64,000 nt of DNA from an uncultured Methanosarcinaceae archaeon (lineage in GTDB: Archaea > Halobacteriota > Methanosarcinia > Methanosarcinales > Methanosarcinaceae). How positions within the stretch are numbered: position 1 is the stretch's first letter; the number at the start of each line of letters is the position of its first letter. The stretch lies in the NCBI GenBank assembly GCA_963847185.1, contig CAWJYV010000008.1, positions 128,001 through 192,000 on the forward strand, written 5' to 3'. The notes under the pieces are model-generated. The model was not told where the DNA came from. It did not search any database and saw only the letters and a program-made list of their open reading frames with translations. The translations under genes and the position numbers were made by a program. Positions 1-64,000 of the stretch are shown piece after piece.

Positions 1-30
1 AAGGCGGATCAGAAGATCCGTTTCCTCTTC

Positions 31-414
31 TTACTTCTGTTCTTTCAGCCTTTTTATAAAACCTTGAAGTCCTGCTTTATGCCTGGCTTCGTCAAGAGAA
101 GCTCTCTCAAAGAAAAGGGCAGCTCTTGTATTGCCTTCTTTTCTGGCCAGTTCGGCAGCCTGGGCTTTTTCAACTTCGGCTTTGCTTTCCCCTTCCAGCA
201 TCATCTCCAGATTTTCAAGGGTTGATTCTTTAACAAGTCCGAGGATTTCAGCCACTTCGGTAGCATGCCAGGCCTCGTCCATAGCAATCTGGCGGAGGTA
301 AACTGCTACATCAGCAAGCCCTTCTCTCTCGGCAACCTTTGACATTGCAAGATACCATCCAACTTCAGTGGTTTCTCCTCTAAAATTGTCTTTTAAGATC
401 TGTTCAAGACTCAC
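31..414 (-). CDS. Ferritin-like/rubrerythrin-family diiron protein
   Basis: Two E..E..H diiron motifs (DEAWH, DEARH), FRGE N-terminus. GTG start at 414 (VSLEQIL) preferred over ORF start 456. Confidence 0.8.
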   Translation of the reverse strand: MSLEQILKDNFRGETTEVGWYLAMSKVAEREGLADVAVYLRQIAMDEAWHATEVAEILGLVKESTLENLEMMLEGESKAEVEKAQAAELARKEGNTRAALFFERASLDEARHKAGLQGFIKRLKEQK

Positions 415-589
415 AAAATCACCTTTTCTCTTTAAAATCGATTTATATATTAACATAGATTGGATTTAGAAACTAAGATTTGGCTGCATTTACGAGATAC
501 AAAATATGGGTCATGAAGCTCAAAATATCTTCCCAACAACTCAAAACTAATACATTTAAGGATAAATAAGGGTTCTGAACACAAATAGA

Positions 590-650
590 GAAGGTATTTT
601 AAAGGAAAGAAGGTATTTTCAAGGAAAAGAGGATATTTTCAAGGAAGAAG
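590..650. repeat. Imperfect ~20-bp tandem repeat, 3 copies (AAGGTATTTTCAAGGAAAAG)
   Basis: Read directly in the intergenic sequence. Confidence 0.6.
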
Positions 651-735
651 CTTTCAGAAAGTAAAAATTAAAACCAGAAAAGGGATTTATAAGGAAGTCA
701 TTATAAAATGTTATAACATATGGAAAATAATCAAT

Positions 736-931
736 ATGAAAATTTATATTGATGAGAAGAAATGTACAGGCTGTGGAAATGTAAAGCTGCCTGTCCGAAA
801 GGTCCGAGGATTTATTCCATTGAAGAAAAAAATGGGAAAAAGTCTGTATTTTGTAGGACCCTTCATACTTTCTTGGTTGCAGGATGTGCGTAACTGTCTG
901 TATGGAAGGTGCTATTACCCTTGAGAACTGA
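736..931 (+). pseudogene. Disrupted 2x[4Fe-4S] ferredoxin
   Basis: Frame-corrected reading gives MKIYIDEKKCTGCG-KCKAACPKGPRIYSIEEKNGK-VCIL*DPSYFLGCRMCVTVCMEGAITLEN. Two single-A deletions in A-runs, one in-frame TAG, first Cys of second motif replaced by Phe. Confidence 0.7.
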
Positions 932-948
932 TTTTAAAAAACGCAGGA

Positions 949-1716
949 TTGAGAAATTTGTCACTTGATATTCGTATAGTGCTTGTTGAACCCATGTACC
1001 AGGGAAATGTCGGATCAGTAGCAAGAGTTATGAAGAATTTTGGGTATACAGACCTGGTGCTGGTAAACCCCTGCGAACTCGAAGGACAGGCAAGAGCAAT
1101 GGCTTCCCATGCCCGGGATGTGCTTGAAGGAGCAGGGATTGCTTCAACTCTTGAAGAGGCCGTAGAAGGCGCGAATCTACTTGTTGGGACCACAGGAGTT
1201 GGAAGTTTGAAGACCGGAGAACATATCCGCCTTCCTCTTTATACGGCAAGAGACCTTAAAGAGAGACTCAAAGGATACAGCGGAACGGTTGCGATCCTGT
1301 TTGGGCGTGAGGATAATGGTTTTCGAAACGATGAGCTTAAAAGCTTTGATATGCTGATTACAGTTCCAACCTCTGAAGTATATCCTATCATGAATCTTTC
1401 TCATGCAGTTGCAGTGGTACTCTACGAACTTGCTGAATTGGAAGGAGGAAACAATCCGCTTGCAGAGGGATTTGACCTGCAGCTCCTGTATGGGCATCTG
1501 GAGAAATTTCTGGAGAAAATAGATTATCCTCCACACAAAAAAGATAAAACTTTTCTGATGCTGCGGAGGATACTCGGAAGGGCTGGACTGACTCCAAGAG
1601 AGGTTCAGACTTTGCGAGGTATAATAAGGAAAACAGAGAGAAAAATGGGGTACGCGGCAAAAGACTCTGAAAGCTCTGAGACGGAAGACCCGGAAAGCAT
1701 GGAAAAGTTCATATGA
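949..1716 (+). CDS. trmJ: tRNA (C32/U32)-2'-O-methyltransferase, TrmJ/TrmH (SPOUT) family
   Basis: IVLVEP..GNVGSVARVMKNFG, LFGREDNG, MNLSHAV SPOUT motifs. Confidence 0.9.
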   Translation: MRNLSLDIRIVLVEPMYQGNVGSVARVMKNFGYTDLVLVNPCELEGQARAMASHARDVLEGAGIASTLEEAVEGANLLVGTTGVGSLKTGEHIRLPLYTARDLKERLKGYSGTVAILFGREDNGFRNDELKSFDMLITVPTSEVYPIMNLSHAVAVVLYELAELEGGNNPLAEGFDLQLLYGHLEKFLEKIDYPPHKKDKTFLMLRRILGRAGLTPREVQTLRGIIRKTERKMGYAAKDSESSETEDPESMEKFI

Positions 1717-1859
1717 GAATAAGCCTGTAATAGGAGAATAAGTCTGTTCTTATATCAGAATTTATCGTACATTTTTCAACTTTTTTTTGAGTTATTTTAT
1801 GCAAAAATTAGCTTGAAGAAAATAAGAATTTTACATAAAGCCAAATTTTCGAGAATGAT

Positions 1860-3962
1860 ATGACTGAAACAGAAAGCAAGTGGGATGAGAAACTAAAAAA
1901 ATTTTTTAAAGATTATTACTGGAATGAAATTCTCCAGCTTGCAAATGAGTATCCAGATCAGCGAAGTCTTGTAGTGGATTTCACGGATATTGAGAAATTT
2001 GATAGAGAGCTTTCAAAAGAGTTCCTCGAACATCCCGGAGAACTCATAGAAGCAGCTGAAGCTGCACTTAAAGAAATCGACCTTCCTGTGGAAAAGAGTT
2101 TTGAAGAGGCTCATGTAAGGATTATAAAAATTCCCAATAGAATCCCTATAAGAGAGCTGAGAAGCAAGCACCTTGCACGTTTCGTTGCAATTGAAGGCAT
2201 GATCAGAAAGGCTACCGAGGTCAGACCAAGAATCACGAAAGCCGCTTTCAAGTGCCTGAGATGCGGTCACCTGACCATTGTTGAGCAAAATAGTTTCAAA
2301 TTCGAAGAACCTTTTGCAGGGTGTGAAGATGAGACATGCGGGAAGAAAGGGCCTTTTAAGGTCATGATAGAAGACTCTACTTTTATTGATGCTCAGAAAC
2401 TCCAGATTCAGGAATCCCCCGAAAACCTAAAAGGAGGTTCCCAGCCCCAGAGCCTGGAGGTGGATGCTTCAGATGACCTGACAGGAAATGTCACCCCTGG
2501 AGATAGAGTAATAGCTAACGGAATTCTGAAATCCGTCCAGCGTACTCTAAAAGATGGAAAATCTACCTTCTATGACCTTGTACTCGAAGCAAATTCGATT
2601 GAACGCCTTGATAGGGACTTTGACGAACTTGAAATAACTCCTGAAGACGAAGAAAAAATCCTTGAACTTTCCCGTGACCCGGCAATTTACGAAAAAATTG
2701 TTGGTTCTGTTGCTCCTTCAATTTACGGGTATGAGGACATAAAGGAAGCCCTTGCTCTCCAGCTGTTTTCAGGCGTGGTAAAAAATCTTCCTGACGGGGC
2801 AAGAATTAGGGGAGATATCCATATTATGCTTGTAGGAGACCCTGGGATTGCAAAAAGCCAGCTTCTGCGTTATGTGATCAAACTCTCTCCAAGAGGTGTC
2901 TTTACATCAGGGCGGAGTGCATCTGCAAGCGGTTTGACTGCAGCTGCCGTAAAAGACGATCTCAATGACGGGAGATGGACAATAGAAGGTGGAGCTCTTG
3001 TCATGGCAGATATGGGTATTGCTGCAGTTGACGAGATGGACAAGATGAAGACAGAGGATAAGAGTGCTCTACATGAGGCAATGGAGCAGCAAACTATTAG
3101 TATTGCTAAAGCAGGCATAATTGCTACTCTTAAATCTCGTTGCGCCCTTCTGGGGGCTGCAAACCCAAAATACGGGCGCTTTGACCGGTACGAAGGTCTC
3201 GCAGAACAAATAAGCATGCCTCCCGCGCTGCTTTCTCGTTTTGATCTCATCTTTGTTCTATTAGATACCCCTAACCACGCCCTGGACAACAGGATTGCAA
3301 ATCATATCTTACAGTCTCATTATGCAGGAGAACTTTTCGAGCAGAGGCAAAAACTTCCTGGTTCCCATATTACGGAAGATTTTGTTGAAGCTGAACTGGA
3401 AGTTATAGAACCTGTTATAGAAGCCGAACTGATGCGAAAATACGTTGCATATGCCCGGAAAAACGTTTATCCTGTTATGGAAAGCGATGCAAGAGCATAT
3501 CTTATAAACTTCTATACGGATCTTCGAAAAACAGGCGAAGGGAAGAACACACCTGTACCTGTAACGGCAAGGCAGCTTGAAGCACTTGTCCGCCTCTCGG
3601 AAGCAAGCTCAAGAGTCCGCCTGAGCAATATAGTCACGCTCGAAGATGCAAAACGGACTGTAAAAATTGTAATGAATTGCCTGAAAAATGTAGGTGTTGA
3701 TCCTGAAACAGGCGCTCTTGACGCAGATATACTCGCATCTGGTACCAGCATGAGCCAGAGAAACAAGATAAAAGTCCTCAAAGATATAATTAAGAAAGTA
3801 AGTGAAAGGCATCCAGGTGCTAAAGCTCCTCTTGAAGAGGTATATGCTGAAGCTAACGAACAGGGTATAGATAGGACTCATGCAGAAGAGAATATCAGGA
3901 AAATGAAACAGAGAGGAGATCTCCTTTCCCCAGATCAAAGTCATATAAGGCTTGTAAATTAA
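1860..3962 (+). CDS. mcm: Replicative DNA helicase MCM
   Basis: Zn finger, GDPGIAKSQ Walker A, VDEMDKM Walker B, LLSRFD arginine finger, TARQLE. Confidence 0.98.
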   Translation: MTETESKWDEKLKKFFKDYYWNEILQLANEYPDQRSLVVDFTDIEKFDRELSKEFLEHPGELIEAAEAALKEIDLPVEKSFEEAHVRIIKIPNRIPIRELRSKHLARFVAIEGMIRKATEVRPRITKAAFKCLRCGHLTIVEQNSFKFEEPFAGCEDETCGKKGPFKVMIEDSTFIDAQKLQIQESPENLKGGSQPQSLEVDASDDLTGNVTPGDRVIANGILKSVQRTLKDGKSTFYDLVLEANSIERLDRDFDELEITPEDEEKILELSRDPAIYEKIVGSVAPSIYGYEDIKEALALQLFSGVVKNLPDGARIRGDIHIMLVGDPGIAKSQLLRYVIKLSPRGVFTSGRSASASGLTAAAVKDDLNDGRWTIEGGALVMADMGIAAVDEMDKMKTEDKSALHEAMEQQTISIAKAGIIATLKSRCALLGAANPKYGRFDRYEGLAEQISMPPALLSRFDLIFVLLDTPNHALDNRIANHILQSHYAGELFEQRQKLPGSHITEDFVEAELEVIEPVIEAELMRKYVAYARKNVYPVMESDARAYLINFYTDLRKTGEGKNTPVPVTARQLEALVRLSEASSRVRLSNIVTLEDAKRTVKIVMNCLKNVGVDPETGALDADILASGTSMSQRNKIKVLKDIIKKVSERHPGAKAPLEEVYAEANEQGIDRTHAEENIRKMKQRGDLLSPDQSHIRLVN

Positions 3963-4102
3963 ATTAGATTTGAATTAAATGTTTTAATTCTAAAATAAGC
4001 CTGTTTAATTCCCGCGAGTAAAAAATCGCACACATAAAAACTATATGAAGACTGTTAAGCTGTAAATACTAAAAGGGCAAAATATTATCAGGAAGGGAGA
4101 AT

Positions 4103-4393
4103 ATGTATCTAAAAATTTATAAAAATGGAGAGCATGTTCTTGTTGCAGCCTGTGATGAGGAAGTTCTCGGAAAAACCCTGAAGCACGGCAATGCCGTGGT
4201 GGAGATCAGCAGGGGCTTTTATGAAGGAGAAGACGTCTCCGAAGAAGAACTTCAAAAAGCCCTTCAAGGAGCAACTATCGCAAATCTCTTTGGGGAAAAA
4301 ACTATCAAATGCGCTATCAAGTGCAGGCTGATTGATCCGGATTCCGTGATAATTATTGACTGTGTGCCTCATGCCCAGATCTTCAGGATTTAA
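4103..4393 (+). CDS. DUF424 family protein
   Basis: VLVAACDEEVLGK, FYEG, ANLFGEKTI, I..VPHAQ typical of archaeal DUF424. Confidence 0.85.
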   Translation: MYLKIYKNGEHVLVAACDEEVLGKTLKHGNAVVEISRGFYEGEDVSEEELQKALQGATIANLFGEKTIKCAIKCRLIDPDSVIIIDCVPHAQIFRI

Positions 4394-4516
4394 TCCTGGA
4401 CTTTCGGATTAACTCTAAGAAAGTAAAGTAAGGCACAAAAGCCTGGTTTAATGTACCGGGCTGGCTATGAATCTGATAGAATAATATATTTATAAAATAC
4501 AAATACAGATTGTGAT

Positions 4517-5143
4517 ATGGTGAATGGAAATATCGAAGAAGCCGGGATCAGAATGTATACGGAAGGGGAGCTGATCTCCGCAGTTGTGGAAAAACACAGA
4601 CAGTTTCTGGAAGTAGACAGAAAGGAACTGGAAGAGCTGGACAGCAGGCTGAGCCAGGTTGAAGAAGACGTAAAAAACACAAAGAATTCCAGAATCCGAA
4701 TTGCGGAAAGAAAAGAAGTGCTGAAGGAGAAAAGGCAACAATTTTATCACCAGGCAGAAGCACTGCTCGAAAGAGATCCCTTCCCTAAACTGGACCCGAT
4801 AACTGCCAATAAGTTTAAGGAGGAAATTAAAAAACTTAAAGGCCAGATAGAACCCGAAGAAGAGCAAAAGCTTAAAGACTCGTTTATGGAAAATTTGCGA
4901 GAGACTGTTCGGGCTGCAGGGCTTGAAGAAAACATTCTTCTGCAAATTCAGGCCAGAATAGAGGAAGCCAGAAATTCAAATCTGGAACTAAAAGACTTAA
5001 TAGAGTCTGAAAAACAGTTTGAAGTGGATGATGGCAGCAAGGATGAAGAAATTTCTAAAAGTAAATCCCAGCATAAATGGCTCATTACCAAAATTAAAAA
5101 CCATGAAGAAGCCCTTAATTACTGGGGAAAATTGAAAGTATAA
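4517..5143 (+). CDS. Coiled-coil hypothetical protein
   Basis: Long charged helical ORF, co-oriented with the next coiled-coil gene. Confidence 0.7.
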   Translation: MVNGNIEEAGIRMYTEGELISAVVEKHRQFLEVDRKELEELDSRLSQVEEDVKNTKNSRIRIAERKEVLKEKRQQFYHQAEALLERDPFPKLDPITANKFKEEIKKLKGQIEPEEEQKLKDSFMENLRETVRAAGLEENILLQIQARIEEARNSNLELKDLIESEKQFEVDDGSKDEEISKSKSQHKWLITKIKNHEEALNYWGKLKV

Positions 5144-5187
5144 ATCCTTAAATTTAAATTCTTTTTCAAACACGCGGGTGGTAGTAC

Positions 5188-6150
5188 ATGAACAACGACG
5201 TTTCAACTACAGGAATTGCAACGGCCGACCTTTCAAACCTTAACGAACGGGAGCTGAAAGATAAGGTAAACGAGCTCAGGAGCAGAGTAGAGAAGAGTGA
5301 AAGACAGTTGGCTTCGATTTTCAAGGAACTGAAAATAAACAGGACCGATATCGATGAACTGAAAGAAAAGAGAGACTCCCTGAATCAGCATGTTAAGGAA
5401 AAGGTTGCAAAAGCACAGGAATTGAGAGATAAAAGGGACGAGATTAACAGGGCGATTGGTGAGTACAAAGGAAAAAGGAGTGACGTGAATTCCAAAACAC
5501 AGGAGCTGTTTTCAGGGATTGCGGAGCTCAAGGACCAGCGGGATGGGTGCAACAAACTTTCCCATGGAAGTGTGGAATCTCTCTCTAAGGCATATGAAGC
5601 AGAACTGGATTCCTTCCTCAATAAAGATTTGCCTCTCGCAGTTGAGATAAAAATATTTCAGAAATTGAATGATCTCAATAAACGCCTGCAAGCTGCAAAA
5701 AAGGCAAATGAATTACACGCTCAGATCCAGGACAGGTATAAAGAATCAAAAGGAATTCATAAAGAGGGCGATGAGTTCCATGAAAAAATCCAGGTACTTT
5801 CAGATGAGTCTCAGGCCTGCCACCTGGAAATGCTCGAAAATTTCAAATCAGCTGATGAGATCCGAAAAGAAGCAAATATTTATCATGCCCAGCTTACGGA
5901 TAAAATCACAAATATAAATATTATCAAGGAAAAAATTGACCCCCTTAAGAACAGCATTGCTAATTCCCGGAAGGATCTCTCCTTATACCTTGAAAGATTA
6001 AAAGACGTGCAGCTTACTAAAGACGAGAACAAGGTAAACCAGAAACACAGCGATGCCCGCGAAAAGCTCCAGAAAAACGCTCGTCTGAGCCTGGAAGACC
6101 TTAAGCTTCTTATTGAAAAAGGGGACGTGAAATTCTCCACAAACGAGTAA
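5188..6150 (+). CDS. Archaeal coiled-coil protein (COG1340-like)
   Basis: ELKEKRDSLN/RDKRDEIN repeats, C-terminal RLSLEDL. Confidence 0.75.
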   Translation: MNNDVSTTGIATADLSNLNERELKDKVNELRSRVEKSERQLASIFKELKINRTDIDELKEKRDSLNQHVKEKVAKAQELRDKRDEINRAIGEYKGKRSDVNSKTQELFSGIAELKDQRDGCNKLSHGSVESLSKAYEAELDSFLNKDLPLAVEIKIFQKLNDLNKRLQAAKKANELHAQIQDRYKESKGIHKEGDEFHEKIQVLSDESQACHLEMLENFKSADEIRKEANIYHAQLTDKITNINIIKEKIDPLKNSIANSRKDLSLYLERLKDVQLTKDENKVNQKHSDAREKLQKNARLSLEDLKLLIEKGDVKFSTNE

Positions 6151-6457
6151 AAAACTCAAAAACTTAATTGAAGCCGGCGGCAGAAAATTTATTTTTAGCT
6201 ATCTTCGGCTTTTTCAGATTTTGAAATTATATCCCAAATTTGACAGAAGCATATATTGTATAATGTCTAAATGTGCTTCATGCTTCTGTTTTCTTTTTCT
6301 GTTTTCTGTATACAATTCAAAGTTTTGTTTTGTATCTTCTGATTTTTTGACATTTTCCATTTTACAAAAATGTAACATGTCGATGCAACGTGTTTTGTGT
6401 AAGAAAAATACTGTATTGATTAGTAGAATCTGTCAAATTAGGGTTATATCACTAAGT

Positions 6458-7096
6458 TTATTTTCTCTTCATCTTTCCTGCAAAAAGACTTGTAACCAGA
6501 ATTACAGCTCCCAGACTCAGGAGGAAGAAAGGCATACTAAATCCTTCTGCTTGATTTTCTAGTTCCGGAAACTCAGAAGAGGTATTTTCTGAATAATTGT
6601 TGGAAGATCCATTCTGTGTTTGAGGCATAGGGAGTTTGGGATTAAGGTACTGATATACAGGTGAGAACTTGACCAATACACCGTCTGCTCCTTCATATAT
6701 GGTGCTGACAGTGAGATTAAAAACTTCGGTAGAGTTTTGAGTATATACAAACTGAGATCCTTCGGTAGCAATACCATCCTGAAGGGAAATCCCTTCTCTG
6801 CGGAGCTCAAGCCATATCCTTTTTCCATCGATATCCGCACCTTTTACATAAAGTTGATAATCCTGTAAAAAGGTGTGACATTGACCTGACCGTATGTAAA
6901 TGTCGTCTCCATTGATCAGAATAATTTGAAGTTCTTCTTCGCTGTCGGCAGCTAATGCAAATGACATGGAGTAAAAAAGGACTGAACTGAATAAAGCTAC
7001 AAGAAGAAAAAAGGAAAATGCAGAAAGAAAATTTGCTTTCCTATTTTCCTTTTTTCCAGGTTTATCTTGGACGTGCATAAATGCATCTGCCTGCAA
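6458..7096 (-). CDS. Exported S-layer-domain-like protein with C-terminal membrane anchor
   Basis: N-terminal signal peptide; DIDGKRIWLEL resembles Methanosarcina S-layer domain; C-terminal TM helix plus basic tail. Start uncertain. Confidence 0.6.
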   Translation of the reverse strand: MQADAFMHVQDKPGKKENRKANFLSAFSFFLLVALFSSVLFYSMSFALAADSEEELQIILINGDDIYIRSGQCHTFLQDYQLYVKGADIDGKRIWLELRREGISLQDGIATEGSQFVYTQNSTEVFNLTVSTIYEGADGVLVKFSPVYQYLNPKLPMPQTQNGSSNNYSENTSSEFPELENQAEGFSMPFFLLSLGAVILVTSLFAGKMKRK

Positions 7097-8039
7097 TAAT
7101 TTCCTCTTTAGTATTGTCTGCTTTTCTTATTATGAGGGCTCCGTCCGGGGTTACTCCTACAGCTTTGCCTTCTATAATTCTTGAAGGCGTTGTAACTTTT
7201 ACTTCCTTTCCAATAGTATCGGAAAGGGTAAGCCAGTCATTCAGGATATGTGAGAATGGCTGGGTCTTGAAATTTATATACTGCTGCTCAAGTTCGAAGA
7301 GAAAGTCCTGCAGGAACGAAACTCTTTTTATGTGCCTTCCAAGCTCGACTTTCAGAGTTGTAGAACCTGCACGGAAAGAATCGGGAATATCTTTTAAGTC
7401 CATATTTACATTGATTCCTATTCCCAGCACAACATAATCTACTCTGTCTACTTCAGCCTTTGCTTCGGTTAGGATTCCGCAGACTTTCTTTCCGTTGATG
7501 CGGACATCATTCGGCCATTTAATGCGGGCATCAAGTCCCATATCCCTAATGACGTTTGCAACCGCAAGCCCGGCAACAAGAGTAAGCCTGGAAGCGTGCC
7601 TGAGAGGAATTCCAGGTTTAAGGATTACAGACATCCATATGCCGCCATGAGGGGAAACCCATTCCCTGCCCATACGGCCTCTGCCTCCTTTCTGCACTTC
7701 AGCGATTACAAGCGCTCCTTCATCTTCAGAAGCAGCAATATCCTTTGCAATACTGTTTGTAGAGCTTACTTCTTCGAAATAATGAATCTTCTGCCCTAGA
7801 AGAGTTGTTTTGAGTCCCATCTGGATTTCTTCCGGGTACAGGAGTTGAGGCACTGATTTCAGGACGTAACCTCTTTTTGGAGATGATTCTATCTCATAAC
7901 CATCAGCCTGGAGGGACTTGACATACTTCCAGACCATTGTTCTGGAGATCCCTAACTTGAGCCCTAATTCTTCTCCTGAAACAGGGCTTTTCTGTGCATC
8001 CTTAAGTGCTTTGATAATTCGAGACCTTTTATCTCCCAT
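7062..8039 (-). CDS. birA: Bifunctional biotin-protein ligase/repressor
   Basis: N-terminal HTH (SGEELG..LGISRTMVWK), GRGRMGR, KWPND, KVCGIL. Confidence 0.95.
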   Translation of the reverse strand: MGDKRSRIIKALKDAQKSPVSGEELGLKLGISRTMVWKYVKSLQADGYEIESSPKRGYVLKSVPQLLYPEEIQMGLKTTLLGQKIHYFEEVSSTNSIAKDIAASEDEGALVIAEVQKGGRGRMGREWVSPHGGIWMSVILKPGIPLRHASRLTLVAGLAVANVIRDMGLDARIKWPNDVRINGKKVCGILTEAKAEVDRVDYVVLGIGINVNMDLKDIPDSFRAGSTTLKVELGRHIKRVSFLQDFLFELEQQYINFKTQPFSHILNDWLTLSDTIGKEVKVTTPSRIIEGKAVGVTPDGALIIRKADNTKEEIIAGRCIYARPR

Positions 8040-8150
8040 CCGTGCATCCCATACCAGTGTATATGTTCCACAGTATATATTATTTTAGCTTAAACTGTTC
8101 CATGACAAGCTGACCAGAACCTCTGGTCCCTACCCTCAGAATCTCTCACG

Positions 8151-9632
8151 TCACCGCTGAGTTTTCTGGGCCATGCTCACATAGGCATGTACGGCAGCTG
8201 TGATAGCTGCAACCTTCTTGTCTTTTGCTTCCAGTGCTGAAGCCAGAGTAGCCCCTTTTTCTGCATCTGCTTTGACAACCTCTTCAACAGCTTCCAGAAT
8301 ATTATGATCTTCAATAAAAGCAGTTGTAAGATCCCCTTTGCGAAATACAGGGTTGCGCATAACTGCTTTGTGGAAGGGTATATTTGTCTTTACTCCAACG
8401 ACAACGTATTCGTAGAGGGCTCTATCCATCCTGGCAATAGCTACATCTCTTGTCTGTGCCCATACACAAAGTTTGGAGATCATTGAGTCATAATACGGAG
8501 AAATCGTATACCCTGTGTGTACCCCACTGTCAACTCTTACTCCAGGTCCGCCTGCAGACCGATATCTCCTTATCTTTCCGGGAGAAGGAGCGAAGTCGTT
8601 TAGCGGGTCCTCCGCATTAATCCTGCACTCAATAGCATGCCCGTTGATTATTATGTCTTCCTGGCTAAGTTCGAGTTTTTCTCCCCAGGCTATCCTGAGC
8701 TGTTCCCTTACAATATCAATACCCGTAACCATCTCAGTGATTCCATGTTCGACCTGCAAACGAGCATTGACCTCAAGGAAATAGAAATTACCCTTCGAAT
8801 AAAGAAACTCCACTGTTCCTGCGTTCACGTAACCGATAGATTTTGCTACTCTTACAGCGGCTCCTCCCATCTGTGCCCTGAGTTCGGGAGTCATGATAGG
8901 AGAAGGAGCCTCTTCAATAAGCTTCTGGTGTCTTCTCTGGATGGAGCATTCCCTGTCAGAGATATAAAGAGTATTTCCATAGGAGTCGGCAAGGATCTGA
9001 ATCTCTATGTGTCTGGGTTCCTCTACATATTTTTCAATGAAAACCGAAGAGTCTCCAAAAGCCGAACCTGCCATCTGTCTTGTGGAATTAAGTGCAGTAG
9101 CAAGCTCTTCTTTGCAGTGGACTACCTTCATTCCAATTCCCCCGCCTCCTGCAGAAGCTTTTATCAGAACAGGGTAGCCTATATTTTCTGCTATTTTTAG
9201 AGCTTCATCCACATCCTCAACTGCATCCTTAGTACCTGGCACTACAGGTACCCCTGCTTTCATCATGAGGTTCCTGGCTCTGATCTTGCTTCCCATTTCA
9301 GCAATCACATGGCTTGGAGGGCCTATGAAAATGATCCCTTCATCCTCGCAGCGCTTTGCAAAAGCAGGATTTTCTGAAAGGAACCCGTACCCTGGATGAA
9401 TCGCCTCGGCCCCTGTTTTCTTTGCAACCTCAAGGATGGCGTCCATATTCAGGTAGCTCTGGCTGGAAGGAGCAGGGCCTATGAGGTAGGCTTCATCTGC
9501 ATATTTGGCAAAAAGGGCGTTTTTGTCAGCTTCCGAGCAAACAGCTACGGTGGAGATTCCAAGCTCTCGGCAAGCACGCATAACTCTTATTGCAATTTCC
9601 CCGCGGTTTGCAACGAGTACTTTTTTGAACAT
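8151..9632 (-). CDS. pycA: Pyruvate carboxylase subunit A (biotin carboxylase)
   Basis: [34 protein letters not shown]; in an operon with pycB and birA. Confidence 0.95.
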
Positions 9633-9651
9633 ATACTTTCCACCCGCTTAT

Positions 9652-11373
9652 TTACTCAATTGACATTATTATGTCACCAGGAGCTAACGTATCCCCTTCG
9701 GCAACAAAGATTTCCTTTACAGTACCTGAATGAGGAGCATGGACAGAGTTTTCCATCTTCATAGCTTCAATGACAGCAACTGTATCTCCTTCGGAAACAA
9801 TGTCCTCAACCTTAACCTTAAGAGAAAGAACCATGCCCTGCATTGAACTGCTAACAGCTCCTTTAACGGACTCAGCAGTCGGCTTTTTGGGGGATGCTTC
9901 GGATATAGAAACTCCGCCGCCTAGAGGTTCGATTTTGACTTCATAGATTTCATCATCTACCTCTACCTTGAAATGAGTTGGAATTGTATATTCCTGCTTG
10001 AACGAAGGGGTAGGGGCAACTACTGCGAGAGCTTCTTCTTCCATTTCTCCTTTCAGGAATTTGGGGGCGATGGCTGGGTAGAGAATATAGGTAAGAATAT
10101 CTTCTTCGGATTTGGCAATGCCCATTTCCTCTGCTTCCTTTTTCCTTTTCTCGTATTCAGGTTTCAGGAGATCTGCAGGACGGCAGTGAATGGGTTCTTC
10201 GTCTCCGATAATCTTGCCTACTATTTCAGGGCTTATAGGAGCAGGAGACCGTCCGTAAAGTCCGCGGACATAATCCTTTACTTCCTTAGGAATGACCTTG
10301 TAGCGTTCGCCCATGAGCACATTGAGAACTGCCTGAGTACCCACTATCTGGCTTGTGGGGGTAACAAGAGGCGGATATCCGAGTTCCTTTCTAACTTTTG
10401 GCATTTCACTTAGAACAGCACGGTACTTGTCAAGAGCATTCTGCTCTTTTAATTGAGAAACCAGATTTGAGAGCATTCCGCCAGGAATCTGGTATATAAG
10501 AACGTTAGTATCGATTTGTTCGGAAATTGGGTCAAGAATCCCTCTGTATTTTTCTTTTAAATCTTTAAAATATGCGACAACTTCCTCTAAAGCTCCAAGA
10601 TCCAGGCCAGTGTCGTAAGGCGTGCCTTTTAGGGCTGCTATAACGGTCTCGGTCGGAGGTTGAGAAGTTCCCCAGGCAAGGGGAGAAAGTGCAGTATCAA
10701 GGATGTCCACTCCTGCTCCACAGGCTGCCATGTAACTCATAGGAGCCATTCCTGAGGTGCAGTGGCAGTGGAGGGAAATAGGAATAGAGATTTCCTTCTT
10801 CATGGCGGTAATTATATCTATAGCTTCATGAGGTGAAAGAAGGCCTGCCATATCCTTGATGCAAAGAGAGTCACACTCAAGCTCTTCAAGCTGTTTTGCA
10901 AGCTCTACATACTTTTCAACTGTATGTACCGGACTTATGGTATAACAAACAGTACCCTGTACATGGGCGCCAAGTTTTTTTGCAACTTTAATAGAGCATT
11001 CCATGTTCCTGATATCGTTTACAGCATCAAAGACCCGGAAAATGTCAATTCCGTTTTCATAAGATTTGGTAACGAACTTCTCAACTACATCATCTGAATA
11101 ATGTCTGTATCCTACAAGGTTCTGGCCCCGGAGTAACATCTGGGTGTAGGTATTGTCCATTTTTTTCTTGATGTCCCTCAGACGATGCCAGGGGTCTTCG
11201 TTCAGGTAACGAATACAGCTGTCAAAGGTTGCGCCTCCCCACATCTCAAGGGAGAAATACCCGATCTGGTCCAATTGTTCAACCACTTCGAGCATGTCTC
11301 TTGTCCGCATTCTTGTTGCCAGGAGGGACTGGTGTGCATCCCGGAGGATGGTTTCAGTAATTTTTACACTCAT
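9652..11373 (-). CDS. pycB: Pyruvate carboxylase subunit B (carboxyltransferase + biotin carrier)
   Basis: LRDAHQSLLATR, WGGATFD, VTPTSQIVG, biotinyl EAMKME. Confidence 0.95.
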   Translation of the reverse strand: MSVKITETILRDAHQSLLATRMRTRDMLEVVEQLDQIGYFSLEMWGGATFDSCIRYLNEDPWHRLRDIKKKMDNTYTQMLLRGQNLVGYRHYSDDVVEKFVTKSYENGIDIFRVFDAVNDIRNMECSIKVAKKLGAHVQGTVCYTISPVHTVEKYVELAKQLEELECDSLCIKDMAGLLSPHEAIDIITAMKKEISIPISLHCHCTSGMAPMSYMAACGAGVDILDTALSPLAWGTSQPPTETVIAALKGTPYDTGLDLGALEEVVAYFKDLKEKYRGILDPISEQIDTNVLIYQIPGGMLSNLVSQLKEQNALDKYRAVLSEMPKVRKELGYPPLVTPTSQIVGTQAVLNVLMGERYKVIPKEVKDYVRGLYGRSPAPISPEIVGKIIGDEEPIHCRPADLLKPEYEKRKKEAEEMGIAKSEEDILTYILYPAIAPKFLKGEMEEEALAVVAPTPSFKQEYTIPTHFKVEVDDEIYEVKIEPLGGGVSISEASPKKPTAESVKGAVSSSMQGMVLSLKVKVEDIVSEGDTVAVIEAMKMENSVHAPHSGTVKEIFVAEGDTLAPGDIIMSIE

Positions 11374-11685
11374 GGATGAACCTCTTAAAATCGAATCAAA
11401 ATAATATTTCTATTCTTAATAGCGATTTAATCGATATCTTTCCGGGAATTCATCTATAATTTCCGGATCTATTGGAGGTTAATATTTTGATTCGGTTTGA
11501 GTAAAGCGTATAAATCCCCTGATTGCTATTTTTGCTGCAGTTTCCTGCGATTTTACTGGAGAAAGGGTTTCCCAGATTAGAAGTAATCGGGTCTCCGAAA
11601 TCGCAAACAGGAGAAAATAAATTTTACAAATCTAAACGCAATGCTCGATCGGTATTGCGTTTAGAAGAATTCTTTAATATACAAT

Positions 11686-11719
11686 TGTTAACAAGTATAT
11701 ACTTTTCGCCTCGTTAACA
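11686..11719. promoter_or_regulatory. Candidate BirA operator upstream of pycB
   Basis: TGTTAAC-N20-GTTAACA. Half-sites match the BirA consensus but the spacer is longer than the usual 14-16 nt. Confidence 0.35.
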
Positions 11720-11845
11720 TTAAAAAAGTATGGTTTCTCGGGAAAACTCCGGTTTGAATAAAGCTAAAAATCTGAAAAGAACCTTTAGTCTCTAGCAATC
11801 CCTTTTAATCTCTAGATATAAGCTTTTAAACTCACATTTCGCAAA

Positions 11846-12802
11846 TTAAGTTTTTTGCTTTTTTCCCACAAAAAACCATTGATCATAAGTTCCTTCTGAG
11901 TCCGTATTATCTATAATTTCCCCTTTGATCCCTGTCCTGCGCAAGGCATCGGCGAGTATTTCAATTTCAGGCTTGCTACTAACCGTAAATAGCAAAAGAG
12001 CGTTTTCACGTGCAACCTTGACAGCCTCCCTCATAATTCCTGTCCAGAGTTCTTTATTAAACTCATAGACAAGCCCAAGCATAAATCCCATTACCGCATC
12101 AAAGCTCTCAGGCTCAAAGTATTTTGAAAGAACAGTTGCATCCATCACAGTGACTTTTTGCGGGTTAAGAACTCCCTGTTCAAGTCCCTGACAGACCGCA
12201 CATTTGTTAATCTCCACTGCCAGAGGATCCAGTCCAAGCCTGTACAGGGCAAGTGTGGACATCCCATTCCCGCAGCAAACTTCAAGCAGCCTACCTTCAG
12301 GGTAAAGACCCTTTTTTTGAAGAAAATCAAAGATCTCTGCTACCCTCCGTACACGGTTTTCTGAGAAAACATTTCCATATGATTCAGGTCTGACAGTGCA
12401 TCCAGTACAGAGATTCCTACTTACAAGCATCAGTGAATAGTACTCATTCACCGCATCGTGCCAGTGTTCAGAAGAAAGTTCAATGTCCTTTTCAGGAGGA
12501 TTGAAAACAAGAATAGAATCTACCGCCGCCTCAAACTTTTTCTTCAATGGAGCTGTCGCAAAAAATCCCGTAAAAACCGACCAGAAATCCACAGGAACAT
12601 CCTCATCTGCCGGATTGAATAACGCTAGCCCTATTGTATGATCCCCTTCCCTAACCCTGAGAAGCCGCATTCGCCCTTCCTCCGAAAAGTTCCTGATACC
12701 TTCAAGATACTGAAGCGTACGCTGAATAGTTCTCTGGGCGAGATAACTCTCCTCAACGAAGTAGATCTCTTCATCAATGCCTAGGAGTTCCTGTAAAAGC
12801 AT
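11846..12802 (-). CDS. Class I SAM-dependent methyltransferase-like protein
   Basis: LLEVCCGNG motif I, VEIN, VMDA, FDAV. Confidence 0.75.
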   Translation of the reverse strand: MLLQELLGIDEEIYFVEESYLAQRTIQRTLQYLEGIRNFSEEGRMRLLRVREGDHTIGLALFNPADEDVPVDFWSVFTGFFATAPLKKKFEAAVDSILVFNPPEKDIELSSEHWHDAVNEYYSLMLVSRNLCTGCTVRPESYGNVFSENRVRRVAEIFDFLQKKGLYPEGRLLEVCCGNGMSTLALYRLGLDPLAVEINKCAVCQGLEQGVLNPQKVTVMDATVLSKYFEPESFDAVMGFMLGLVYEFNKELWTGIMREAVKVARENALLLFTVSSKPEIEILADALRRTGIKGEIIDNTDSEGTYDQWFFVGKKQKT

Positions 12803-12850
12803 ATTTGTGTAGATCAGGATAATCTCATATCAAGATTTCGAAATTCTAAA

Positions 12851-13062
12851 CCATGAATTAGTCTTCTTGAGCGCAGTGAAAAGGACCGCGTACTGTTGCG
12901 ATTACATCGCAGCTCCCAGAAAATCTCTGATTTTCTGCGATCCCAAGGCGCAATTTGGAAAGCTGAACTCGTAATTCTAATTCATAAATTCGTCCTCTTG
13001 AGCTAGCGAAAAGGACCTCGTGCTCCCGATGCGAAACTCGGGATGCTCAACTCGGAATTTAT
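12851..13062 (+). repeat. Two tandem copies (long + short) of a structured intergenic element
   Basis: Both start CAT(G/A)AATT.GTC.TCTTGAGC...GAAAAGGAC; homologous to 23685-23811. Confidence 0.8.
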
Positions 13063-13250
13063 AAAAATATTTATAGATAAACAAAGAGATAAATAAGCAC
13101 TAAAAGATAAATAAAGGGGAAAATGGGCATTAAAAGCTGAATAAGAGGAAAAAGGAGCCTAGCATAAGCAAAGTTATTTATAGGATCTAATTACAAAATC
13201 AAGGATTAAAAGGAATTAATATCAATAAAAAAAGTAGAATGGAGGATAAT

Positions 13251-13460
13251 ATGGCAAAAGTAATACCATTCGCACCAATAGAACGTTTAATAAGAACAGC
13301 AGGTGCTCACAGGGTAAGTGAAAGTGCAGGAATGGCTCTTACAGAAATTCTTGAAGAGTACGGACTTGATATTTCAAGGGAAGCAATAAAACTCGCAGAG
13401 CATGCAGGCAGAAAAACCGTAAAAGCTGAAGACATTAAATTAGCAAAAGAGATGCTTTGA
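13251..13460 (+). CDS. Archaeal histone (HMf-type)
   Basis: PFAPIERLIRTAGAHRVS...HAGRKTVKAEDI; GGAGG RBS before ATG at 13251. Confidence 0.95.
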   Translation: MAKVIPFAPIERLIRTAGAHRVSESAGMALTEILEEYGLDISREAIKLAEHAGRKTVKAEDIKLAKEML

Positions 13461-13612
13461 GTTAAGAAAGATTCCCTAAAGGTAAATTTCATTAAGATCA
13501 GCCTTTAGGAAAAACAGAAAATGAAATGCTGAAAAACAGCATTTTTCCTATTTTTACTGTTTTGAAAGCTATAATCTGTACAAATTTTGTTATATGCCAG
13601 GTCTTCACTTCA

Positions 13613-14260
13613 TCATGCGCTTTTTGGATCACGCTTGCTCTGAATATATGCGATAATGCCTGGAAGTAATGAAACAATAATTATCCCAAGTATTACAAAG
13701 CTGAAGTTATCTTTTACAACTGGCAAGTTCCCAAAAAAGTATCCTCCTAAAAGGAATGACACTACCCATGCAACTCCCCCAATGACATTATAGCTAATGA
13801 ATGTCGAATAGGGCATTATTCCAATTCCTGCTACAAACGGTGCAAAGGTACGGATAATAGGGACAAATCGGGCTATAATTATCGTTTTTATCCCATGTTT
13901 CTCAAAGAATGCATGTGTACGGTCAAGATGTTCCTGTTTAATAAACCGTATATTTTCACGATTTGCTACTCTATCTCTAAATAAATGACCTATTTGATAA
14001 TTGACAGTATCTCCTGCAATAGCTGCGATACATAGAACAACTAATATGGTAAATAAGTCGAGTGAACCACTCGCAGCCAGAGCTCCAGTTGCGAAGATGA
14101 GAGAATCGCCCGGTAAGAAGGGAGTTATCACCAGCCCTGTCTCACAAAAGACAATAACAAATAACAGTAAATATGTTAATAGACCATACTCACTTGTTAT
14201 TGCACTTAAGTGGGTGTCAAGATGCAAAAATAAATCAATAAAATAACCTGGATCTGTCAT
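13613..14260 (-). CDS. dedA: DedA/SNARE-associated membrane protein
   Basis: ETGLVITPFLPGDSL, ARFVPIIRTFAPFVAG. Confidence 0.92.
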   Translation of the reverse strand: MTDPGYFIDLFLHLDTHLSAITSEYGLLTYLLLFVIVFCETGLVITPFLPGDSLIFATGALAASGSLDLFTILVVLCIAAIAGDTVNYQIGHLFRDRVANRENIRFIKQEHLDRTHAFFEKHGIKTIIIARFVPIIRTFAPFVAGIGIMPYSTFISYNVIGGVAWVVSFLLGGYFFGNLPVVKDNFSFVILGIIIVSLLPGIIAYIQSKRDPKSA

Positions 14261-14345
14261 ATGAACACTTCGATAATAAAATATGTTATTTATATTATTG
14301 GCTGAAAGATTTTCTTATTTCGATTTTTCTTTTCTTAGCATATAC

Positions 14346-14480
14346 TGGAACTCATCCCAAAACCAGTATTATTCTCAAAATCGATAAGAGTTTTAGAACT
14401 ATTTTCCATGATGGAAAACTTATTGATTATCCCTAATTTGAGATTTGGAGACGCAGTTTTGAGTTATGAGATAGGCTCTA
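14346..14480. mobile_element. Possible degenerate MITE remnant
   Basis: Ends TGGAACTCATCCCAAAA and TTATGAGATAGGCTCTA are imperfect inverted repeats (11/17 by hand); no transposase. Confidence 0.3.
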
Positions 14481-14587
14481 TACTAATTCCGTATACTTTA
14501 TTTGTATAAAAAATATAATACAGTGAGGTGTATTTCAATCTTTCCTCAGAGATCTGATATAAGGTCATGTTTGAAGCTCATTGAATA

Positions 14588-15604
14588 TTAATCTGAGTTA
14601 GTAAGTGCAAAATGCGCAAGCAGGGCTTCCAGCTGGATCTTTTCACTAGCTCCCTCAGTGAGCCTGAAATCTATCTCTCCGATTATATCTACAAGTTCTA
14701 CAATTTGCTTTTCGGAGAGCCCCAGGTCCAGCACTAAACTCTTATCCATCTCGGAAACTGCTCTATAAATCTGTCCGATTATATCCTCTCCGGAGAGCCC
14801 TTCTTCGTAGAGCAGTCTGTTGAGTTCCTTCCTGGCAGCTCTAAAGTTTCCAAGTAACGCAGTTTCGATAAGTCTCTTGATTTCTTCAGGGTTTGCGGTT
14901 GCAGTAGTCCTGTAGATGGTTTCTCTGGATATGGGTTTTTCCGGATCGATAAAAGCTGCAGCCTGAAGAGAATTTACGGCTTTTCTCATATCTCCCTGAG
15001 CCACGTAGACAAGAGCTTCATATCCGTCTTCAGTGATTGACAAATCCTGGTCCTGAGCGATATATTCAAGGCGTTTTCGGACTGCGTCACCAGAAAGTCT
15101 CCTGAACCTGTAGACTGCACAGCGAGATTGAATAGGCTCAATTATCTTGGAGGAGTAGTTGCAGGAAAGGATGAAACGACAGTTACTGCTGAAGCGCTCC
15201 ATAGTCCTTCTTAGTGCTGATTGGGCATCCGAGGTCAGTGCATCGGCTTCATCCAGGAAAATTATCTTGAACCCGGCTCCGCCTATAGGAGCAGTTTTCG
15301 CAAAATTTTTAATTTTAGTTCGAACAACATCGATACCTCTCTCATCTGATGCATTGAGTTCGGTAAAGTTTTCACGCCAGAGATCCTCTCCGAAAATCTC
15401 TCTTGCAATAGAAACTGCAGAAGCAGTTTTCCCTACCCCCGGAGGCCCGGAAAAGAGTAGATGAGGGAGATTTTTCGTTGCAACATAGGACTTCAGACGT
15501 TCGATGGTTTCCTCCTGCCCTGCCACCTGGTCCAGCCTGACAGGCCTGTATTTTTCGATCCAGATCTCTTCTTTAATCGTATAGCCCTCCATTAGTGCTT
15601 GCAC
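14588..15604 (-). CDS. rfcS: Replication factor C small subunit
   Basis: [34 protein letters not shown]. Confidence 0.97.
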
Positions 15605-16103
15605 CTTAATTAGAGAATATAATATTTAAACTTTCGAATGTTTACGCTTTTTGCTGTACATCGACTGCATTTCGAAGAACAAAGGATCTGCGAAATTATG
15701 TCAGATAAATTTACAGGAAGCAGTTTCCAGGCAAAAATGAAATCCACAGATAAAAAGGTATGGGACTAAAATCGAAAATCAATTAAAAATGTCGGTCAAT
15801 TAACTTGAGCTCTCAGGGTTATTTGCTTACGTTAACTGAGAATTATTGTTATATTTATTATACTTTTATTATACTTTTTATATTTATTATATTTTATTAT
15901 ATTTTTCCATTATTATCCTGCGGTTTTTCGATCGAACATTTCGGATTTCCGAAAAACATGTGAAACTTAATTCAGAAAGGTTACTCGACTATAGTTTTAT
16001 CAATTTAGTACATTTGAATGCCGATCAAGAATATAGCGGTTATCTTACATAAATTAATTACCTTGAAATCAGTATATTTTAAAATTTTATTTGAGGAGTA
16101 GCT

Positions 16104-17165
16104 ATGGACAAATTAACTGAAGAACTCAAAGAAATGGCTTTAACTCTTGGAGCTTTCAAAGTAGGAATTGTAACTAAAGAAACACTCTCAGGGGGCCCTC
16201 CTTCTGCAGACCTGACTTATGTGCTACCAGAGGCAAAATCAGCTGTTTGCTTTGCACTGGCTTTTGATCAGAGCCTTATCGATCCTTACTTTAAGAAAGA
16301 GGATCATAGGTCCCTCGAAACTAATAAGGTTCGAACCACCACCCTTGCCAACGGGATTGCTCTTGAAATGGCAGGGTTCTTGCAGCAGTATGGATACAAT
16401 GCTGTCCCTCTGGCTGCAAATTTCGTGTATCGGCAGGATACGGAAAACTGGCTGCTGGATATGCACCCTCCTATTTCCCACAGGTATCTTGCGGTCCGCT
16501 CAGGTATAGGGCATTTCGGATATTCAGGAAACGTTATTACAAAGGAATACGGGTCCGCGATTGTCCTGGCGTCTGTCGTTACGGATGCGGAACTAACTCC
16601 AACGGACCCTCTTCCTGAAGAAGAAAACTACTGTGACGAATGTAAACTCTGCCTTTCAGTCTGTTCCTCCGGATATGTGGATCCTGTTGAAAAAGTTACT
16701 GTAACCCTTGGAGGAAAAGAGTTTAGCTACGGAAAGCGAAGAAGCAATAGCCGCTGTTTCCTTGTCTGCGGGGGACTTACAGGCTTGAATTCTTCAGGAA
16801 AGTGGTCCACATGGTCTCCGGCGCGCTTTAAAATCCCCGAAAAAGATGAAGATTTCATTGCTGCACTACCCGGAACTATAGAAGCTTACCTTAAAAGACC
16901 GAAGATAAATGGCGGATTTTTTATATGTCTTATTCCTGGGTCCAGGATGGAATATACCTGTTCTAACTGTCATTTCGTTTGTCATCCTAAAAAAGAAGTC
17001 CGAAAGGCTCGATACAGGATGCTTACGGAAAGCGGTGTGGTTATACAGGAACCTGATGGAACCCGCAGAGCGGTACCTCCTGAAGAGGCAAAAGAATACC
17101 TCAAATCTATGTCTCCGGAAAGAAGAAAGTTATATGAGTCTATTCCAGAAGAAGAGACAGTTTAA
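16104..17165 (+). CDS. QueG/reductive-dehalogenase-like Fe-S protein
   Basis: LPEAKSAV, SHRYLAVRSGIG.FG, VVTDAEL.P, CDECKLCLSVC, later C..C..VC. Confidence 0.75.
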   Translation: MDKLTEELKEMALTLGAFKVGIVTKETLSGGPPSADLTYVLPEAKSAVCFALAFDQSLIDPYFKKEDHRSLETNKVRTTTLANGIALEMAGFLQQYGYNAVPLAANFVYRQDTENWLLDMHPPISHRYLAVRSGIGHFGYSGNVITKEYGSAIVLASVVTDAELTPTDPLPEEENYCDECKLCLSVCSSGYVDPVEKVTVTLGGKEFSYGKRRSNSRCFLVCGGLTGLNSSGKWSTWSPARFKIPEKDEDFIAALPGTIEAYLKRPKINGGFFICLIPGSRMEYTCSNCHFVCHPKKEVRKARYRMLTESGVVIQEPDGTRRAVPPEEAKEYLKSMSPERRKLYESIPEEETV

Positions 17166-17264
17166 AAAGTAGAATTAATTCAAAAAAGGGCAGAACCGAA
17201 AAATGCATGAGTAATTCAAAAAACGTAAATTGCCCTTCTTCAGGAAAATGATCTCTACAAAGGC

Positions 17265-17822
17265 TTAGTCCAGATATACCGTATGCAGGGTTTCATAGAT
17301 AGGACCCTCTGGAGTCAGCGTACTTTTTTTTAATAGCACTTTATCTACTCTCATGCTTCCGAGTTCCACATCTTTGATCTCTTTAATTATATTTATTAAA
17401 TTATTTTTCTGGTCTTTATTGAGGAATTTTATCCTGGCAAGAGTCGCATGAGCGGTAAACTCCCTGTAATCTTTCTCAAATTTAAAAGGCTTAAGCAAAT
17501 TCTCAACATCGCCATGTAAAGCCCTGAAATTTCCGGTTGCACCCAGCCAGAGAACTTTAGGATTTGAGGGTTTTGGGAAAACTCCTATTCCTCCTACCCT
17601 GGCCTCAAAAGGCTCACACATAATAGAGTCAAGAGCTGCAGAAAGAGCTGGAATTCTTGATTCGTCAACATCTCCCAGAAACTTCAATGTTATATGGACA
17701 AGTTCAGGATCAACAAATTTTAGATTAAAATCAAAGAATCTACTCTGAAGTTCCTGAATTTTCTCCCTGAACCCTGGATCTAACTCCACCGCTATAAAAG
17801 TCCTGATCAAAACTTTCACCAA
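17265..17822 (-). CDS. thpR: RNA 2',3'-cyclic phosphodiesterase (2H family)
   Basis: RTFIAV, HITLKFLG and HATLAR 2H motifs, LTPEGPIY. Confidence 0.92.
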   Translation of the reverse strand: MVKVLIRTFIAVELDPGFREKIQELQSRFFDFNLKFVDPELVHITLKFLGDVDESRIPALSAALDSIMCEPFEARVGGIGVFPKPSNPKVLWLGATGNFRALHGDVENLLKPFKFEKDYREFTAHATLARIKFLNKDQKNNLINIIKEIKDVELGSMRVDKVLLKKSTLTPEGPIYETLHTVYLD

Positions 17823-18239
17823 TATGAATTAAAAAAATAACCAGAAAAATCTTCCTATAAGTGTCTTTCCAAAATAGTTATGTTTACTTTTTGTTTTAGT
17901 AGGGATTACAAACCAGGGCATGTATACTTTGAAAAAAATTTGTACAAAATAGATGTTAAAAGGCTTGAAAAAAGAACAATCCGAACTCAAAGCGATTACA
18001 GAGTAATTATAATATATCAGATCTAACGTACAGAAGAATAAATAAGCGTAACTATATATAAAGTAATTACTAATGTTAACCTAAGGAGAATGACGTTAAC
18101 CAAAAATATACAAATTTAAAAAATACAAATTCAAAAATAATCACGTAAAATTAACAAAGCAATATTGGACCAAAAAATAATATTAATTTCAAGAACAAAG
18201 AGGAGAACCGCAAATAAATTGCTGTTATAATAAAAAGCG

Positions 18240-19124
18240 GTGGATCAAATGGAGAAAGCACGTATTATTGCAGAAACGGCAGCCCGGATTTCCATAGAAC
18301 TTAATGCTGCCGCAATCATGGTTTCCGGGGACCTGAGCTTTGAAGGGATCGAAACTGGGGGAGTTCCGGTCTACTATATTTCCCTGCGCCCGAAAAGCAT
18401 GATAGACCATCTGGTATCCACGGGCAAAGATGGAATAAATCCTGTAAAGGAGCTCGGTGACCAGATAAGCCGGGAAGCCTCAAGTAATGCTGATCACCTG
18501 CAACAGGCTGCGGCTATGGAATACGTGCTTGAAGAAGTAAAAAGTGGAGTTGTTATAGGTGTCGTCGAGACTCGTGGCTCCAGTTCGATTATTGTGCATA
18601 ACATCGATGAAAACCCTCTTGTGAAGGCCATGAAGGAATGTCAGGAAAGAATAAAGCCTGAAGTTATGAGTGCAATTATGAAAATCTCTTTTGACATTGC
18701 TCTGGCGGGCAGAGAAGGAAAAAAAATAGGATCTGCCTTTATTGTCGGTGACTCCGAAGAAGTCTTGAAGCGTTCTCACCAGATAATACTTAATCCTTAT
18801 GAAGGTCATGAAAGATCTTATCGGGATGTTCTTGACAAAAGAAATTGGGAGTCGATAAAGGAATTTGCCCAGCTTGATGGAGTTTTCGTGATAGACGAGA
18901 CAGGCTTTATTCATGCGGCAGGGCGCTATCTTGATGTTGATGGGAGAAATGTGGATATTGAAAAAGGGCTAGGTGGAAGGCATGTTTCAGCAGCCGCGAT
19001 CAGCAGAGATACTGTTGCTATTGCTGTCACGATATCCGAGTCAGGTGGAGTGCTTAGAATTTATAAAGATGCAAAAGAAACAATCTGCATGGAAGCATTA
19101 AAAGCTTCGATGAAATACTTTTGA
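18240..19124 (+). CDS. dacZ: Archaeal diadenylate cyclase, DacZ-like
   Basis: GREGKKIG, LNPYEGH, KEFAQLDG, GLGGRH.SAAAIS, ISESGG. Confidence 0.85.
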   Translation: MDQMEKARIIAETAARISIELNAAAIMVSGDLSFEGIETGGVPVYYISLRPKSMIDHLVSTGKDGINPVKELGDQISREASSNADHLQQAAAMEYVLEEVKSGVVIGVVETRGSSSIIVHNIDENPLVKAMKECQERIKPEVMSAIMKISFDIALAGREGKKIGSAFIVGDSEEVLKRSHQIILNPYEGHERSYRDVLDKRNWESIKEFAQLDGVFVIDETGFIHAAGRYLDVDGRNVDIEKGLGGRHVSAAAISRDTVAIAVTISESGGVLRIYKDAKETICMEALKASMKYF

Positions 19125-19296
19125 GTTCTTTAAACCTCATAATTTTTAGTTTTGAGTTCAAAAATCTTTAATTTAGAATATCAAATGACGAACATTTTAA
19201 ATAAAAAAAGAATGATAAACTGTCACATATGTTCGTAAATAACGAAAAATATGTGATTTATAATACTCCTAAAACTGAAGAAAAAAGAGTGATCCC

Positions 19297-20016
19297 ATGA
19301 GAAGGCAACTTTTTTATGTTCCTTTTAGCCTGACATTCTTCCTGCTCTTAATTATTATTATAATTTTCGGACTTGCTTTTCTTTTTTTTGGAGTTATAAT
19401 TTCCGCTTTTATGAAAATTGGATTCTCTCTTGGAGACGCACTTCTCATCCTTTTGTTATCCCTTGTTGGAAGCAGCATCAATATTCCTCTAACAACCCTC
19501 AGATCCGATACTCCTGTGGTTCAGGATAATTATGTCCGCGCTTTTGGCGTTTCTTACAGAGTTCCAATCCGGAAAATCACGAGAAATGGCACAGTACTTG
19601 CCATCAATGTTGGAGGAGCAATAATTCCTGTCCTTATTTCCGCATATCTCCTTACAAGATTCCCTTCGTCTCTTGTTATTGCAGGGACTGGAGTCTTAAT
19701 AGTCGCAGTTATTACATATTCCGTAGCAAGACCAATTAGAGGGATTGGTATAGCAACTCCAGCTCTGATTCCTCCGCTGGCCGCTGCCGTTGTTGCAATA
19801 GTACTGAGCTGGGCCTTTCCGATTCCTGGCTGTCCGGTTGAGCAGTGCCGTGTTGTCACAGCTTACACGGCAGGAGTGCTCGGAACCCTTCTCGGAGCCG
19901 ATATTCTCAATTTGGGAAAAATTAAGAACCTGGGAGCTCCAGTCGCAAGCATAGGGGGAGCAGGAACTTTTGATGGAATATTTTTAAGCGGGTTTATTGC
20001 TCTGCTCCTGATCTAA
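19297..20016 (+). CDS. DUF1614 membrane protein
   Basis: GSSINIP, AINVGGAIIP, GTLLGAD, SIGGAGTFDGIF. Confidence 0.88.
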   Translation: MRRQLFYVPFSLTFFLLLIIIIIFGLAFLFFGVIISAFMKIGFSLGDALLILLLSLVGSSINIPLTTLRSDTPVVQDNYVRAFGVSYRVPIRKITRNGTVLAINVGGAIIPVLISAYLLTRFPSSLVIAGTGVLIVAVITYSVARPIRGIGIATPALIPPLAAAVVAIVLSWAFPIPGCPVEQCRVVTAYTAGVLGTLLGADILNLGKIKNLGAPVASIGGAGTFDGIFLSGFIALLLI

Positions 20017-20157
20017 CAAAAATCATTATCTACAAAAAGAGGAAAAAGAAAAGAGTTAAGTTAGTTAAATCAAAATCCATGGGGTTATATCTCAATTCTA
20101 AAAGGAAAGAATAATTTCCAATAAGAGTTAAAAAGTTAGGGGTTAAAGGGGAACCGC

Positions 20158-21210
20158 TTAACCCCTTACCTTGAAACGGAGTAGAGCTGCGATTCCCCCC
20201 AGTTTGTGAAGCTTTTCCCCTGGTTCAAAAGTTGTGCTGAAAACAACAACATTTCCCTGGGCCTGTTCAACTTCCATGAGGAGTTTGTCAATATCTTCCC
20301 CTTTTTCTCGTCCTTCCCTCAAGGTTTCGTCAGCAATCAGCAGAGTTTCGACAGCTCCGTATCCAAGGGCGTTTTTTACATCTGCAAAACCATATGCTGC
20401 TTTACCGTCCATTGATATTTCCCGGATAAGGTCTTCCATCAGGGCTGATTCTCGGGCTATTCTGGATTCCTGCATAATCCTGTCAACAGCTCCCCTGCGG
20501 AGAACTTCCTGAAAACCGGACATTCCAATCATGGAAGTGTCTTCCGTAAGGGCCCTTGAAGCCATATCAGGCTCAGTTTGCTGGAAATACTTCAGAAAAT
20601 CTTCTTTGGTAAACCCGGGTCCTGCAATAACTATAGATGCCTCCTCGGGAACAGCATGTCTTAGCTGTTCAACAATCTCGCTGAAAAATTCATTCCTCAG
20701 GCTTGTTTCCCTTTTTCCCGATGACTGCCTGATATGGGAATAAATTTCAATTCCGTAATGGTGCACAAAACCAATATCAGCATCTCCTTCCTCTACTGCC
20801 ACCATAACAACTTTAGGGCGTTTGGAAGCCTCTTCAGCGTCCTGAATTCTCTGCAGCTGGTCATTTTTCCAGTGTTCTTTGATGATAGAAAGATTTGTCC
20901 CTATCTCAACGTTAAGAGTATGATAGGAGCCGGCATCCATCCCATGCTCAATAGGCCCATGAATTCGCAGCCTGTTTGCAAATTTATGAAACTCCATTTC
21001 TTCAACCCTGATTCCAAGCCTCACTTTCACTTTCTCGACTTTTTCAGGGCGGATTTTGTCACTTGAAGTATCAGCTTTTCTTTTTGTAAGAGCAAAAACC
21101 ATATCTCCTTTTTCAATTATGTATTTCAGGTGCCAGAGGTCATCAAGGGTCTCAACAGCTACTGCAATTTCCCCTTCTCTCCCTTTAAGAGAACGATTTG
21201 TAACTCTCAT
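20158..21210 (-). CDS. pelA: Ribosome rescue factor Pelota (Dom34)
   Basis: DDLWHL, RLRIHG, YHTLN, IAGPGF.K, LGGIAALLRF. Confidence 0.95.
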   Translation of the reverse strand: MRVTNRSLKGREGEIAVAVETLDDLWHLKYIIEKGDMVFALTKRKADTSSDKIRPEKVEKVKVRLGIRVEEMEFHKFANRLRIHGPIEHGMDAGSYHTLNVEIGTNLSIIKEHWKNDQLQRIQDAEEASKRPKVVMVAVEEGDADIGFVHHYGIEIYSHIRQSSGKRETSLRNEFFSEIVEQLRHAVPEEASIVIAGPGFTKEDFLKYFQQTEPDMASRALTEDTSMIGMSGFQEVLRRGAVDRIMQESRIARESALMEDLIREISMDGKAAYGFADVKNALGYGAVETLLIADETLREGREKGEDIDKLLMEVEQAQGNVVVFSTTFEPGEKLHKLGGIAALLRFKVRG

Positions 21211-21243
21211 ACCTTTTTCACTCCACTTATTTCAATCTCCTTT

Positions 21244-23611
21244 TCACTCTCTCTGGCATTCTTTTCCTTCTTCTGTTGAATACTGCTCTTCTATTTCTTC
21301 TCCAAATTCCTTTTCAGCTTCTTCCCAGCCCCCTTCAAGTTTGTCTTCTATTCCTCCTACTCCTTCTTCTACTTCCTCTTCTACACCGAAGTTTCATATT
21401 CACTGCCTTCAGGCTCGATTCTCTGGCCTTTTCTTTCAGGCTTCTGGCTCTTTAAATCCGATTCTCCAGGGGGGACCATCATGGCAATCAGGTCAGGAGA
21501 AGCTATTTGTTTTACGAAACGAGGATCTCCGAGTTCATCAGAGTAAATTCTGTATATTTTCTTTGAAATGTCGTTCTGGTTGAAAGCGCCAGGCCCTAAT
21601 TCCAGGATGTAATCCCCGTGTTTCCGGACAGCAGAAGCAGGCCCGCCTATTACCCTGGTCTCACCTTTAAGTTCAAGCCCGACTGCAATTCCAAGAGGCA
21701 CATCCTTGAAGTAATTGCGATCTCCTCTTATGATGAAGGCTCCTTTCTTTACGTATTCTCCAGACTCGGGAGTCTTTGTCACCTGCTCGGCCTTAACCCA
21801 GTAGCAGTCTCCACTGAAATGTCCGGCTTTCCAGAGGCTGGAATAAGATACTGCAAACTGCGCAACTTCCTGGAGAGTAGATTCGGGAACCTCTTCTCCT
21901 CCGGTCTTGACAACAGTCAGGGGAGCTCCTGGAGTCTGGGTATGGAAGACAATATCTCTTTTTTCCATATATTTTTTGAAAACTTCCTCATTAGTATCGG
22001 CATCTCTGCCTCCTACAACAAGGAAACCATCTGAAGATACAAACCACCTGAACCTGTCATACCAGTGCTTTTTCCTGGAAGCCTGCAGTTTTCTTCCTGC
22101 TTTTGCAGCCTTTGCTGCAGCCTTTTTCTCCACAGCTTTTTTTGTATCCTCGATAGCCCTGATAGCTCCATCTTTCTTCTTGGTGAACTTCTTAACTTTC
22201 TCGTAATATTCCTGAGCGTTCTGAGGCACTGTCTTCCGGATATCGAGATTAGCGCTCTTTCCATCCAGATCCACAGTTACGGTCCCTGTTTTCTGGTCAA
22301 TGTTTGTGATCTTTTGAGCTGCAGGTGCGGTTTTTTTGGCCTGTTTCAGGATAGATCGGATCTCGTCCCAGGAATACCCTTTCGCTCTTGCGCCGTTGAG
22401 TACGGAAAAAAGCTCTTCTATAAGCTGGTAATTGGCATAAATTATTTCTGCAAGGGTATTATTTTTCTCAATTTCCTTCTCGAATTTTTTAAGGCTCTCT
22501 TCCTGCTGAAGAAGCCTTCTTTCGAAAACGCCAAGGGTTTTTTCCTTTTTTTCAGCCGCTTTTACCTCTGCAACCTGTTCCAGAGCCTTTTTTCCGAAAA
22601 ACTCGTCAAGTGCCGTATTAAAGGAGTCAAAATACTCTTTTTCGTATTCTGAATAACGAATAAGATCAAAAGGCAGTACATCGAAAGTTTCCAGCTTTCC
22701 GTTAATTTCTTTTTTGACGTGCTGGGGCTTTAATTTCGGAGCTTCAGCTTCAGCCCCAGTTTCTGGTTTTAATTTCAATTCAGCTTCAATTCCAGCTTCC
22801 AGTTTCAGTTTCAGTTTCAATCTCAGTCTGCGGTTTAATTCCGGATTTTGATTCTATTTCACCCTCTATCTTTTCTTCAGCCTCGACGGTAGTTCTTCCG
22901 GCTAAATAGAGGGAAAAATAGATCCTGCATTGCACTGCAGAGCTTTGAGGCATCTTCCTCAGATACTTCCTTTGCGGGCTTTGATTTCTCGATTCCTGCC
23001 CTGGCACAGACTTCTTCTGCCAGAACTCCTCCAAGATTGAACCTTGTGGCAATTGTCCGGACAACATCAGCCGTAGATTTCGACAAAGCCTCCATAAGAT
23101 CCGAAACTTTAGCACTTATCGGACTCAACTGCGCTTCAGGCAGTTCGTAAATTTCCCCGCTCCTGAGCCGGCGGTCCTTCAGAGTCACAGGATTCATAGG
23201 CAGAATGATTTTGTTTTCAGTATCAACGATAAGCACGTTCCCCCGAGCAAAAAGCTCAACAATAAGAGTGTTTCTGACCCCTGCTCTCTCAATCCCTATT
23301 TTTACAACCCTGTCAAAATCGTGCTGCTCAAAAGAAACAATCCTGCCTCCCGTCAGGTATTTTCTAAGCAGCATTGGAAAAGCCTGAGGAAGTTCAGGAC
23401 TTGCCCTGAAGTGTTTACTTAAATGGATGCGCTTCCCGGCTTCAATAACCAGGTTGTCCCTTCCCTGGTGAAAAACGTAAAGATTGATGCGGATCTCCTC
23501 ACTTGTAGTCTGGTAAATCTTCCCTACCTTCGCATCAATAATGGACTTCGGCCCAGCTGACAGCTCGGCAACAACTGCAGCAACGTCGGCACTTGACATA
23601 TCCTGTTTCAT
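21244..23611 (-). pseudogene. rqcH: Ribosome quality-control factor RqcH/NEMF (NFACT), frameshifted in this sequence
   Basis: N-part from ATG 23611 (MKQDMSSADV; FPMLLRK; HDFDRV; IVELF). C-part in ORF 21381-22820 (WYDRFRWF, GGRDADTNE, KTPESGEY). Frame breaks near 22905, 22800 and 21392; the acidic tail continues to 21244 in another frame. Confidence 0.85.
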
Positions 23612-23684
23612 AAAGTGGATATAAGAGAGGCTTTTCGTATAAGTGTTACTGTTGAATTTTTTTAGAGTAAGGTCATACCTCCAT

Positions 23685-23811
23685 AGCTGAGCCACCCGAA
23701 TTGCGATTCGGGATCGCAGGAAATCCAAGATTTCCTGGGAGTTGCACTGTAAGTGCAACAGTCCGCTGTCCTTTTCACTCGCTGCGCTCGCTCAAGCAGA
23801 CTAATTTATGG
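23685..23811 (-). repeat. Third copy of the structured intergenic element
   Basis: Reverse complement aligns along its length with 12851-12970. Confidence 0.8.
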
Positions 23812-23949
23812 CGGCAATTATTGAGGAAACTTTGAACACGATTAAGGAGAAAAGAAAAAAGATCGAACCGAAGCATCTGGAAACTCCATCTTTAATCTGT
23901 TTTACCTCCGCATTTTCGTTGCGGCTTTTTCGCAGGGATAGAAAAAAGT

Positions 23950-24552
23950 TTAGAGTTCCCTCAAGAGGCGAAAGCCTAAGCAGTCATTGCAGTTTTTGGG
24001 GCCGACTCTGTCGCGAGACGCTGAACGGCAATCTCTAGCACTGCGGATCCAGCTACCGCCCCGATATACTGGATACGAGTCGCCTCCGTCTTCCCAGACA
24101 CTATCATCTGAAGGAGAACCATTGTAGTTCTCATGCCATTCGTCCTGAACCCATTCCCAGACATTCCCATACATATCATAAAGACCCCAGGAGTTGGGTT
24201 TCTTCTGGCCAACTGAATGAGTTTCAGAACCTGAATTTTCATCATACCATGCGTAATTATTAAGCTTTGAGTCATCTTCACCAAAGGAATACCTGTGTTT
24301 GTGTACCAGCTCTACAGGCATATTCCCATTCAGCTTCTGACGGTAAACGATATTTATCGGTGCCTTCCTTTTCATTCAGTTTTTTAACAAATTCTTGAAT
24401 CATCATTCCCACGAAACACATTCTACAGGCCGATCTTCACCCTTGAAATTAGATGGATTATTTCCCATAATCGTTTCCCACTGTTTTTGAGTACCGGATA
24501 TTTACCCATGTAAAAAGAGTTTTGAATTGTTACTTTATGAGCTGGGAGTTCG
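23950..24552 (-). pseudogene. Frameshifted FGE-sulfatase (SUMF1/CLec-fold) domain, C-terminal part of the caspase gene
   Basis: Pieces in shifting frames: [81 protein letters not shown]...GFRL. Confidence 0.85.
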
Positions 24553-25689
24553 TTAGATATAACTATCCTTCTCTTCCAGAGGTGAGCCCATCATGAATTT
24601 TCCGGCTGGGATAAGTATGAATTCAATACCTGTAGAAGGATAGGTGAAAGTTTTGGAGGTTTTTTCATCTTTGAAGATTTTTGAAACATCTAGGTTTCTA
24701 AACCTTGCCAGAATATGTGAATCTTCAATTTCTTCATTTTCCAGGTAGCATTGAACTGTGTGAATATATGTTTTAACACTAATTTTGCCTTCCAGAAGAT
24801 CCTCCAGAGAAGTTCTTATTTCCTCGTCGGTTTCAGTTAGTTCCTCTGATTTTTCATAGGCATCAACAAGGACAATCATAGAGATATCGTAAATAGAGGC
24901 TGGAAGTTCCTTTCGGATATTTTTAACCAATTTGTTTTTCTTTCTTATGAACTCTTTTTCTTTAACTTTTAAGGGGTTCTTTGCAATGAGAAGTTTTCCT
25001 TCGATCTGAGTTTTCATAACTGGAGATTGAGAACTCCTTTTTATTGTTCTGCTGCGGGCATATTCGTACAAATCATTTACGTATATGAGGCCATCTTCGT
25101 CTTCATCTGCACTGCCATCTTCCAGACCTTCCAGCAAGTATTTAGTAAAAACGCCGTGTTTGAGTTCTGTATCCTCTTTGGCTTTCGGTGACCCAATCAG
25201 ACCCGTAGACGTTAGAATAACCGTACCTGAGCCAGAGGAGTAATTAGAAAGTGTTTCTTCTAAATCGTCTCCTTTTATTCCGGCAGCACCACTATAGCAG
25301 CAATCGAGCACAATAATTACTGACTTAAGTGACGGATATGTCATGCATCTGTTGATGTAGTCAAAGTTAAGTGAAGTTGCAAGAGGATAATCTTCTTTAG
25401 TATCCCTGAATAGCAGGCGAAGTCCGTTATCTAAATGCTTTTTACCGTGACCGGAAAAATAGATCAAAATAAGATCGTCACGATTTGCATTTTTCAGCAA
25501 TTTTTCTATTTTGATTCTTGCATCTAAAAAGGTTTCATCTATTGATTCTTCAACCTCATCAAACCCGCAAATATCTTTATTCAGGAGGACCTCTTTCATT
25601 GCGAGAGCATCAGCTACAGCAAATTTCAGTTCTTTATCCGAGCTCGGATAATTATTTCCAATAACAAGCCCTACTTTTTTGCCAGTCAT
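24553..25689 (-). CDS. Caspase-family (peptidase C14) protease, originally fused to the FGE domain
   Basis: GLVIGNNY, FSGHG (catalytic His), LDCCYSG (catalytic Cys), HGVFT.YLLEGL, QSP. Ends in the FGE start motif EFILIPAGKFMMGS. Confidence 0.9.
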   Translation of the reverse strand: MTGKKVGLVIGNNYPSSDKELKFAVADALAMKEVLLNKDICGFDEVEESIDETFLDARIKIEKLLKNANRDDLILIYFSGHGKKHLDNGLRLLFRDTKEDYPLATSLNFDYINRCMTYPSLKSVIIVLDCCYSGAAGIKGDDLEETLSNYSSGSGTVILTSTGLIGSPKAKEDTELKHGVFTKYLLEGLEDGSADEDEDGLIYVNDLYEYARSRTIKRSSQSPVMKTQIEGKLLIAKNPLKVKEKEFIRKKNKLVKNIRKELPASIYDISMIVLVDAYEKSEELTETDEEIRTSLEDLLEGKISVKTYIHTVQCYLENEEIEDSHILARFRNLDVSKIFKDEKTSKTFTYPSTGIEFILIPAGKFMMGSPLEEKDSYI

Positions 25690-25729
25690 GAAGCTAACAC
25701 ACGAATCTGTTATCGAATATATCGAATAT

Positions 25730-26155
25730 TCACTCTTCTGAACTCATGAAACAATTAAGACCTTGACAGACTGATAGTTGCGGGTTTTCTTCAAAAAACT
25801 TAGATAACTTTTCAAGTGGCAGTTTTGAAATTTTAATCACGACTCCGTCAGGGCATTTCAGCTCGATTTCAGCAGTTGGCCTGTACTCAAGCCACGTTTT
25901 CATTGCTTCAAGAATTATGGCGAAAATTTTTCCTGTTATACCGTAAGCTGCAAGCGTACTGAAAAGATGTATTAAATCGACCTTTTCTCCTTCAAGACCC
26001 TTAAGCTCTAAAGGTTCTATCCAGCCATCAGGCATACTCTTGCAAATTGAGCAATATAACTGACAGCACTGCTCTTGCCAGTACTCAGAAGAATCTTCAA
26101 CGCCTTCGGATTTCAGTATGATAGAGAAATTAGACGTATCAAGAACTTGCTGCAC
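25730..26155 (-). CDS. EACC1-like (effector-associated constant component 1) protein
   Basis: ~140 aa; GEK motif, hydrophobic segment (LFSTLAAYGITGKIFAIILEAMKTWL), then IELKCPDG..IKI. Directly upstream of a caspase, the typical EACC1 context. Recognised by eye only. Confidence 0.65.
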   Translation of the reverse strand: MQQVLDTSNFSIILKSEGVEDSSEYWQEQCCQLYCSICKSMPDGWIEPLELKGLEGEKVDLIHLFSTLAAYGITGKIFAIILEAMKTWLEYRPTAEIELKCPDGVVIKISKLPLEKLSKFFEENPQLSVCQGLNCFMSSEE

Positions 26156-26512
26156 TTTGTCACCAGCTAATATACAATTAAAAACTTAAATTTTATTTAG
26201 GAGAATATATCATTTACGATTAATACTCGCTTCAGGACTATTTTTTAGAAAATAAATATAAATTTCCTCTACATTAGACTCACAATAATTTTTCAAAAAA
26301 TGCGGTAGGAATTAAATCAATAATGTCTCTTCTTATCAAAAAGGTCTTATCCTAAAAAACTTTCGAATAAAGCTTACACTAATAGATGACCAATAGATAA
26401 CCAAAAGTAAAATATGAGATGATTTATTTTAGGAAAAACCCAAACTAAATCCTAATTAAATCCATACACTAAATCTCTCGTAAGATCCAATAATCCAAAA
26501 AGCCCTGAAACC

Positions 26513-27757
26513 ATGGACAGTCGAACCGCCCGTTTTTTGAAATCTCGCTTTCAGAATTATTACAAAAATGCCGAAATAGGTCTGCCTGACCACCTGCATA
26601 ACAGGGAATGGGCTTTTATCTTCTATGATGATATGCCTGAAAAAATGATGCACAGGCACAAGTCCTTCGGCTCGCCAGGAGAAACTCTTGATTATCTTTA
26701 TGGGATGGCTCCGGCGCACGTTTACAATTCGGTTGCTTATTATGAATATCCTGACGCAAAGAAAATGAATGAAAAAAACTGGCTTGGGGCAGAACTGATT
26801 TTTGACCTTGATGCAGACCACCTGCCAAATGCTCCGAGAAACTATGCAGATATGCTGGAGCTTGTAAAGAAGGAAACTTTCAAGCTCATGGATTTTCTAC
26901 TAGACGATTTCGGGTTTTCGGAGCAGGAAGTTGAGCTGGTCTTTTCCGGGGGAAGAGGATATCATTTCCACATCAGAAGTCCGAAGGTACTGGCTCTTGG
27001 AAGTGCTGAGAGACGGGAAATCGTAAATTATGTCAGCGGAAAAGATATTGATTTCAAACATTTTTTCAGGGAAGTCGCAATGGATGGAGATTTTGGAGCA
27101 GGGTCAAGGACTTTCAAAGGAATAAAAAATGTGCCTGTAAAGTGCACGCTTGTTGGTTATGATTCAGGATGGGGGAAGAGAATTGCGTTTTATCTTACGG
27201 ATTACATGAAGACAGAATGTGAAAAAAAATACAAGAAGGATATGTTCCCTGAGCTCCGCAGGCATGAGAAAATTGGAAGTACTACAATAAAAAAACTGAT
27301 AAATATTACCAATAGCGAAAATGGCCTAAAGGATATACTGGAGAAAGGAAGGCTGGACTTTGATGTCAGAAACTTTAAGGATATTGCTGCCTATTTTATG
27401 CATGAATCAGTAGAGAATTTTCTGCACAGATTCGGGGCCAGTGTCGATGAACCTGTGACTGCGGATATCAAACGTCTTATCCGGGTTCCGGGGTCTTTGC
27501 ATGGCGGGTCCGGGATGCTTGTAAAGAAACTTGCTTTCTCCGAGCTGGAGAAGTTTGATCCACTTAACGATGCTATTGTCTTTGGTGAAAGGTTGGTAAA
27601 GATATCCGTCTCAAAGCCTTTCTCGGTACAGATGAAGGGTAAGGATTTAAAAATTGAAGAGGGCATACAGGAAGTTCCGGAGTATGCGGCAGTATATCTG
27701 ATTTGTAGAGGTGTTGCAGAATATGGATATAGAAGAAATCAGCCAGACCCTGTATAA
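26513..27757 (+). CDS. priS: DNA primase catalytic subunit
   Basis: REWAF, ELIFDLDADHL, FSGGRGYH, DEPVTADIKRLIRVPGSLHG. Confidence 0.96.
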   Translation: MDSRTARFLKSRFQNYYKNAEIGLPDHLHNREWAFIFYDDMPEKMMHRHKSFGSPGETLDYLYGMAPAHVYNSVAYYEYPDAKKMNEKNWLGAELIFDLDADHLPNAPRNYADMLELVKKETFKLMDFLLDDFGFSEQEVELVFSGGRGYHFHIRSPKVLALGSAERREIVNYVSGKDIDFKHFFREVAMDGDFGAGSRTFKGIKNVPVKCTLVGYDSGWGKRIAFYLTDYMKTECEKKYKKDMFPELRRHEKIGSTTIKKLINITNSENGLKDILEKGRLDFDVRNFKDIAAYFMHESVENFLHRFGASVDEPVTADIKRLIRVPGSLHGGSGMLVKKLAFSELEKFDPLNDAIVFGERLVKISVSKPFSVQMKGKDLKIEEGIQEVPEYAAVYLICRGVAEYGYRRNQPDPV

Positions 27758-28445
27758 GGAAAAAGGGCAGGCATTAAAGACGATTCCGGCTGATTTTTAC
27801 CTGGAAGCTGAAAAATACATCCGGGAGCTTGAAGAAGATATCAAGAAAGTACATAATTCTCGGTCTCCGGAGTCCAGGATGCTCAACGACGAGCATGAAA
27901 GGGCGCTTTCAGACCTTGAGACTATCTTTATGAAGCGGATGGGAAAGGTTATTACCAGGGCAACTATTCAGTCTCATGCAGACAAACCTATATCAAAAGA
28001 TATCGAAAAACTGCTTCCTGCAGAAAAAAGGCTTTATGACCTTGTGCTGCAGGGAATCGAAGCCGCAAAAATAGAACTTCTGGGCCAGATTCTGTTCCCT
28101 GATTCCGGAAAAGTTGCAGTCTGGCCTGAACTGGGGGGAAGAAAGCAGTTTTCTGCCTTTACTCAGGTCCAGGGGGAAGTTCAGATCGGAAAGGGGATTG
28201 TTGTGACTGCAATCGGAAATGAAACTGGGGGAGAACAAGACAAAAATATTATAAATGAAGGGTATGTTGTTGTCCGAATCTTGAAGGACCTGCCGACTTT
28301 CACAGGAGCAGACGGCCGTAATTATACGGTGCGTGCCGAAGATGTTGCTGTTTTGCCGCAACTCAACGCAGCAGGTCTGATCAAAAGAAATGCAGCTATG
28401 CTAATTGCAGGATCGGAAAACTCCGAGAAAAAATTAACTCCCTGA
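27723..28445 (+). CDS. GINS subunit (Gins15/Gins51-like)
   Basis: Helical A-domain (IPADFY, RMGK) plus C-terminal VVRILKDLPTFTGADGRNY B-domain; overlaps priS end. Confidence 0.75.
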   Translation: MDIEEISQTLYKEKGQALKTIPADFYLEAEKYIRELEEDIKKVHNSRSPESRMLNDEHERALSDLETIFMKRMGKVITRATIQSHADKPISKDIEKLLPAEKRLYDLVLQGIEAAKIELLGQILFPDSGKVAVWPELGGRKQFSAFTQVQGEVQIGKGIVVTAIGNETGGEQDKNIINEGYVVVRILKDLPTFTGADGRNYTVRAEDVAVLPQLNAAGLIKRNAAMLIAGSENSEKKLTP

Positions 28446-28874
28446 GCTTTGCAGCATTTTCTGGCGTAGATAAAATAAATCAGAAAGTTTGGTCATGTGA
28501 ACGCTGAATTCAGGCATGCTAAGGCATGATTCATAAAGTCTATGTCTATCAGGTATAATGTGACATCAGGCAATAGTATGGTTTCAGTCAATAGTATGAG
28601 TTATATATGTGTAGCTATATCTGTGTAGCAATCTTGTTAGCATGCTCTAACCTTGTCTTCGATACAGGACTATTTATAGATGATATCGAATGAAGATAGG
28701 TTTGAAAACTTCAAGTTCATCTAATCAAAGGCTTCCCAAATAATGCTTCCCAGAAAATGAAACGCCGTACGCAAACGCCATGCGTACATTCAAAACTATA
28801 TTACAAAATGCTCTTCCCGCAAAAGCCGGAGAAGGCAAACTACAATACCAATAATCATCAAAAAGGTGTAATGA

Positions 28875-29348
<474 letters not shown>

Positions 29349-29410
29349 CCTGATCGGTAAAGGCACTTTACAGGAGTGAGCATCTATTAATAAAAGACAA
29401 AAATTGAGAA

Positions 29411-30226
29411 GTGGTACGAATGGGAAACGATAACTGGCCCGAAGTCGGAGAGTTTGTTGTCTGCACTGTAAAGAATGTAACGGATTTCGGAGCCTATGTC
29501 GAGCTTGAGGAATTCGGAGGAAGGGAAGGTTTCATCCATATCTCTGAAATTAAAGCAGGCTGGGTCAAGTACGTCAGAGACTACATAAGAGAAGGACAGA
29601 AAGTTGTCTGCAAGGTTCTGAACGTGGACCCCTCCCGCGGCCACATCGACCTTTCATTGAAAGACGTGAACGAGCACCAGCGGCGTGCTAAGATCCAGGA
29701 ATGGAAAAATGAGCAAAAAGCCGCAAAGTGGCTCCAGTTCGTAGCTGAAGAGACTAAGACCGATGACGGTAACCTGGAATCTCTGCATGAAAAACTCGTA
29801 GAGGAATTCGGAAGTGCATATTCAGCTTTTGAAGAAGCGGCTATCGAAGGGGAAAAAGCCTTTAAAGGGCTCAAAGTCAATAAAAAATACTTAAAGAGCA
29901 TAATCAAGATAGCAGGCGAAAATATCAAACTTCCCTTTGTAGATATTGCAGGGTATGTAGACCTGACATGCAACCTTCCAAACGGTGTAGAGGTCATAAA
30001 ACAGGCTCTCAGTGCTGCAAACTCTATCAGTGAAGTAGATGGAAAAGATGTCAGGCTCGAAATCAGTTATGTAGGAGCTCCTAGATACAGAATCAAGGTA
30101 ATTGCTCCTGATTATAAGAAAGCCGAGTCAGTCCTGAAGAAATCCGGTCAGACAGCAGTGGATTCCATTGCCAAGATTGGAGGACATGGGACTTTCAAGA
30201 GGCACATCGAATCAGCAAAGGCGTGA
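29411..30226 (+). CDS. eif2a: Translation initiation factor 2 alpha subunit
   Basis: S1 domain (FIHISEI, GHIDLSLK), GAPRYRI; conserved gene order. Confidence 0.95.
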   Translation: MVRMGNDNWPEVGEFVVCTVKNVTDFGAYVELEEFGGREGFIHISEIKAGWVKYVRDYIREGQKVVCKVLNVDPSRGHIDLSLKDVNEHQRRAKIQEWKNEQKAAKWLQFVAEETKTDDGNLESLHEKLVEEFGSAYSAFEEAAIEGEKAFKGLKVNKKYLKSIIKIAGENIKLPFVDIAGYVDLTCNLPNGVEVIKQALSAANSISEVDGKDVRLEISYVGAPRYRIKVIAPDYKKAESVLKKSGQTAVDSIAKIGGHGTFKRHIESAKA

Positions 30227-30232
30227 TGCCCT

Positions 30233-30388
30233 TTGGGACAAAAGATCCGCAAATGCAAAAATTGCGGCAGGTACACCTTAAGGGAAAAATGTCCGGTCTG
30301 CGGGGAACAAGCTTTACCTGCGGTTCCGGCCCGCTTTTCTCCTCAGGACCCTTATGGTAGGTACCGCAGACTGGCAAAGAAAAGATAA
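30233..30388 (+). CDS. nop10: H/ACA RNP protein Nop10 (below the ORF-track cutoff)
   Basis: TTG start; LGQKIRKCKNCGRYTLREKCPVCG...PARFSPQDPYGRYRRLAKKR; expected position after aIF2a. Confidence 0.9.
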   Translation: MGQKIRKCKNCGRYTLREKCPVCGEQALPAVPARFSPQDPYGRYRRLAKKR

Positions 30389-30397
30389 GGAATTGTT

Positions 30398-31168
30398 ATG
30401 CAGCAAAGTACACTTGTCCGCCTGAAAGAAGATCTTGAGCTTAGCAAACCCATATTTGTAGTCGGACTTCCAGGAGTCGGGCTCGTAGGCAAGCTGGTGG
30501 CAGAGCACCTTATAGATGAACTTAAGGCTGAAAAGATAATGGAAGTTTATTCTCCCCATTTTCCCCCTCAGGTTCTTGTCAATAAAGATTGTACTGTACG
30601 GCCGGTAAGCAATACAGTATATTATGGAAAAGTAAACGGAAGTGACATCCTTTTCCTTGTTGGAGACCATCAAAGCACTACTTCGCAGGGGCATTATGAA
30701 CTCTGTTCTCTTTACCTTGATATTGCAGAGGAGTTTGGAGTGCCCAGAATTTACACTCTGGGAGGTTATCCCACAGGTAAATTGACGTACGAAGAAACAG
30801 TTCTTGGGGTTGCAAATAATATTAAACTGATCGAAGAGATCAAGAACTACGGGGTAGAATTCAGGGAATCCGAACCAAGCGGAGGAATTGTAGGGGCTTC
30901 AGGATTGCTTGTAGCTTTCAGCCAGATGCGGGGTATTGATGCCGTCTGCCTTATGGGTATGACACCCGGTTATCTGATGGACCCTAAAAGCGCCCAGTTT
31001 CTTCTCAGAGTAATCTGTAAGATTTTCAATATTGAAGTAAACATGGACTCTCTTGAGAAAAAAGTCGAGGAAATGGAAAGTATTCTGGAAAAGCTGAAGG
31101 AAAAAGAAGAACAGCAAAATTTCCCGGAGATAAAACCAACTGATGAAGATCTGCGTTACATAGGTTGA
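30398..31168 (+). CDS. PAC2-family proteasome assembly chaperone-like protein
   Basis: GLPGVGLVGK, YSPHFPPQV, TLGGY, GIVGASGLL, DPKSA, DLRYIG. Confidence 0.88.
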   Translation: MQQSTLVRLKEDLELSKPIFVVGLPGVGLVGKLVAEHLIDELKAEKIMEVYSPHFPPQVLVNKDCTVRPVSNTVYYGKVNGSDILFLVGDHQSTTSQGHYELCSLYLDIAEEFGVPRIYTLGGYPTGKLTYEETVLGVANNIKLIEEIKNYGVEFRESEPSGGIVGASGLLVAFSQMRGIDAVCLMGMTPGYLMDPKSAQFLLRVICKIFNIEVNMDSLEKKVEEMESILEKLKEKEEQQNFPEIKPTDEDLRYIG

Positions 31169-31251
31169 ATAGTGCATTAACAGGGTATAACTCATTAAAT
31201 ACTAAGGTAATGAAACTCTAAAAACTGGAAATTCCTGGTAAAGGGACGGAA

Positions 31252-32652
31252 ATGAAAGTCAATACAGACCTCCATCTCCATTCAAAATACTCCATGGCGT
31301 CTTCCAGGCAGATGGAACTGCCACTGATTGCCAGAGAGGCTTCAAAAAAAGGGATGGAGCTTATTGGTACTGCGGATTGTACTCATCCGAAGTGGCTCGA
31401 AGAAATCAAAAAAGCATCCATTTCAGATGAAGAAATCCGAATAGAAGACATTTATTTTATCCCTACTACCGAGATAGAAGACAGCAAACGAGTACATCAC
31501 CTTCTTATTTTACCTTCGATTTCAAAGGCTGAAGAGCTTGCAGAGCGCATTGCTCCTTTCGGAAACCTGGAAGCCGATGGTCGCCCTACTATCAGGCTGG
31601 AAGGACGTGAAATTGCAGAAATCGCCAAGGATCTTGGGGCCCTTATTGGTCCCTGCCATGCTTTCACTCCCTGGACAGCCCTTTATGGCTATCATGACAA
31701 CCTTGAGAGCTGTTATGGGGATATGACAGATTACATTTCTTTTCTTGAACTTGGCCTGAGTGCGGACAGCGATTACGCAGACAGGATAAAAGAACTTCAT
31801 CGTTTGACTTTTCTCTCAAATTCTGATGCTCATTCTCCCTATGCTAACAAACTGGCCAGGGAGTTTACTCAGTTTGAAGTTCCTGAGATCACCTTTGACG
31901 GCTTAAAAAAAGCTATCCTTAGAGAGCAGGGATATAAGGCTACTCTTAATGTGGGTTTCTTTCCTCAAGAAGGCAAATATAATCAATCAGCCTGTATTAA
32001 GTGCTTTACTCAATATCCACTGTCGGAAGCAGTTGAAAATAAATGGCGCTGCCCTATATGCGGAGGTGTCATAAAAAAAGGAGTTTTTGACCGTGTCAAT
32101 GAACTTGCAGATTTTAAAGAGCCCAGACATCCTGATCACCGTCCTCCTTATCTTCACCTGATTCCTCTTGCAGAAATCATCCAGATGGCTCTTGGCCATG
32201 CGAGCGTTCAGACAAAAGGCGTGAAAACTGCCTGGAATACGCTTGTGGAACGCTTTGGAAACGAGGTTGAAGCCCTTATCTATGTCAAACCTGAAGCCCT
32301 GAGAATAGTTGATGCCCGGATAGTAAACGCTATCCTTGCCTTCAGGAAAGGAGATGTTATTATCCATCCGGGCGGAGGAGGCCAGTACGGCTGGGTAGAC
32401 CTGCCTGAAAACTTGAAAGCAGATAAAACCGTTTCTGAGAATAAAACAGGCATGGATAAGAAAAAAGGATCCAGAGCTTCAAAGGCGGATAAAGCCCTGG
32501 TTGATGGGCAGATCTCATTTTTTGATCTTGAAAAGATAAAATCCGAGAAATCCAGAAAAAAAAGTGATGAAAAACCTGAAAACGATATAAAAGAATCAGA
32601 AATGGAAGATCAAAGTGAATCTAAAGGCCAGAAGTCACTTTTTGATTTCTAA
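31252..32652 (+). CDS. PHP-family phosphoesterase with Zn ribbon (TIGR00375-like)
   Basis: DLHLHSKYS, HAFTPW, ELGLSAD, SNSDAHS, CPICGG..KKGV, PGGGGQYG. Confidence 0.85.
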   Translation: MKVNTDLHLHSKYSMASSRQMELPLIAREASKKGMELIGTADCTHPKWLEEIKKASISDEEIRIEDIYFIPTTEIEDSKRVHHLLILPSISKAEELAERIAPFGNLEADGRPTIRLEGREIAEIAKDLGALIGPCHAFTPWTALYGYHDNLESCYGDMTDYISFLELGLSADSDYADRIKELHRLTFLSNSDAHSPYANKLAREFTQFEVPEITFDGLKKAILREQGYKATLNVGFFPQEGKYNQSACIKCFTQYPLSEAVENKWRCPICGGVIKKGVFDRVNELADFKEPRHPDHRPPYLHLIPLAEIIQMALGHASVQTKGVKTAWNTLVERFGNEVEALIYVKPEALRIVDARIVNAILAFRKGDVIIHPGGGGQYGWVDLPENLKADKTVSENKTGMDKKKGSRASKADKALVDGQISFFDLEKIKSEKSRKKSDEKPENDIKESEMEDQSESKGQKSLFDF

Positions 32653-32692
32653 AGAGAACTTGATAGTAATAATATCTCACTCACTTATGGGT

Positions 32693-32774
32693 CTCGCTGA
32701 CAATGGAAAGTTATTGGCAGTAAGTAGCTGCTGATAATAAAATTTCGCTGATAATAGGTCTCGCTGATAATAAA
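32693..32774. repeat. Four short direct repeats (CGCTGATAAT core) upstream of tRNA-Ser
   Basis: ctcgctgacaat, ctgctgataat, ttcgctgataat, ctcgctgataat. Confidence 0.45.
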
Positions 32775-32862
32775 ATATATAAGTGAGAAAATCTATTCCT
32801 TATCCCTACATCAAAAACGTCTGATAATGCCTGTAAAATCTTCTTTTACATAAAAAGCAAAT

Positions 32863-32946
32863 GCCCAGGTAGTCTAGTGGTAAGGCGACGGTCTCGAAAA
32901 CCGTTTCTTCTTTGGGGGAGCGCAGGTTCAAATCCTGCCCTGGGCG
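32863..32946 (+). tRNA. tRNA-Ser(CGA)
   Basis: Acceptor GCCCAGG/CCTGGGC + G73, anticodon arm ACGGT-CTCGAAA-ACCGT, long variable arm, T-loop GGTTCAAATCC. Confidence 0.92.
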
Positions 32947-33230
32947 TACAGTTTAAAAATGTTTAAAGCTTATTTGCAAATATCAGCTCAATTAAATTTT
33001 CTTTTTTACGTTAGTGGCATAAGTTCCCTTAAAAACCGATCTACTTTTTTATATAACTCTCCAGGCCCTTTTGAATCCAAAAAAAAAGCATCTTCTTTGA
33101 TGAAGTCCTGTCATATGAATTCTTATATCGTATATTTTGAGCGGTAAAATAATATATGTGACCCGGTAAAATTAGGCTGAAAAAGAATTTCAAAATAAGG
33201 TGAAAAATCTCAAACCAAGGGGAAATATGT

Positions 33231-33722
33231 ATGAGTTCTAAAGATAACCTTAAAGCTGCATTTACTGGCGAATCAATGGCAAATAGAACATATCTGGCCT
33301 TTGCGAAAAAAGCAGATGAAGAAGGATATCATCAGATAGCTAAACTCTTCAGGGCGGCTGCTGCTGCGGAAACTATCCATGCTCATAATCACCTCCAGCG
33401 CATGGGTGGAATTGGGACTACAATGGATAATTTGAAGGATGCTATTGACGGCGAAACATACGAATTTACGAAAATGTACCCGGAATTTATAGAAGAGGCA
33501 AAGAAAGAAGGGGACAAGAGGGCTCTCTGGAGTTTTGAGGTGGCAAATAAAGTAGAAAAGGTACATGCCACTCTATATGAAAAGGCCCTGGAAGAAATCG
33601 GAAATAATAAAGAAGTTGATTATTACGTATGTGGAGTCTGCGGCCATACTATCGAAGGCGAACCTGAAGGAAACTGTCCGATCTGCGGGGCATCTGCATC
33701 CAAATTCGAGAAAATCGACTAA
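33231..33722 (+). CDS. rbr: Rubrerythrin
   Basis: AFTGESMA, ETIHA, EKVH, C-terminal CGVCGH...CPICGA rubredoxin motif. Confidence 0.93.
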   Translation: MSSKDNLKAAFTGESMANRTYLAFAKKADEEGYHQIAKLFRAAAAAETIHAHNHLQRMGGIGTTMDNLKDAIDGETYEFTKMYPEFIEEAKKEGDKRALWSFEVANKVEKVHATLYEKALEEIGNNKEVDYYVCGVCGHTIEGEPEGNCPICGASASKFEKID

Positions 33723-33939
33723 AGTCTAATTAAGGCAATGAATTTCTGATAGTTAATAGAACATGTTGAGAGCTAACAGTGAAAAAGCTCTCTATTTACT
33801 TTTAAGATAACTTAAATGTGTATGTTTGTAGTTTACTTACAGCTTAAAGCTTGATTTTAACAGGAATTTTTTCTTCTCCACAATAAAAAAGTATAAGCTT
33901 TAATGCATGTAATAATTGAATCGAGGATTTAGTACTCAT

Positions 33940-34329
33940 CTAGTACTCGTTTTTAGTATCCATTTTTTCAATCAGCTCATTCCTCTCAACTAGCTTGTTA
34001 ATCTGATTGTACCATTCGTCAATATTCTTCTTTAGCACCTGCTTAACTTCCCCTGATTCTATTGGCATATATTCGTAGTAGTATCCTCCACTCTCAATAG
34101 ACCTCTTTTTCCTGTAAGCGATTCCACATGCTATGAGGTTTTGCAGGGAGCGGTACACAGTACTTTTTTCTCTTTTTACGATTTCTCCCAGTCCTTCGGT
34201 TGTAAGAGGGCCATATAAGAGCAGAGTTTTGTATGTTTCGAGATCAAGAGACTTCAAACCGAATATATATTTTATCATATCTTCGTATCTGGAACTTACT
34301 CTGATCATCTCATGAGTGGAGTTTACCAT
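33940..34329 (-). CDS. TrmB-like HTH transcriptional regulator
   Basis: FGLKSLDLETY, REKSTVYRSLQNL..CG, GGYYYEY. Confidence 0.8.
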   Translation of the reverse strand: MVNSTHEMIRVSSRYEDMIKYIFGLKSLDLETYKTLLLYGPLTTEGLGEIVKREKSTVYRSLQNLIACGIAYRKKRSIESGGYYYEYMPIESGEVKQVLKKNIDEWYNQINKLVERNELIEKMDTKNEY

Positions 34330-34931
34330 AGAACCACACTTAGACGGTTTTCTTTTTGTCGGATTTAAGCTTTTGAGATATTCATTTGAGGATCACAGAG
34401 TCACACCACAGGAAAACACGCATTTTTAAACACCCGGAGTTTCCATTCACATTCACAATGTTCAATCATGTTGTTAATGTCTCTTAGAATTCCTATTCAT
34501 GGAGGAAAAGAGACGCTATCCCGATGAACCATCCTCAGGGTTTTAAGTAAAAAGGTCTTGCCGAATCAAGGCCATCTTTCCTTTTCCGTAGAATTTAACT
34601 TCCTTTCCGGCCCTGCGCTCTTTCAGAAAAAACCCATTTTTTGTATTTCTTTTATTTTTCTTGGAGCAAGGATTGTGGTATAGTGGATTTTATTTTTCCT
34701 GAGTAGAGGCAAATTTTTGGAAAAGGGAGCAATTTTTCTCTGGCCATATTCTCTTTCAGTAATGAAGCTGGGTGGCTCAAAGGCGGATGGTTCAAAGGTT
34801 GATATTTCCATAGTTTTACCTTTGCCTGATACATGCACCTGAATCTTTTCGGGGACATGAGGCATTTTTTTGAACATCGTTTTTTCTCCTGTGATCCTCA
34901 ATAGCCATGAATACACACAAACTATATATAA

Positions 34932-34955
34932 CGTTATGTTTACTCAAACATAACG
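34932..34955. promoter_or_regulatory. ModE-type operator palindrome
   Basis: CGTTATGTTT-ACTC-AAACATAACG (perfect 10-bp arms) next to TATATATA at 34923-34930, within a molybdate locus. Confidence 0.6.
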
Positions 34956-35142
34956 GTTAAGAAATCTGAAACTCAAAATTATCTGGAATTCAAGTCAGAA
35001 AAAGATGTTAGGATTTTAGAAATTTGCAGAGCGAATATTTCTGTTGCTTACAGCTTATTCTTATGCATGCAGAGAAAAAAACTGGGAGAATTATTTCAGC
35101 TCAAAAATTGGTCTGAGAAAGGTAGTAATTTTATAATTTTGA

Positions 35143-35185
35143 ACTTACGCGGTTGAACTGATTGATCAATAACATCCGCGTAAGT
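35143..35185 (-). terminator. Stem-loop downstream of modA
   Basis: ACTTACGCGG ... CCGCGTAAGT, perfect 10-bp arms, 20 nt past the modA stop. Confidence 0.4.
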
Positions 35186-35204
35186 CATATCTTTTTCAAG
35201 ATTA

Positions 35205-36023
35205 TTAATTAAAACCGTATTTATTCAGTATTTCCTGTCCTTCTTCCCCGGTTACTAAATCCACGAATTCCTGTGCCTCTTCCTTATTCTCAGAAGACGA
35301 AACTACAGCTATCGGATATGTAACAGGAGTACTAACAGACACGTTTGTAACTATTTCAATAGTTCCTGGCTCTGCAGTCTTTGCGTCAGTCATATAGACA
35401 AAACCGGCGTCCACCTCTCCCCTTTCAACATACGTCAGAACCTGTTTTACATCCTCGGCAAATATCATCTTCTTTTCTGTCTGGTTCCACAGGCCTGTTT
35501 CATTCAGTGCAAGGCGTGTGTATTTACCAATAGGAACGGTTTCAGGGTTTCCAGTTGCGATTCTTTCAACTTTTGGGTCTGTCAGGTCTGTTATGTTTGT
35601 TATATTAAGGGTGCTGTTTGCAGGAACAATGAGTACAAGTGAGTTTTGGGCAAAATCCTCTCTTGTAGAGTTCTCAATAAGGCTTTTATTGGCAAGTGTG
35701 TCCATCTGGCTCTCATCAGCTGAGGCAAAAACATCGACAGGAGCTCCCCCTTCTATTTGCGTACGAAGATTCCCCGAACCTCCAAAGTTCAGGCTTACGT
35801 CAGTTCCGGGGTTTTCAGTCTCATACTGGGCAGCTATGTCCGTGAAAGCTTCAGTAAGGCTGGCAGCTGCAGAAACTGTAATCGTTTCAGACTCTGCGGC
35901 AGCTGGAGTTTCTGCTGTAACTGGAGTCCCAGTTTCATTTGCAGCTTTATCTCCACTATCAGTACATCCTATTGCAAGGAATACACTTAATAATACTAAC
36001 AGAACTATCAGTTCTTTTCTCAT
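35205..36023 (-). CDS. modA: Molybdate ABC transporter substrate-binding lipoprotein
   Basis: Lipobox LAIGC, SAAASL, FGGSG.L..QIE.GAP.DVFASA, GEVDAGFVY.TD. Confidence 0.93.
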   Translation of the reverse strand: MRKELIVLLVLLSVFLAIGCTDSGDKAANETGTPVTAETPAAAESETITVSAAASLTEAFTDIAAQYETENPGTDVSLNFGGSGNLRTQIEGGAPVDVFASADESQMDTLANKSLIENSTREDFAQNSLVLIVPANSTLNITNITDLTDPKVERIATGNPETVPIGKYTRLALNETGLWNQTEKKMIFAEDVKQVLTYVERGEVDAGFVYMTDAKTAEPGTIEIVTNVSVSTPVTYPIAVVSSSENKEEAQEFVDLVTGEEGQEILNKYGFN

Positions 36024-36198
36024 AATTTCACCTCTCCTAAATATTTTTTATAGTCAAAACTTACACTATTGGATTGAAAAATCAATACTCTTTAATCATT
36101 CAAATATATAAATCAAGCCATTGTATAGGGCCTCATGCACTTGGTTTTGTGTTTTGGGCGCATAACTCCTAAGTGGCTATTTGTAGATCTAACGAAAA

Positions 36199-37566
36199 TC
36201 AAGGCAAATTCTCAGGTATTATTTCTTTCTCCTGTTTGTGTATAGACGGAATAAAAACAGATTGATTTCTTTTTTTTCTAATTTTCATAAAGAGCTGCTT
36301 TAGGGTATCTTCATTACTCTTTGTGAATTCAAATGGGGAATTAGTGAATGGTTCGAAGTGAACCGCCACGTCATCAAGCCTGTAGAAAGTTCCGTTACAT
36401 TCCATGGCATCAACAACGCCTGGAAGCACAACGTCCGACACAACTGTGGTCGGGCAGGGAACAATATCCAGATAGATCAGAGGAATTTCGGCAAGGTAAG
36501 CCGCACAGTCGGCGGGAATCTGATTTAAAATATCTGTGCATATCACAAAGGCTGCATCTACGTCTTTTTCTCGAAGCAAGTCCACGGTTGTGAATTCTCC
36601 CGGGTTATAACGTGGATACCCGTGAGTGAAGTCAAGTCCGAAAGGATATCCATACATGTAAGAAGCGACCTGATTGAAACCTGCGACATTGCAGTGGCTG
36701 CGGAGTATTCCAAAGGTGAACTTGGAGTAATTGTTCAGTTCCTTTACAAGGTTCAATGCAATTTCAGTGTTCCTGTGCTTTCCAATTGAAGAAGAAAGCC
36801 CGACACCTACTGAAATCGCCCCGAAGTTACAGTTTTTCATCATATCGAGCATTTCTTCCATGACGGAGATGGGCACTCCAGTGGTCTCTTCTACTGAGGG
36901 GTGCGGAGTTTTCCCGTGGAGCAGGGTCAGAAGTGCACTTATCAGTTCATAATCTGAGTTCGGTTTAAGCTGCACGTGCAGGTCTGAAGCTTCGGTTGTT
37001 GGAGTTTTTCTTGGATCCACAGTGATAACTGTCCTGTCAAAACGTCCACGCTTGGTCCAGTAACCTCTTGGGAAAACTCCGTACCTGGACATTTGCCTGG
37101 GCATGGATTCGAGAGGATTTGTACCCCAGTAGACTATGAGATCTCCCCTGTTTTTCTTCTGACCTTCGGTTGCACCGACTTTACCGGATTCCTGGATTCC
37201 CATTGTTGCCGGTCCATTACCTAACGCAGTATTGGAATCAACAACTGCCCCCAGATATTCCCCCATCATGAGCCCTACTTCGTGCGCTTCACAGGAGGTT
37301 TCACTGCCCATGAAAAGCAGAGGGCGCTTTGCTGAGACGAGGATATCGGCAGCTTTCTCAAGTGTCTCATCCCAGGCTGCAGGGGTAAGTTTTCCCTCAG
37401 CCTTTACAAGGGGTTGTCTTATCCGTCGAGGATTTCTAAGCGCCTGAAACCTGGCAGCTCCTATCTTACATATGTTTTTAACTTCAATTGTATTGTCTTT
37501 CAGTTCAACCTGGATATCGTCGCAGGCAGCCCCACAGACGGGACAGACCATGTTTTTAATAAACAT
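36199..37566 (-). CDS. fmdB: Formylmethanofuran dehydrogenase subunit B paralogue (stand-alone, altered active site)
   Basis: CPVCGAACDDI, KNRGDLIVYWGTNP, RSHCNVAGFNQ, YNPGEF, GTFYRLD. ATG at 37566 after GGGAG. Confidence 0.85.
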   Translation of the reverse strand: MFIKNMVCPVCGAACDDIQVELKDNTIEVKNICKIGAARFQALRNPRRIRQPLVKAEGKLTPAAWDETLEKAADILVSAKRPLLFMGSETSCEAHEVGLMMGEYLGAVVDSNTALGNGPATMGIQESGKVGATEGQKKNRGDLIVYWGTNPLESMPRQMSRYGVFPRGYWTKRGRFDRTVITVDPRKTPTTEASDLHVQLKPNSDYELISALLTLLHGKTPHPSVEETTGVPISVMEEMLDMMKNCNFGAISVGVGLSSSIGKHRNTEIALNLVKELNNYSKFTFGILRSHCNVAGFNQVASYMYGYPFGLDFTHGYPRYNPGEFTTVDLLREKDVDAAFVICTDILNQIPADCAAYLAEIPLIYLDIVPCPTTVVSDVVLPGVVDAMECNGTFYRLDDVAVHFEPFTNSPFEFTKSNEDTLKQLFMKIRKKRNQSVFIPSIHKQEKEIIPENLP

Positions 37567-38251
37567 AACTCCCGCTCTCCACATAGATATCCGACGTTGT
37601 ATTTCCGATGCTCGTTTCAGAAAAGAAAAATAATAACTTGCCTTCTTGCATTTTACTTGCCTCTCAACATTGTTCTGTGCGCTGCACAGCAGTTCATTTT
37701 CATTTGAATGAACAGTGCACAGCAATTCTACAGCACTGTGTCATTTTTATGAACTAGTACTTCAATGTCAACAGGTCTCAGGAATAGGCCTTTTTCCCTG
37801 TGATCAGGAAGACGGGTGGGGGAGCTCAGGAGAGTAAAAGACTTTCCATATCCCAATAGAAAAAACCGTGTTCAACTTTTCTGCTGTCGTTTATCGATTA
37901 GCAGATTTTCAGATCTACATTTTCTCGGAAATGAATACTTTTACCTCTATCATATAATTTGGAGGTAAAATCTACACTTTAAGGTAAATTTACAACTTAT
38001 TTATAAACATGTCGAAGACTGTCTTTTCTAGATTGGAACAAAATATATGGCGAAGGTCAAGAACTAAACTCACATTTGATTGTCAAGAGTAGAATAAATG
38101 GGAAAATAGGTACTATATTTGGACACCCTGCCGGGAGAGAGTTTAAATATAATAGAACTGTTCGTATGTAGGCATAAACTATATTATAATCAAAAGCATA
38201 TATAAAAATCGCAAGCATTTATTAATAATACCTAAATGGAGGAGCAAGGAA

Positions 38252-38461
38252 ATGAAACTAAGTGCACGGAATGTCTTAGAAGGTAAAGTTAAAAAGATTG
38301 TACCGGGCGTGGTTAATTCTGAAGTTGTAATAGAATTGCCAGGCGGAGCAGAAATCACTTCCATCATCACAAAGACCTCAGCTGAAAATCTGAAGTTAAA
38401 AGAAGGAAGCAGTGTTTACGCAATCGTTAAGGCTTCAAATGTGATGATAGGTACAGATTAA
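38252..38461 (+). CDS. Molbindin/Mop (TOBE) molybdate-binding protein
   Basis: MKLSARN, ITSIIT, AIVKASNVM. Confidence 0.92.
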   Translation: MKLSARNVLEGKVKKIVPGVVNSEVVIELPGGAEITSIITKTSAENLKLKEGSSVYAIVKASNVMIGTD

Positions 38462-38792
38462 TCCCATTTTTTGTTTCATGCTTCGCGCATGAAATTAGTA
38501 AGTAGCGTATATTCTACTCCACAGCAGTTCACAAAAAGCTGCTCAGTTTTTGTTAACAGTAACTTATGAAACTAAATTACATATTTGTGTACATCTGCGG
38601 GGCGTGGAATAACTTTACATCATATGAAGTATTTAACAAGACCCTGTTTAGTTCGGATTTATTTCGAATACTCAATTTCCATAATCTGGAATGCTGCACT
38701 AAAAAATTTTTGTTTCATGATAATCCGCTGTAATAAGCATTTAATTATCTCTTATACACTTTTAAGTACGTTTATTCAAAAAATGATAAGAC

Positions 38793-39470
38793 ATGATCTC
38801 TATGTTGGACAAGATATGGTTTCCTTTATCTATCACGCTCTGGATAGCTACCATATCATCTTTCCTCGTACTGTGCAGCGGCGTAGTCATAGCTTATATC
38901 TTTGCGAGACGCGATTTTAGGGGCAAGGAGCTTGCAGAGCTGCTAGTAACACTTCCCCTAGTTCTCCCGCCTACCGTAATTGGCTATCTCCTGGTTATTC
39001 TCGTAGGTAGGAACGGATATCTTGGCCACTTTATTTACAACTTTTTTGGTACAGGGATCATGTTTACCTGGCAGGCAGCAGTAATTGCGGCTTATACGGT
39101 TTCCCTTCCCCTTATGGTAAAAGCTGCACAGGCAGCCATAGAAACCGTAGATAAGGAACTTGAATATGCAGCTTATATTCTTGGGAGAAGCGAGACTGAA
39201 ACTGCTCTGCTAATAACACTCCCCCTTGCAAAAAGGGGCATAATGGCAGGACTCGTGCTAAGTTTCGCCAGAGCCATTGGAGAATTTGGAGCGACCCTTA
39301 TGCTGGCAGGAAATATCCCGGGAAAAACTAACACAATGTCCACCTCAATATACAGTGCTTTTCAGGCAGGAAACAATGAACTTGCTCAGACGCTGGTTTT
39401 AATCCTTATTATTATGTCTCTGCTAGCTATTTCTCTGACCGGACGATTCGTAGGCAAACTAGAGGTATAA
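38793..39470 (+). CDS. modB: Molybdate ABC transporter permease
   Basis: LPLVLPPTVIGY, FARAIGEFGAT.MLAGNIPGKT. Confidence 0.94.
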   Translation: MISMLDKIWFPLSITLWIATISSFLVLCSGVVIAYIFARRDFRGKELAELLVTLPLVLPPTVIGYLLVILVGRNGYLGHFIYNFFGTGIMFTWQAAVIAAYTVSLPLMVKAAQAAIETVDKELEYAAYILGRSETETALLITLPLAKRGIMAGLVLSFARAIGEFGATLMLAGNIPGKTNTMSTSIYSAFQAGNNELAQTLVLILIIMSLLAISLTGRFVGKLEV

Positions 39471-39472
39471 GC

Positions 39473-40615
39473 TTGGGCATTAAAGTTGACCTTAAAAAAC
39501 GGTATTATGAAATCGATTCCAATGGAAAAAAAGATATCAAGAAATCTTTTCTGTTAGATGTCAGCTTTGAAATGGAAAACGAGCTTGTCGTACTCTTTGG
39601 GCCTTCAGGATCAGGAAAGACCACGTTATTTAAATGCATTTCCGGAATAACTGAACCTGATGAGGGAAAAATAACCTTAGGAAATAAAGTTTATTTCGAC
39701 AAAATCAAAAAAATTAATATTCCCATCCAGAAGCGCAATCTTGGATATGTTTTTCAGAACTATACTCTTTTTCCCCATATGAATGTAAGAAAAAACATAG
39801 AATGTGGTCTCAAAGGCTGGGAGAAAGAAGCCAAAGAAGAAAGGGTTCTGGAAATGTTGAATCTTCTCCATATTGAGGAATTGGAGACCCGACCTCCATC
39901 CCATCTGTCAGGAGGACAGAAACAGAGAGTTGCTCTGGCAAGAGCGCTGGCCCCCAAGCCTGAGATTTTACTTCTGGATGAGCCCTTCTCTGCACTTGAT
40001 TTGAAAATAAGACTCGAACTTGCAGAAAAAATAAAAAATCTTCAAATCCGGATTGGAATACCATTATTATTCATTACTCACAATCTGGAAGAAGCTTTAA
40101 TGCTGGCTGACAAGATTCTTGTTTTATATGGAGGGAAAGCCCAGCAGTTCGGTACTCCGGAAGAAATATTCAATCATCCTGAAAACCTGCATGTGGCAGA
40201 GCTGGTTGGTATCTCCAATATTTTTGATGACGCTTATGTTGAAGAATATGATGAAAAATCAAAAAGTACAGTGTTAAAAAGCGGAGATCTGAGAATAAAA
40301 ATAAAATCTCAGAATTTCAAGGCTGAGGATAAAGTATCCTGGGGCATCCATCCTGAGAACATAACCTTTCTATTGGCAGATTTCGGTTCTGAAGATCTGG
40401 AAAATAATACTTACTCTGCTCGTATCAATAACATCATCAATAAAGGGCCAAAAAAGCGCATTACATTTAAACTTGTTAAATATAACAAGGCTCTGACTGC
40501 AGAAGTGCCTGCGCAGCTTGTTGATTCTCTGAAAATGCATGCAGGAGATTTATGTCTGGCAAAATTGGAAATGACTAAAGTAATTTCATTCCGTAACTTA
40601 CAACTCAATAGATAA
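39473..40615 (+). CDS. modC: Molybdate ABC transporter ATPase
   Basis: GPSGSGKT, LSGGQKQR, LLDEPFSALD, C-terminal TOBE-like region. Confidence 0.9.
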   Translation: MGIKVDLKKRYYEIDSNGKKDIKKSFLLDVSFEMENELVVLFGPSGSGKTTLFKCISGITEPDEGKITLGNKVYFDKIKKINIPIQKRNLGYVFQNYTLFPHMNVRKNIECGLKGWEKEAKEERVLEMLNLLHIEELETRPPSHLSGGQKQRVALARALAPKPEILLLDEPFSALDLKIRLELAEKIKNLQIRIGIPLLFITHNLEEALMLADKILVLYGGKAQQFGTPEEIFNHPENLHVAELVGISNIFDDAYVEEYDEKSKSTVLKSGDLRIKIKSQNFKAEDKVSWGIHPENITFLLADFGSEDLENNTYSARINNIINKGPKKRITFKLVKYNKALTAEVPAQLVDSLKMHAGDLCLAKLEMTKVISFRNLQLNR

Positions 40616-40740
40616 CACATTTTATTTTATATGGAAATATTTGACTTCTCTTTAAAAGAATATTAATTTCTTTAATTGATAACATCGCTTCCTGCCGTTA
40701 ACTATTTAACAGAGGAAGGCTATTTCAATATCCTTGTCAA

Positions 40741-40936
40741 GGGGCTGTGGCCTAGCCCGGCATGGCGATGGGCTCCAGCGGATAAATGATGAACAACGGG
40801 TATACTGAGTCTTTCCCGACGGGGCAGGACAGTGAGGAACCGTTGGAGCACTGATAGATGCTCACCAGAACTAATACTGTTAAGACAGTTGTTCGGAGAT
40901 ACCCGTCGATCGTGAGTTCGAATCTCACCAGCCCCA
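40741..40936 (+). tRNA. tRNA-Trp(CCA) with a 122-nt intron (40779-40900)
   Basis: Acceptor GGGGCTG/CAGCCCC, anticodon CCA at 40775-40777, bulge-helix-bulge (CTCC/GGAG) at the 37/38 junction, T-loop GTTCGAATC. Confidence 0.95.
40786..40854 (+). ncRNA. Intron-encoded C/D-box guide RNA
   Basis: C ATGATGA 40786, D' CTGA 40805, C' GTGAGGA 40832, D CTGA 40851. Guides are complementary to the host pre-tRNA around C34 and C39. Confidence 0.9.
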
Positions 40937-41107
40937 CCTTTTTTAATTTAATTCTTATTTTTAAAAGGTATTTCCTCATTCTATCTTAGGGCTGCATAAA
41001 ATTTATAAAAAAGAAAAAATAAGTAAATATAGGCAGCAGGGCTCAAACATACAAATAAAGATGCTTACCTATTGTAATTTCTCACTTCAATATTATACTC
41101 CTTATTT

Positions 41108-42358
41108 TCACTCAGTTTTTCCGAATGTTATCGAATATGTAAAACTCTCCATATTTTCCGGCAGAATTGAAAGTTCCCATTCTCCGACTGTACCTGGAAT
41201 TGTATATGTTTCTGCATAGTGCTTGTTTGTGTTTTGATATATTGAGGTGTCATCCATTGCCCATAAGGGGAAAGAGTATCCTCCGACACTTACATAGTTG
41301 TTCTGGATTATTTTTGCAGGGGTTATGCAGATAGAACGGGAATTGCATTTCAGACTCACTTTAAAAGAAGGTTCTTCAGTTTTTGGGGAAATACGCAGTC
41401 CCATATTCTGGTCGTAAGAATCAGTTGAAACTTCAATCGTTACTGGAGCATTATTTGTGGTATTGAAAGTTTTCATGTAGGGAACCGTGGGCTGCAGCAT
41501 AGCCCTGAAATACAGGCTTAACTGCGGGTTAGATCCATCATTAGCACTGGATTTTCCATCCACATTCATGTCTATGTAGCCATTGAAATAACCCGTCGCA
41601 TTTTCCGGAACAGGTACCCTGATGGTCATGCAGGTAATTTCACCTTTTTTTATGACTGAAGGGGCAGAGATTACCACGTCGTCATTACTCAGACCGAATG
41701 CACTGGCTGAAATATCATACATGTAGCTGGTCACTTTAGGGTCAATTGTAACGTCTTTATCTGCCACATTTTTAATTTTGACCATATACTCGTATTCTTC
41801 TCCTGCCTCAACAGTATCGGAGATATAGGTTGTTTGAAGCTCTATTTTCGGACTTGCCTGGACTGAGATATCGAGCTTCATTAAATTGGCATATTCTGTT
41901 GAATCTGGCAGAAGATCATCTGTGAAGGCTACGGCTGCTTGATAGCCTGCACTTGCCTCATCCTTCGGAACACTTACTTCAACTGTAAATTCCTGTATTT
42001 CGTCTGGCTCTACTGTTACATTTGTCGGAGACACGGTGATCCAACTTTCAATTATACCTTTCCCATTCTCAGCGAGAGACACTACTTCAGGTGTTATCTC
42101 AAGCGATTCGTTACCTCCGTTCCTGAAACTGACAGTAAACTTTTCGCTATTTCCTGCAGTTAGATATGTGTAATGATAAGTCGGATTTATGGTATGTACT
42201 GTGACATTTTCATTAGTTACATTTTCGTAAATAAGATCTTCAGAAATTATAATTTCTTCAGAAACTTCTTGCTTAGCGCACGCAGATTGTATAAGTATCA
42301 GGCAAAGCAGCATTCCTAAAAGCTGGGGGATTACCTTTACTCTATTATTTTTGTTCAT
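41108..42358 (-). CDS. Secreted Ig-like/beta-sandwich surface protein (COG1470-like)
   Basis: Signal peptide; WITVSP..VTVEP.E..EFTVEVSVP repeats; Thr/Asn-rich. Confidence 0.65.
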   Translation of the reverse strand: MNKNNRVKVIPQLLGMLLCLILIQSACAKQEVSEEIIISEDLIYENVTNENVTVHTINPTYHYTYLTAGNSEKFTVSFRNGGNESLEITPEVVSLAENGKGIIESWITVSPTNVTVEPDEIQEFTVEVSVPKDEASAGYQAAVAFTDDLLPDSTEYANLMKLDISVQASPKIELQTTYISDTVEAGEEYEYMVKIKNVADKDVTIDPKVTSYMYDISASAFGLSNDDVVISAPSVIKKGEITCMTIRVPVPENATGYFNGYIDMNVDGKSSANDGSNPQLSLYFRAMLQPTVPYMKTFNTTNNAPVTIEVSTDSYDQNMGLRISPKTEEPSFKVSLKCNSRSICITPAKIIQNNYVSVGGYSFPLWAMDDTSIYQNTNKHYAETYTIPGTVGEWELSILPENMESFTYSITFGKTE

Positions 42359-42876
42359 GTTTCTGGCTCCATTCTTTTTTCAAGAATAAAACCTTTCTAA
42401 CTTCCTGTTCACGTTTTTCAAGTACCTGCAGGTAACTGTATTTCAGGGGGATAACATTGTTAAACTGAAACTCAGCAACTTAAAACCTGCACTGATCTAT
42501 CAATGTTCTTATGTGGGGGATAACTCGTAAACATATTACAAAAAGTTAGAAAGTAATACTTACGATATGTGTCATACTATAAAATATTTGTGAGTTCTCA
42601 CTCTCTTCCTGTTTAGAAGAGAAAGGTTCAGAAGAAAAGAGTTAAAAGGTAATTTTCATAACTACTTTAAAACGCTATCTATAAGCATTATTTCTCGGCT
42701 CGGGAAATAATTCTTTTCTCAAAAAAGTAATATCTGATTTTTCTTGAAGAAAGTTGCCTTTTCCTTGGCTTACCTATTATTCAAAGTCTGGATTACTTTC
42801 ACATTCCTCCCCAAAAATTAATAACTTCCAGATCCGATTTTTTAGTATCCACTCAACAGCAACAGAGGTTACCATT

Positions 42877-43638
42877 TTGAGACGAGAAAAAGAAGAGATC
42901 GCTGTCCTTGTTAGAGCTACCCCTGAGAAAGGTAAAAGGGATGGGGAAGAACATGCTGTCGGAGTGATTGGCATTACAAAAGATGGGGAACTTCTGAGAT
43001 TGTATCCTATGGGGTTCAGATACTGGGAAGGACTCGTTGATTTCAAAAAAAATGATCTGCTTGAGGTCACGCTTACCAAGCCTGAGCATGATATAAGATG
43101 GGAAAGCAGGAAAGTTCTCAATTATGTGAACCTGGAGAGACCCCTTAAAGAGAGGGAAGTAAAGGAACTTATCCTGCCGCTTGTAACGTCTGTAGAAAGG
43201 CTGAATATCGAGAGAGTCAGCCTGGGAGTAATAAAGCCGGAAATTCTGGATATTGAGATAAAGGTAAACAGCATTGAAACTCTCGACAGGCAGCAGTATT
43301 TTAATCTCATGGGAGATTTCCTGGAAAAAGGGGAGAGGGCCAGAATGCCTGTAGAAGTCAGGTACATTTTCAGGTGCGAAGGTGAAGAGGCATGCAGAGG
43401 GCACAAATTTTTTTTGCTTGACTGGGAATTCAACGAGATTGTAAGAAATCTCATACGGGGGGAACAGGAACCTTCGGGTGTGGAGAAGAAGATAAGAAAA
43501 CATTTCTTTAATCTAATGCAGGAAAAAGAACTCTATTTTATGCTGGGAACTCATTTTACGTACGGAACCTGGATGATTACAGGACTTTTCTGCCCTGAAA
43601 AAAATGATAAGAAACAGAAAAACCTCTCCGGATTTTAA
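42877..43638 (+). CDS. Conserved hypothetical protein (OB-fold-like)
   Basis: V.ATP...GITKDGELLRLYP.GFR, SLGVIKP, DWE, LYFMLGT...W.I.GLF.P. TTG start after GAGGT. Confidence 0.6.
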   Translation: MRREKEEIAVLVRATPEKGKRDGEEHAVGVIGITKDGELLRLYPMGFRYWEGLVDFKKNDLLEVTLTKPEHDIRWESRKVLNYVNLERPLKEREVKELILPLVTSVERLNIERVSLGVIKPEILDIEIKVNSIETLDRQQYFNLMGDFLEKGERARMPVEVRYIFRCEGEEACRGHKFFLLDWEFNEIVRNLIRGEQEPSGVEKKIRKHFFNLMQEKELYFMLGTHFTYGTWMITGLFCPEKNDKKQKNLSGF

Positions 43639-43814
43639 AATTACTACATATAATCGATTAAAAAGTCCAAAATAGGAAAGGCTAATAAGAGGAAATGCTC
43701 TCTAAAATTAAAAACTATACAAAATAAAAATTATACAAAAGTAAAAGGCATGAGTAACTGTAAAAGGTATAATAAGGAAGAGAAAAATCATTCACAGGTT
43801 GACTATAAAATTTC

Positions 43815-44999
43815 TCATCCCTCAAGTTCTTTTGCTAAAAAAGTTTCAAGCCTGTCCATACCTTCTTTTATATTCTCTATGCTATTAGCATAGGAAAAAC
43901 GCAAATAGCCCTCTGCCCCGTTCCCGAAATCAATTCCTGGAGTTACTGCAACCCCTGCCTCATTAAGAATGCGACGGCTTAACTCAAGAGAATCGTGGCT
44001 GTATTTGCGGGCATCGGCAAGGACATAGAAAGCTCCCATTGGCTCTTTGCGGACTTCAAGACCCATGCCAAGAAGTCTTTTCAGCATGTACTGGCGGCGC
44101 GTGTTATAGGTCTGGACCATCTCCTTAACATGTTCCTGAGATCCTTTAAGGGCTGCAATTCCTGCCTCCTGGACAAAGGAGTTGGCGCAGATGAAAAAGT
44201 TCTGATGGATTTTCTGAATCGCACGGACGCATTCAGGGGGGCAGATAATGTAGCCGAGTCTCCAGCCTGTCATAGCATACAATTTTGAAAAGCCGTTCAG
44301 GACAAAGGCATTTTTCGTGTATTCCAGAATACTATGTTCTTCTCCGCTGTAGATGAGGCCCTGGTATATTTCATCCGAGATAATAGGAATGCCTTTTTCA
44401 TCTGCTATTGCTGCAAGGCCCTGAAGGCTTTCTGAAGACGTGACATGTCCGCCAGGATTTGAAGGGCTGTTGATAAGTATCGCTTTGGTATTGAGACTAA
44501 GAAGATGCCTGACTGTTTCAGGTTCGAGGGCAAAACCGTTAATCTCATTCGTGTAAACGAAAACAGGCGTTCCGCCAAGATGTTTAACAAAATTCGGATA
44601 GCAGGCGTAGTGGGGGTTTGACATGATTACTTCATCCCTTTTTTCCAGTAGAGCCATAAAAACCACCAGTAGACCTGCACTTGTCCCGGTTGTTACTATG
44701 ACCTGACTTGGGCTAATATCTACCCCGAATTTCTGGTGGTAAGACTCAACTATTGCCTCTCTAAGGGAAAGAAGTCCCTGGCTATGGGTATATTTTGTAG
44801 CCCCCCTGCCAATAGCATCACAGGCCGCTTCACAGATATGTGGCGCTGTAGGGAAATCAGGCTCTCCTACTTCAAGATGGATTATATGTCTTCCCTGAGC
44901 TTCCAGAGCCTGGGCACTTTCCAGAACTTCCATCACATAGAAAGGGGGGATATCTTCAGATTTTTTAGATAAGATACATTTGGAGTTTATAGATAACAT
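43815..44999 (-). CDS. Class I/II PLP-dependent aminotransferase
   Basis: GEPDF, NSPSNP.G, SDEIY, GFSKLYAMTGWRLGY. Confidence 0.93.
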   Translation of the reverse strand: MLSINSKCILSKKSEDIPPFYVMEVLESAQALEAQGRHIIHLEVGEPDFPTAPHICEAACDAIGRGATKYTHSQGLLSLREAIVESYHQKFGVDISPSQVIVTTGTSAGLLVVFMALLEKRDEVIMSNPHYACYPNFVKHLGGTPVFVYTNEINGFALEPETVRHLLSLNTKAILINSPSNPGGHVTSSESLQGLAAIADEKGIPIISDEIYQGLIYSGEEHSILEYTKNAFVLNGFSKLYAMTGWRLGYIICPPECVRAIQKIHQNFFICANSFVQEAGIAALKGSQEHVKEMVQTYNTRRQYMLKRLLGMGLEVRKEPMGAFYVLADARKYSHDSLELSRRILNEAGVAVTPGIDFGNGAEGYLRFSYANSIENIKEGMDRLETFLAKELEG

Positions 45000-45198
45000 A
45001 AAAGGCCTCTAAAAAACAATTATTGTGAAAGGTACTGAATTAAAAGGAAGTAACATCGCTGAAGCTATACCTGAATCTGCGTATGCTTTCAATATTTAAA
45101 TATTCTGTGGAAAATAGCAAGCCAGACTTAACAGAACACAAGAAATAGAACACAAGAAAAATTAATTCCTGGTATGAAACCAGTTTTATGGAGTAATC

Positions 45199-45837
45199 TT
45201 AATTTGGCATGATCTTTTCGAGAATCTCTACCTCAGGTCTATCCCAACCCTGTTCTTCAAGTGTTTTTGCAAAGTCTTGTTGAAAAATCTGGAATTTTTC
45301 GAGGTTTTCAGGGAAAATATTAAGGAAGTCATAGTCTCCATATGCACCTGAGAAGAAAGAAACAACTGTTTCTTCAAACTTTTCTTCTATCCTCTGCGGG
45401 TACCAGAACCCGTTCTGTGAGAGTAGAACAAGGTTAGGATCAGGAATAGGGATCTCGTCCGAGTAAGTATAAAACCCTACAAAAATCTCTTCCCCATATT
45501 TTGCAAGAACAAGTTTCTTCTCAAATCCAGATCTCTGGAGTTTAAGGAACCATTCTCCCTTTAGAAGATCACTAAGTTCCTTGATAATTTTGTGGGCTTT
45601 GAGAATCTTTTCCGCCACCTGCTGTATTTCCAGGATTACAGTCTTGCGCTGCTCCTCAGGCATTTCCAGGCAGGATTTACAGGTTTCCCCTTCTGGAGCG
45701 CCTGCATGCCTGATGTTTACTCCTTCGCCTGAGTCCGTCAGCTTTTCAGCCTGTTTCCCATACGCTTTTCCCTCATCCTTTCGGGATTCTGGTGTGTTCT
45801 GCATCTCGATTTCAGGAATTTCTCTCATAATTAGCAC
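45199..45837 (-). CDS. Hypothetical protein
   Basis: Plausible long ORF; PDP..V...WYP motif; start uncertain. Confidence 0.6.
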   Translation of the reverse strand: MLIMREIPEIEMQNTPESRKDEGKAYGKQAEKLTDSGEGVNIRHAGAPEGETCKSCLEMPEEQRKTVILEIQQVAEKILKAHKIIKELSDLLKGEWFLKLQRSGFEKKLVLAKYGEEIFVGFYTYSDEIPIPDPNLVLLSQNGFWYPQRIEEKFEETVVSFFSGAYGDYDFLNIFPENLEKFQIFQQDFAKTLEEQGWDRPEVEILEKIMPN

Positions 45838-45878
45838 CCCTATGATATATAGGTGGGAACATCAATAAATAATGATAC

Positions 45879-46616
45879 TTACCTTTGAGATGAGATCTCT
45901 GGATCTAAGATTTGTTCAGATTCCTGACCTGTTTTTACTTTGGCTGCGCAGACTCCTCTATTCATTTCGGAACCTGAAGTCATATCCCCATTTTCTGAAG
46001 TAAGCCATCTGACTCCTAGATACACTAATGGCGTATCAAGGATTGAAAAACCGATTTTAAGAGTCCAGAGTGGCAGAATCATATGGAGGACGTAGACAGC
46101 ATCCACCTCCGGAGTCACCTTATAGAAAGCGAGAAACATAAAAACAACTGAATCGATAAGTTGGGAAACGATTGTTGAAAGGCTATTTCTGAACCAGAGA
46201 TACCTGCCATTTGTTTTCTGCTTCAAGAGGCTAAAAGCCCAGATGTCATGGAGCTGACTTATTAAAAAAGCTGTTACACTCGCCGCAATAATACGCAGAG
46301 AGCTTGAAAAAACAGTGGTGTAAGCCTCATTACCATAATATGTAGGAGAGGGGGGAAGACCCGTACTCAGGGATACGAAAAAAAATGCAATGCAAAGTGA
46401 TAGGAAACCAGAATGTACAAAAATCTTTGAAGCTTCTTTTCCCTTAACTTCTACTACTATATCCGTGATCAAGAAAGTAAGCGGGTATTCAAAAAAACCT
46501 ACTGATTTTATGATCCCAAAAATTTCAATCCGCTTGCTTCCAAGAAGGTTTCCAAGGAGCAGACAGCTGACAAAAGTAGTAAGCAGAAGCTGCAGTTTGT
46601 AGTCAATGGATTTCAT
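45879..46616 (-). CDS. Queuosine/archaeosine precursor transporter, YhhQ (VUT) family
   Basis: YPLTFLITD, AS..AFLISQ.HD, WFRN..ST..SQLID, DTP.VY. Confidence 0.85.
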   Translation of the reverse strand: MKSIDYKLQLLLTTFVSCLLLGNLLGSKRIEIFGIIKSVGFFEYPLTFLITDIVVEVKGKEASKIFVHSGFLSLCIAFFFVSLSTGLPPSPTYYGNEAYTTVFSSSLRIIAASVTAFLISQLHDIWAFSLLKQKTNGRYLWFRNSLSTIVSQLIDSVVFMFLAFYKVTPEVDAVYVLHMILPLWTLKIGFSILDTPLVYLGVRWLTSENGDMTSGSEMNRGVCAAKVKTGQESEQILDPEISSQR

Positions 46617-46671
46617 AGGCTCAGGGTTTTTAATCGAGCTTTTGGATACCGCTGGCAGGAAAGAAAAGAAA

Positions 46672-47508
46672 TTATCTTAATCGTTCGGCTCTTCTAAATA
46701 TATTTTGCGGAGATCGATCTACTTCATCACAGATAATCCTGTGAGGTACTGAGGCAGGCAGGATGGAATATGCCTGATTGTCCGTACCCCTGAGTCCCCA
46801 GGTCTCATCCGTGAGCAGGAAATAGGAATTTTCAAGCCTGACGCCTTTTTCTTTCAGGGACGAGATAACTGATAGATCAGACAGGTCTTTTCTGATCTCT
46901 TCTGCAGCTTTTACCTGAGTGCCTGGCCCTCCTTTTTTTACAAGATAAAGCCTGTCATCTGAGAGGATTCTTTCCATATTTCGGATTACCAGCCTGTAGC
47001 AGGTTTTTTTATTCGTAGATTGTTTCTCATTTTTCTCCAGATAAAGGACATTGCGTCCGTTTCGGGCAATATCTGATAGAATGCTCTCCTGTCGTGAAAA
47101 AGATTCAACTTCAAATGTAGGAATATCCAGGAAAAAAACAGGAAACTTTTTAGAAAGGCTGTCAGCAGTTGCCTGATTCACCTTTTCTCGAGGAATATAT
47201 TCAAAGCTGATATTGGACCCTGAGAATTCTTTTTCAATTTCTTCCTTTTTAGCCTGAAAAAGCTTTACTGCTTCCGTAGAGTCGTTATAAATAACTATAT
47301 CCCTGTCGGTTTCAAAGAAGATCCTTGTCAGTTTGACTGCGAAACCAAGGGCTGCAAGTTCACAGCTCAGGTTATTTTCGGGAACGCCAGAGACTTTTGT
47401 CGTAGATTGATGGATCTGCCTGCCGTCTCTAAGAACTGTGCAGCCTATATAAGAGTCCTCATTTTCGTTATAAGAGGAATCACAGTAAACTTCAAACATG
47501 ATTTTCAC
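46672..47508 (-). CDS. RNase H-like domain protein with extra C-terminal domain
   Basis: YCDSS, ELAAL, YNDS, IPREK.N..ADSLS (RNase HI D-E-D-D pattern). Confidence 0.7.
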   Translation of the reverse strand: MKIMFEVYCDSSYNENEDSYIGCTVLRDGRQIHQSTTKVSGVPENNLSCELAALGFAVKLTRIFFETDRDIVIYNDSTEAVKLFQAKKEEIEKEFSGSNISFEYIPREKVNQATADSLSKKFPVFFLDIPTFEVESFSRQESILSDIARNGRNVLYLEKNEKQSTNKKTCYRLVIRNMERILSDDRLYLVKKGGPGTQVKAAEEIRKDLSDLSVISSLKEKGVRLENSYFLLTDETWGLRGTDNQAYSILPASVPHRIICDEVDRSPQNIFRRAERLR

Positions 47509-47755
47509 CTTTTTATCAAAAGAAAATAGAACATAAAATAAATTTCGAAATATAATCCAAGCTTATAGATTATAAAGTAACATCATGAATCAATAGTTGT
47601 TGTTACTGCTAAGTATGATATTAGAAGGTTGTGCATAATTAAGATAAAAAGAGTTCTCAATTTTCATCATAACTGAAATAAATTAATAATTGAATGACAA
47701 ATTCAAAGAAGAAGAGAAGAAAAAAAGAGAAAAAGGTAAAGAAAAAGGACTGAAA

Positions 47756-49372
<1,617 letters not shown>

Positions 49373-49497
49373 TCACCTTGATTAAGATCAAATATGCTCT
49401 TATTGAGTCTGGGTATTATTAAGTCAGATTAAGTCAGGGTATATCCTGATCAGGGATATCCTGATTCATTTTGTTTCAAATTAGATTTTCTCCAGCA

Positions 49498-49776
49498 TTA
49501 TTCTTCCACAAATGTTGCCAGGACATCCTTGAAGTCTACAAAAAGGTATTTTTCCCCATCTATTTCAACTTCGTCTGATTGATATCCCCCATAAATCACA
49601 CGGTCCCCTTTTTTCAGGGGCAGTTCCTTCCCGTCTTCAAAAGTCCCCACAGCAATAACGATTCCTTCCTTATTCTCTTTCTGTGCAGACTCAGGGATAT
49701 AGATCCCGCCTTTTGTCACTTCTTCTTTTTTCAGATGTTTGAGTAACACTCGTTCGCCAATAGGTCTGATAATCAC
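49498..49776 (-). CDS. groES: Co-chaperonin GroES
   Basis: IRPIGERVL, TKGGIYIP, VIAVG. GTG start after AGGAGG. Confidence 0.95.
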   Translation of the reverse strand: MIIRPIGERVLLKHLKKEEVTKGGIYIPESAQKENKEGIVIAVGTFEDGKELPLKKGDRVIYGGYQSDEVEIDGEKYLFVDFKDVLATFVEE

Positions 49777-49989
49777 TATTTTATTCCTCCTTATACGCAA
49801 GTGATTCTATATTAGCTGAACATTCACTGACAGTTATAAGTCAATACAGAATTGGTGAACATTTTGAGCAAGAAAATGCCCAACTATCTGCATATAATGT
49901 AAAACTTGTATTTATAAATTGCCCGAATAAATAAATATGATATTCAAAAAATAGAGATGATGTCTACAAATTGAAGAAAATATATATAT

Positions 49990-50421
49990 GTGAAACTCCA
50001 AAATATTACCCAGATGGTTCAGGAGATTATTCTAAGAAACATTGAAAAACCTCGGATCAAAAGTCTGGAAGAAGATCTTTTATGGTTCTGCGATAGCTTT
50101 GGCTTTTCTGCAGGAAGGGACACCGAAAACACTGCCACCAGAATAATCTTCAGCCTGCTTGACAAGCTCTCAAATGACGAAACCGTCTCTTCGGAAGCCC
50201 TTGCAGGAGATCTTGAGATTAAGATTTCCAGAGTCAACCACCACCTGCGGAATCTCAATGACTCTGGCCTCCTTTACAGGAAAAAAGGTCTGATTTATCT
50301 TCGGGGAGGCAGTTTAAAAGCTGCAGTCGAGGAGATGAGAAAGGATTCGGAAAGGATCCTTGATGAACTGGAAGGCATGGCCGAAGAAATAGATTCCTTG
50401 ATGGGACTCAAGAACAGGTAA
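49990..50421 (+). CDS. ArsR-like winged-helix regulator
   Basis: WFCDSFGF..GRD, SSEALA..L.I.ISRVNHHLRNL..SGL; divergent from groES. Confidence 0.75.
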   Translation: MKLQNITQMVQEIILRNIEKPRIKSLEEDLLWFCDSFGFSAGRDTENTATRIIFSLLDKLSNDETVSSEALAGDLEIKISRVNHHLRNLNDSGLLYRKKGLIYLRGGSLKAAVEEMRKDSERILDELEGMAEEIDSLMGLKNR

Positions 50422-50496
50422 CTGTAGAAATGTAACGCAAGAAAAAAGATAATTAACCGGAAATAAATTCAATAATAAGCTCATTTATTATTTATC

Positions 50497-51620
50497 GTGA
50501 ATAAAGTTTCCATAGTCCGCTGTCCTGACTATTCTCTTACAAAAAGAGCAATAGCAGAAGCTCTGGAGCTTGTAGGAGGCCTTGAAAGTTCAATCGATCC
50601 CGGAGACCGTGTGCTTCTCAAACCAAATATTCTTGCGGCCAGCCCTCCGGAAGCTGCCGCCACAACTCACCCTTATGTAGTGGCTTCAATGTGTGAATTC
50701 GTGCTTCAGGCAGGAGGGAAACCGATTGTAGGTGACGGCTCAGGAATCTCAAGGCCCGGAGCTACTGCAAAAGCCCTGAAAGCCTCAGGTATAGAAGAAG
50801 CGGCCAGAAAAGCCGGAGCCAATATTGTAAATTTTGAAACCTCAGGCTTTACTCTTGTCGAAGTTCCTCAACCCCTTCAGTTCAGTAAGATATACCTTGC
50901 AAATCCCATTCTTGAATCGGATGTTGTAATATCTCTTCCCAAATTGAAAACTCACGAACTTACCTATTACACAGGTGCGGTAAAGAACTTTTTCGGAGCC
51001 ATTCCCCTGAAATGCCGAAAGAAATGCATCTACTTGGAAAAAAAGAGCTTTTTGGCGAGGCTGTTGCCGACATATACTCTGTAATCAAACCTCATTTTGC
51101 AGTTATGGATGGAATTATAGGTATGGAGGGAAACGGGCCTTCCCATGGAAAACCTGTAAATTCCGGTGTAATTCTGGCAAGTCGGGATTGCGTTTCTCTG
51201 GATATTGTTGCTGCAGAGATGATTGGTTGTGATCCTCTTAATATCCCAACAACTTCAGGCGTCCTCAAGAAAGGTTTTGGAAATCAATGCCCTGTTATCG
51301 TCGGAACGCCGTTGAAAGAAGTCAAAATGAAATTTAAACCTTCAAGCGGAGGAGTAAGTACGGCTCCTACGTTTCTAACCCGCCATCTAGGCAAATACTT
51401 CACTATTTATCCGCAGATAAACAGGAGAAAGTGCACTCACTGCGGGGCCTGTTATTATAATTGTTCTCCCCATGCTATTGAAAGACTTGAAGATGGGAGT
51501 TTCAGGATTAACAACGAAAAATGCATTTTATGTTACTGCTGCCGTGAACTCTGCCCGAATAATGCCGTAGATATCAAAAAGTCGTTACTTGCAACTCTTC
51601 TGACAGAAAGGAAAACCTAA
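50497..51620 (+). pseudogene. DUF362 protein with C-terminal 2x[4Fe-4S] domain, one frameshift
   Basis: VLLKPN, TTHP, PKLKTH, GAVKN.FG, then DG..GMEGNGP, CTHCGAC...C and CILCYCCRELCP. A single missing A near 51018 (CGA AA GAA ATG CAT). Confidence 0.8.
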
Positions 51621-51831
51621 TTGATAAAGACGTGGTCAAAGCGTAGAAAGTTTAAATTGGAAAACATTTATGTGGGCATTAAAACCGAAGACTAATTTCT
51701 TTCATTTCTTGCCTGATTACTAAATTTCCTTTCTATTTTATAATTAATTATTAAAGTGTTAACTAAAACTCATTCTATAAACCAAAATTAATACATTGGA
51801 GGCATAATTTAATGCCCCCAATACTTTTTTC

Positions 51832-53799
51832 TTATTTGTATTTGTGTTCCCGTCTCCCAGCTACCATCTTTTCTTTTTCTAAACGCTCCATTCTCTCTTT
51901 ATCTGTCTCTGTTTTTTCCTCTCTTTCTATTCTTTCTACATCTTGCCTTGCCATTCTTTCTTCTGCTGTTTCCAGTGGCTCTTCCCTTCTTTTAGTCCGG
52001 ACCATCATTTCTGATTCTGCTCCGGTTATTCTGGTTCTTTCAGCCTCTGCTCTTTGCCAGTACGGCTGGTATCCATAGTAAGTGTAGACTCTAGAGAGTT
52101 CAGCACGAGTTAAAGGCCATCTGTCTTTATCAAACCCTTCTGCCCTTTCCAGAACATCCTTGGGAATATCAAGGGTAAAAGCATGCTCATGCACTCTGCA
52201 TGTAAGAGCTTGCCAGGGAATAGCAAACAGTTTATCGGCCATACCCAGGAACCCGCCAAAAGAAAGTACTGCATATGCTACTCTTCCATCCTGAAGATCG
52301 ATCATTAACTCTTCAATCCTTCCAAGATCTTCTCCGGCTGTATTGACAACTCTGTCCGTTTTTATCGTGCTTGCTGACAAAAAGTCTGGGACCTCTCCCC
52401 CTGCAGTCTCAACTCTGCTCTGTACTTCCACTCTCTCTCTTTCCAGTTGCGCCAGCCTTTCCCTTTGTGTTTTTGCCAGCATTTCTGCCTCTACTCGTTC
52501 TTTTTCCAGTTTGGCTAGAGTCTCTCTCTCGATTCCTGCTTGCCTTTGTGCTTCTGTACATGCTCTCTGCAACTGAGACAACTTTTCTTTGTGTGTCTCT
52601 TCATGAGTCTGTACTATCATCAGCTCTTCTTCAAGCCTGGCAACTTTTTCTGTCTCTTCCTTTCTTCTTGCCTCTTGCAACTCTTTTTCCAACTGTGTCA
52701 ACTTTTCTCTCTCGGCTTTTGCCTGCCTTTCTGCTTCTATCCGTTCTCTTTCCAGCTGCGCCAGCCTATCTCTCTCAGCTTCTGCATTCCTCTGTGCTTC
52801 TATCCGCTGTCTTTCTAACTGAGAGATTCTCTCTTCCTGTGTCCCTTTTAACTCTTCAAGCCTTTCTATTTCCTGGCGAGCCTTTATCCCTTCTCCTGTT
52901 TCTGTCCGGACAACTCTCTCCTCTACTACTACTGTCGGCTCCCTGACTTCTTTTTCGGTACGGGCCATTCTTCTTGTTTCCCCTCCAGTAACGACTCCGG
53001 TCAGAATTTCTGGTTGAGTTCCCATTCCTGTCCGCCAATACGGCTGGTAACCATAGTAAGCAAATGTACTGGAGAGTTCTTCATAAGTTACAGGCCATTT
53101 GTCCTTATCAAGACCTTCTGCTTTATCAACAGTCTCTTTAGAAATATCAAGGACAAAAGCATTCTCACGCGCTCTTAGAGTGAGAGAATTCCAGGGAATA
53201 GCGAGTTGTTTACTGCCTACACCTAGAATTCCACCATGTGAAATTACAATGTACGCAATTCTTCCATCATGAAGATCAATCATTATATCTTCAATTTTTC
53301 CAATGTGGTCGCCATCTCTATTGATGACTTTTTTTCCTTGTATATCGCTTGCTGGCAAAAACTCTGGACTGCTTCTATCTGTCCTGCTTGTCATCCGGGA
53401 TATCCTCTCGGATTCCGGTGTTGCAGTTTCTACTGCCCCCGTTTGCCAGTACGGCTGGTATCCATAGTAGCTGTACATATTAAAAAGCCAATCACGGGTA
53501 GTTACAGGCCAATTGTCCTTGTCAAAGCCTTCTGCATTCTTAAGCGTTTCCTTAGGAATATCAAGTAAGAAGGTGTGCTCGTGCACTTTCAAAGTAAGAG
53601 CTTTCCAGGGGATAGCAAAGAGTTTATTGCCCATACCTAGGATTCCTCCAAAAGAAAGTGCTGCATATGCTACTCTACCGTCTGCGAGATCAATCATTAA
53701 ATCTTCAAATTTACCAAGGTCTTCTCCAGCTGTATTGACTACTTTATCGTCTGTTAAGCTATCCGCTGACAAAAAGTCTGGATTCTCTCTGTTTGCCAT
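51832..53799 (-). CDS. Triple PRC-barrel protein with long coiled-coil insert
   Basis: Three V.N..GEDLG.IE.LMIDL.DGRVAYA.LSFGG.LG.G.KLFAIPW units; E/R/Q-rich heptads between barrels 2 and 3. Confidence 0.85.
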   Translation of the reverse strand: MANRENPDFLSADSLTDDKVVNTAGEDLGKFEDLMIDLADGRVAYAALSFGGILGMGNKLFAIPWKALTLKVHEHTFLLDIPKETLKNAEGFDKDNWPVTTRDWLFNMYSYYGYQPYWQTGAVETATPESERISRMTSRTDRSSPEFLPASDIQGKKVINRDGDHIGKIEDIMIDLHDGRIAYIVISHGGILGVGSKQLAIPWNSLTLRARENAFVLDISKETVDKAEGLDKDKWPVTYEELSSTFAYYGYQPYWRTGMGTQPEILTGVVTGGETRRMARTEKEVREPTVVVEERVVRTETGEGIKARQEIERLEELKGTQEERISQLERQRIEAQRNAEAERDRLAQLERERIEAERQAKAEREKLTQLEKELQEARRKEETEKVARLEEELMIVQTHEETHKEKLSQLQRACTEAQRQAGIERETLAKLEKERVEAEMLAKTQRERLAQLERERVEVQSRVETAGGEVPDFLSASTIKTDRVVNTAGEDLGRIEELMIDLQDGRVAYAVLSFGGFLGMADKLFAIPWQALTCRVHEHAFTLDIPKDVLERAEGFDKDRWPLTRAELSRVYTYYGYQPYWQRAEAERTRITGAESEMMVRTKRREEPLETAEERMARQDVERIEREEKTETDKERMERLEKEKMVAGRREHKYK

Positions 53800-53936
53800 A
53801 TTGTTCCAACTCCCTTTGTTTTAGATATATTTCGAAGCTTGCTCCCCAAGCGTAACTTCAAAACTTTTCTTTCTATGGAATTCATCCAAGTTGTTTCTTC
53901 AAGTAGTATTGATGGCTATCTGTTACAATTACAGGC

Positions 53937-54755
53937 TTAGATGTTACCTGGTCTATTCTCCACCCTTTCTCTTTCTCTCAGCCAGTACGGCTGGTATCCA
54001 TAGTAGCTGTACATACTTGAAAGCCACTCGCGGGAAGTTATAGGCCAGTTATCTTTATCAAACCCTTCTGCCTTTTCCAAAGTTTCTTTAGAGACACTAA
54101 GGGTGAAAGCATGCTCATGCACTCTCAGTTGAAGAGCCTGCCAGGGAATAGCGAACAGTTTGTCACCTAGACCCAGGAATCCGCCAAAAGATAGTACTGC
54201 GTATGCAATTTTTCCATTGCGGAGGTCAATCATTAGCTCTTCAATCTTCCCGAGATCCTCGCCAGCTGTGTTGATGACTTTATCCCCTTTTAACGTACTT
54301 GCTGACAAAAAGTCTGGATTCTCTTTACTAACTGCTGCACTTTCCATCCGTAGCATTCTTTCGGATTCGGTCTCAGTTTGCATTCCTGTTGAAATCCCTG
54401 TCTGCCAGTACGGCTGGTGTCCATAGTAAGTGTAGGTTCTGAGAAGTTCATTATACGTTAAAGGCCACCTGCCTTTATCAAAGCCTTCTGCCTCTTTCAA
54501 GGTCTCTTTAGGAACATCAAGTAGGAAAGCATGCTCATGTACTCTCAGTTGAAGAGCCAGCCAGGGAATAGCAAATAGTTTGTCGCCCATACCCAGGAAC
54601 CCACCAAATGAAATTACAGCATATGCTACCCTTCCATCCTGAAAATCAATCATAAATTCTTCAATCTTTCCAAGGTCTTCCCCATCTCTATTGACTACCT
54701 TATCTCCTTTTAGCGTACCCGCTGACAAAAAATCTGGATTTTCTCTAGTTGCCAT
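53937..54755 (-). CDS. Double PRC-barrel protein
   Basis: Two PRC units; ATG 54755 (MATRENPDF) parallels the MANRENPDF start of the neighbour. Confidence 0.88.
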   Translation of the reverse strand: MATRENPDFLSAGTLKGDKVVNRDGEDLGKIEEFMIDFQDGRVAYAVISFGGFLGMGDKLFAIPWLALQLRVHEHAFLLDVPKETLKEAEGFDKGRWPLTYNELLRTYTYYGHQPYWQTGISTGMQTETESERMLRMESAAVSKENPDFLSASTLKGDKVINTAGEDLGKIEELMIDLRNGKIAYAVLSFGGFLGLGDKLFAIPWQALQLRVHEHAFTLSVSKETLEKAEGFDKDNWPITSREWLSSMYSYYGYQPYWLRERERVENRPGNI

Positions 54756-55259
54756 AATTCTACCCCCTACATTTATGGAGATATTTGTTTCCAAAGCCTG
54801 CGCCCACACGCAGCTTCAAAATATCTCCCCTATTAAATATTATTTTTTTGATGTTACTTAAAACTACGGAATCATAAAAAGTATTATTATATGTTACAAT
54901 TTGAAAAAAAATGGATTAATGTTAAAAATATTTGGGCGGAGAAAGTTCCATTTCTATGAACACTTCCTTTAGCATATTTTCATGAAACTAGTAGTTGAGG
55001 TGAAAAACTTAGTAGTATTTCCTTTAACTTTATAAGTCAAAATTTAGAATGTTCTCAAAACAATTTCATGAATATTTTTATATTATTTAGATATGTCAAC
55101 CGATACTGAATAAAAATGATAACGTTGTCAATAAGGTTATAACATTTTCCTTTTTATTTTTTTGCAAGCGCTTTTAACTTAGGAAGGCGAAAATATGTAC
55201 TAAAACAATTTCTCTTACTTAAAATATGCCTGGGATCTTACCTTAGAGGGTGATGATAT

Positions 55260-55475
55260 ATGTACGCTTATGTTGATACTGAGTATGCACCTGAGAAATG
55301 TTCTCTATGCAATGGAACAGGACATGCTGTAGGTGGAATATGCGAAGTCTGTGGAGGACAGGGAGACGTACTTGTTGCCCAGCCTGCAATAGCCTGTCCT
55401 CTTTGCTGTGGATTAGGTAGCATTGAAATAGGAACTTGCAGGGCATGCGGAGGAAGTGGCTGGGTTCTCTTTTAA
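55260..55475 (+). CDS. Small DnaJ-type zinc-finger protein
   Basis: Four CxxCxGxG motifs in 71 aa. Confidence 0.75.
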   Translation: MYAYVDTEYAPEKCSLCNGTGHAVGGICEVCGGQGDVLVAQPAIACPLCCGLGSIEIGTCRACGGSGWVLF

Positions 55476-55536
55476 AGGAAAGTAACTACAATCCTATTTA
55501 TAGACAGTATCCTTTTTTACCCGAAAATTTTTTCTC

Positions 55537-56172
55537 TTAAGTTTGCTCCGAATTCTCTGAAAAGCCTTCTTTTTTCTTTTGTTTTGTCAGAAATTCTGCT
55601 TTTTTCTCCTGAGAAAGGCAGTCAAAACAGGTTTCATAGCGCAAAGACTTATATTTACTTCTGCATACAGGACAGAGTTCCATACCTTTAAGGCTTGCAA
55701 AATGGCAGCTTTTACAGAGTACTATTGCGTTTTTCAGGGATTCATATTCATTTTCTGCTTGTTTAATTTCTTCTTCGATAAGGTCTTTAATACCATTTTC
55801 TTCAAGCCATTCATGATAACGTTTTTTGAAATTCCCCTCCTCTGAATCAGCAACAAGCACTTCAATATACTGTTCTTCCAGGTCGCTATGGTCGGGATCT
55901 ATTTTATGTACAGTAGAAGCTTTATGCCACGAGGGGTGACTTTTATGGCGGTGCTTGCCAGTTAATACATTCTCGAATTTCTGGTACTTCTGCCTGTAAA
56001 CCTCCCTGAATCTGGTGTATGAAGCACTATAAATCTCGGACCTGATTTGAGCCGGAGAAAAATCTCTGGGAGTGTGAATGCACAGAGAATCTGAAGAACC
56101 GCACCATGAGCAATTCTTGCCTTTGAGAAATTCTGCCCTTTTTTCTTTCCATTCCTTTGAGTTGTGTTTCAT
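55537..56172 (-). CDS. Zn-binding HNH-like hypothetical protein
   Basis: EWKEKR, CSWCG..LCIH ... NAIVLCKSCH, then CPVC/CFDC. Confidence 0.6.
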   Translation of the reverse strand: MKHNSKEWKEKRAEFLKGKNCSWCGSSDSLCIHTPRDFSPAQIRSEIYSASYTRFREVYRQKYQKFENVLTGKHRHKSHPSWHKASTVHKIDPDHSDLEEQYIEVLVADSEEGNFKKRYHEWLEENGIKDLIEEEIKQAENEYESLKNAIVLCKSCHFASLKGMELCPVCRSKYKSLRYETCFDCLSQEKKAEFLTKQKKKEGFSENSEQT

Positions 56173-56278
56173 AGGCTGCCTGCAGAAGAACTTTTTTCCA
56201 TAATAAGACTACTAAATTTAAGGTATGAATTCAGATTTGTCATTTTCATGGAATTTTGAGATCCTTAAACTATTATCA

Positions 56279-56370
56279 GTGTTCTATAGAAGTAATATTA
56301 GTGTTATTAATGTTCTATAAAAGTAGTATTAGTGTTCTATAGAAGTAGTATTAGCGTTCTATAGAAGTAA
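56279..56370. repeat. ~22-bp tandem repeat, 4 copies (GTGTTCTATAGAAGTAGTATTA)
   Basis: Read directly; palindromic core TTCTATAGAA; last copy contains the stop codon of the next gene. Confidence 0.75.
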
Positions 56371-57147
56371 TTTTTCCGAACTTTCAATGTAATATTTTAA
56401 GAGCTCTTTTCCCCATTTTAAAGCCTCGGGCTCTGAACTTAGAAGATATTGACCCTCAAAACCTTCTTTCTTGTTGAAAAGGCCTAAAAGAAATTTGTTT
56501 TCCGATACAGCAATAACAGCAGGAATTTCAAGGGTATTTTCAAGTCTCATGAAAATAGAGGCTTTTTCCTGAGCTAAAATCATTTCTTCTTTATTCTGGA
56601 AATCTGTGGAAAACTTTTCGAATAAATTCCTACTAAGGATTAGCTTTAACTCTGTACCTCTTTTTACAGAATCAAAGGAAAAGGAAGGGATATGAGGGTG
56701 AAAATAAGAAAAAAGAAGCATAAGTTTTTGAGCGTCTGTAAAATGATTAGTCATTTCAGATAAGAAATCGGACCCGTCAGCTGAATCTGGCTCAACCAGC
56801 TTACACCCTTTAAGCTCCCCTATTCTCTTCAAAAGATAAAAAGGAATGGTATCCAATTTCCGCTGGCTCCAGAAATACTCATTTTCTTCGAATAAGATAG
56901 CTGCGTTCACTAAAGGTCGCATTTTTTTGATTAAAATTTCACCTATCGTGGACAGACTACATAGATCTCCATCCTGGACAATTAATCCTTCTTCTTTTAA
57001 CTTCTTTATCTGGGGAAGCAGAGAAATCCTGGAAATCTGAAGTACATCCAGAACCTTATCAATAGTTTTTGGCCCTTCTGCCAATAGTAAAAGGAAGTTT
57101 TTCCTCTTATCAGAGAATAAAAGAAGATTAATAAGCTGTAATTTCAT
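56359..57147 (-). CDS. Winged-helix transcriptional regulator (DUF1724-type, expanded in Methanosarcina)
   Basis: LLFSDKRKNFLLLL.EGPKT, LLPQIKKL, FW....L..IP..LL.RIGEL, ALKWGKEL..YY. Confidence 0.85.
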   Translation of the reverse strand: MKLQLINLLLFSDKRKNFLLLLAEGPKTIDKVLDVLQISRISLLPQIKKLKEEGLIVQDGDLCSLSTIGEILIKKMRPLVNAAILFEENEYFWSQRKLDTIPFYLLKRIGELKGCKLVEPDSADGSDFLSEMTNHFTDAQKLMLLFSYFHPHIPSFSFDSVKRGTELKLILSRNLFEKFSTDFQNKEEMILAQEKASIFMRLENTLEIPAVIAVSENKFLLGLFNKKEGFEGQYLLSSEPEALKWGKELLKYYIESSEKLLL

Positions 57148-57414
57148 CTGATTTCTTCCTTTTAGGGTTCATTGCACTCATTTAAGGGCAAATAACCACT
57201 GTTTTTAAAACATTTAAACTAATATGTCAATGGTATAATCATTAGTTTATAGATATAAACCTTATCTTGGCATTTAAGCAGCAAAAAAGCCAGAAAAGGC
57301 AAATAAATTACAAACTAAGGATGATGTGGATACTAAATAATTTATAGGTTTAAAAAGAAGCAAAAGAGACAAATTAAGAAAGGATCAAGTAATAAAGAAA
57401 AATTTCATTTTATA

Positions 57415-58575
57415 ATGACCTTTAAGAAAGCAATTCTGAAGATGAATGAGGGGATATCAATTAACAAAATTATCTCTATACTGATTATACTGCTTTTAAC
57501 TTTAGCAGCCGGATTTGCTGAAAAGTCTTCAGGAATTTCTGAGAATGCAACAATAACTCATAAGTCGTACGGAGGTTTTACACTTCCTGAAATGCAGGTA
57601 CAGAAGTTAACTGTTAACAGCACATCGGTAGTATTCACAACATCTGATGGTGAAGGAAAATTTTTGAAAACGTATGAAAAACCTTTCAATGAAAGTACTT
57701 TCAGAGATCTTATATATCTATTTGAAGAAAACGAGTTCCTTTAAATGAATAAAAGTTATACTCCACTGGAAGGGCAGCCTGTAGTCACAGATGTAGGAAC
57801 ACTGGAGATCAGCCTGAAAGATAATAATTATGGAAAAACGGTGATAATAGACCCTTATTATTCCGAATATATGCCTGAGGGTCTTCAGAAAATCGATTCA
57901 GTATTGATCAAACTTATAACTTATGCCCTTTCTACATCACCTGAAGAAGCTGAAAATATATCAAAGGTCTGGATAGAAACCTCACCCACATACAGTTTTG
58001 ATGGTTATAATTTAAAACTGGAAAAACATGAGGTTCTGGAGGCGATTCCCCAGCAGCACTTGATTACCTATACATTTACAAGCAGACATGGGGGCTACGG
58101 GAATCGGACTGACCAGATGGTAACTCAGGTGCTTACTCCGCACACAATAGAAGTTACAGTTTCAGATAATAATGTAACAGCCGCGGTTATCGATGGAAAA
58201 TGGGACGAACTTTCTCAGGAGCCTATTGAAAAAGAGCCTGGTAGTGTTGATGAGAATGGTAGTACTAATAATTCTACTGGCGAAGCTGGGGGGGAAAATT
58301 TTGTAACAATCAAGTACCTGATAACCGGAGAAAAAACTCCCTGGGACCAGTGGTATGAGGAAGGAAACATCCAGTTTATCAAAGCCCCAACCCCATCCGA
58401 ACTGATTGTTGCCTATTATGGAACCGTATCTAATATAGAGCTCTCTGACATAGATCGGGTTGAAAGTAGTGACCTTAACACTTCATCTAGTGAATTTTTT
58501 TATGTTGCTAAAGTAAAAGTAAGCGACTTTGAGAAAATGAAAGATCTTGGATGGAAAGAATTTGGAGAATTATAA
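57415..58575 (+). pseudogene. Exported (lipo)protein interrupted by an in-frame TAA at 57742-57744
   Basis: ORFs 57415-57744 and 57745-58575 abut in the same frame. Signal peptide ends LAAGF where a lipobox Cys would be expected. Confidence 0.7.
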
Positions 58576-58682
58576 ATCTCTTCAAAGAAGGAAAATTCAG
58601 GAGAAAATAAAGTAAGAAGCATATTTTTGCCTCAAACAATTTCCTCTCCAGTGAAATAACTCACACATGGAGGATTAAAGAA

Positions 58683-59537
58683 TTATTCTTCAATATTTCC
58701 ATTATTTTTTGTGATTCTCGCAGCAGAAGGATAACTGCATCTTGCAAGTGAGCCGTATACAGACTGTGTTGGAGCTAGCCAGATAATGCCTGTGCCTTCA
58801 AAGGTCTGAAGAGATCCATCCCCACTGGTCAGGTTTCCAACCAGGTTCTTTGCAGATCTTTCGACCGTAAAGTTGATGGAAGCTGACCTGAGGAATGCAA
58901 AGTCTCCGTCAACCTGCAATTTCTCGTTGTTAAGCTCGTACTTAAGGACCTCATTTAAAGGTACTGGAATAGCAAGCACACAGAGACCTTTACCAATAAT
59001 CTTTGTCTGGAACCAGCCTTCACCTCCAAAAAGCCCGGATGATAGATTTTTCTGGGACGAGACTTCTACACTAACTCCTCTTTCACAGCAGTAAAACATT
59101 CCCTTATCCACAATAACTGCATCATTGTCCAGTTCCATGATTATGAAATGGCTGAAACTGGGTTCAAGAAAAATCTCACCTGTGCCTGAGTAAGTCGGTG
59201 TGAAAGCAGATTCATTTGTCAGTTTATTTTTTATTAATTTCTTTGCAAGACCGCCAACTCCTCCGGTTTCACATTCCGTACAGATATTTCCCTTGTGGAA
59301 ATACAGGGCTCCTCGCTCAGTAGTTATTGAACTGTCCTTAAGAGTAATTTTTATCTGCTTGAGACTCATTCCTGCTTTCTCAATATAGTGTAAATCTTTT
59401 GCAAGACATACATCTCGGAGCCCCCGGAGAGTTTTATACTCAAGAATCTCGATTTTTATCCCGTCTTTCTCAATGGACTCCAGTATATTTATATTATCAT
59501 AAAATTTTTGTTCTATAATACGATCACCACTTTTCAA
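58683..59537 (-). CDS. AIM24/DUF124 family protein
   Basis: E.GAL, GTGEIFLEP, GLFGGEGWFQT, LQVDG.FA, F.GTG.IWL.P. Confidence 0.85.
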   Translation of the reverse strand: MKSGDRIIEQKFYDNINILESIEKDGIKIEILEYKTLRGLRDVCLAKDLHYIEKAGMSLKQIKITLKDSSITTERGALYFHKGNICTECETGGVGGLAKKLIKNKLTNESAFTPTYSGTGEIFLEPSFSHFIIMELDNDAVIVDKGMFYCCERGVSVEVSSQKNLSSGLFGGEGWFQTKIIGKGLCVLAIPVPLNEVLKYELNNEKLQVDGDFAFLRSASINFTVERSAKNLVGNLTSGDGSLQTFEGTGIIWLAPTQSVYGSLARCSYPSAARITKNNGNIEE

Positions 59538-59866
59538 TAGATTTGAAGTTAATTCATAGTTACATACAAAATTAAAAGATAACTTCGCAGAAGCCTGTAA
59601 CCTACTTAATAAAATATGTCATTAAAATATGTCATTTTCTTTATTATAAATATTTGTAAAGTAATTCCTGTTAATTGTTTTTCAAGATAGCTAAATCTGA
59701 ATCATATATACGTATGGATAAACGCTTGATCTTTTAAATTTCCAATGTAAAACATATGCGAATTTAAAACTAAATTTATAATCTACACATTTAAGAGTTT
59801 GAACATAGATAGTGGTAATTAACAAATTTCATCAATTAATCCAGTTCAAACGGAGTTGAGGGGATT

Positions 59867-60520
59867 ATGGCGCTTTTTAAAGATAGGGTTGATGCCGGAA
59901 AAAAGCTGGCAAAAGAACTTTCAAAATACGCGAACCGTTCAGATGTACTTATCCTGGCGCTTCCTCGGGGTGGAGTGCCAGTTGCTTTTGAAGTTGCAAA
60001 AGAATTGAATGTAGAAGTGGATATTTTTATCGTAAGGAAATTAGGAGTGCCAGGAAATGAGGAACTGGCAATGGGAGCAATTGCTTCTGATGATGTTCGC
60101 GTGTTGAATGAAGATATTATAAGTTCTTTCCAGATACCTGACAGAGTAATTGCTGTAGTAGCTGCTAATGAACTAAGGGAGATTGAACGCAGAGAACGTG
60201 CTTATCGTAAGAATAGACCTAAACCGGAAATAGGTGGAAAGACTGTTATTTTGATCGATGACGGGCTTGCAACAGGCGCAACGATGAGAGCAGCAGTTGA
60301 GGCTCTTAAAACTAAAAGCCCGGCTAAAATAATTGTCGCGGTTCCGACGGCTGCAGCGGATACTTGCATGTTTTTTAAAGAAAAGGTAGATGAAGTAATA
60401 TGTGTCGCTACACCTGAACCTTTCTATGGCGTTGGAGCCTGGTATGGTGACTTCAGTCAGACTACAGATGAAGAGGTTTGTGAATTACTGGATAAAGCAG
60501 CGAATCTTCGATCTAAGTAA
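59867..60520 (+). CDS. Phosphoribosyltransferase family protein
   Basis: FKDR.DAG..LA, LPRGGVPVA, VRKLG.P..EELAMGA, LIDDGLATGAT. Confidence 0.92.
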   Translation: MALFKDRVDAGKKLAKELSKYANRSDVLILALPRGGVPVAFEVAKELNVEVDIFIVRKLGVPGNEELAMGAIASDDVRVLNEDIISSFQIPDRVIAVVAANELREIERRERAYRKNRPKPEIGGKTVILIDDGLATGATMRAAVEALKTKSPAKIIVAVPTAAADTCMFFKEKVDEVICVATPEPFYGVGAWYGDFSQTTDEEVCELLDKAANLRSK

Positions 60521-60569
60521 TAATCTGTATGTAAACTGGTACTCTACATAACCATATGGGGGAATCAAT

Positions 60570-61250
60570 ATAACAGAGTTTTCAAGTAAAGGCAAAAGTG
60601 GCAGTGATATTCAAATCCCAATTGACTCGATTACCCTTGAAGGAAACCTCATTATTCCTGAGGGAGCGAGGGGAATCGTCATTTTTGCACATGGTAGTGG
60701 AAGCAGTCGCCACAGCTCGCGGAACCAATATGTTGCACGGGAACTTCAAAAATACGGGCTTGGAACACTGCTTTTTGATCTACTGACAGCTGAGGAAGAA
60801 AGAATTGACATGGTAACAGCTCATCTCAGGTTCGACATTGATTTGCTTGCAAATAGGCTTATTGATGTAACGAAGTGGCTTTTAAGTAATCCTGATACTA
60901 AAGAATTAAACATAGGTTACTTTGGAGCCAGTACGGGGGCTGCAGCTGCGCTTATAGCTGCAAAAGAGCATTCTAATATAATAAAAGCAGTAGTTTCCAG
61001 AGGAGGAAGGCCGGATCTGGCTGAAAAAGCTCTGTCTCATATAAAGGCACCTACTCTGCTTATTGTGGGTGGTGAAGATTATCAAGTAATAGAAATGAAT
61101 CAGTGGGCATTAGATAGGTTGACCTTAAAAGAAAAACAACTTAAGATCGTTCCTGGTGCAACTCACCTTTTTGAAGAACCTGGAACATTAGAAGAGGTCG
61201 CATATCTAGCCGGGGAATGGTTTAAAAAGTATCTCCTGGAAACTTCCTGA
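60570..61250 (+). CDS. Dienelactone hydrolase-family alpha/beta hydrolase
   Basis: The frame of ORF 60810 is open from 60552 and adds LEGNL..P, FAHGSGSSRHS.RN. Downstream GYFGASTG, SRGGRPDL, GATHLFEE. Best-placed start is ATA 60570. Confidence 0.8.
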   Translation: MTEFSSKGKSGSDIQIPIDSITLEGNLIIPEGARGIVIFAHGSGSSRHSSRNQYVARELQKYGLGTLLFDLLTAEEERIDMVTAHLRFDIDLLANRLIDVTKWLLSNPDTKELNIGYFGASTGAAAALIAAKEHSNIIKAVVSRGGRPDLAEKALSHIKAPTLLIVGGEDYQVIEMNQWALDRLTLKEKQLKIVPGATHLFEEPGTLEEVAYLAGEWFKKYLLETS

Positions 61251-61376
61251 TGATTTATCTGATTCATTCTTTTCTGTATCCGCATCATATTCTATTTTTT
61301 TACAATCTAACCTGGTACAAAAAAGAGTAAATTGAGCTGAAATCAAGTTAGGAGATTATAGCCTGTGAAATAATTC

Positions 61377-63502
61377 TTATTGCTGGATATATTTTCTATT
61401 CACATCCAAAACTTCATTCCTGAATTCAATAATAAATTTCGTACCCTCTCCTCTTTCCAGATAAAGGCTGCCCTCTATCTGATCCACAAGGGCATTCACA
61501 AGCTGCAAACCTAGTGTATCAGGATTTCTGAAATCAATTTTCTCTGGAAGCCCCCTGCCATTATCTGCAAATACAAGCTTATAGCGTTCACATGTCTCTG
61601 GCATTTTCTGGGAATTCGCAAAAAGAGTTTTATCAGACTTTTCGTTTTCCCTTTCCATGAATTTTTCTCTTATCAATGAGATCCGGATTTCTCCCTTGAT
61701 CCCTGCTGGAAAAGCATATTTTATCGAGTTGGTGAAAAGTTCATTGATTATGATACCTAGGGAAATTGCAGTATCAACGAAAAGAAAAATATTGCTTTCA
61801 TCCAGATCTACCTGGACTTTGCAATCTTCTATATTGTATGTACTGGTTAAATCTGCTACTAATTTGCGTAGGTAGGATGAAAAATCAAGGGAATCCAGCT
61901 TTCCTGTTTCATAAAGCTCCTGATGTATAAGAGATATGGATAGGATTCGGCTTTCACTTTCCTTGAAAGCTTCAATAACTTTTTTGTCACTGAACTTTTC
62001 AGCCTGAAGGCTCAGGAGAGAGGAGACTATCTGCAGGTTATTTTTAATTCTATGATTGATCTCTTTTTTTCGAAGTTTCTCAATCTTCTTCTTTTCAGTA
62101 ATATCTCTACAGGTTATCAGAATTCCTATTATTTTCCCATCTTCGCCTGTTACTGGAACTGCCTGAATAAACCATACATCTCCATTTTTTGCAATAAACT
62201 CTGCTGACTTTTTATTACCTGTTACAAAGATCTGTTCAAGCTGCATGTGTTCAGACAATGACCCACTTATTCCCGGAGCGGATTTAAGGAACATCCCAAT
62301 TGCTTCTTGAAGGCTCATCTCCATATATTCCAGGGAGGCTTTGTTCGCCCAGATCAGATTAAGGTCAGGGTTTACGAAGACAACCAGTTCCTCAAGAGAA
62401 TCTAAGAGAACTTTCTTTTCTCGTTCCTGATCTTTTAACTCCTGCTCTGCCAGATATATCTCAGTTAACATTCCGTTTATTTCCTTTGACAGGCGATAGA
62501 GCTCATCATTATCTTTGAGAGGTAGTCTTCTGGAAAGATCTTTTTCCGACCTTACTTTCATAACAAAATTATCTATTTTGACTAATCTGTAAATGAAAAG
62601 CCTGTCAAGAGCATACTTTACCCCGACACCTGTCATAAGCCCGGTTAACAGAAGGAAAAAATACATATAATTTAGGGTTTTTTCGCCATGTTTATAGAGG
62701 TCTCTTGGAAAATCTGCTCTCATGATAAGGGCGGGTCTGCCTGAAACATCCTTTAATTCAAAATAACCTGCCACTCGCTCTTCATTAAGAGGTTCTACTA
62801 TTGCCTTCCCCGGGAGTCCGGGAAAGTTATTAATTTTTGTCTGGAAATCAGGGGGCATATCTTTATCTATCCTGTACATCAAAAGAGAAGAGCGGGTAGC
62901 TTTTTTGAGTGAATTGAGGAGGGGATCGTCAAAGTATCTTCCAAAAATTAAAGTGCCCTTCATGGGAGACCCTTACAACTTGTTGTAAGGATTGGGTGGC
63001 AGGAAATAAACATTGGATCTTCATCAATCAAGATGATGCCGTTTATAATATCATCATCTGATTTTGCGAGAAGAGTTCCGTTTTCTATCCATTTAAACAG
63101 GTCTTTTGGAACCGATTTTTCCTCTGATGTATTAATATCTACAGATTTTGCATAGACTATAGATCCTGAGTTATTTACAAAAACAACTGTGTTAATATTA
63201 ATCCCAATAAGAGCTTGATTTAGAAGATTTGAACTTATATACTGTTGGTTCCTATCTTCGATAAATCTGTAAGTGTCATCCCAGCATGCCCAATCCTGCA
63301 CTATTTGATCAAGGTATCCCTGCTCAGTCAAGAGCGCGTTTTGCACTCTTTCTACATTCTCCAATGTGTCCGCCTGTTCAAGCTCCAAAAAGTTGGAAAG
63401 CTGCATATTGTGGGAAAATGTGAATGCAGCAGTAAGGACGGCAAAAATTAATAGGGTTATTATAAGAACCTTTTTACTTATGTCTATACAGATACCCCAC
63501 AA
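61377..63502 (-). pseudogene. CHASE4-HAMP-PAS-HisKA_2 sensor histidine kinase, one frameshift near 62965
   Basis: DWACWDDTY (CHASE4), GTLIFGRY, TM + HAMP (DELYRL..EIN.ML), PAS, HRIKNNLQ, ELFTNSIKY, DNGRG, LGLQLV. Confidence 0.85.
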
Positions 63503-64000
63503 TTTCGGAGTGAAACAAGCTTGAAAATTAATTTCTATAACAGAAGGACACTATATAAAATATCTGATATTGGTGAAATAAATTTGGAAGTTATATGAGT
63601 AACGGACCAAAAAAGAAAATGTTAACATTTGCGGAGTTGTAGTTTCGAACCTTGATATCGTTAGTAACTGAGTATAAAACGTATGTTAGAATGTTCTCTA
63701 TAAATGGGAATGGGTAGAAAGTTCTGATTTCAGATTACTATGGACTTGATAATCTACGAAAGTATACGAGGCAAAATAACCTAAAGGACAAAGTAAATAA
63801 TAGAGTTTCGGAAAAGACCCGAAGCGCTGTACTACTTTTACTGCATCTTCCAATACAGTTTCCTCAAATATCATGTTCCCTCATGTATGTCGATTTAAAG
63901 AAAAAGCAGCAACTTCCGGTAGTTACAGATCATGTCAGTGAAAACAATCTGTGTCAATTTTATTATATCACTATTTATGATTCTCTTATATGGAAACTAA

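Follow-up and report, generated by a model that had tools for sequence, protein, structure and literature searches.

The closest described counterparts of the locus analysed here are the EACC1-caspase two-gene conflict systems, System 4 of Kaur, Burroughs, Iyer and Aravind 2020 (PMC7159879). In the portion of that paper drawn on here, the hallmark of EACC1 is a conserved hydrophobic segment whose centre bears a patch of small residues or glycine and which has short alpha+beta extensions on both sides. In the Ktedonobacter racemifer pair EACC1-KrAvs12, cleavage by the caspase turns EACC1 into a pore-forming toxin (Evans et al. 2025 preprint, bioRxiv 10.1101/2025.11.14.688446). Within the excerpted text of this preprint, K. 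racemifer is the only pair for which EACC1 cleavage and membrane permeabilisation by the C-terminal fragment are known, and a parallel between EACC1 and gasdermins is drawn there as well.

The window, i. e. the whole 64,000-nucleotide stretch of DNA that was analysed, holds a divergent archaeal member of this known system, which is probably disabled in this genome. As in the EACC1-caspase system, a 5' small gene (~130-140 aa) encodes a conserved hydrophobic segment with small residues, the 3' gene opens with a caspase domain and closes with variable domains, the two genes are tightly adjacent and patchily distributed, and there is profile-level homology to Pfam EACC1 and to the NCBIfam EACC1-associated caspase. 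Unlike the systems in the papers, which cover mainly actinobacteria and other bacteria, this one has an archaeal host; its small protein has diverged beyond the reach of a direct Pfam match, and its sensor is frameshifted in this genome. The sensor is of the FGE/CLec type, whereas the KrAvs12 pair, as excerpted, uses an Avs/STAND ATPase.

Two further groups of systems show partial likeness. The Pepco (Trypco)-protease modules in the excerpted text of Evans et al. 2025 also combine a protease-FGE sensor fusion with an adjacent small protease-activated pore-former. However, Pepco is described there as a separate small-protein family of pre-assembled beta-barrels, the small protein here links only to EACC1, and the protease here is a caspase. 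With gasdermin-caspase systems (bacterial gasdermins, mammalian pyroptosis) the locus would share an autoinhibited pore-former freed by one cut from a neighbouring caspase-like protease. It differs from them in that the small protein has no sequence or fold relation to gasdermin (its predicted fold has no match in the PDB at E <= 0.001), is much smaller and would lose an N-terminal part.

A first interpretation, the sequence-only reading, had taken the module to be new. This does not hold, since the family, the mechanism and the naming of Methanosarcina caspases after it already exist. No account of the archaeal module came up in literature searches on Methanosarcina and archaeal caspases, orthocaspases, metacaspases and FGE-sulfatase. 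Archaeal examples of EACC1 may be listed in Kaur 2020 (Figure 1-source data 1). A search for experiments on archaeal members found none.

Gene layout between rqcH and priS

The small gene (25730-26155, minus strand) encodes a divergent EACC1-family protein of 141 aa; its frame is intact and starts with GTG, immediately 5' of which lies a Shine-Dalgarno-like GGTGA motif. The caspase ORF (24553-25689, minus strand, 378 aa) follows 40 nt downstream, and the rest of the FGE/CLec sensor domain (PF03781) occupies 23950-24552 on the same strand, with two stretches out of frame. Because many conserved homologs exist for both, the small gene and the caspase gene are not chance ORFs. Upstream of the pair, an AT-rich intergenic stretch (26156-26512, GC 0.31-0.35) presumably contains the promoter of the module and leads to an intact priS, the DNA primase small subunit (26513-27757, plus strand; PF01896; 87-91% identity to congeners), which is oriented divergently from the small gene. 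Relatives carry a standalone FGE gene of 271-274 aa between the small gene and priS, which is missing from this interval in the present genome.

On the other side lies rqcH/NFACT (21381-23758, minus strand), recognised by domain matches in two frames, 22877-23758 and 21381-22820. One piece covers NFACT_N positions 3-244 and the other positions 242-417 together with NFACT-R_1; comparison with intact orthologs places the pieces in different frames. The split point falls in a linker of hexanucleotide repeats (tandem repeat 22779-22827). The co-oriented pair between rqcH and priS was thus found as first read, with NFACT/rqcH and primase flanks, but rqcH itself is split.

The small protein and its EACC1 kinship

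The small protein contains LEGEK (G56-E57-K58), the hydrophobic stretch FSTLAAYGITGKIFAIIL and KTWLEYRPTAEIELKCPDGVVIKI, so that the GEK motif, hydrophobic segment and C-terminal tail motif originally noticed are all present in this frame. We collected 70 homologs with 50-97% identity, every one of them unnamed or called 'hypothetical'. The protein itself had no match in Pfam or NCBIfam even at E 10, did not reach the gathering score of EACC1 (PF19953, 23.6 bits), and PF19953 did not match anything in a six-frame translation of the genome either. Among its relatives, PF19953 was matched at E <= 10 by 15 of 26 close homologs, the best of them at 0.0024, and at E <= 0.01 by 15 of 39 distant homologs, for which it was the sole family matched.

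The link became firmer with a profile of the small-protein family, which retrieved the distant relatives P0209 (1.1e-14) and P0217 (2.5e-12) from 1.8 billion proteins. Both exceed the PF19953 cut-off, with 26.4 and 25.1 bits, and cover positions 6-101 and 4-102, respectively, of the 107 positions of the model. In hhalign, the small-protein family aligned with the EACC1-positive set at 99.87% probability (E 1.4e-31, 116 columns), a test that is not independent because the EACC1-positive set was drawn from the family profile's own matches. A word-indexed search with a broad alignment of the small protein returned close relatives only, none annotated as EACC1, and a cluster look-up for ten distant homologs gave no informative names. 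Judged by these comparisons, homology to EACC1 holds at the profile level. The EACC1 similarity initially proposed is therefore supported by P0209, P0217 and hhalign, but not by a direct Pfam match.

Within the hydrophobic segment F65, S66 and F78 are invariant and T67, L68, G72, T74 and G75 nearly so. The patch of small residues that marks EACC1 is thus conserved, and alpha+beta elements flank the segment on both sides in the AlphaFold2 (AF2) model. This model (pLDDT 91.6) shows a soluble alpha+beta fold; the hydrophobic stretch forms a strand and a helix packed in its interior, and loop 53-60 is exposed. As modelled, the fold matches the autoinhibited EACC1 monomer in the excerpted text of Evans 2025 (10.1101/2025.11.14.688446), and we predict the small protein to be a latent pore-forming effector. 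PADLOC gave no match to it. Three features set it apart from the known system: two extra C-terminal helices (114-140), the clade-invariant cysteines C30, C101 and C130, and a likely P1 residue that is a conserved Arg/Lys (residue 58 in 26/26 close and 37/39 broad homologs), whereas Asp49 is proposed for K. racemifer EACC1 in the portion of the preprint cited.

The caspase gene and its interrupted sensor domain

The caspase ORF carries the motifs FSGHG and LDCCYSG and matches PF00656 (E 2e-13). Across 33 homologs H81 and D129 never vary and C130/C131 hardly do, so the catalytic dyad is conserved. The frame of 378 aa begins with the caspase domain (1-237), continues with a linker that is helical in the AF2 model (239-333) and breaks off ~30 residues into FGE. 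Its top NCBIfam match is NF047832, 'caspase, EACC1-associated type' (E 2.5e-35, positions 9-207 of 211), with 121.9 bits, which does not reach the curated cut-off of 140 bits. UniRef applies the same name to the caspase homologs of two Methanosarcina, and by sequence the caspase can be assigned to the EACC1-associated type. PADLOC recognised it with a generic caspase model only (E 3.2e-10). In the AF2 model (pLDDT 82.7) the closest solved folds are the MALT1 paracaspase and metacaspases, which are Arg/Lys-specific. A complex prediction for caspase residues 1-245 and the small protein scored 0.00 (mark 0.32), which speaks neither for nor against binding.

The FGE domain is interrupted by four indels: +1 (~24565), -1 (24492), +2 (~24404) and +1 (~24293). 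They were called by DNA alignment to four intact orthologs of 588-598 aa and by a frameshift-aware alignment to one intact ortholog. The first indel produces a premature TAA, and the caspase frame stops after residue 378, at 24553. Pieces of the FGE domain are distributed over three frames; since the indels sum to +3, the terminal ~100 residues are back in the caspase frame (23950-24375). The small gene is open and the caspase-FGE gene is broken. A single gene for caspase, linker and FGE, as first described, is confirmed for the dyad, the caspase fold and the helical linker, but FGE is not in the same open frame. Likewise, the circuit in which a ligand binds CLec and thereby activates the caspase cannot run here as assembled, because the FGE sensor is frameshifted by the four indels.

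The indels could be assembly errors. The module would then be intact and working, and the four indels as well as the frameshifts in rqcH and in a DUF362 gene would be errors of assembly or consensus. Three genes are broken within 64 kb, whereas a complete congener shows no broken gene over the 76 kb that are syntenic; one frameshift in the window is an A4-to-A3 change, the rqcH break sits in its tandem repeat next to a T5 run, and the shifted FGE pieces, with their total offset of +3, still encode conserved motifs. Yet four indels crowd into ~275 bp, whereas the remaining ~45 kb of coding sequence that could be aligned has three at most, which is far from a uniform error process. Moreover, all four are located outside any run of at least three identical bases, and one of them inserts 2 nt. 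The nearest database relatives (83% and 77% identity), which come from independent data sets, likewise end within FGE, at 363 and 453 aa. In other congeners the caspase gene shows insertion, truncation or a split, and copies of the module are often decayed across the genus. We therefore regard errors as an unlikely explanation.

A mixing of paralogs during assembly of the FGE domain is also unlikely: there is only one other FGE gene in the genome, 75% identical over 97 bases. Metagenome contigs of relatives from four sequencing runs have one extra base at 24491/24492; these are fragments of the relatives only and are silent on the indels of the window. Not more than 13% of the sampled words occur in any one sequencing run, and RNA runs are absent from those listed as containing them.

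The C-terminal stretch of FGE/CLec is strongly divergent between orthologs, as in CLec/FGE targets diversified by diversity-generating retroelements (DGRs). However, this 99.8%-complete genome contains no reverse transcriptase (PF00078), and as to a template repeat, there is no second copy of 23950-24200 apart from a 75%-identical stretch where the genome's other FGE gene is conserved. Thus no DGR acts at the FGE/CLec domain here.

We consider it probable that the locus belongs to the EACC1-caspase two-gene conflict system, of which it represents a divergent copy in the Methanosarcina clade, and that its sensor half has been pseudogenised in this genome. Most likely the 3' part of the caspase-FGE gene is a pseudogene and the module a decaying, non-functional copy. 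As the small gene and the caspase part are still open, a residual or altered function is possible.

Distribution, proposed mechanism and meaning

The small gene is present in 13/36 congeners, usually in the same rqcH-priS interval. Caspase-coding sequence lies directly 3' of it in 13 of the 14 relatives' loci fetched, and a search with the single protein P0209 revealed the same adjacency in one locus of a Deltaproteobacteria MAG. The effector gene starts with ATA or GTG in 7/12 loci. Among the homologs, the domains C-terminal to the caspase include FGE, TPR, TIR, S-layer, PKD, PF16640 and DUF1566; in congeners the C-termini consist of PKD with a beta-propeller, BACON with PKD, or PKD alone. 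Across the genus the small gene is the constant element, and the sensor domains are swapped. The sequence-only reading had called for this comparison of the rqcH-priS interval, and both presence/absence variation and sensor swapping emerged from it; joint conservation of the pair was borne out by the relatives' loci and the bacterial one.

These data bear on two other interpretations. According to the model of Kaur et al. 2020, EACC1 is inserted in the membrane, where it acts as the sensor and activates the caspase; by autoproteolysis the caspase then frees its C-terminal domain (FGE/CLec in the present case) to serve as the effector. The small-residue patch (G72, T74, G75) in the hydrophobic segment is as described in the part of Kaur 2020 (PMC7159879) used here, and the domains after the caspase are highly variable. 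However, FGE/CLec, PKD, BACON, TPR and beta-propeller are binding modules and not killing modules, in the AF2 model the hydrophobic stretch is buried within a soluble fold, and in the sole tested system covered by the excerpt of Evans 2025 (10.1101/2025.11.14.688446) the C-terminal fragment of EACC1 was the toxic part and permeabilised liposomes. For the present locus the Kaur model is very improbable.

The second interpretation is a role outside defence: the pair would bring about, for example, cell death or lysis linked to stress or development in Methanosarcina, which forms aggregates, and FGE would sense an endogenous or cell-surface ligand and not a virus. It would fit the occurrence of EACC1 systems in 650/671 organisms scored multicellular (Kaur 2020, PMC7159879, Table 1, as excerpted), the DnaK-like domain fusions for which the portion of Evans 2025 cited here (10.1101/2025.11.14.688446) suggests a stress-response link, and the setting of the locus, whose neighbours are housekeeping genes and include none that can be recognised as a defence gene. 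On the other hand, patchy presence, frequent decay and swapped sensors form the pattern of an accessory conflict gene, and the only tested EACC1 system in that text responded to a phage protein (10.1101/2025.11.14.688446). We hold a non-defence role to be rather improbable.

Returning to the conflict system, we propose the following for intact relatives. The 142-aa EACC1-like protein would be produced as a soluble, autoinhibited monomer. Its ~590-aa neighbour, consisting of caspase, helical linker and FGE/CLec, would detect a trigger via its C-terminal domain, possibly through binding of a ligand to FGE. The caspase would then cleave the small protein at the exposed beta2-beta3 loop, most likely after the conserved Arg/Lys58, which is consistent with a metacaspase/paracaspase-like protease. 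The released C-terminal hydrophobic part might assemble in the membrane and cause the death of the infected or stressed cell. In the present genome, an intact gene for the effector is left beside a caspase frame of 378 aa that lacks the sensor, and loss of function is what we infer for the module.

More tentatively, and with somewhat less than even confidence, the Methanosarcina clade could represent a working archaeal EACC1 branch. Its members carry the two-helix extension and the three invariant cysteines; the effector would be freed by a cut after Arg/Lys58 through an Arg/Lys-specific caspase-like protease and would form pores in ether-lipid membranes. The rqcH-priS interval would be a genus-wide hot spot where cytoplasmic sensors (FGE/CLec, PKD, BACON, beta-propeller) are gained, swapped and lost, and weak start codons would hold the toxin dose low. 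If true, this branch would provide the first protease-gated pore-forming immune effector in Archaea.

The copy described here is most likely a decaying relic and thus a poor choice for experiments, for which intact congeners are better suited. The small effector of the clade is 'hypothetical' in all sources searched and is missed by the Pfam EACC1 model; hence surveys of defence systems would undercount archaeal copies. If the intact relatives work as proposed, protease-activated pore formation, the logic of gasdermins and pyroptosis, reaches methanogenic archaea, whose membranes and viruses are very unlike the bacterial ones.

The gene pair and its relation to EACC1

Two co-oriented genes lie between rqcH/NFACT and the divergently oriented priS (flanks assigned by Pfam), as the sequence-only reading had stated. 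The small gene (25730-26155, minus strand) is an ORF of 141 aa with a GTG start, and the GEK motif, hydrophobic segment and tail ascribed to it are all present (G56-E57-K58, FSTLAAYGITGKIFAIIL, KTWLEYRPTAEIELKCPDGVVIKI). The second ORF (24553-25689, minus strand; 378 aa) starts 40 nt downstream, matches PF00656 (Pfam, E 2e-13) and contains the motifs FSGHG and LDCCYSG. The His/Cys dyad claimed for it is intact: H81 and D129 never vary across 33 caspase homologs, and C130/C131 are almost invariant. D27 and E172 are likewise invariant in the homolog alignment. The AF2 model of this ORF (pLDDT 82.7) has a caspase fold at 1-237 followed by the expected helical linker, with five helices at 239-333; in a fold search the MALT1 paracaspase and metacaspases were the closest solved structures. 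Of the NCBIfam families, 'caspase, EACC1-associated type' scores best (E 2.5e-35), its 121.9 bits staying below the cut-off of 140. Homologs from two Methanosarcina bear this name in UniRef. A second caspase-domain locus, found by six-frame match on the same contig outside the window (G000:C8:516951-517679), has three internal stops (one TGA, two TAA) and may be another decayed caspase gene.

The small protein had been proposed to be an EACC1-like effector. Directly this could not be seen, as it matched nothing in Pfam or NCBIfam even at E 10, and a six-frame search of its own genome with PF19953 gave no match. Through family profiles, however, the protein does belong with EACC1. Its 70 close homologs (~142 aa, 50-97% identity) are all unnamed or 'hypothetical', and their named hosts are mostly Methanosarcina or Methanomethylovorans; 15 of 26 touched PF19953 at E <= 10. 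Searched against 1.8 billion proteins, the profile of the close homologs retrieved 53 at E <= 0.001. When 38 of these were taken together with the window protein, EACC1 was the sole family matched, by 15 of the 39 rows at E <= 0.01. Two distant homologs from the profile search, P0209 (1.1e-14) and P0217 (2.5e-12), scored above the Pfam EACC1 cut-off over nearly the full model. With hhalign, the close family matched 16 distant homologs, eight of them shown to match EACC1, at 99.87%, a test which is not independent because the 16 were drawn from the close family's own hits. C30, C101 and C130 of the small protein are invariant in 26 close homologs; only C30 is common in the broader family. They could serve in metal binding, redox or cross-linking.

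Probable decay of the FGE domain

The sequence-only reading had taken caspase, linker and FGE domain to be one gene, but they do not share an open frame. The caspase frame ends at 24553, ~30 residues inside the FGE domain (PF03781), the remainder of which is scattered across three frames. Four indels emerged from frameshift-aware alignment and from DNA alignment to four intact orthologs of 588-598 aa: insertions of 1 nt near 24565, 2 nt near 24404 and 1 nt near 24293, and a deletion of 1 nt at 24492. They total +3, and thus the last piece (23950-24375) returns to the caspase frame. Judged from the sequence, any product of the caspase gene in this genome would stop at residue 378.

Some assembly error is possible, because three genes in the window are broken, compared with none in the syntenic 76 kb of a complete congener, and one of the breaks is an A-run change and one falls in a repeat. 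Besides the caspase-FGE gene these are rqcH/NFACT, split into two frames at 22779-22910 (minus strand) in a variable linker with a (GAAACT)n-like hexanucleotide repeat beside a T5 run (a single frame of 799-828 aa in congeners), and a DUF362 plus 4Fe-4S ferredoxin gene (50497-51620, plus strand), in which an A-run near 51019 has lost 1 nt (A4 in a congener, A3 here), splitting the frame. Metagenome contigs of relatives have one base more than the window at 24491/24492. Yet within ~275 bp the caspase gene carries four indels, one of them 2 nt long and all outside homopolymer runs, far above what a background of at most three in ~45 kb would predict. Moreover, the two database relatives nearest to it (83% and 77% identity) likewise stop within the FGE domain, after 363 and 453 aa, and congeners carry other lesions of this gene. 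In a complete congener ~3.1 kb (L021:8013-11131) interrupts the caspase after residue 125, together with a frameshift; no Pfam family was found for the two ORFs of the insertion (387 and 289 aa). At three other congener loci the caspase is a stump of 61 residues beside an IS-like fragment (L027, judged by eye), split into 113 + 446 aa (L033), or missing altogether (L034). We therefore regard true decay of the caspase-FGE gene in this genome as very probable.

Conservation of the pair and exchange of sensors

The small gene occurs once in its own genome. Among 36 same-genus genomes 13 have it, as against none of 24 drawn from other families within the order. In 14 loci compared from 12 congeners the pair is kept together: caspase-coding sequence lies directly 3' of the small gene in 13, and nine encode an intact caspase protein. 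Ten adjoin rqcH and/or priS, five showing both flanks. A Deltaproteobacteria MAG has the same order, with a 132-aa gene, a gap of 29 nt and a 769-aa protein whose start, judged by eye, is a caspase domain.

The interval also varies in content. In each of five complete congeners that lack the small gene, a standalone FGE gene of ~271-290 aa is all that the interval contains. The N-terminal part of this gene shares homology with the linker of the caspase, which suggests a remnant of an older caspase-FGE gene whose 3' half survived. In congeners such standalone FGE genes (271-290 aa, often with GTG or TTG start) lie between priS and the module, as at L022:5681-6496, with equivalents at L021, L024, L025, L027, L030, L032, L033 and L035-L039; the window has none.

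The sensor swapping anticipated from the sequence is found as well. Four further congener loci elsewhere pair a 133-141-aa relative with a caspase bearing PKD plus beta-propeller, BACON plus PKD, or PKD alone, and tails of the TPR, TIR, S-layer and DUF1566 types occur among database homologs. Action of a DGR on the FGE C-terminus, which is variable, can be ruled out in this genome.

At Met1 of the small gene (26153-26155) the codon is ATA in six of 12 loci, ATG in five and GTG in the window (loci listed for this codon: L021, L022, L024, L025, L027, L030). A GGTGG/GGTGA motif is conserved immediately upstream. The start may be deliberately weak, for a toxic protein.

Proposed activation and standing of the module

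The two-gene EACC1-caspase system was defined by Kaur et al. 2020 (PMC7159879). For a bacterial pair, Evans et al. 2025 (10.1101/2025.11.14.688446) report that EACC1 is cut by the caspase, that toxicity resides solely in the C-terminal fragment and that EACC1, once cleaved, permeabilises liposomes. Our small protein is folded in its AF2 model (pLDDT 91.6): a strand at 10-16, a helix at 24-40 and a strand at 45-52 lead to an exposed loop at residues 53-60. Next comes the hydrophobic stretch, packed as strand 61-71 and helix 75-90, and then two short strands and a pair of helices specific to the clade. This fits an autoinhibited soluble monomer.

The exposed loop includes residue 58, a position at which all 26 close homologs and 37 of 39 broad homologs have Arg or Lys. 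MALT1 and metacaspases cleave after basic residues, via an acidic pocket. From this basic residue, the invariant D27, D129 and E172 and the MALT1/metacaspase-like fold we infer that the caspase would cut the small protein after K58 and release residues 59-141. To the sensor model of EACC1 of Kaur et al. and to a non-defence cell-death role of the pair we give minor weight.

A literature search limited to the papers themselves, whose supplements may list examples, found no description of this archaeal clade. The small gene and the caspase form a genuine and divergent archaeal version of a system already known and recently characterised, and in this genome the module has most likely lost its sensor.
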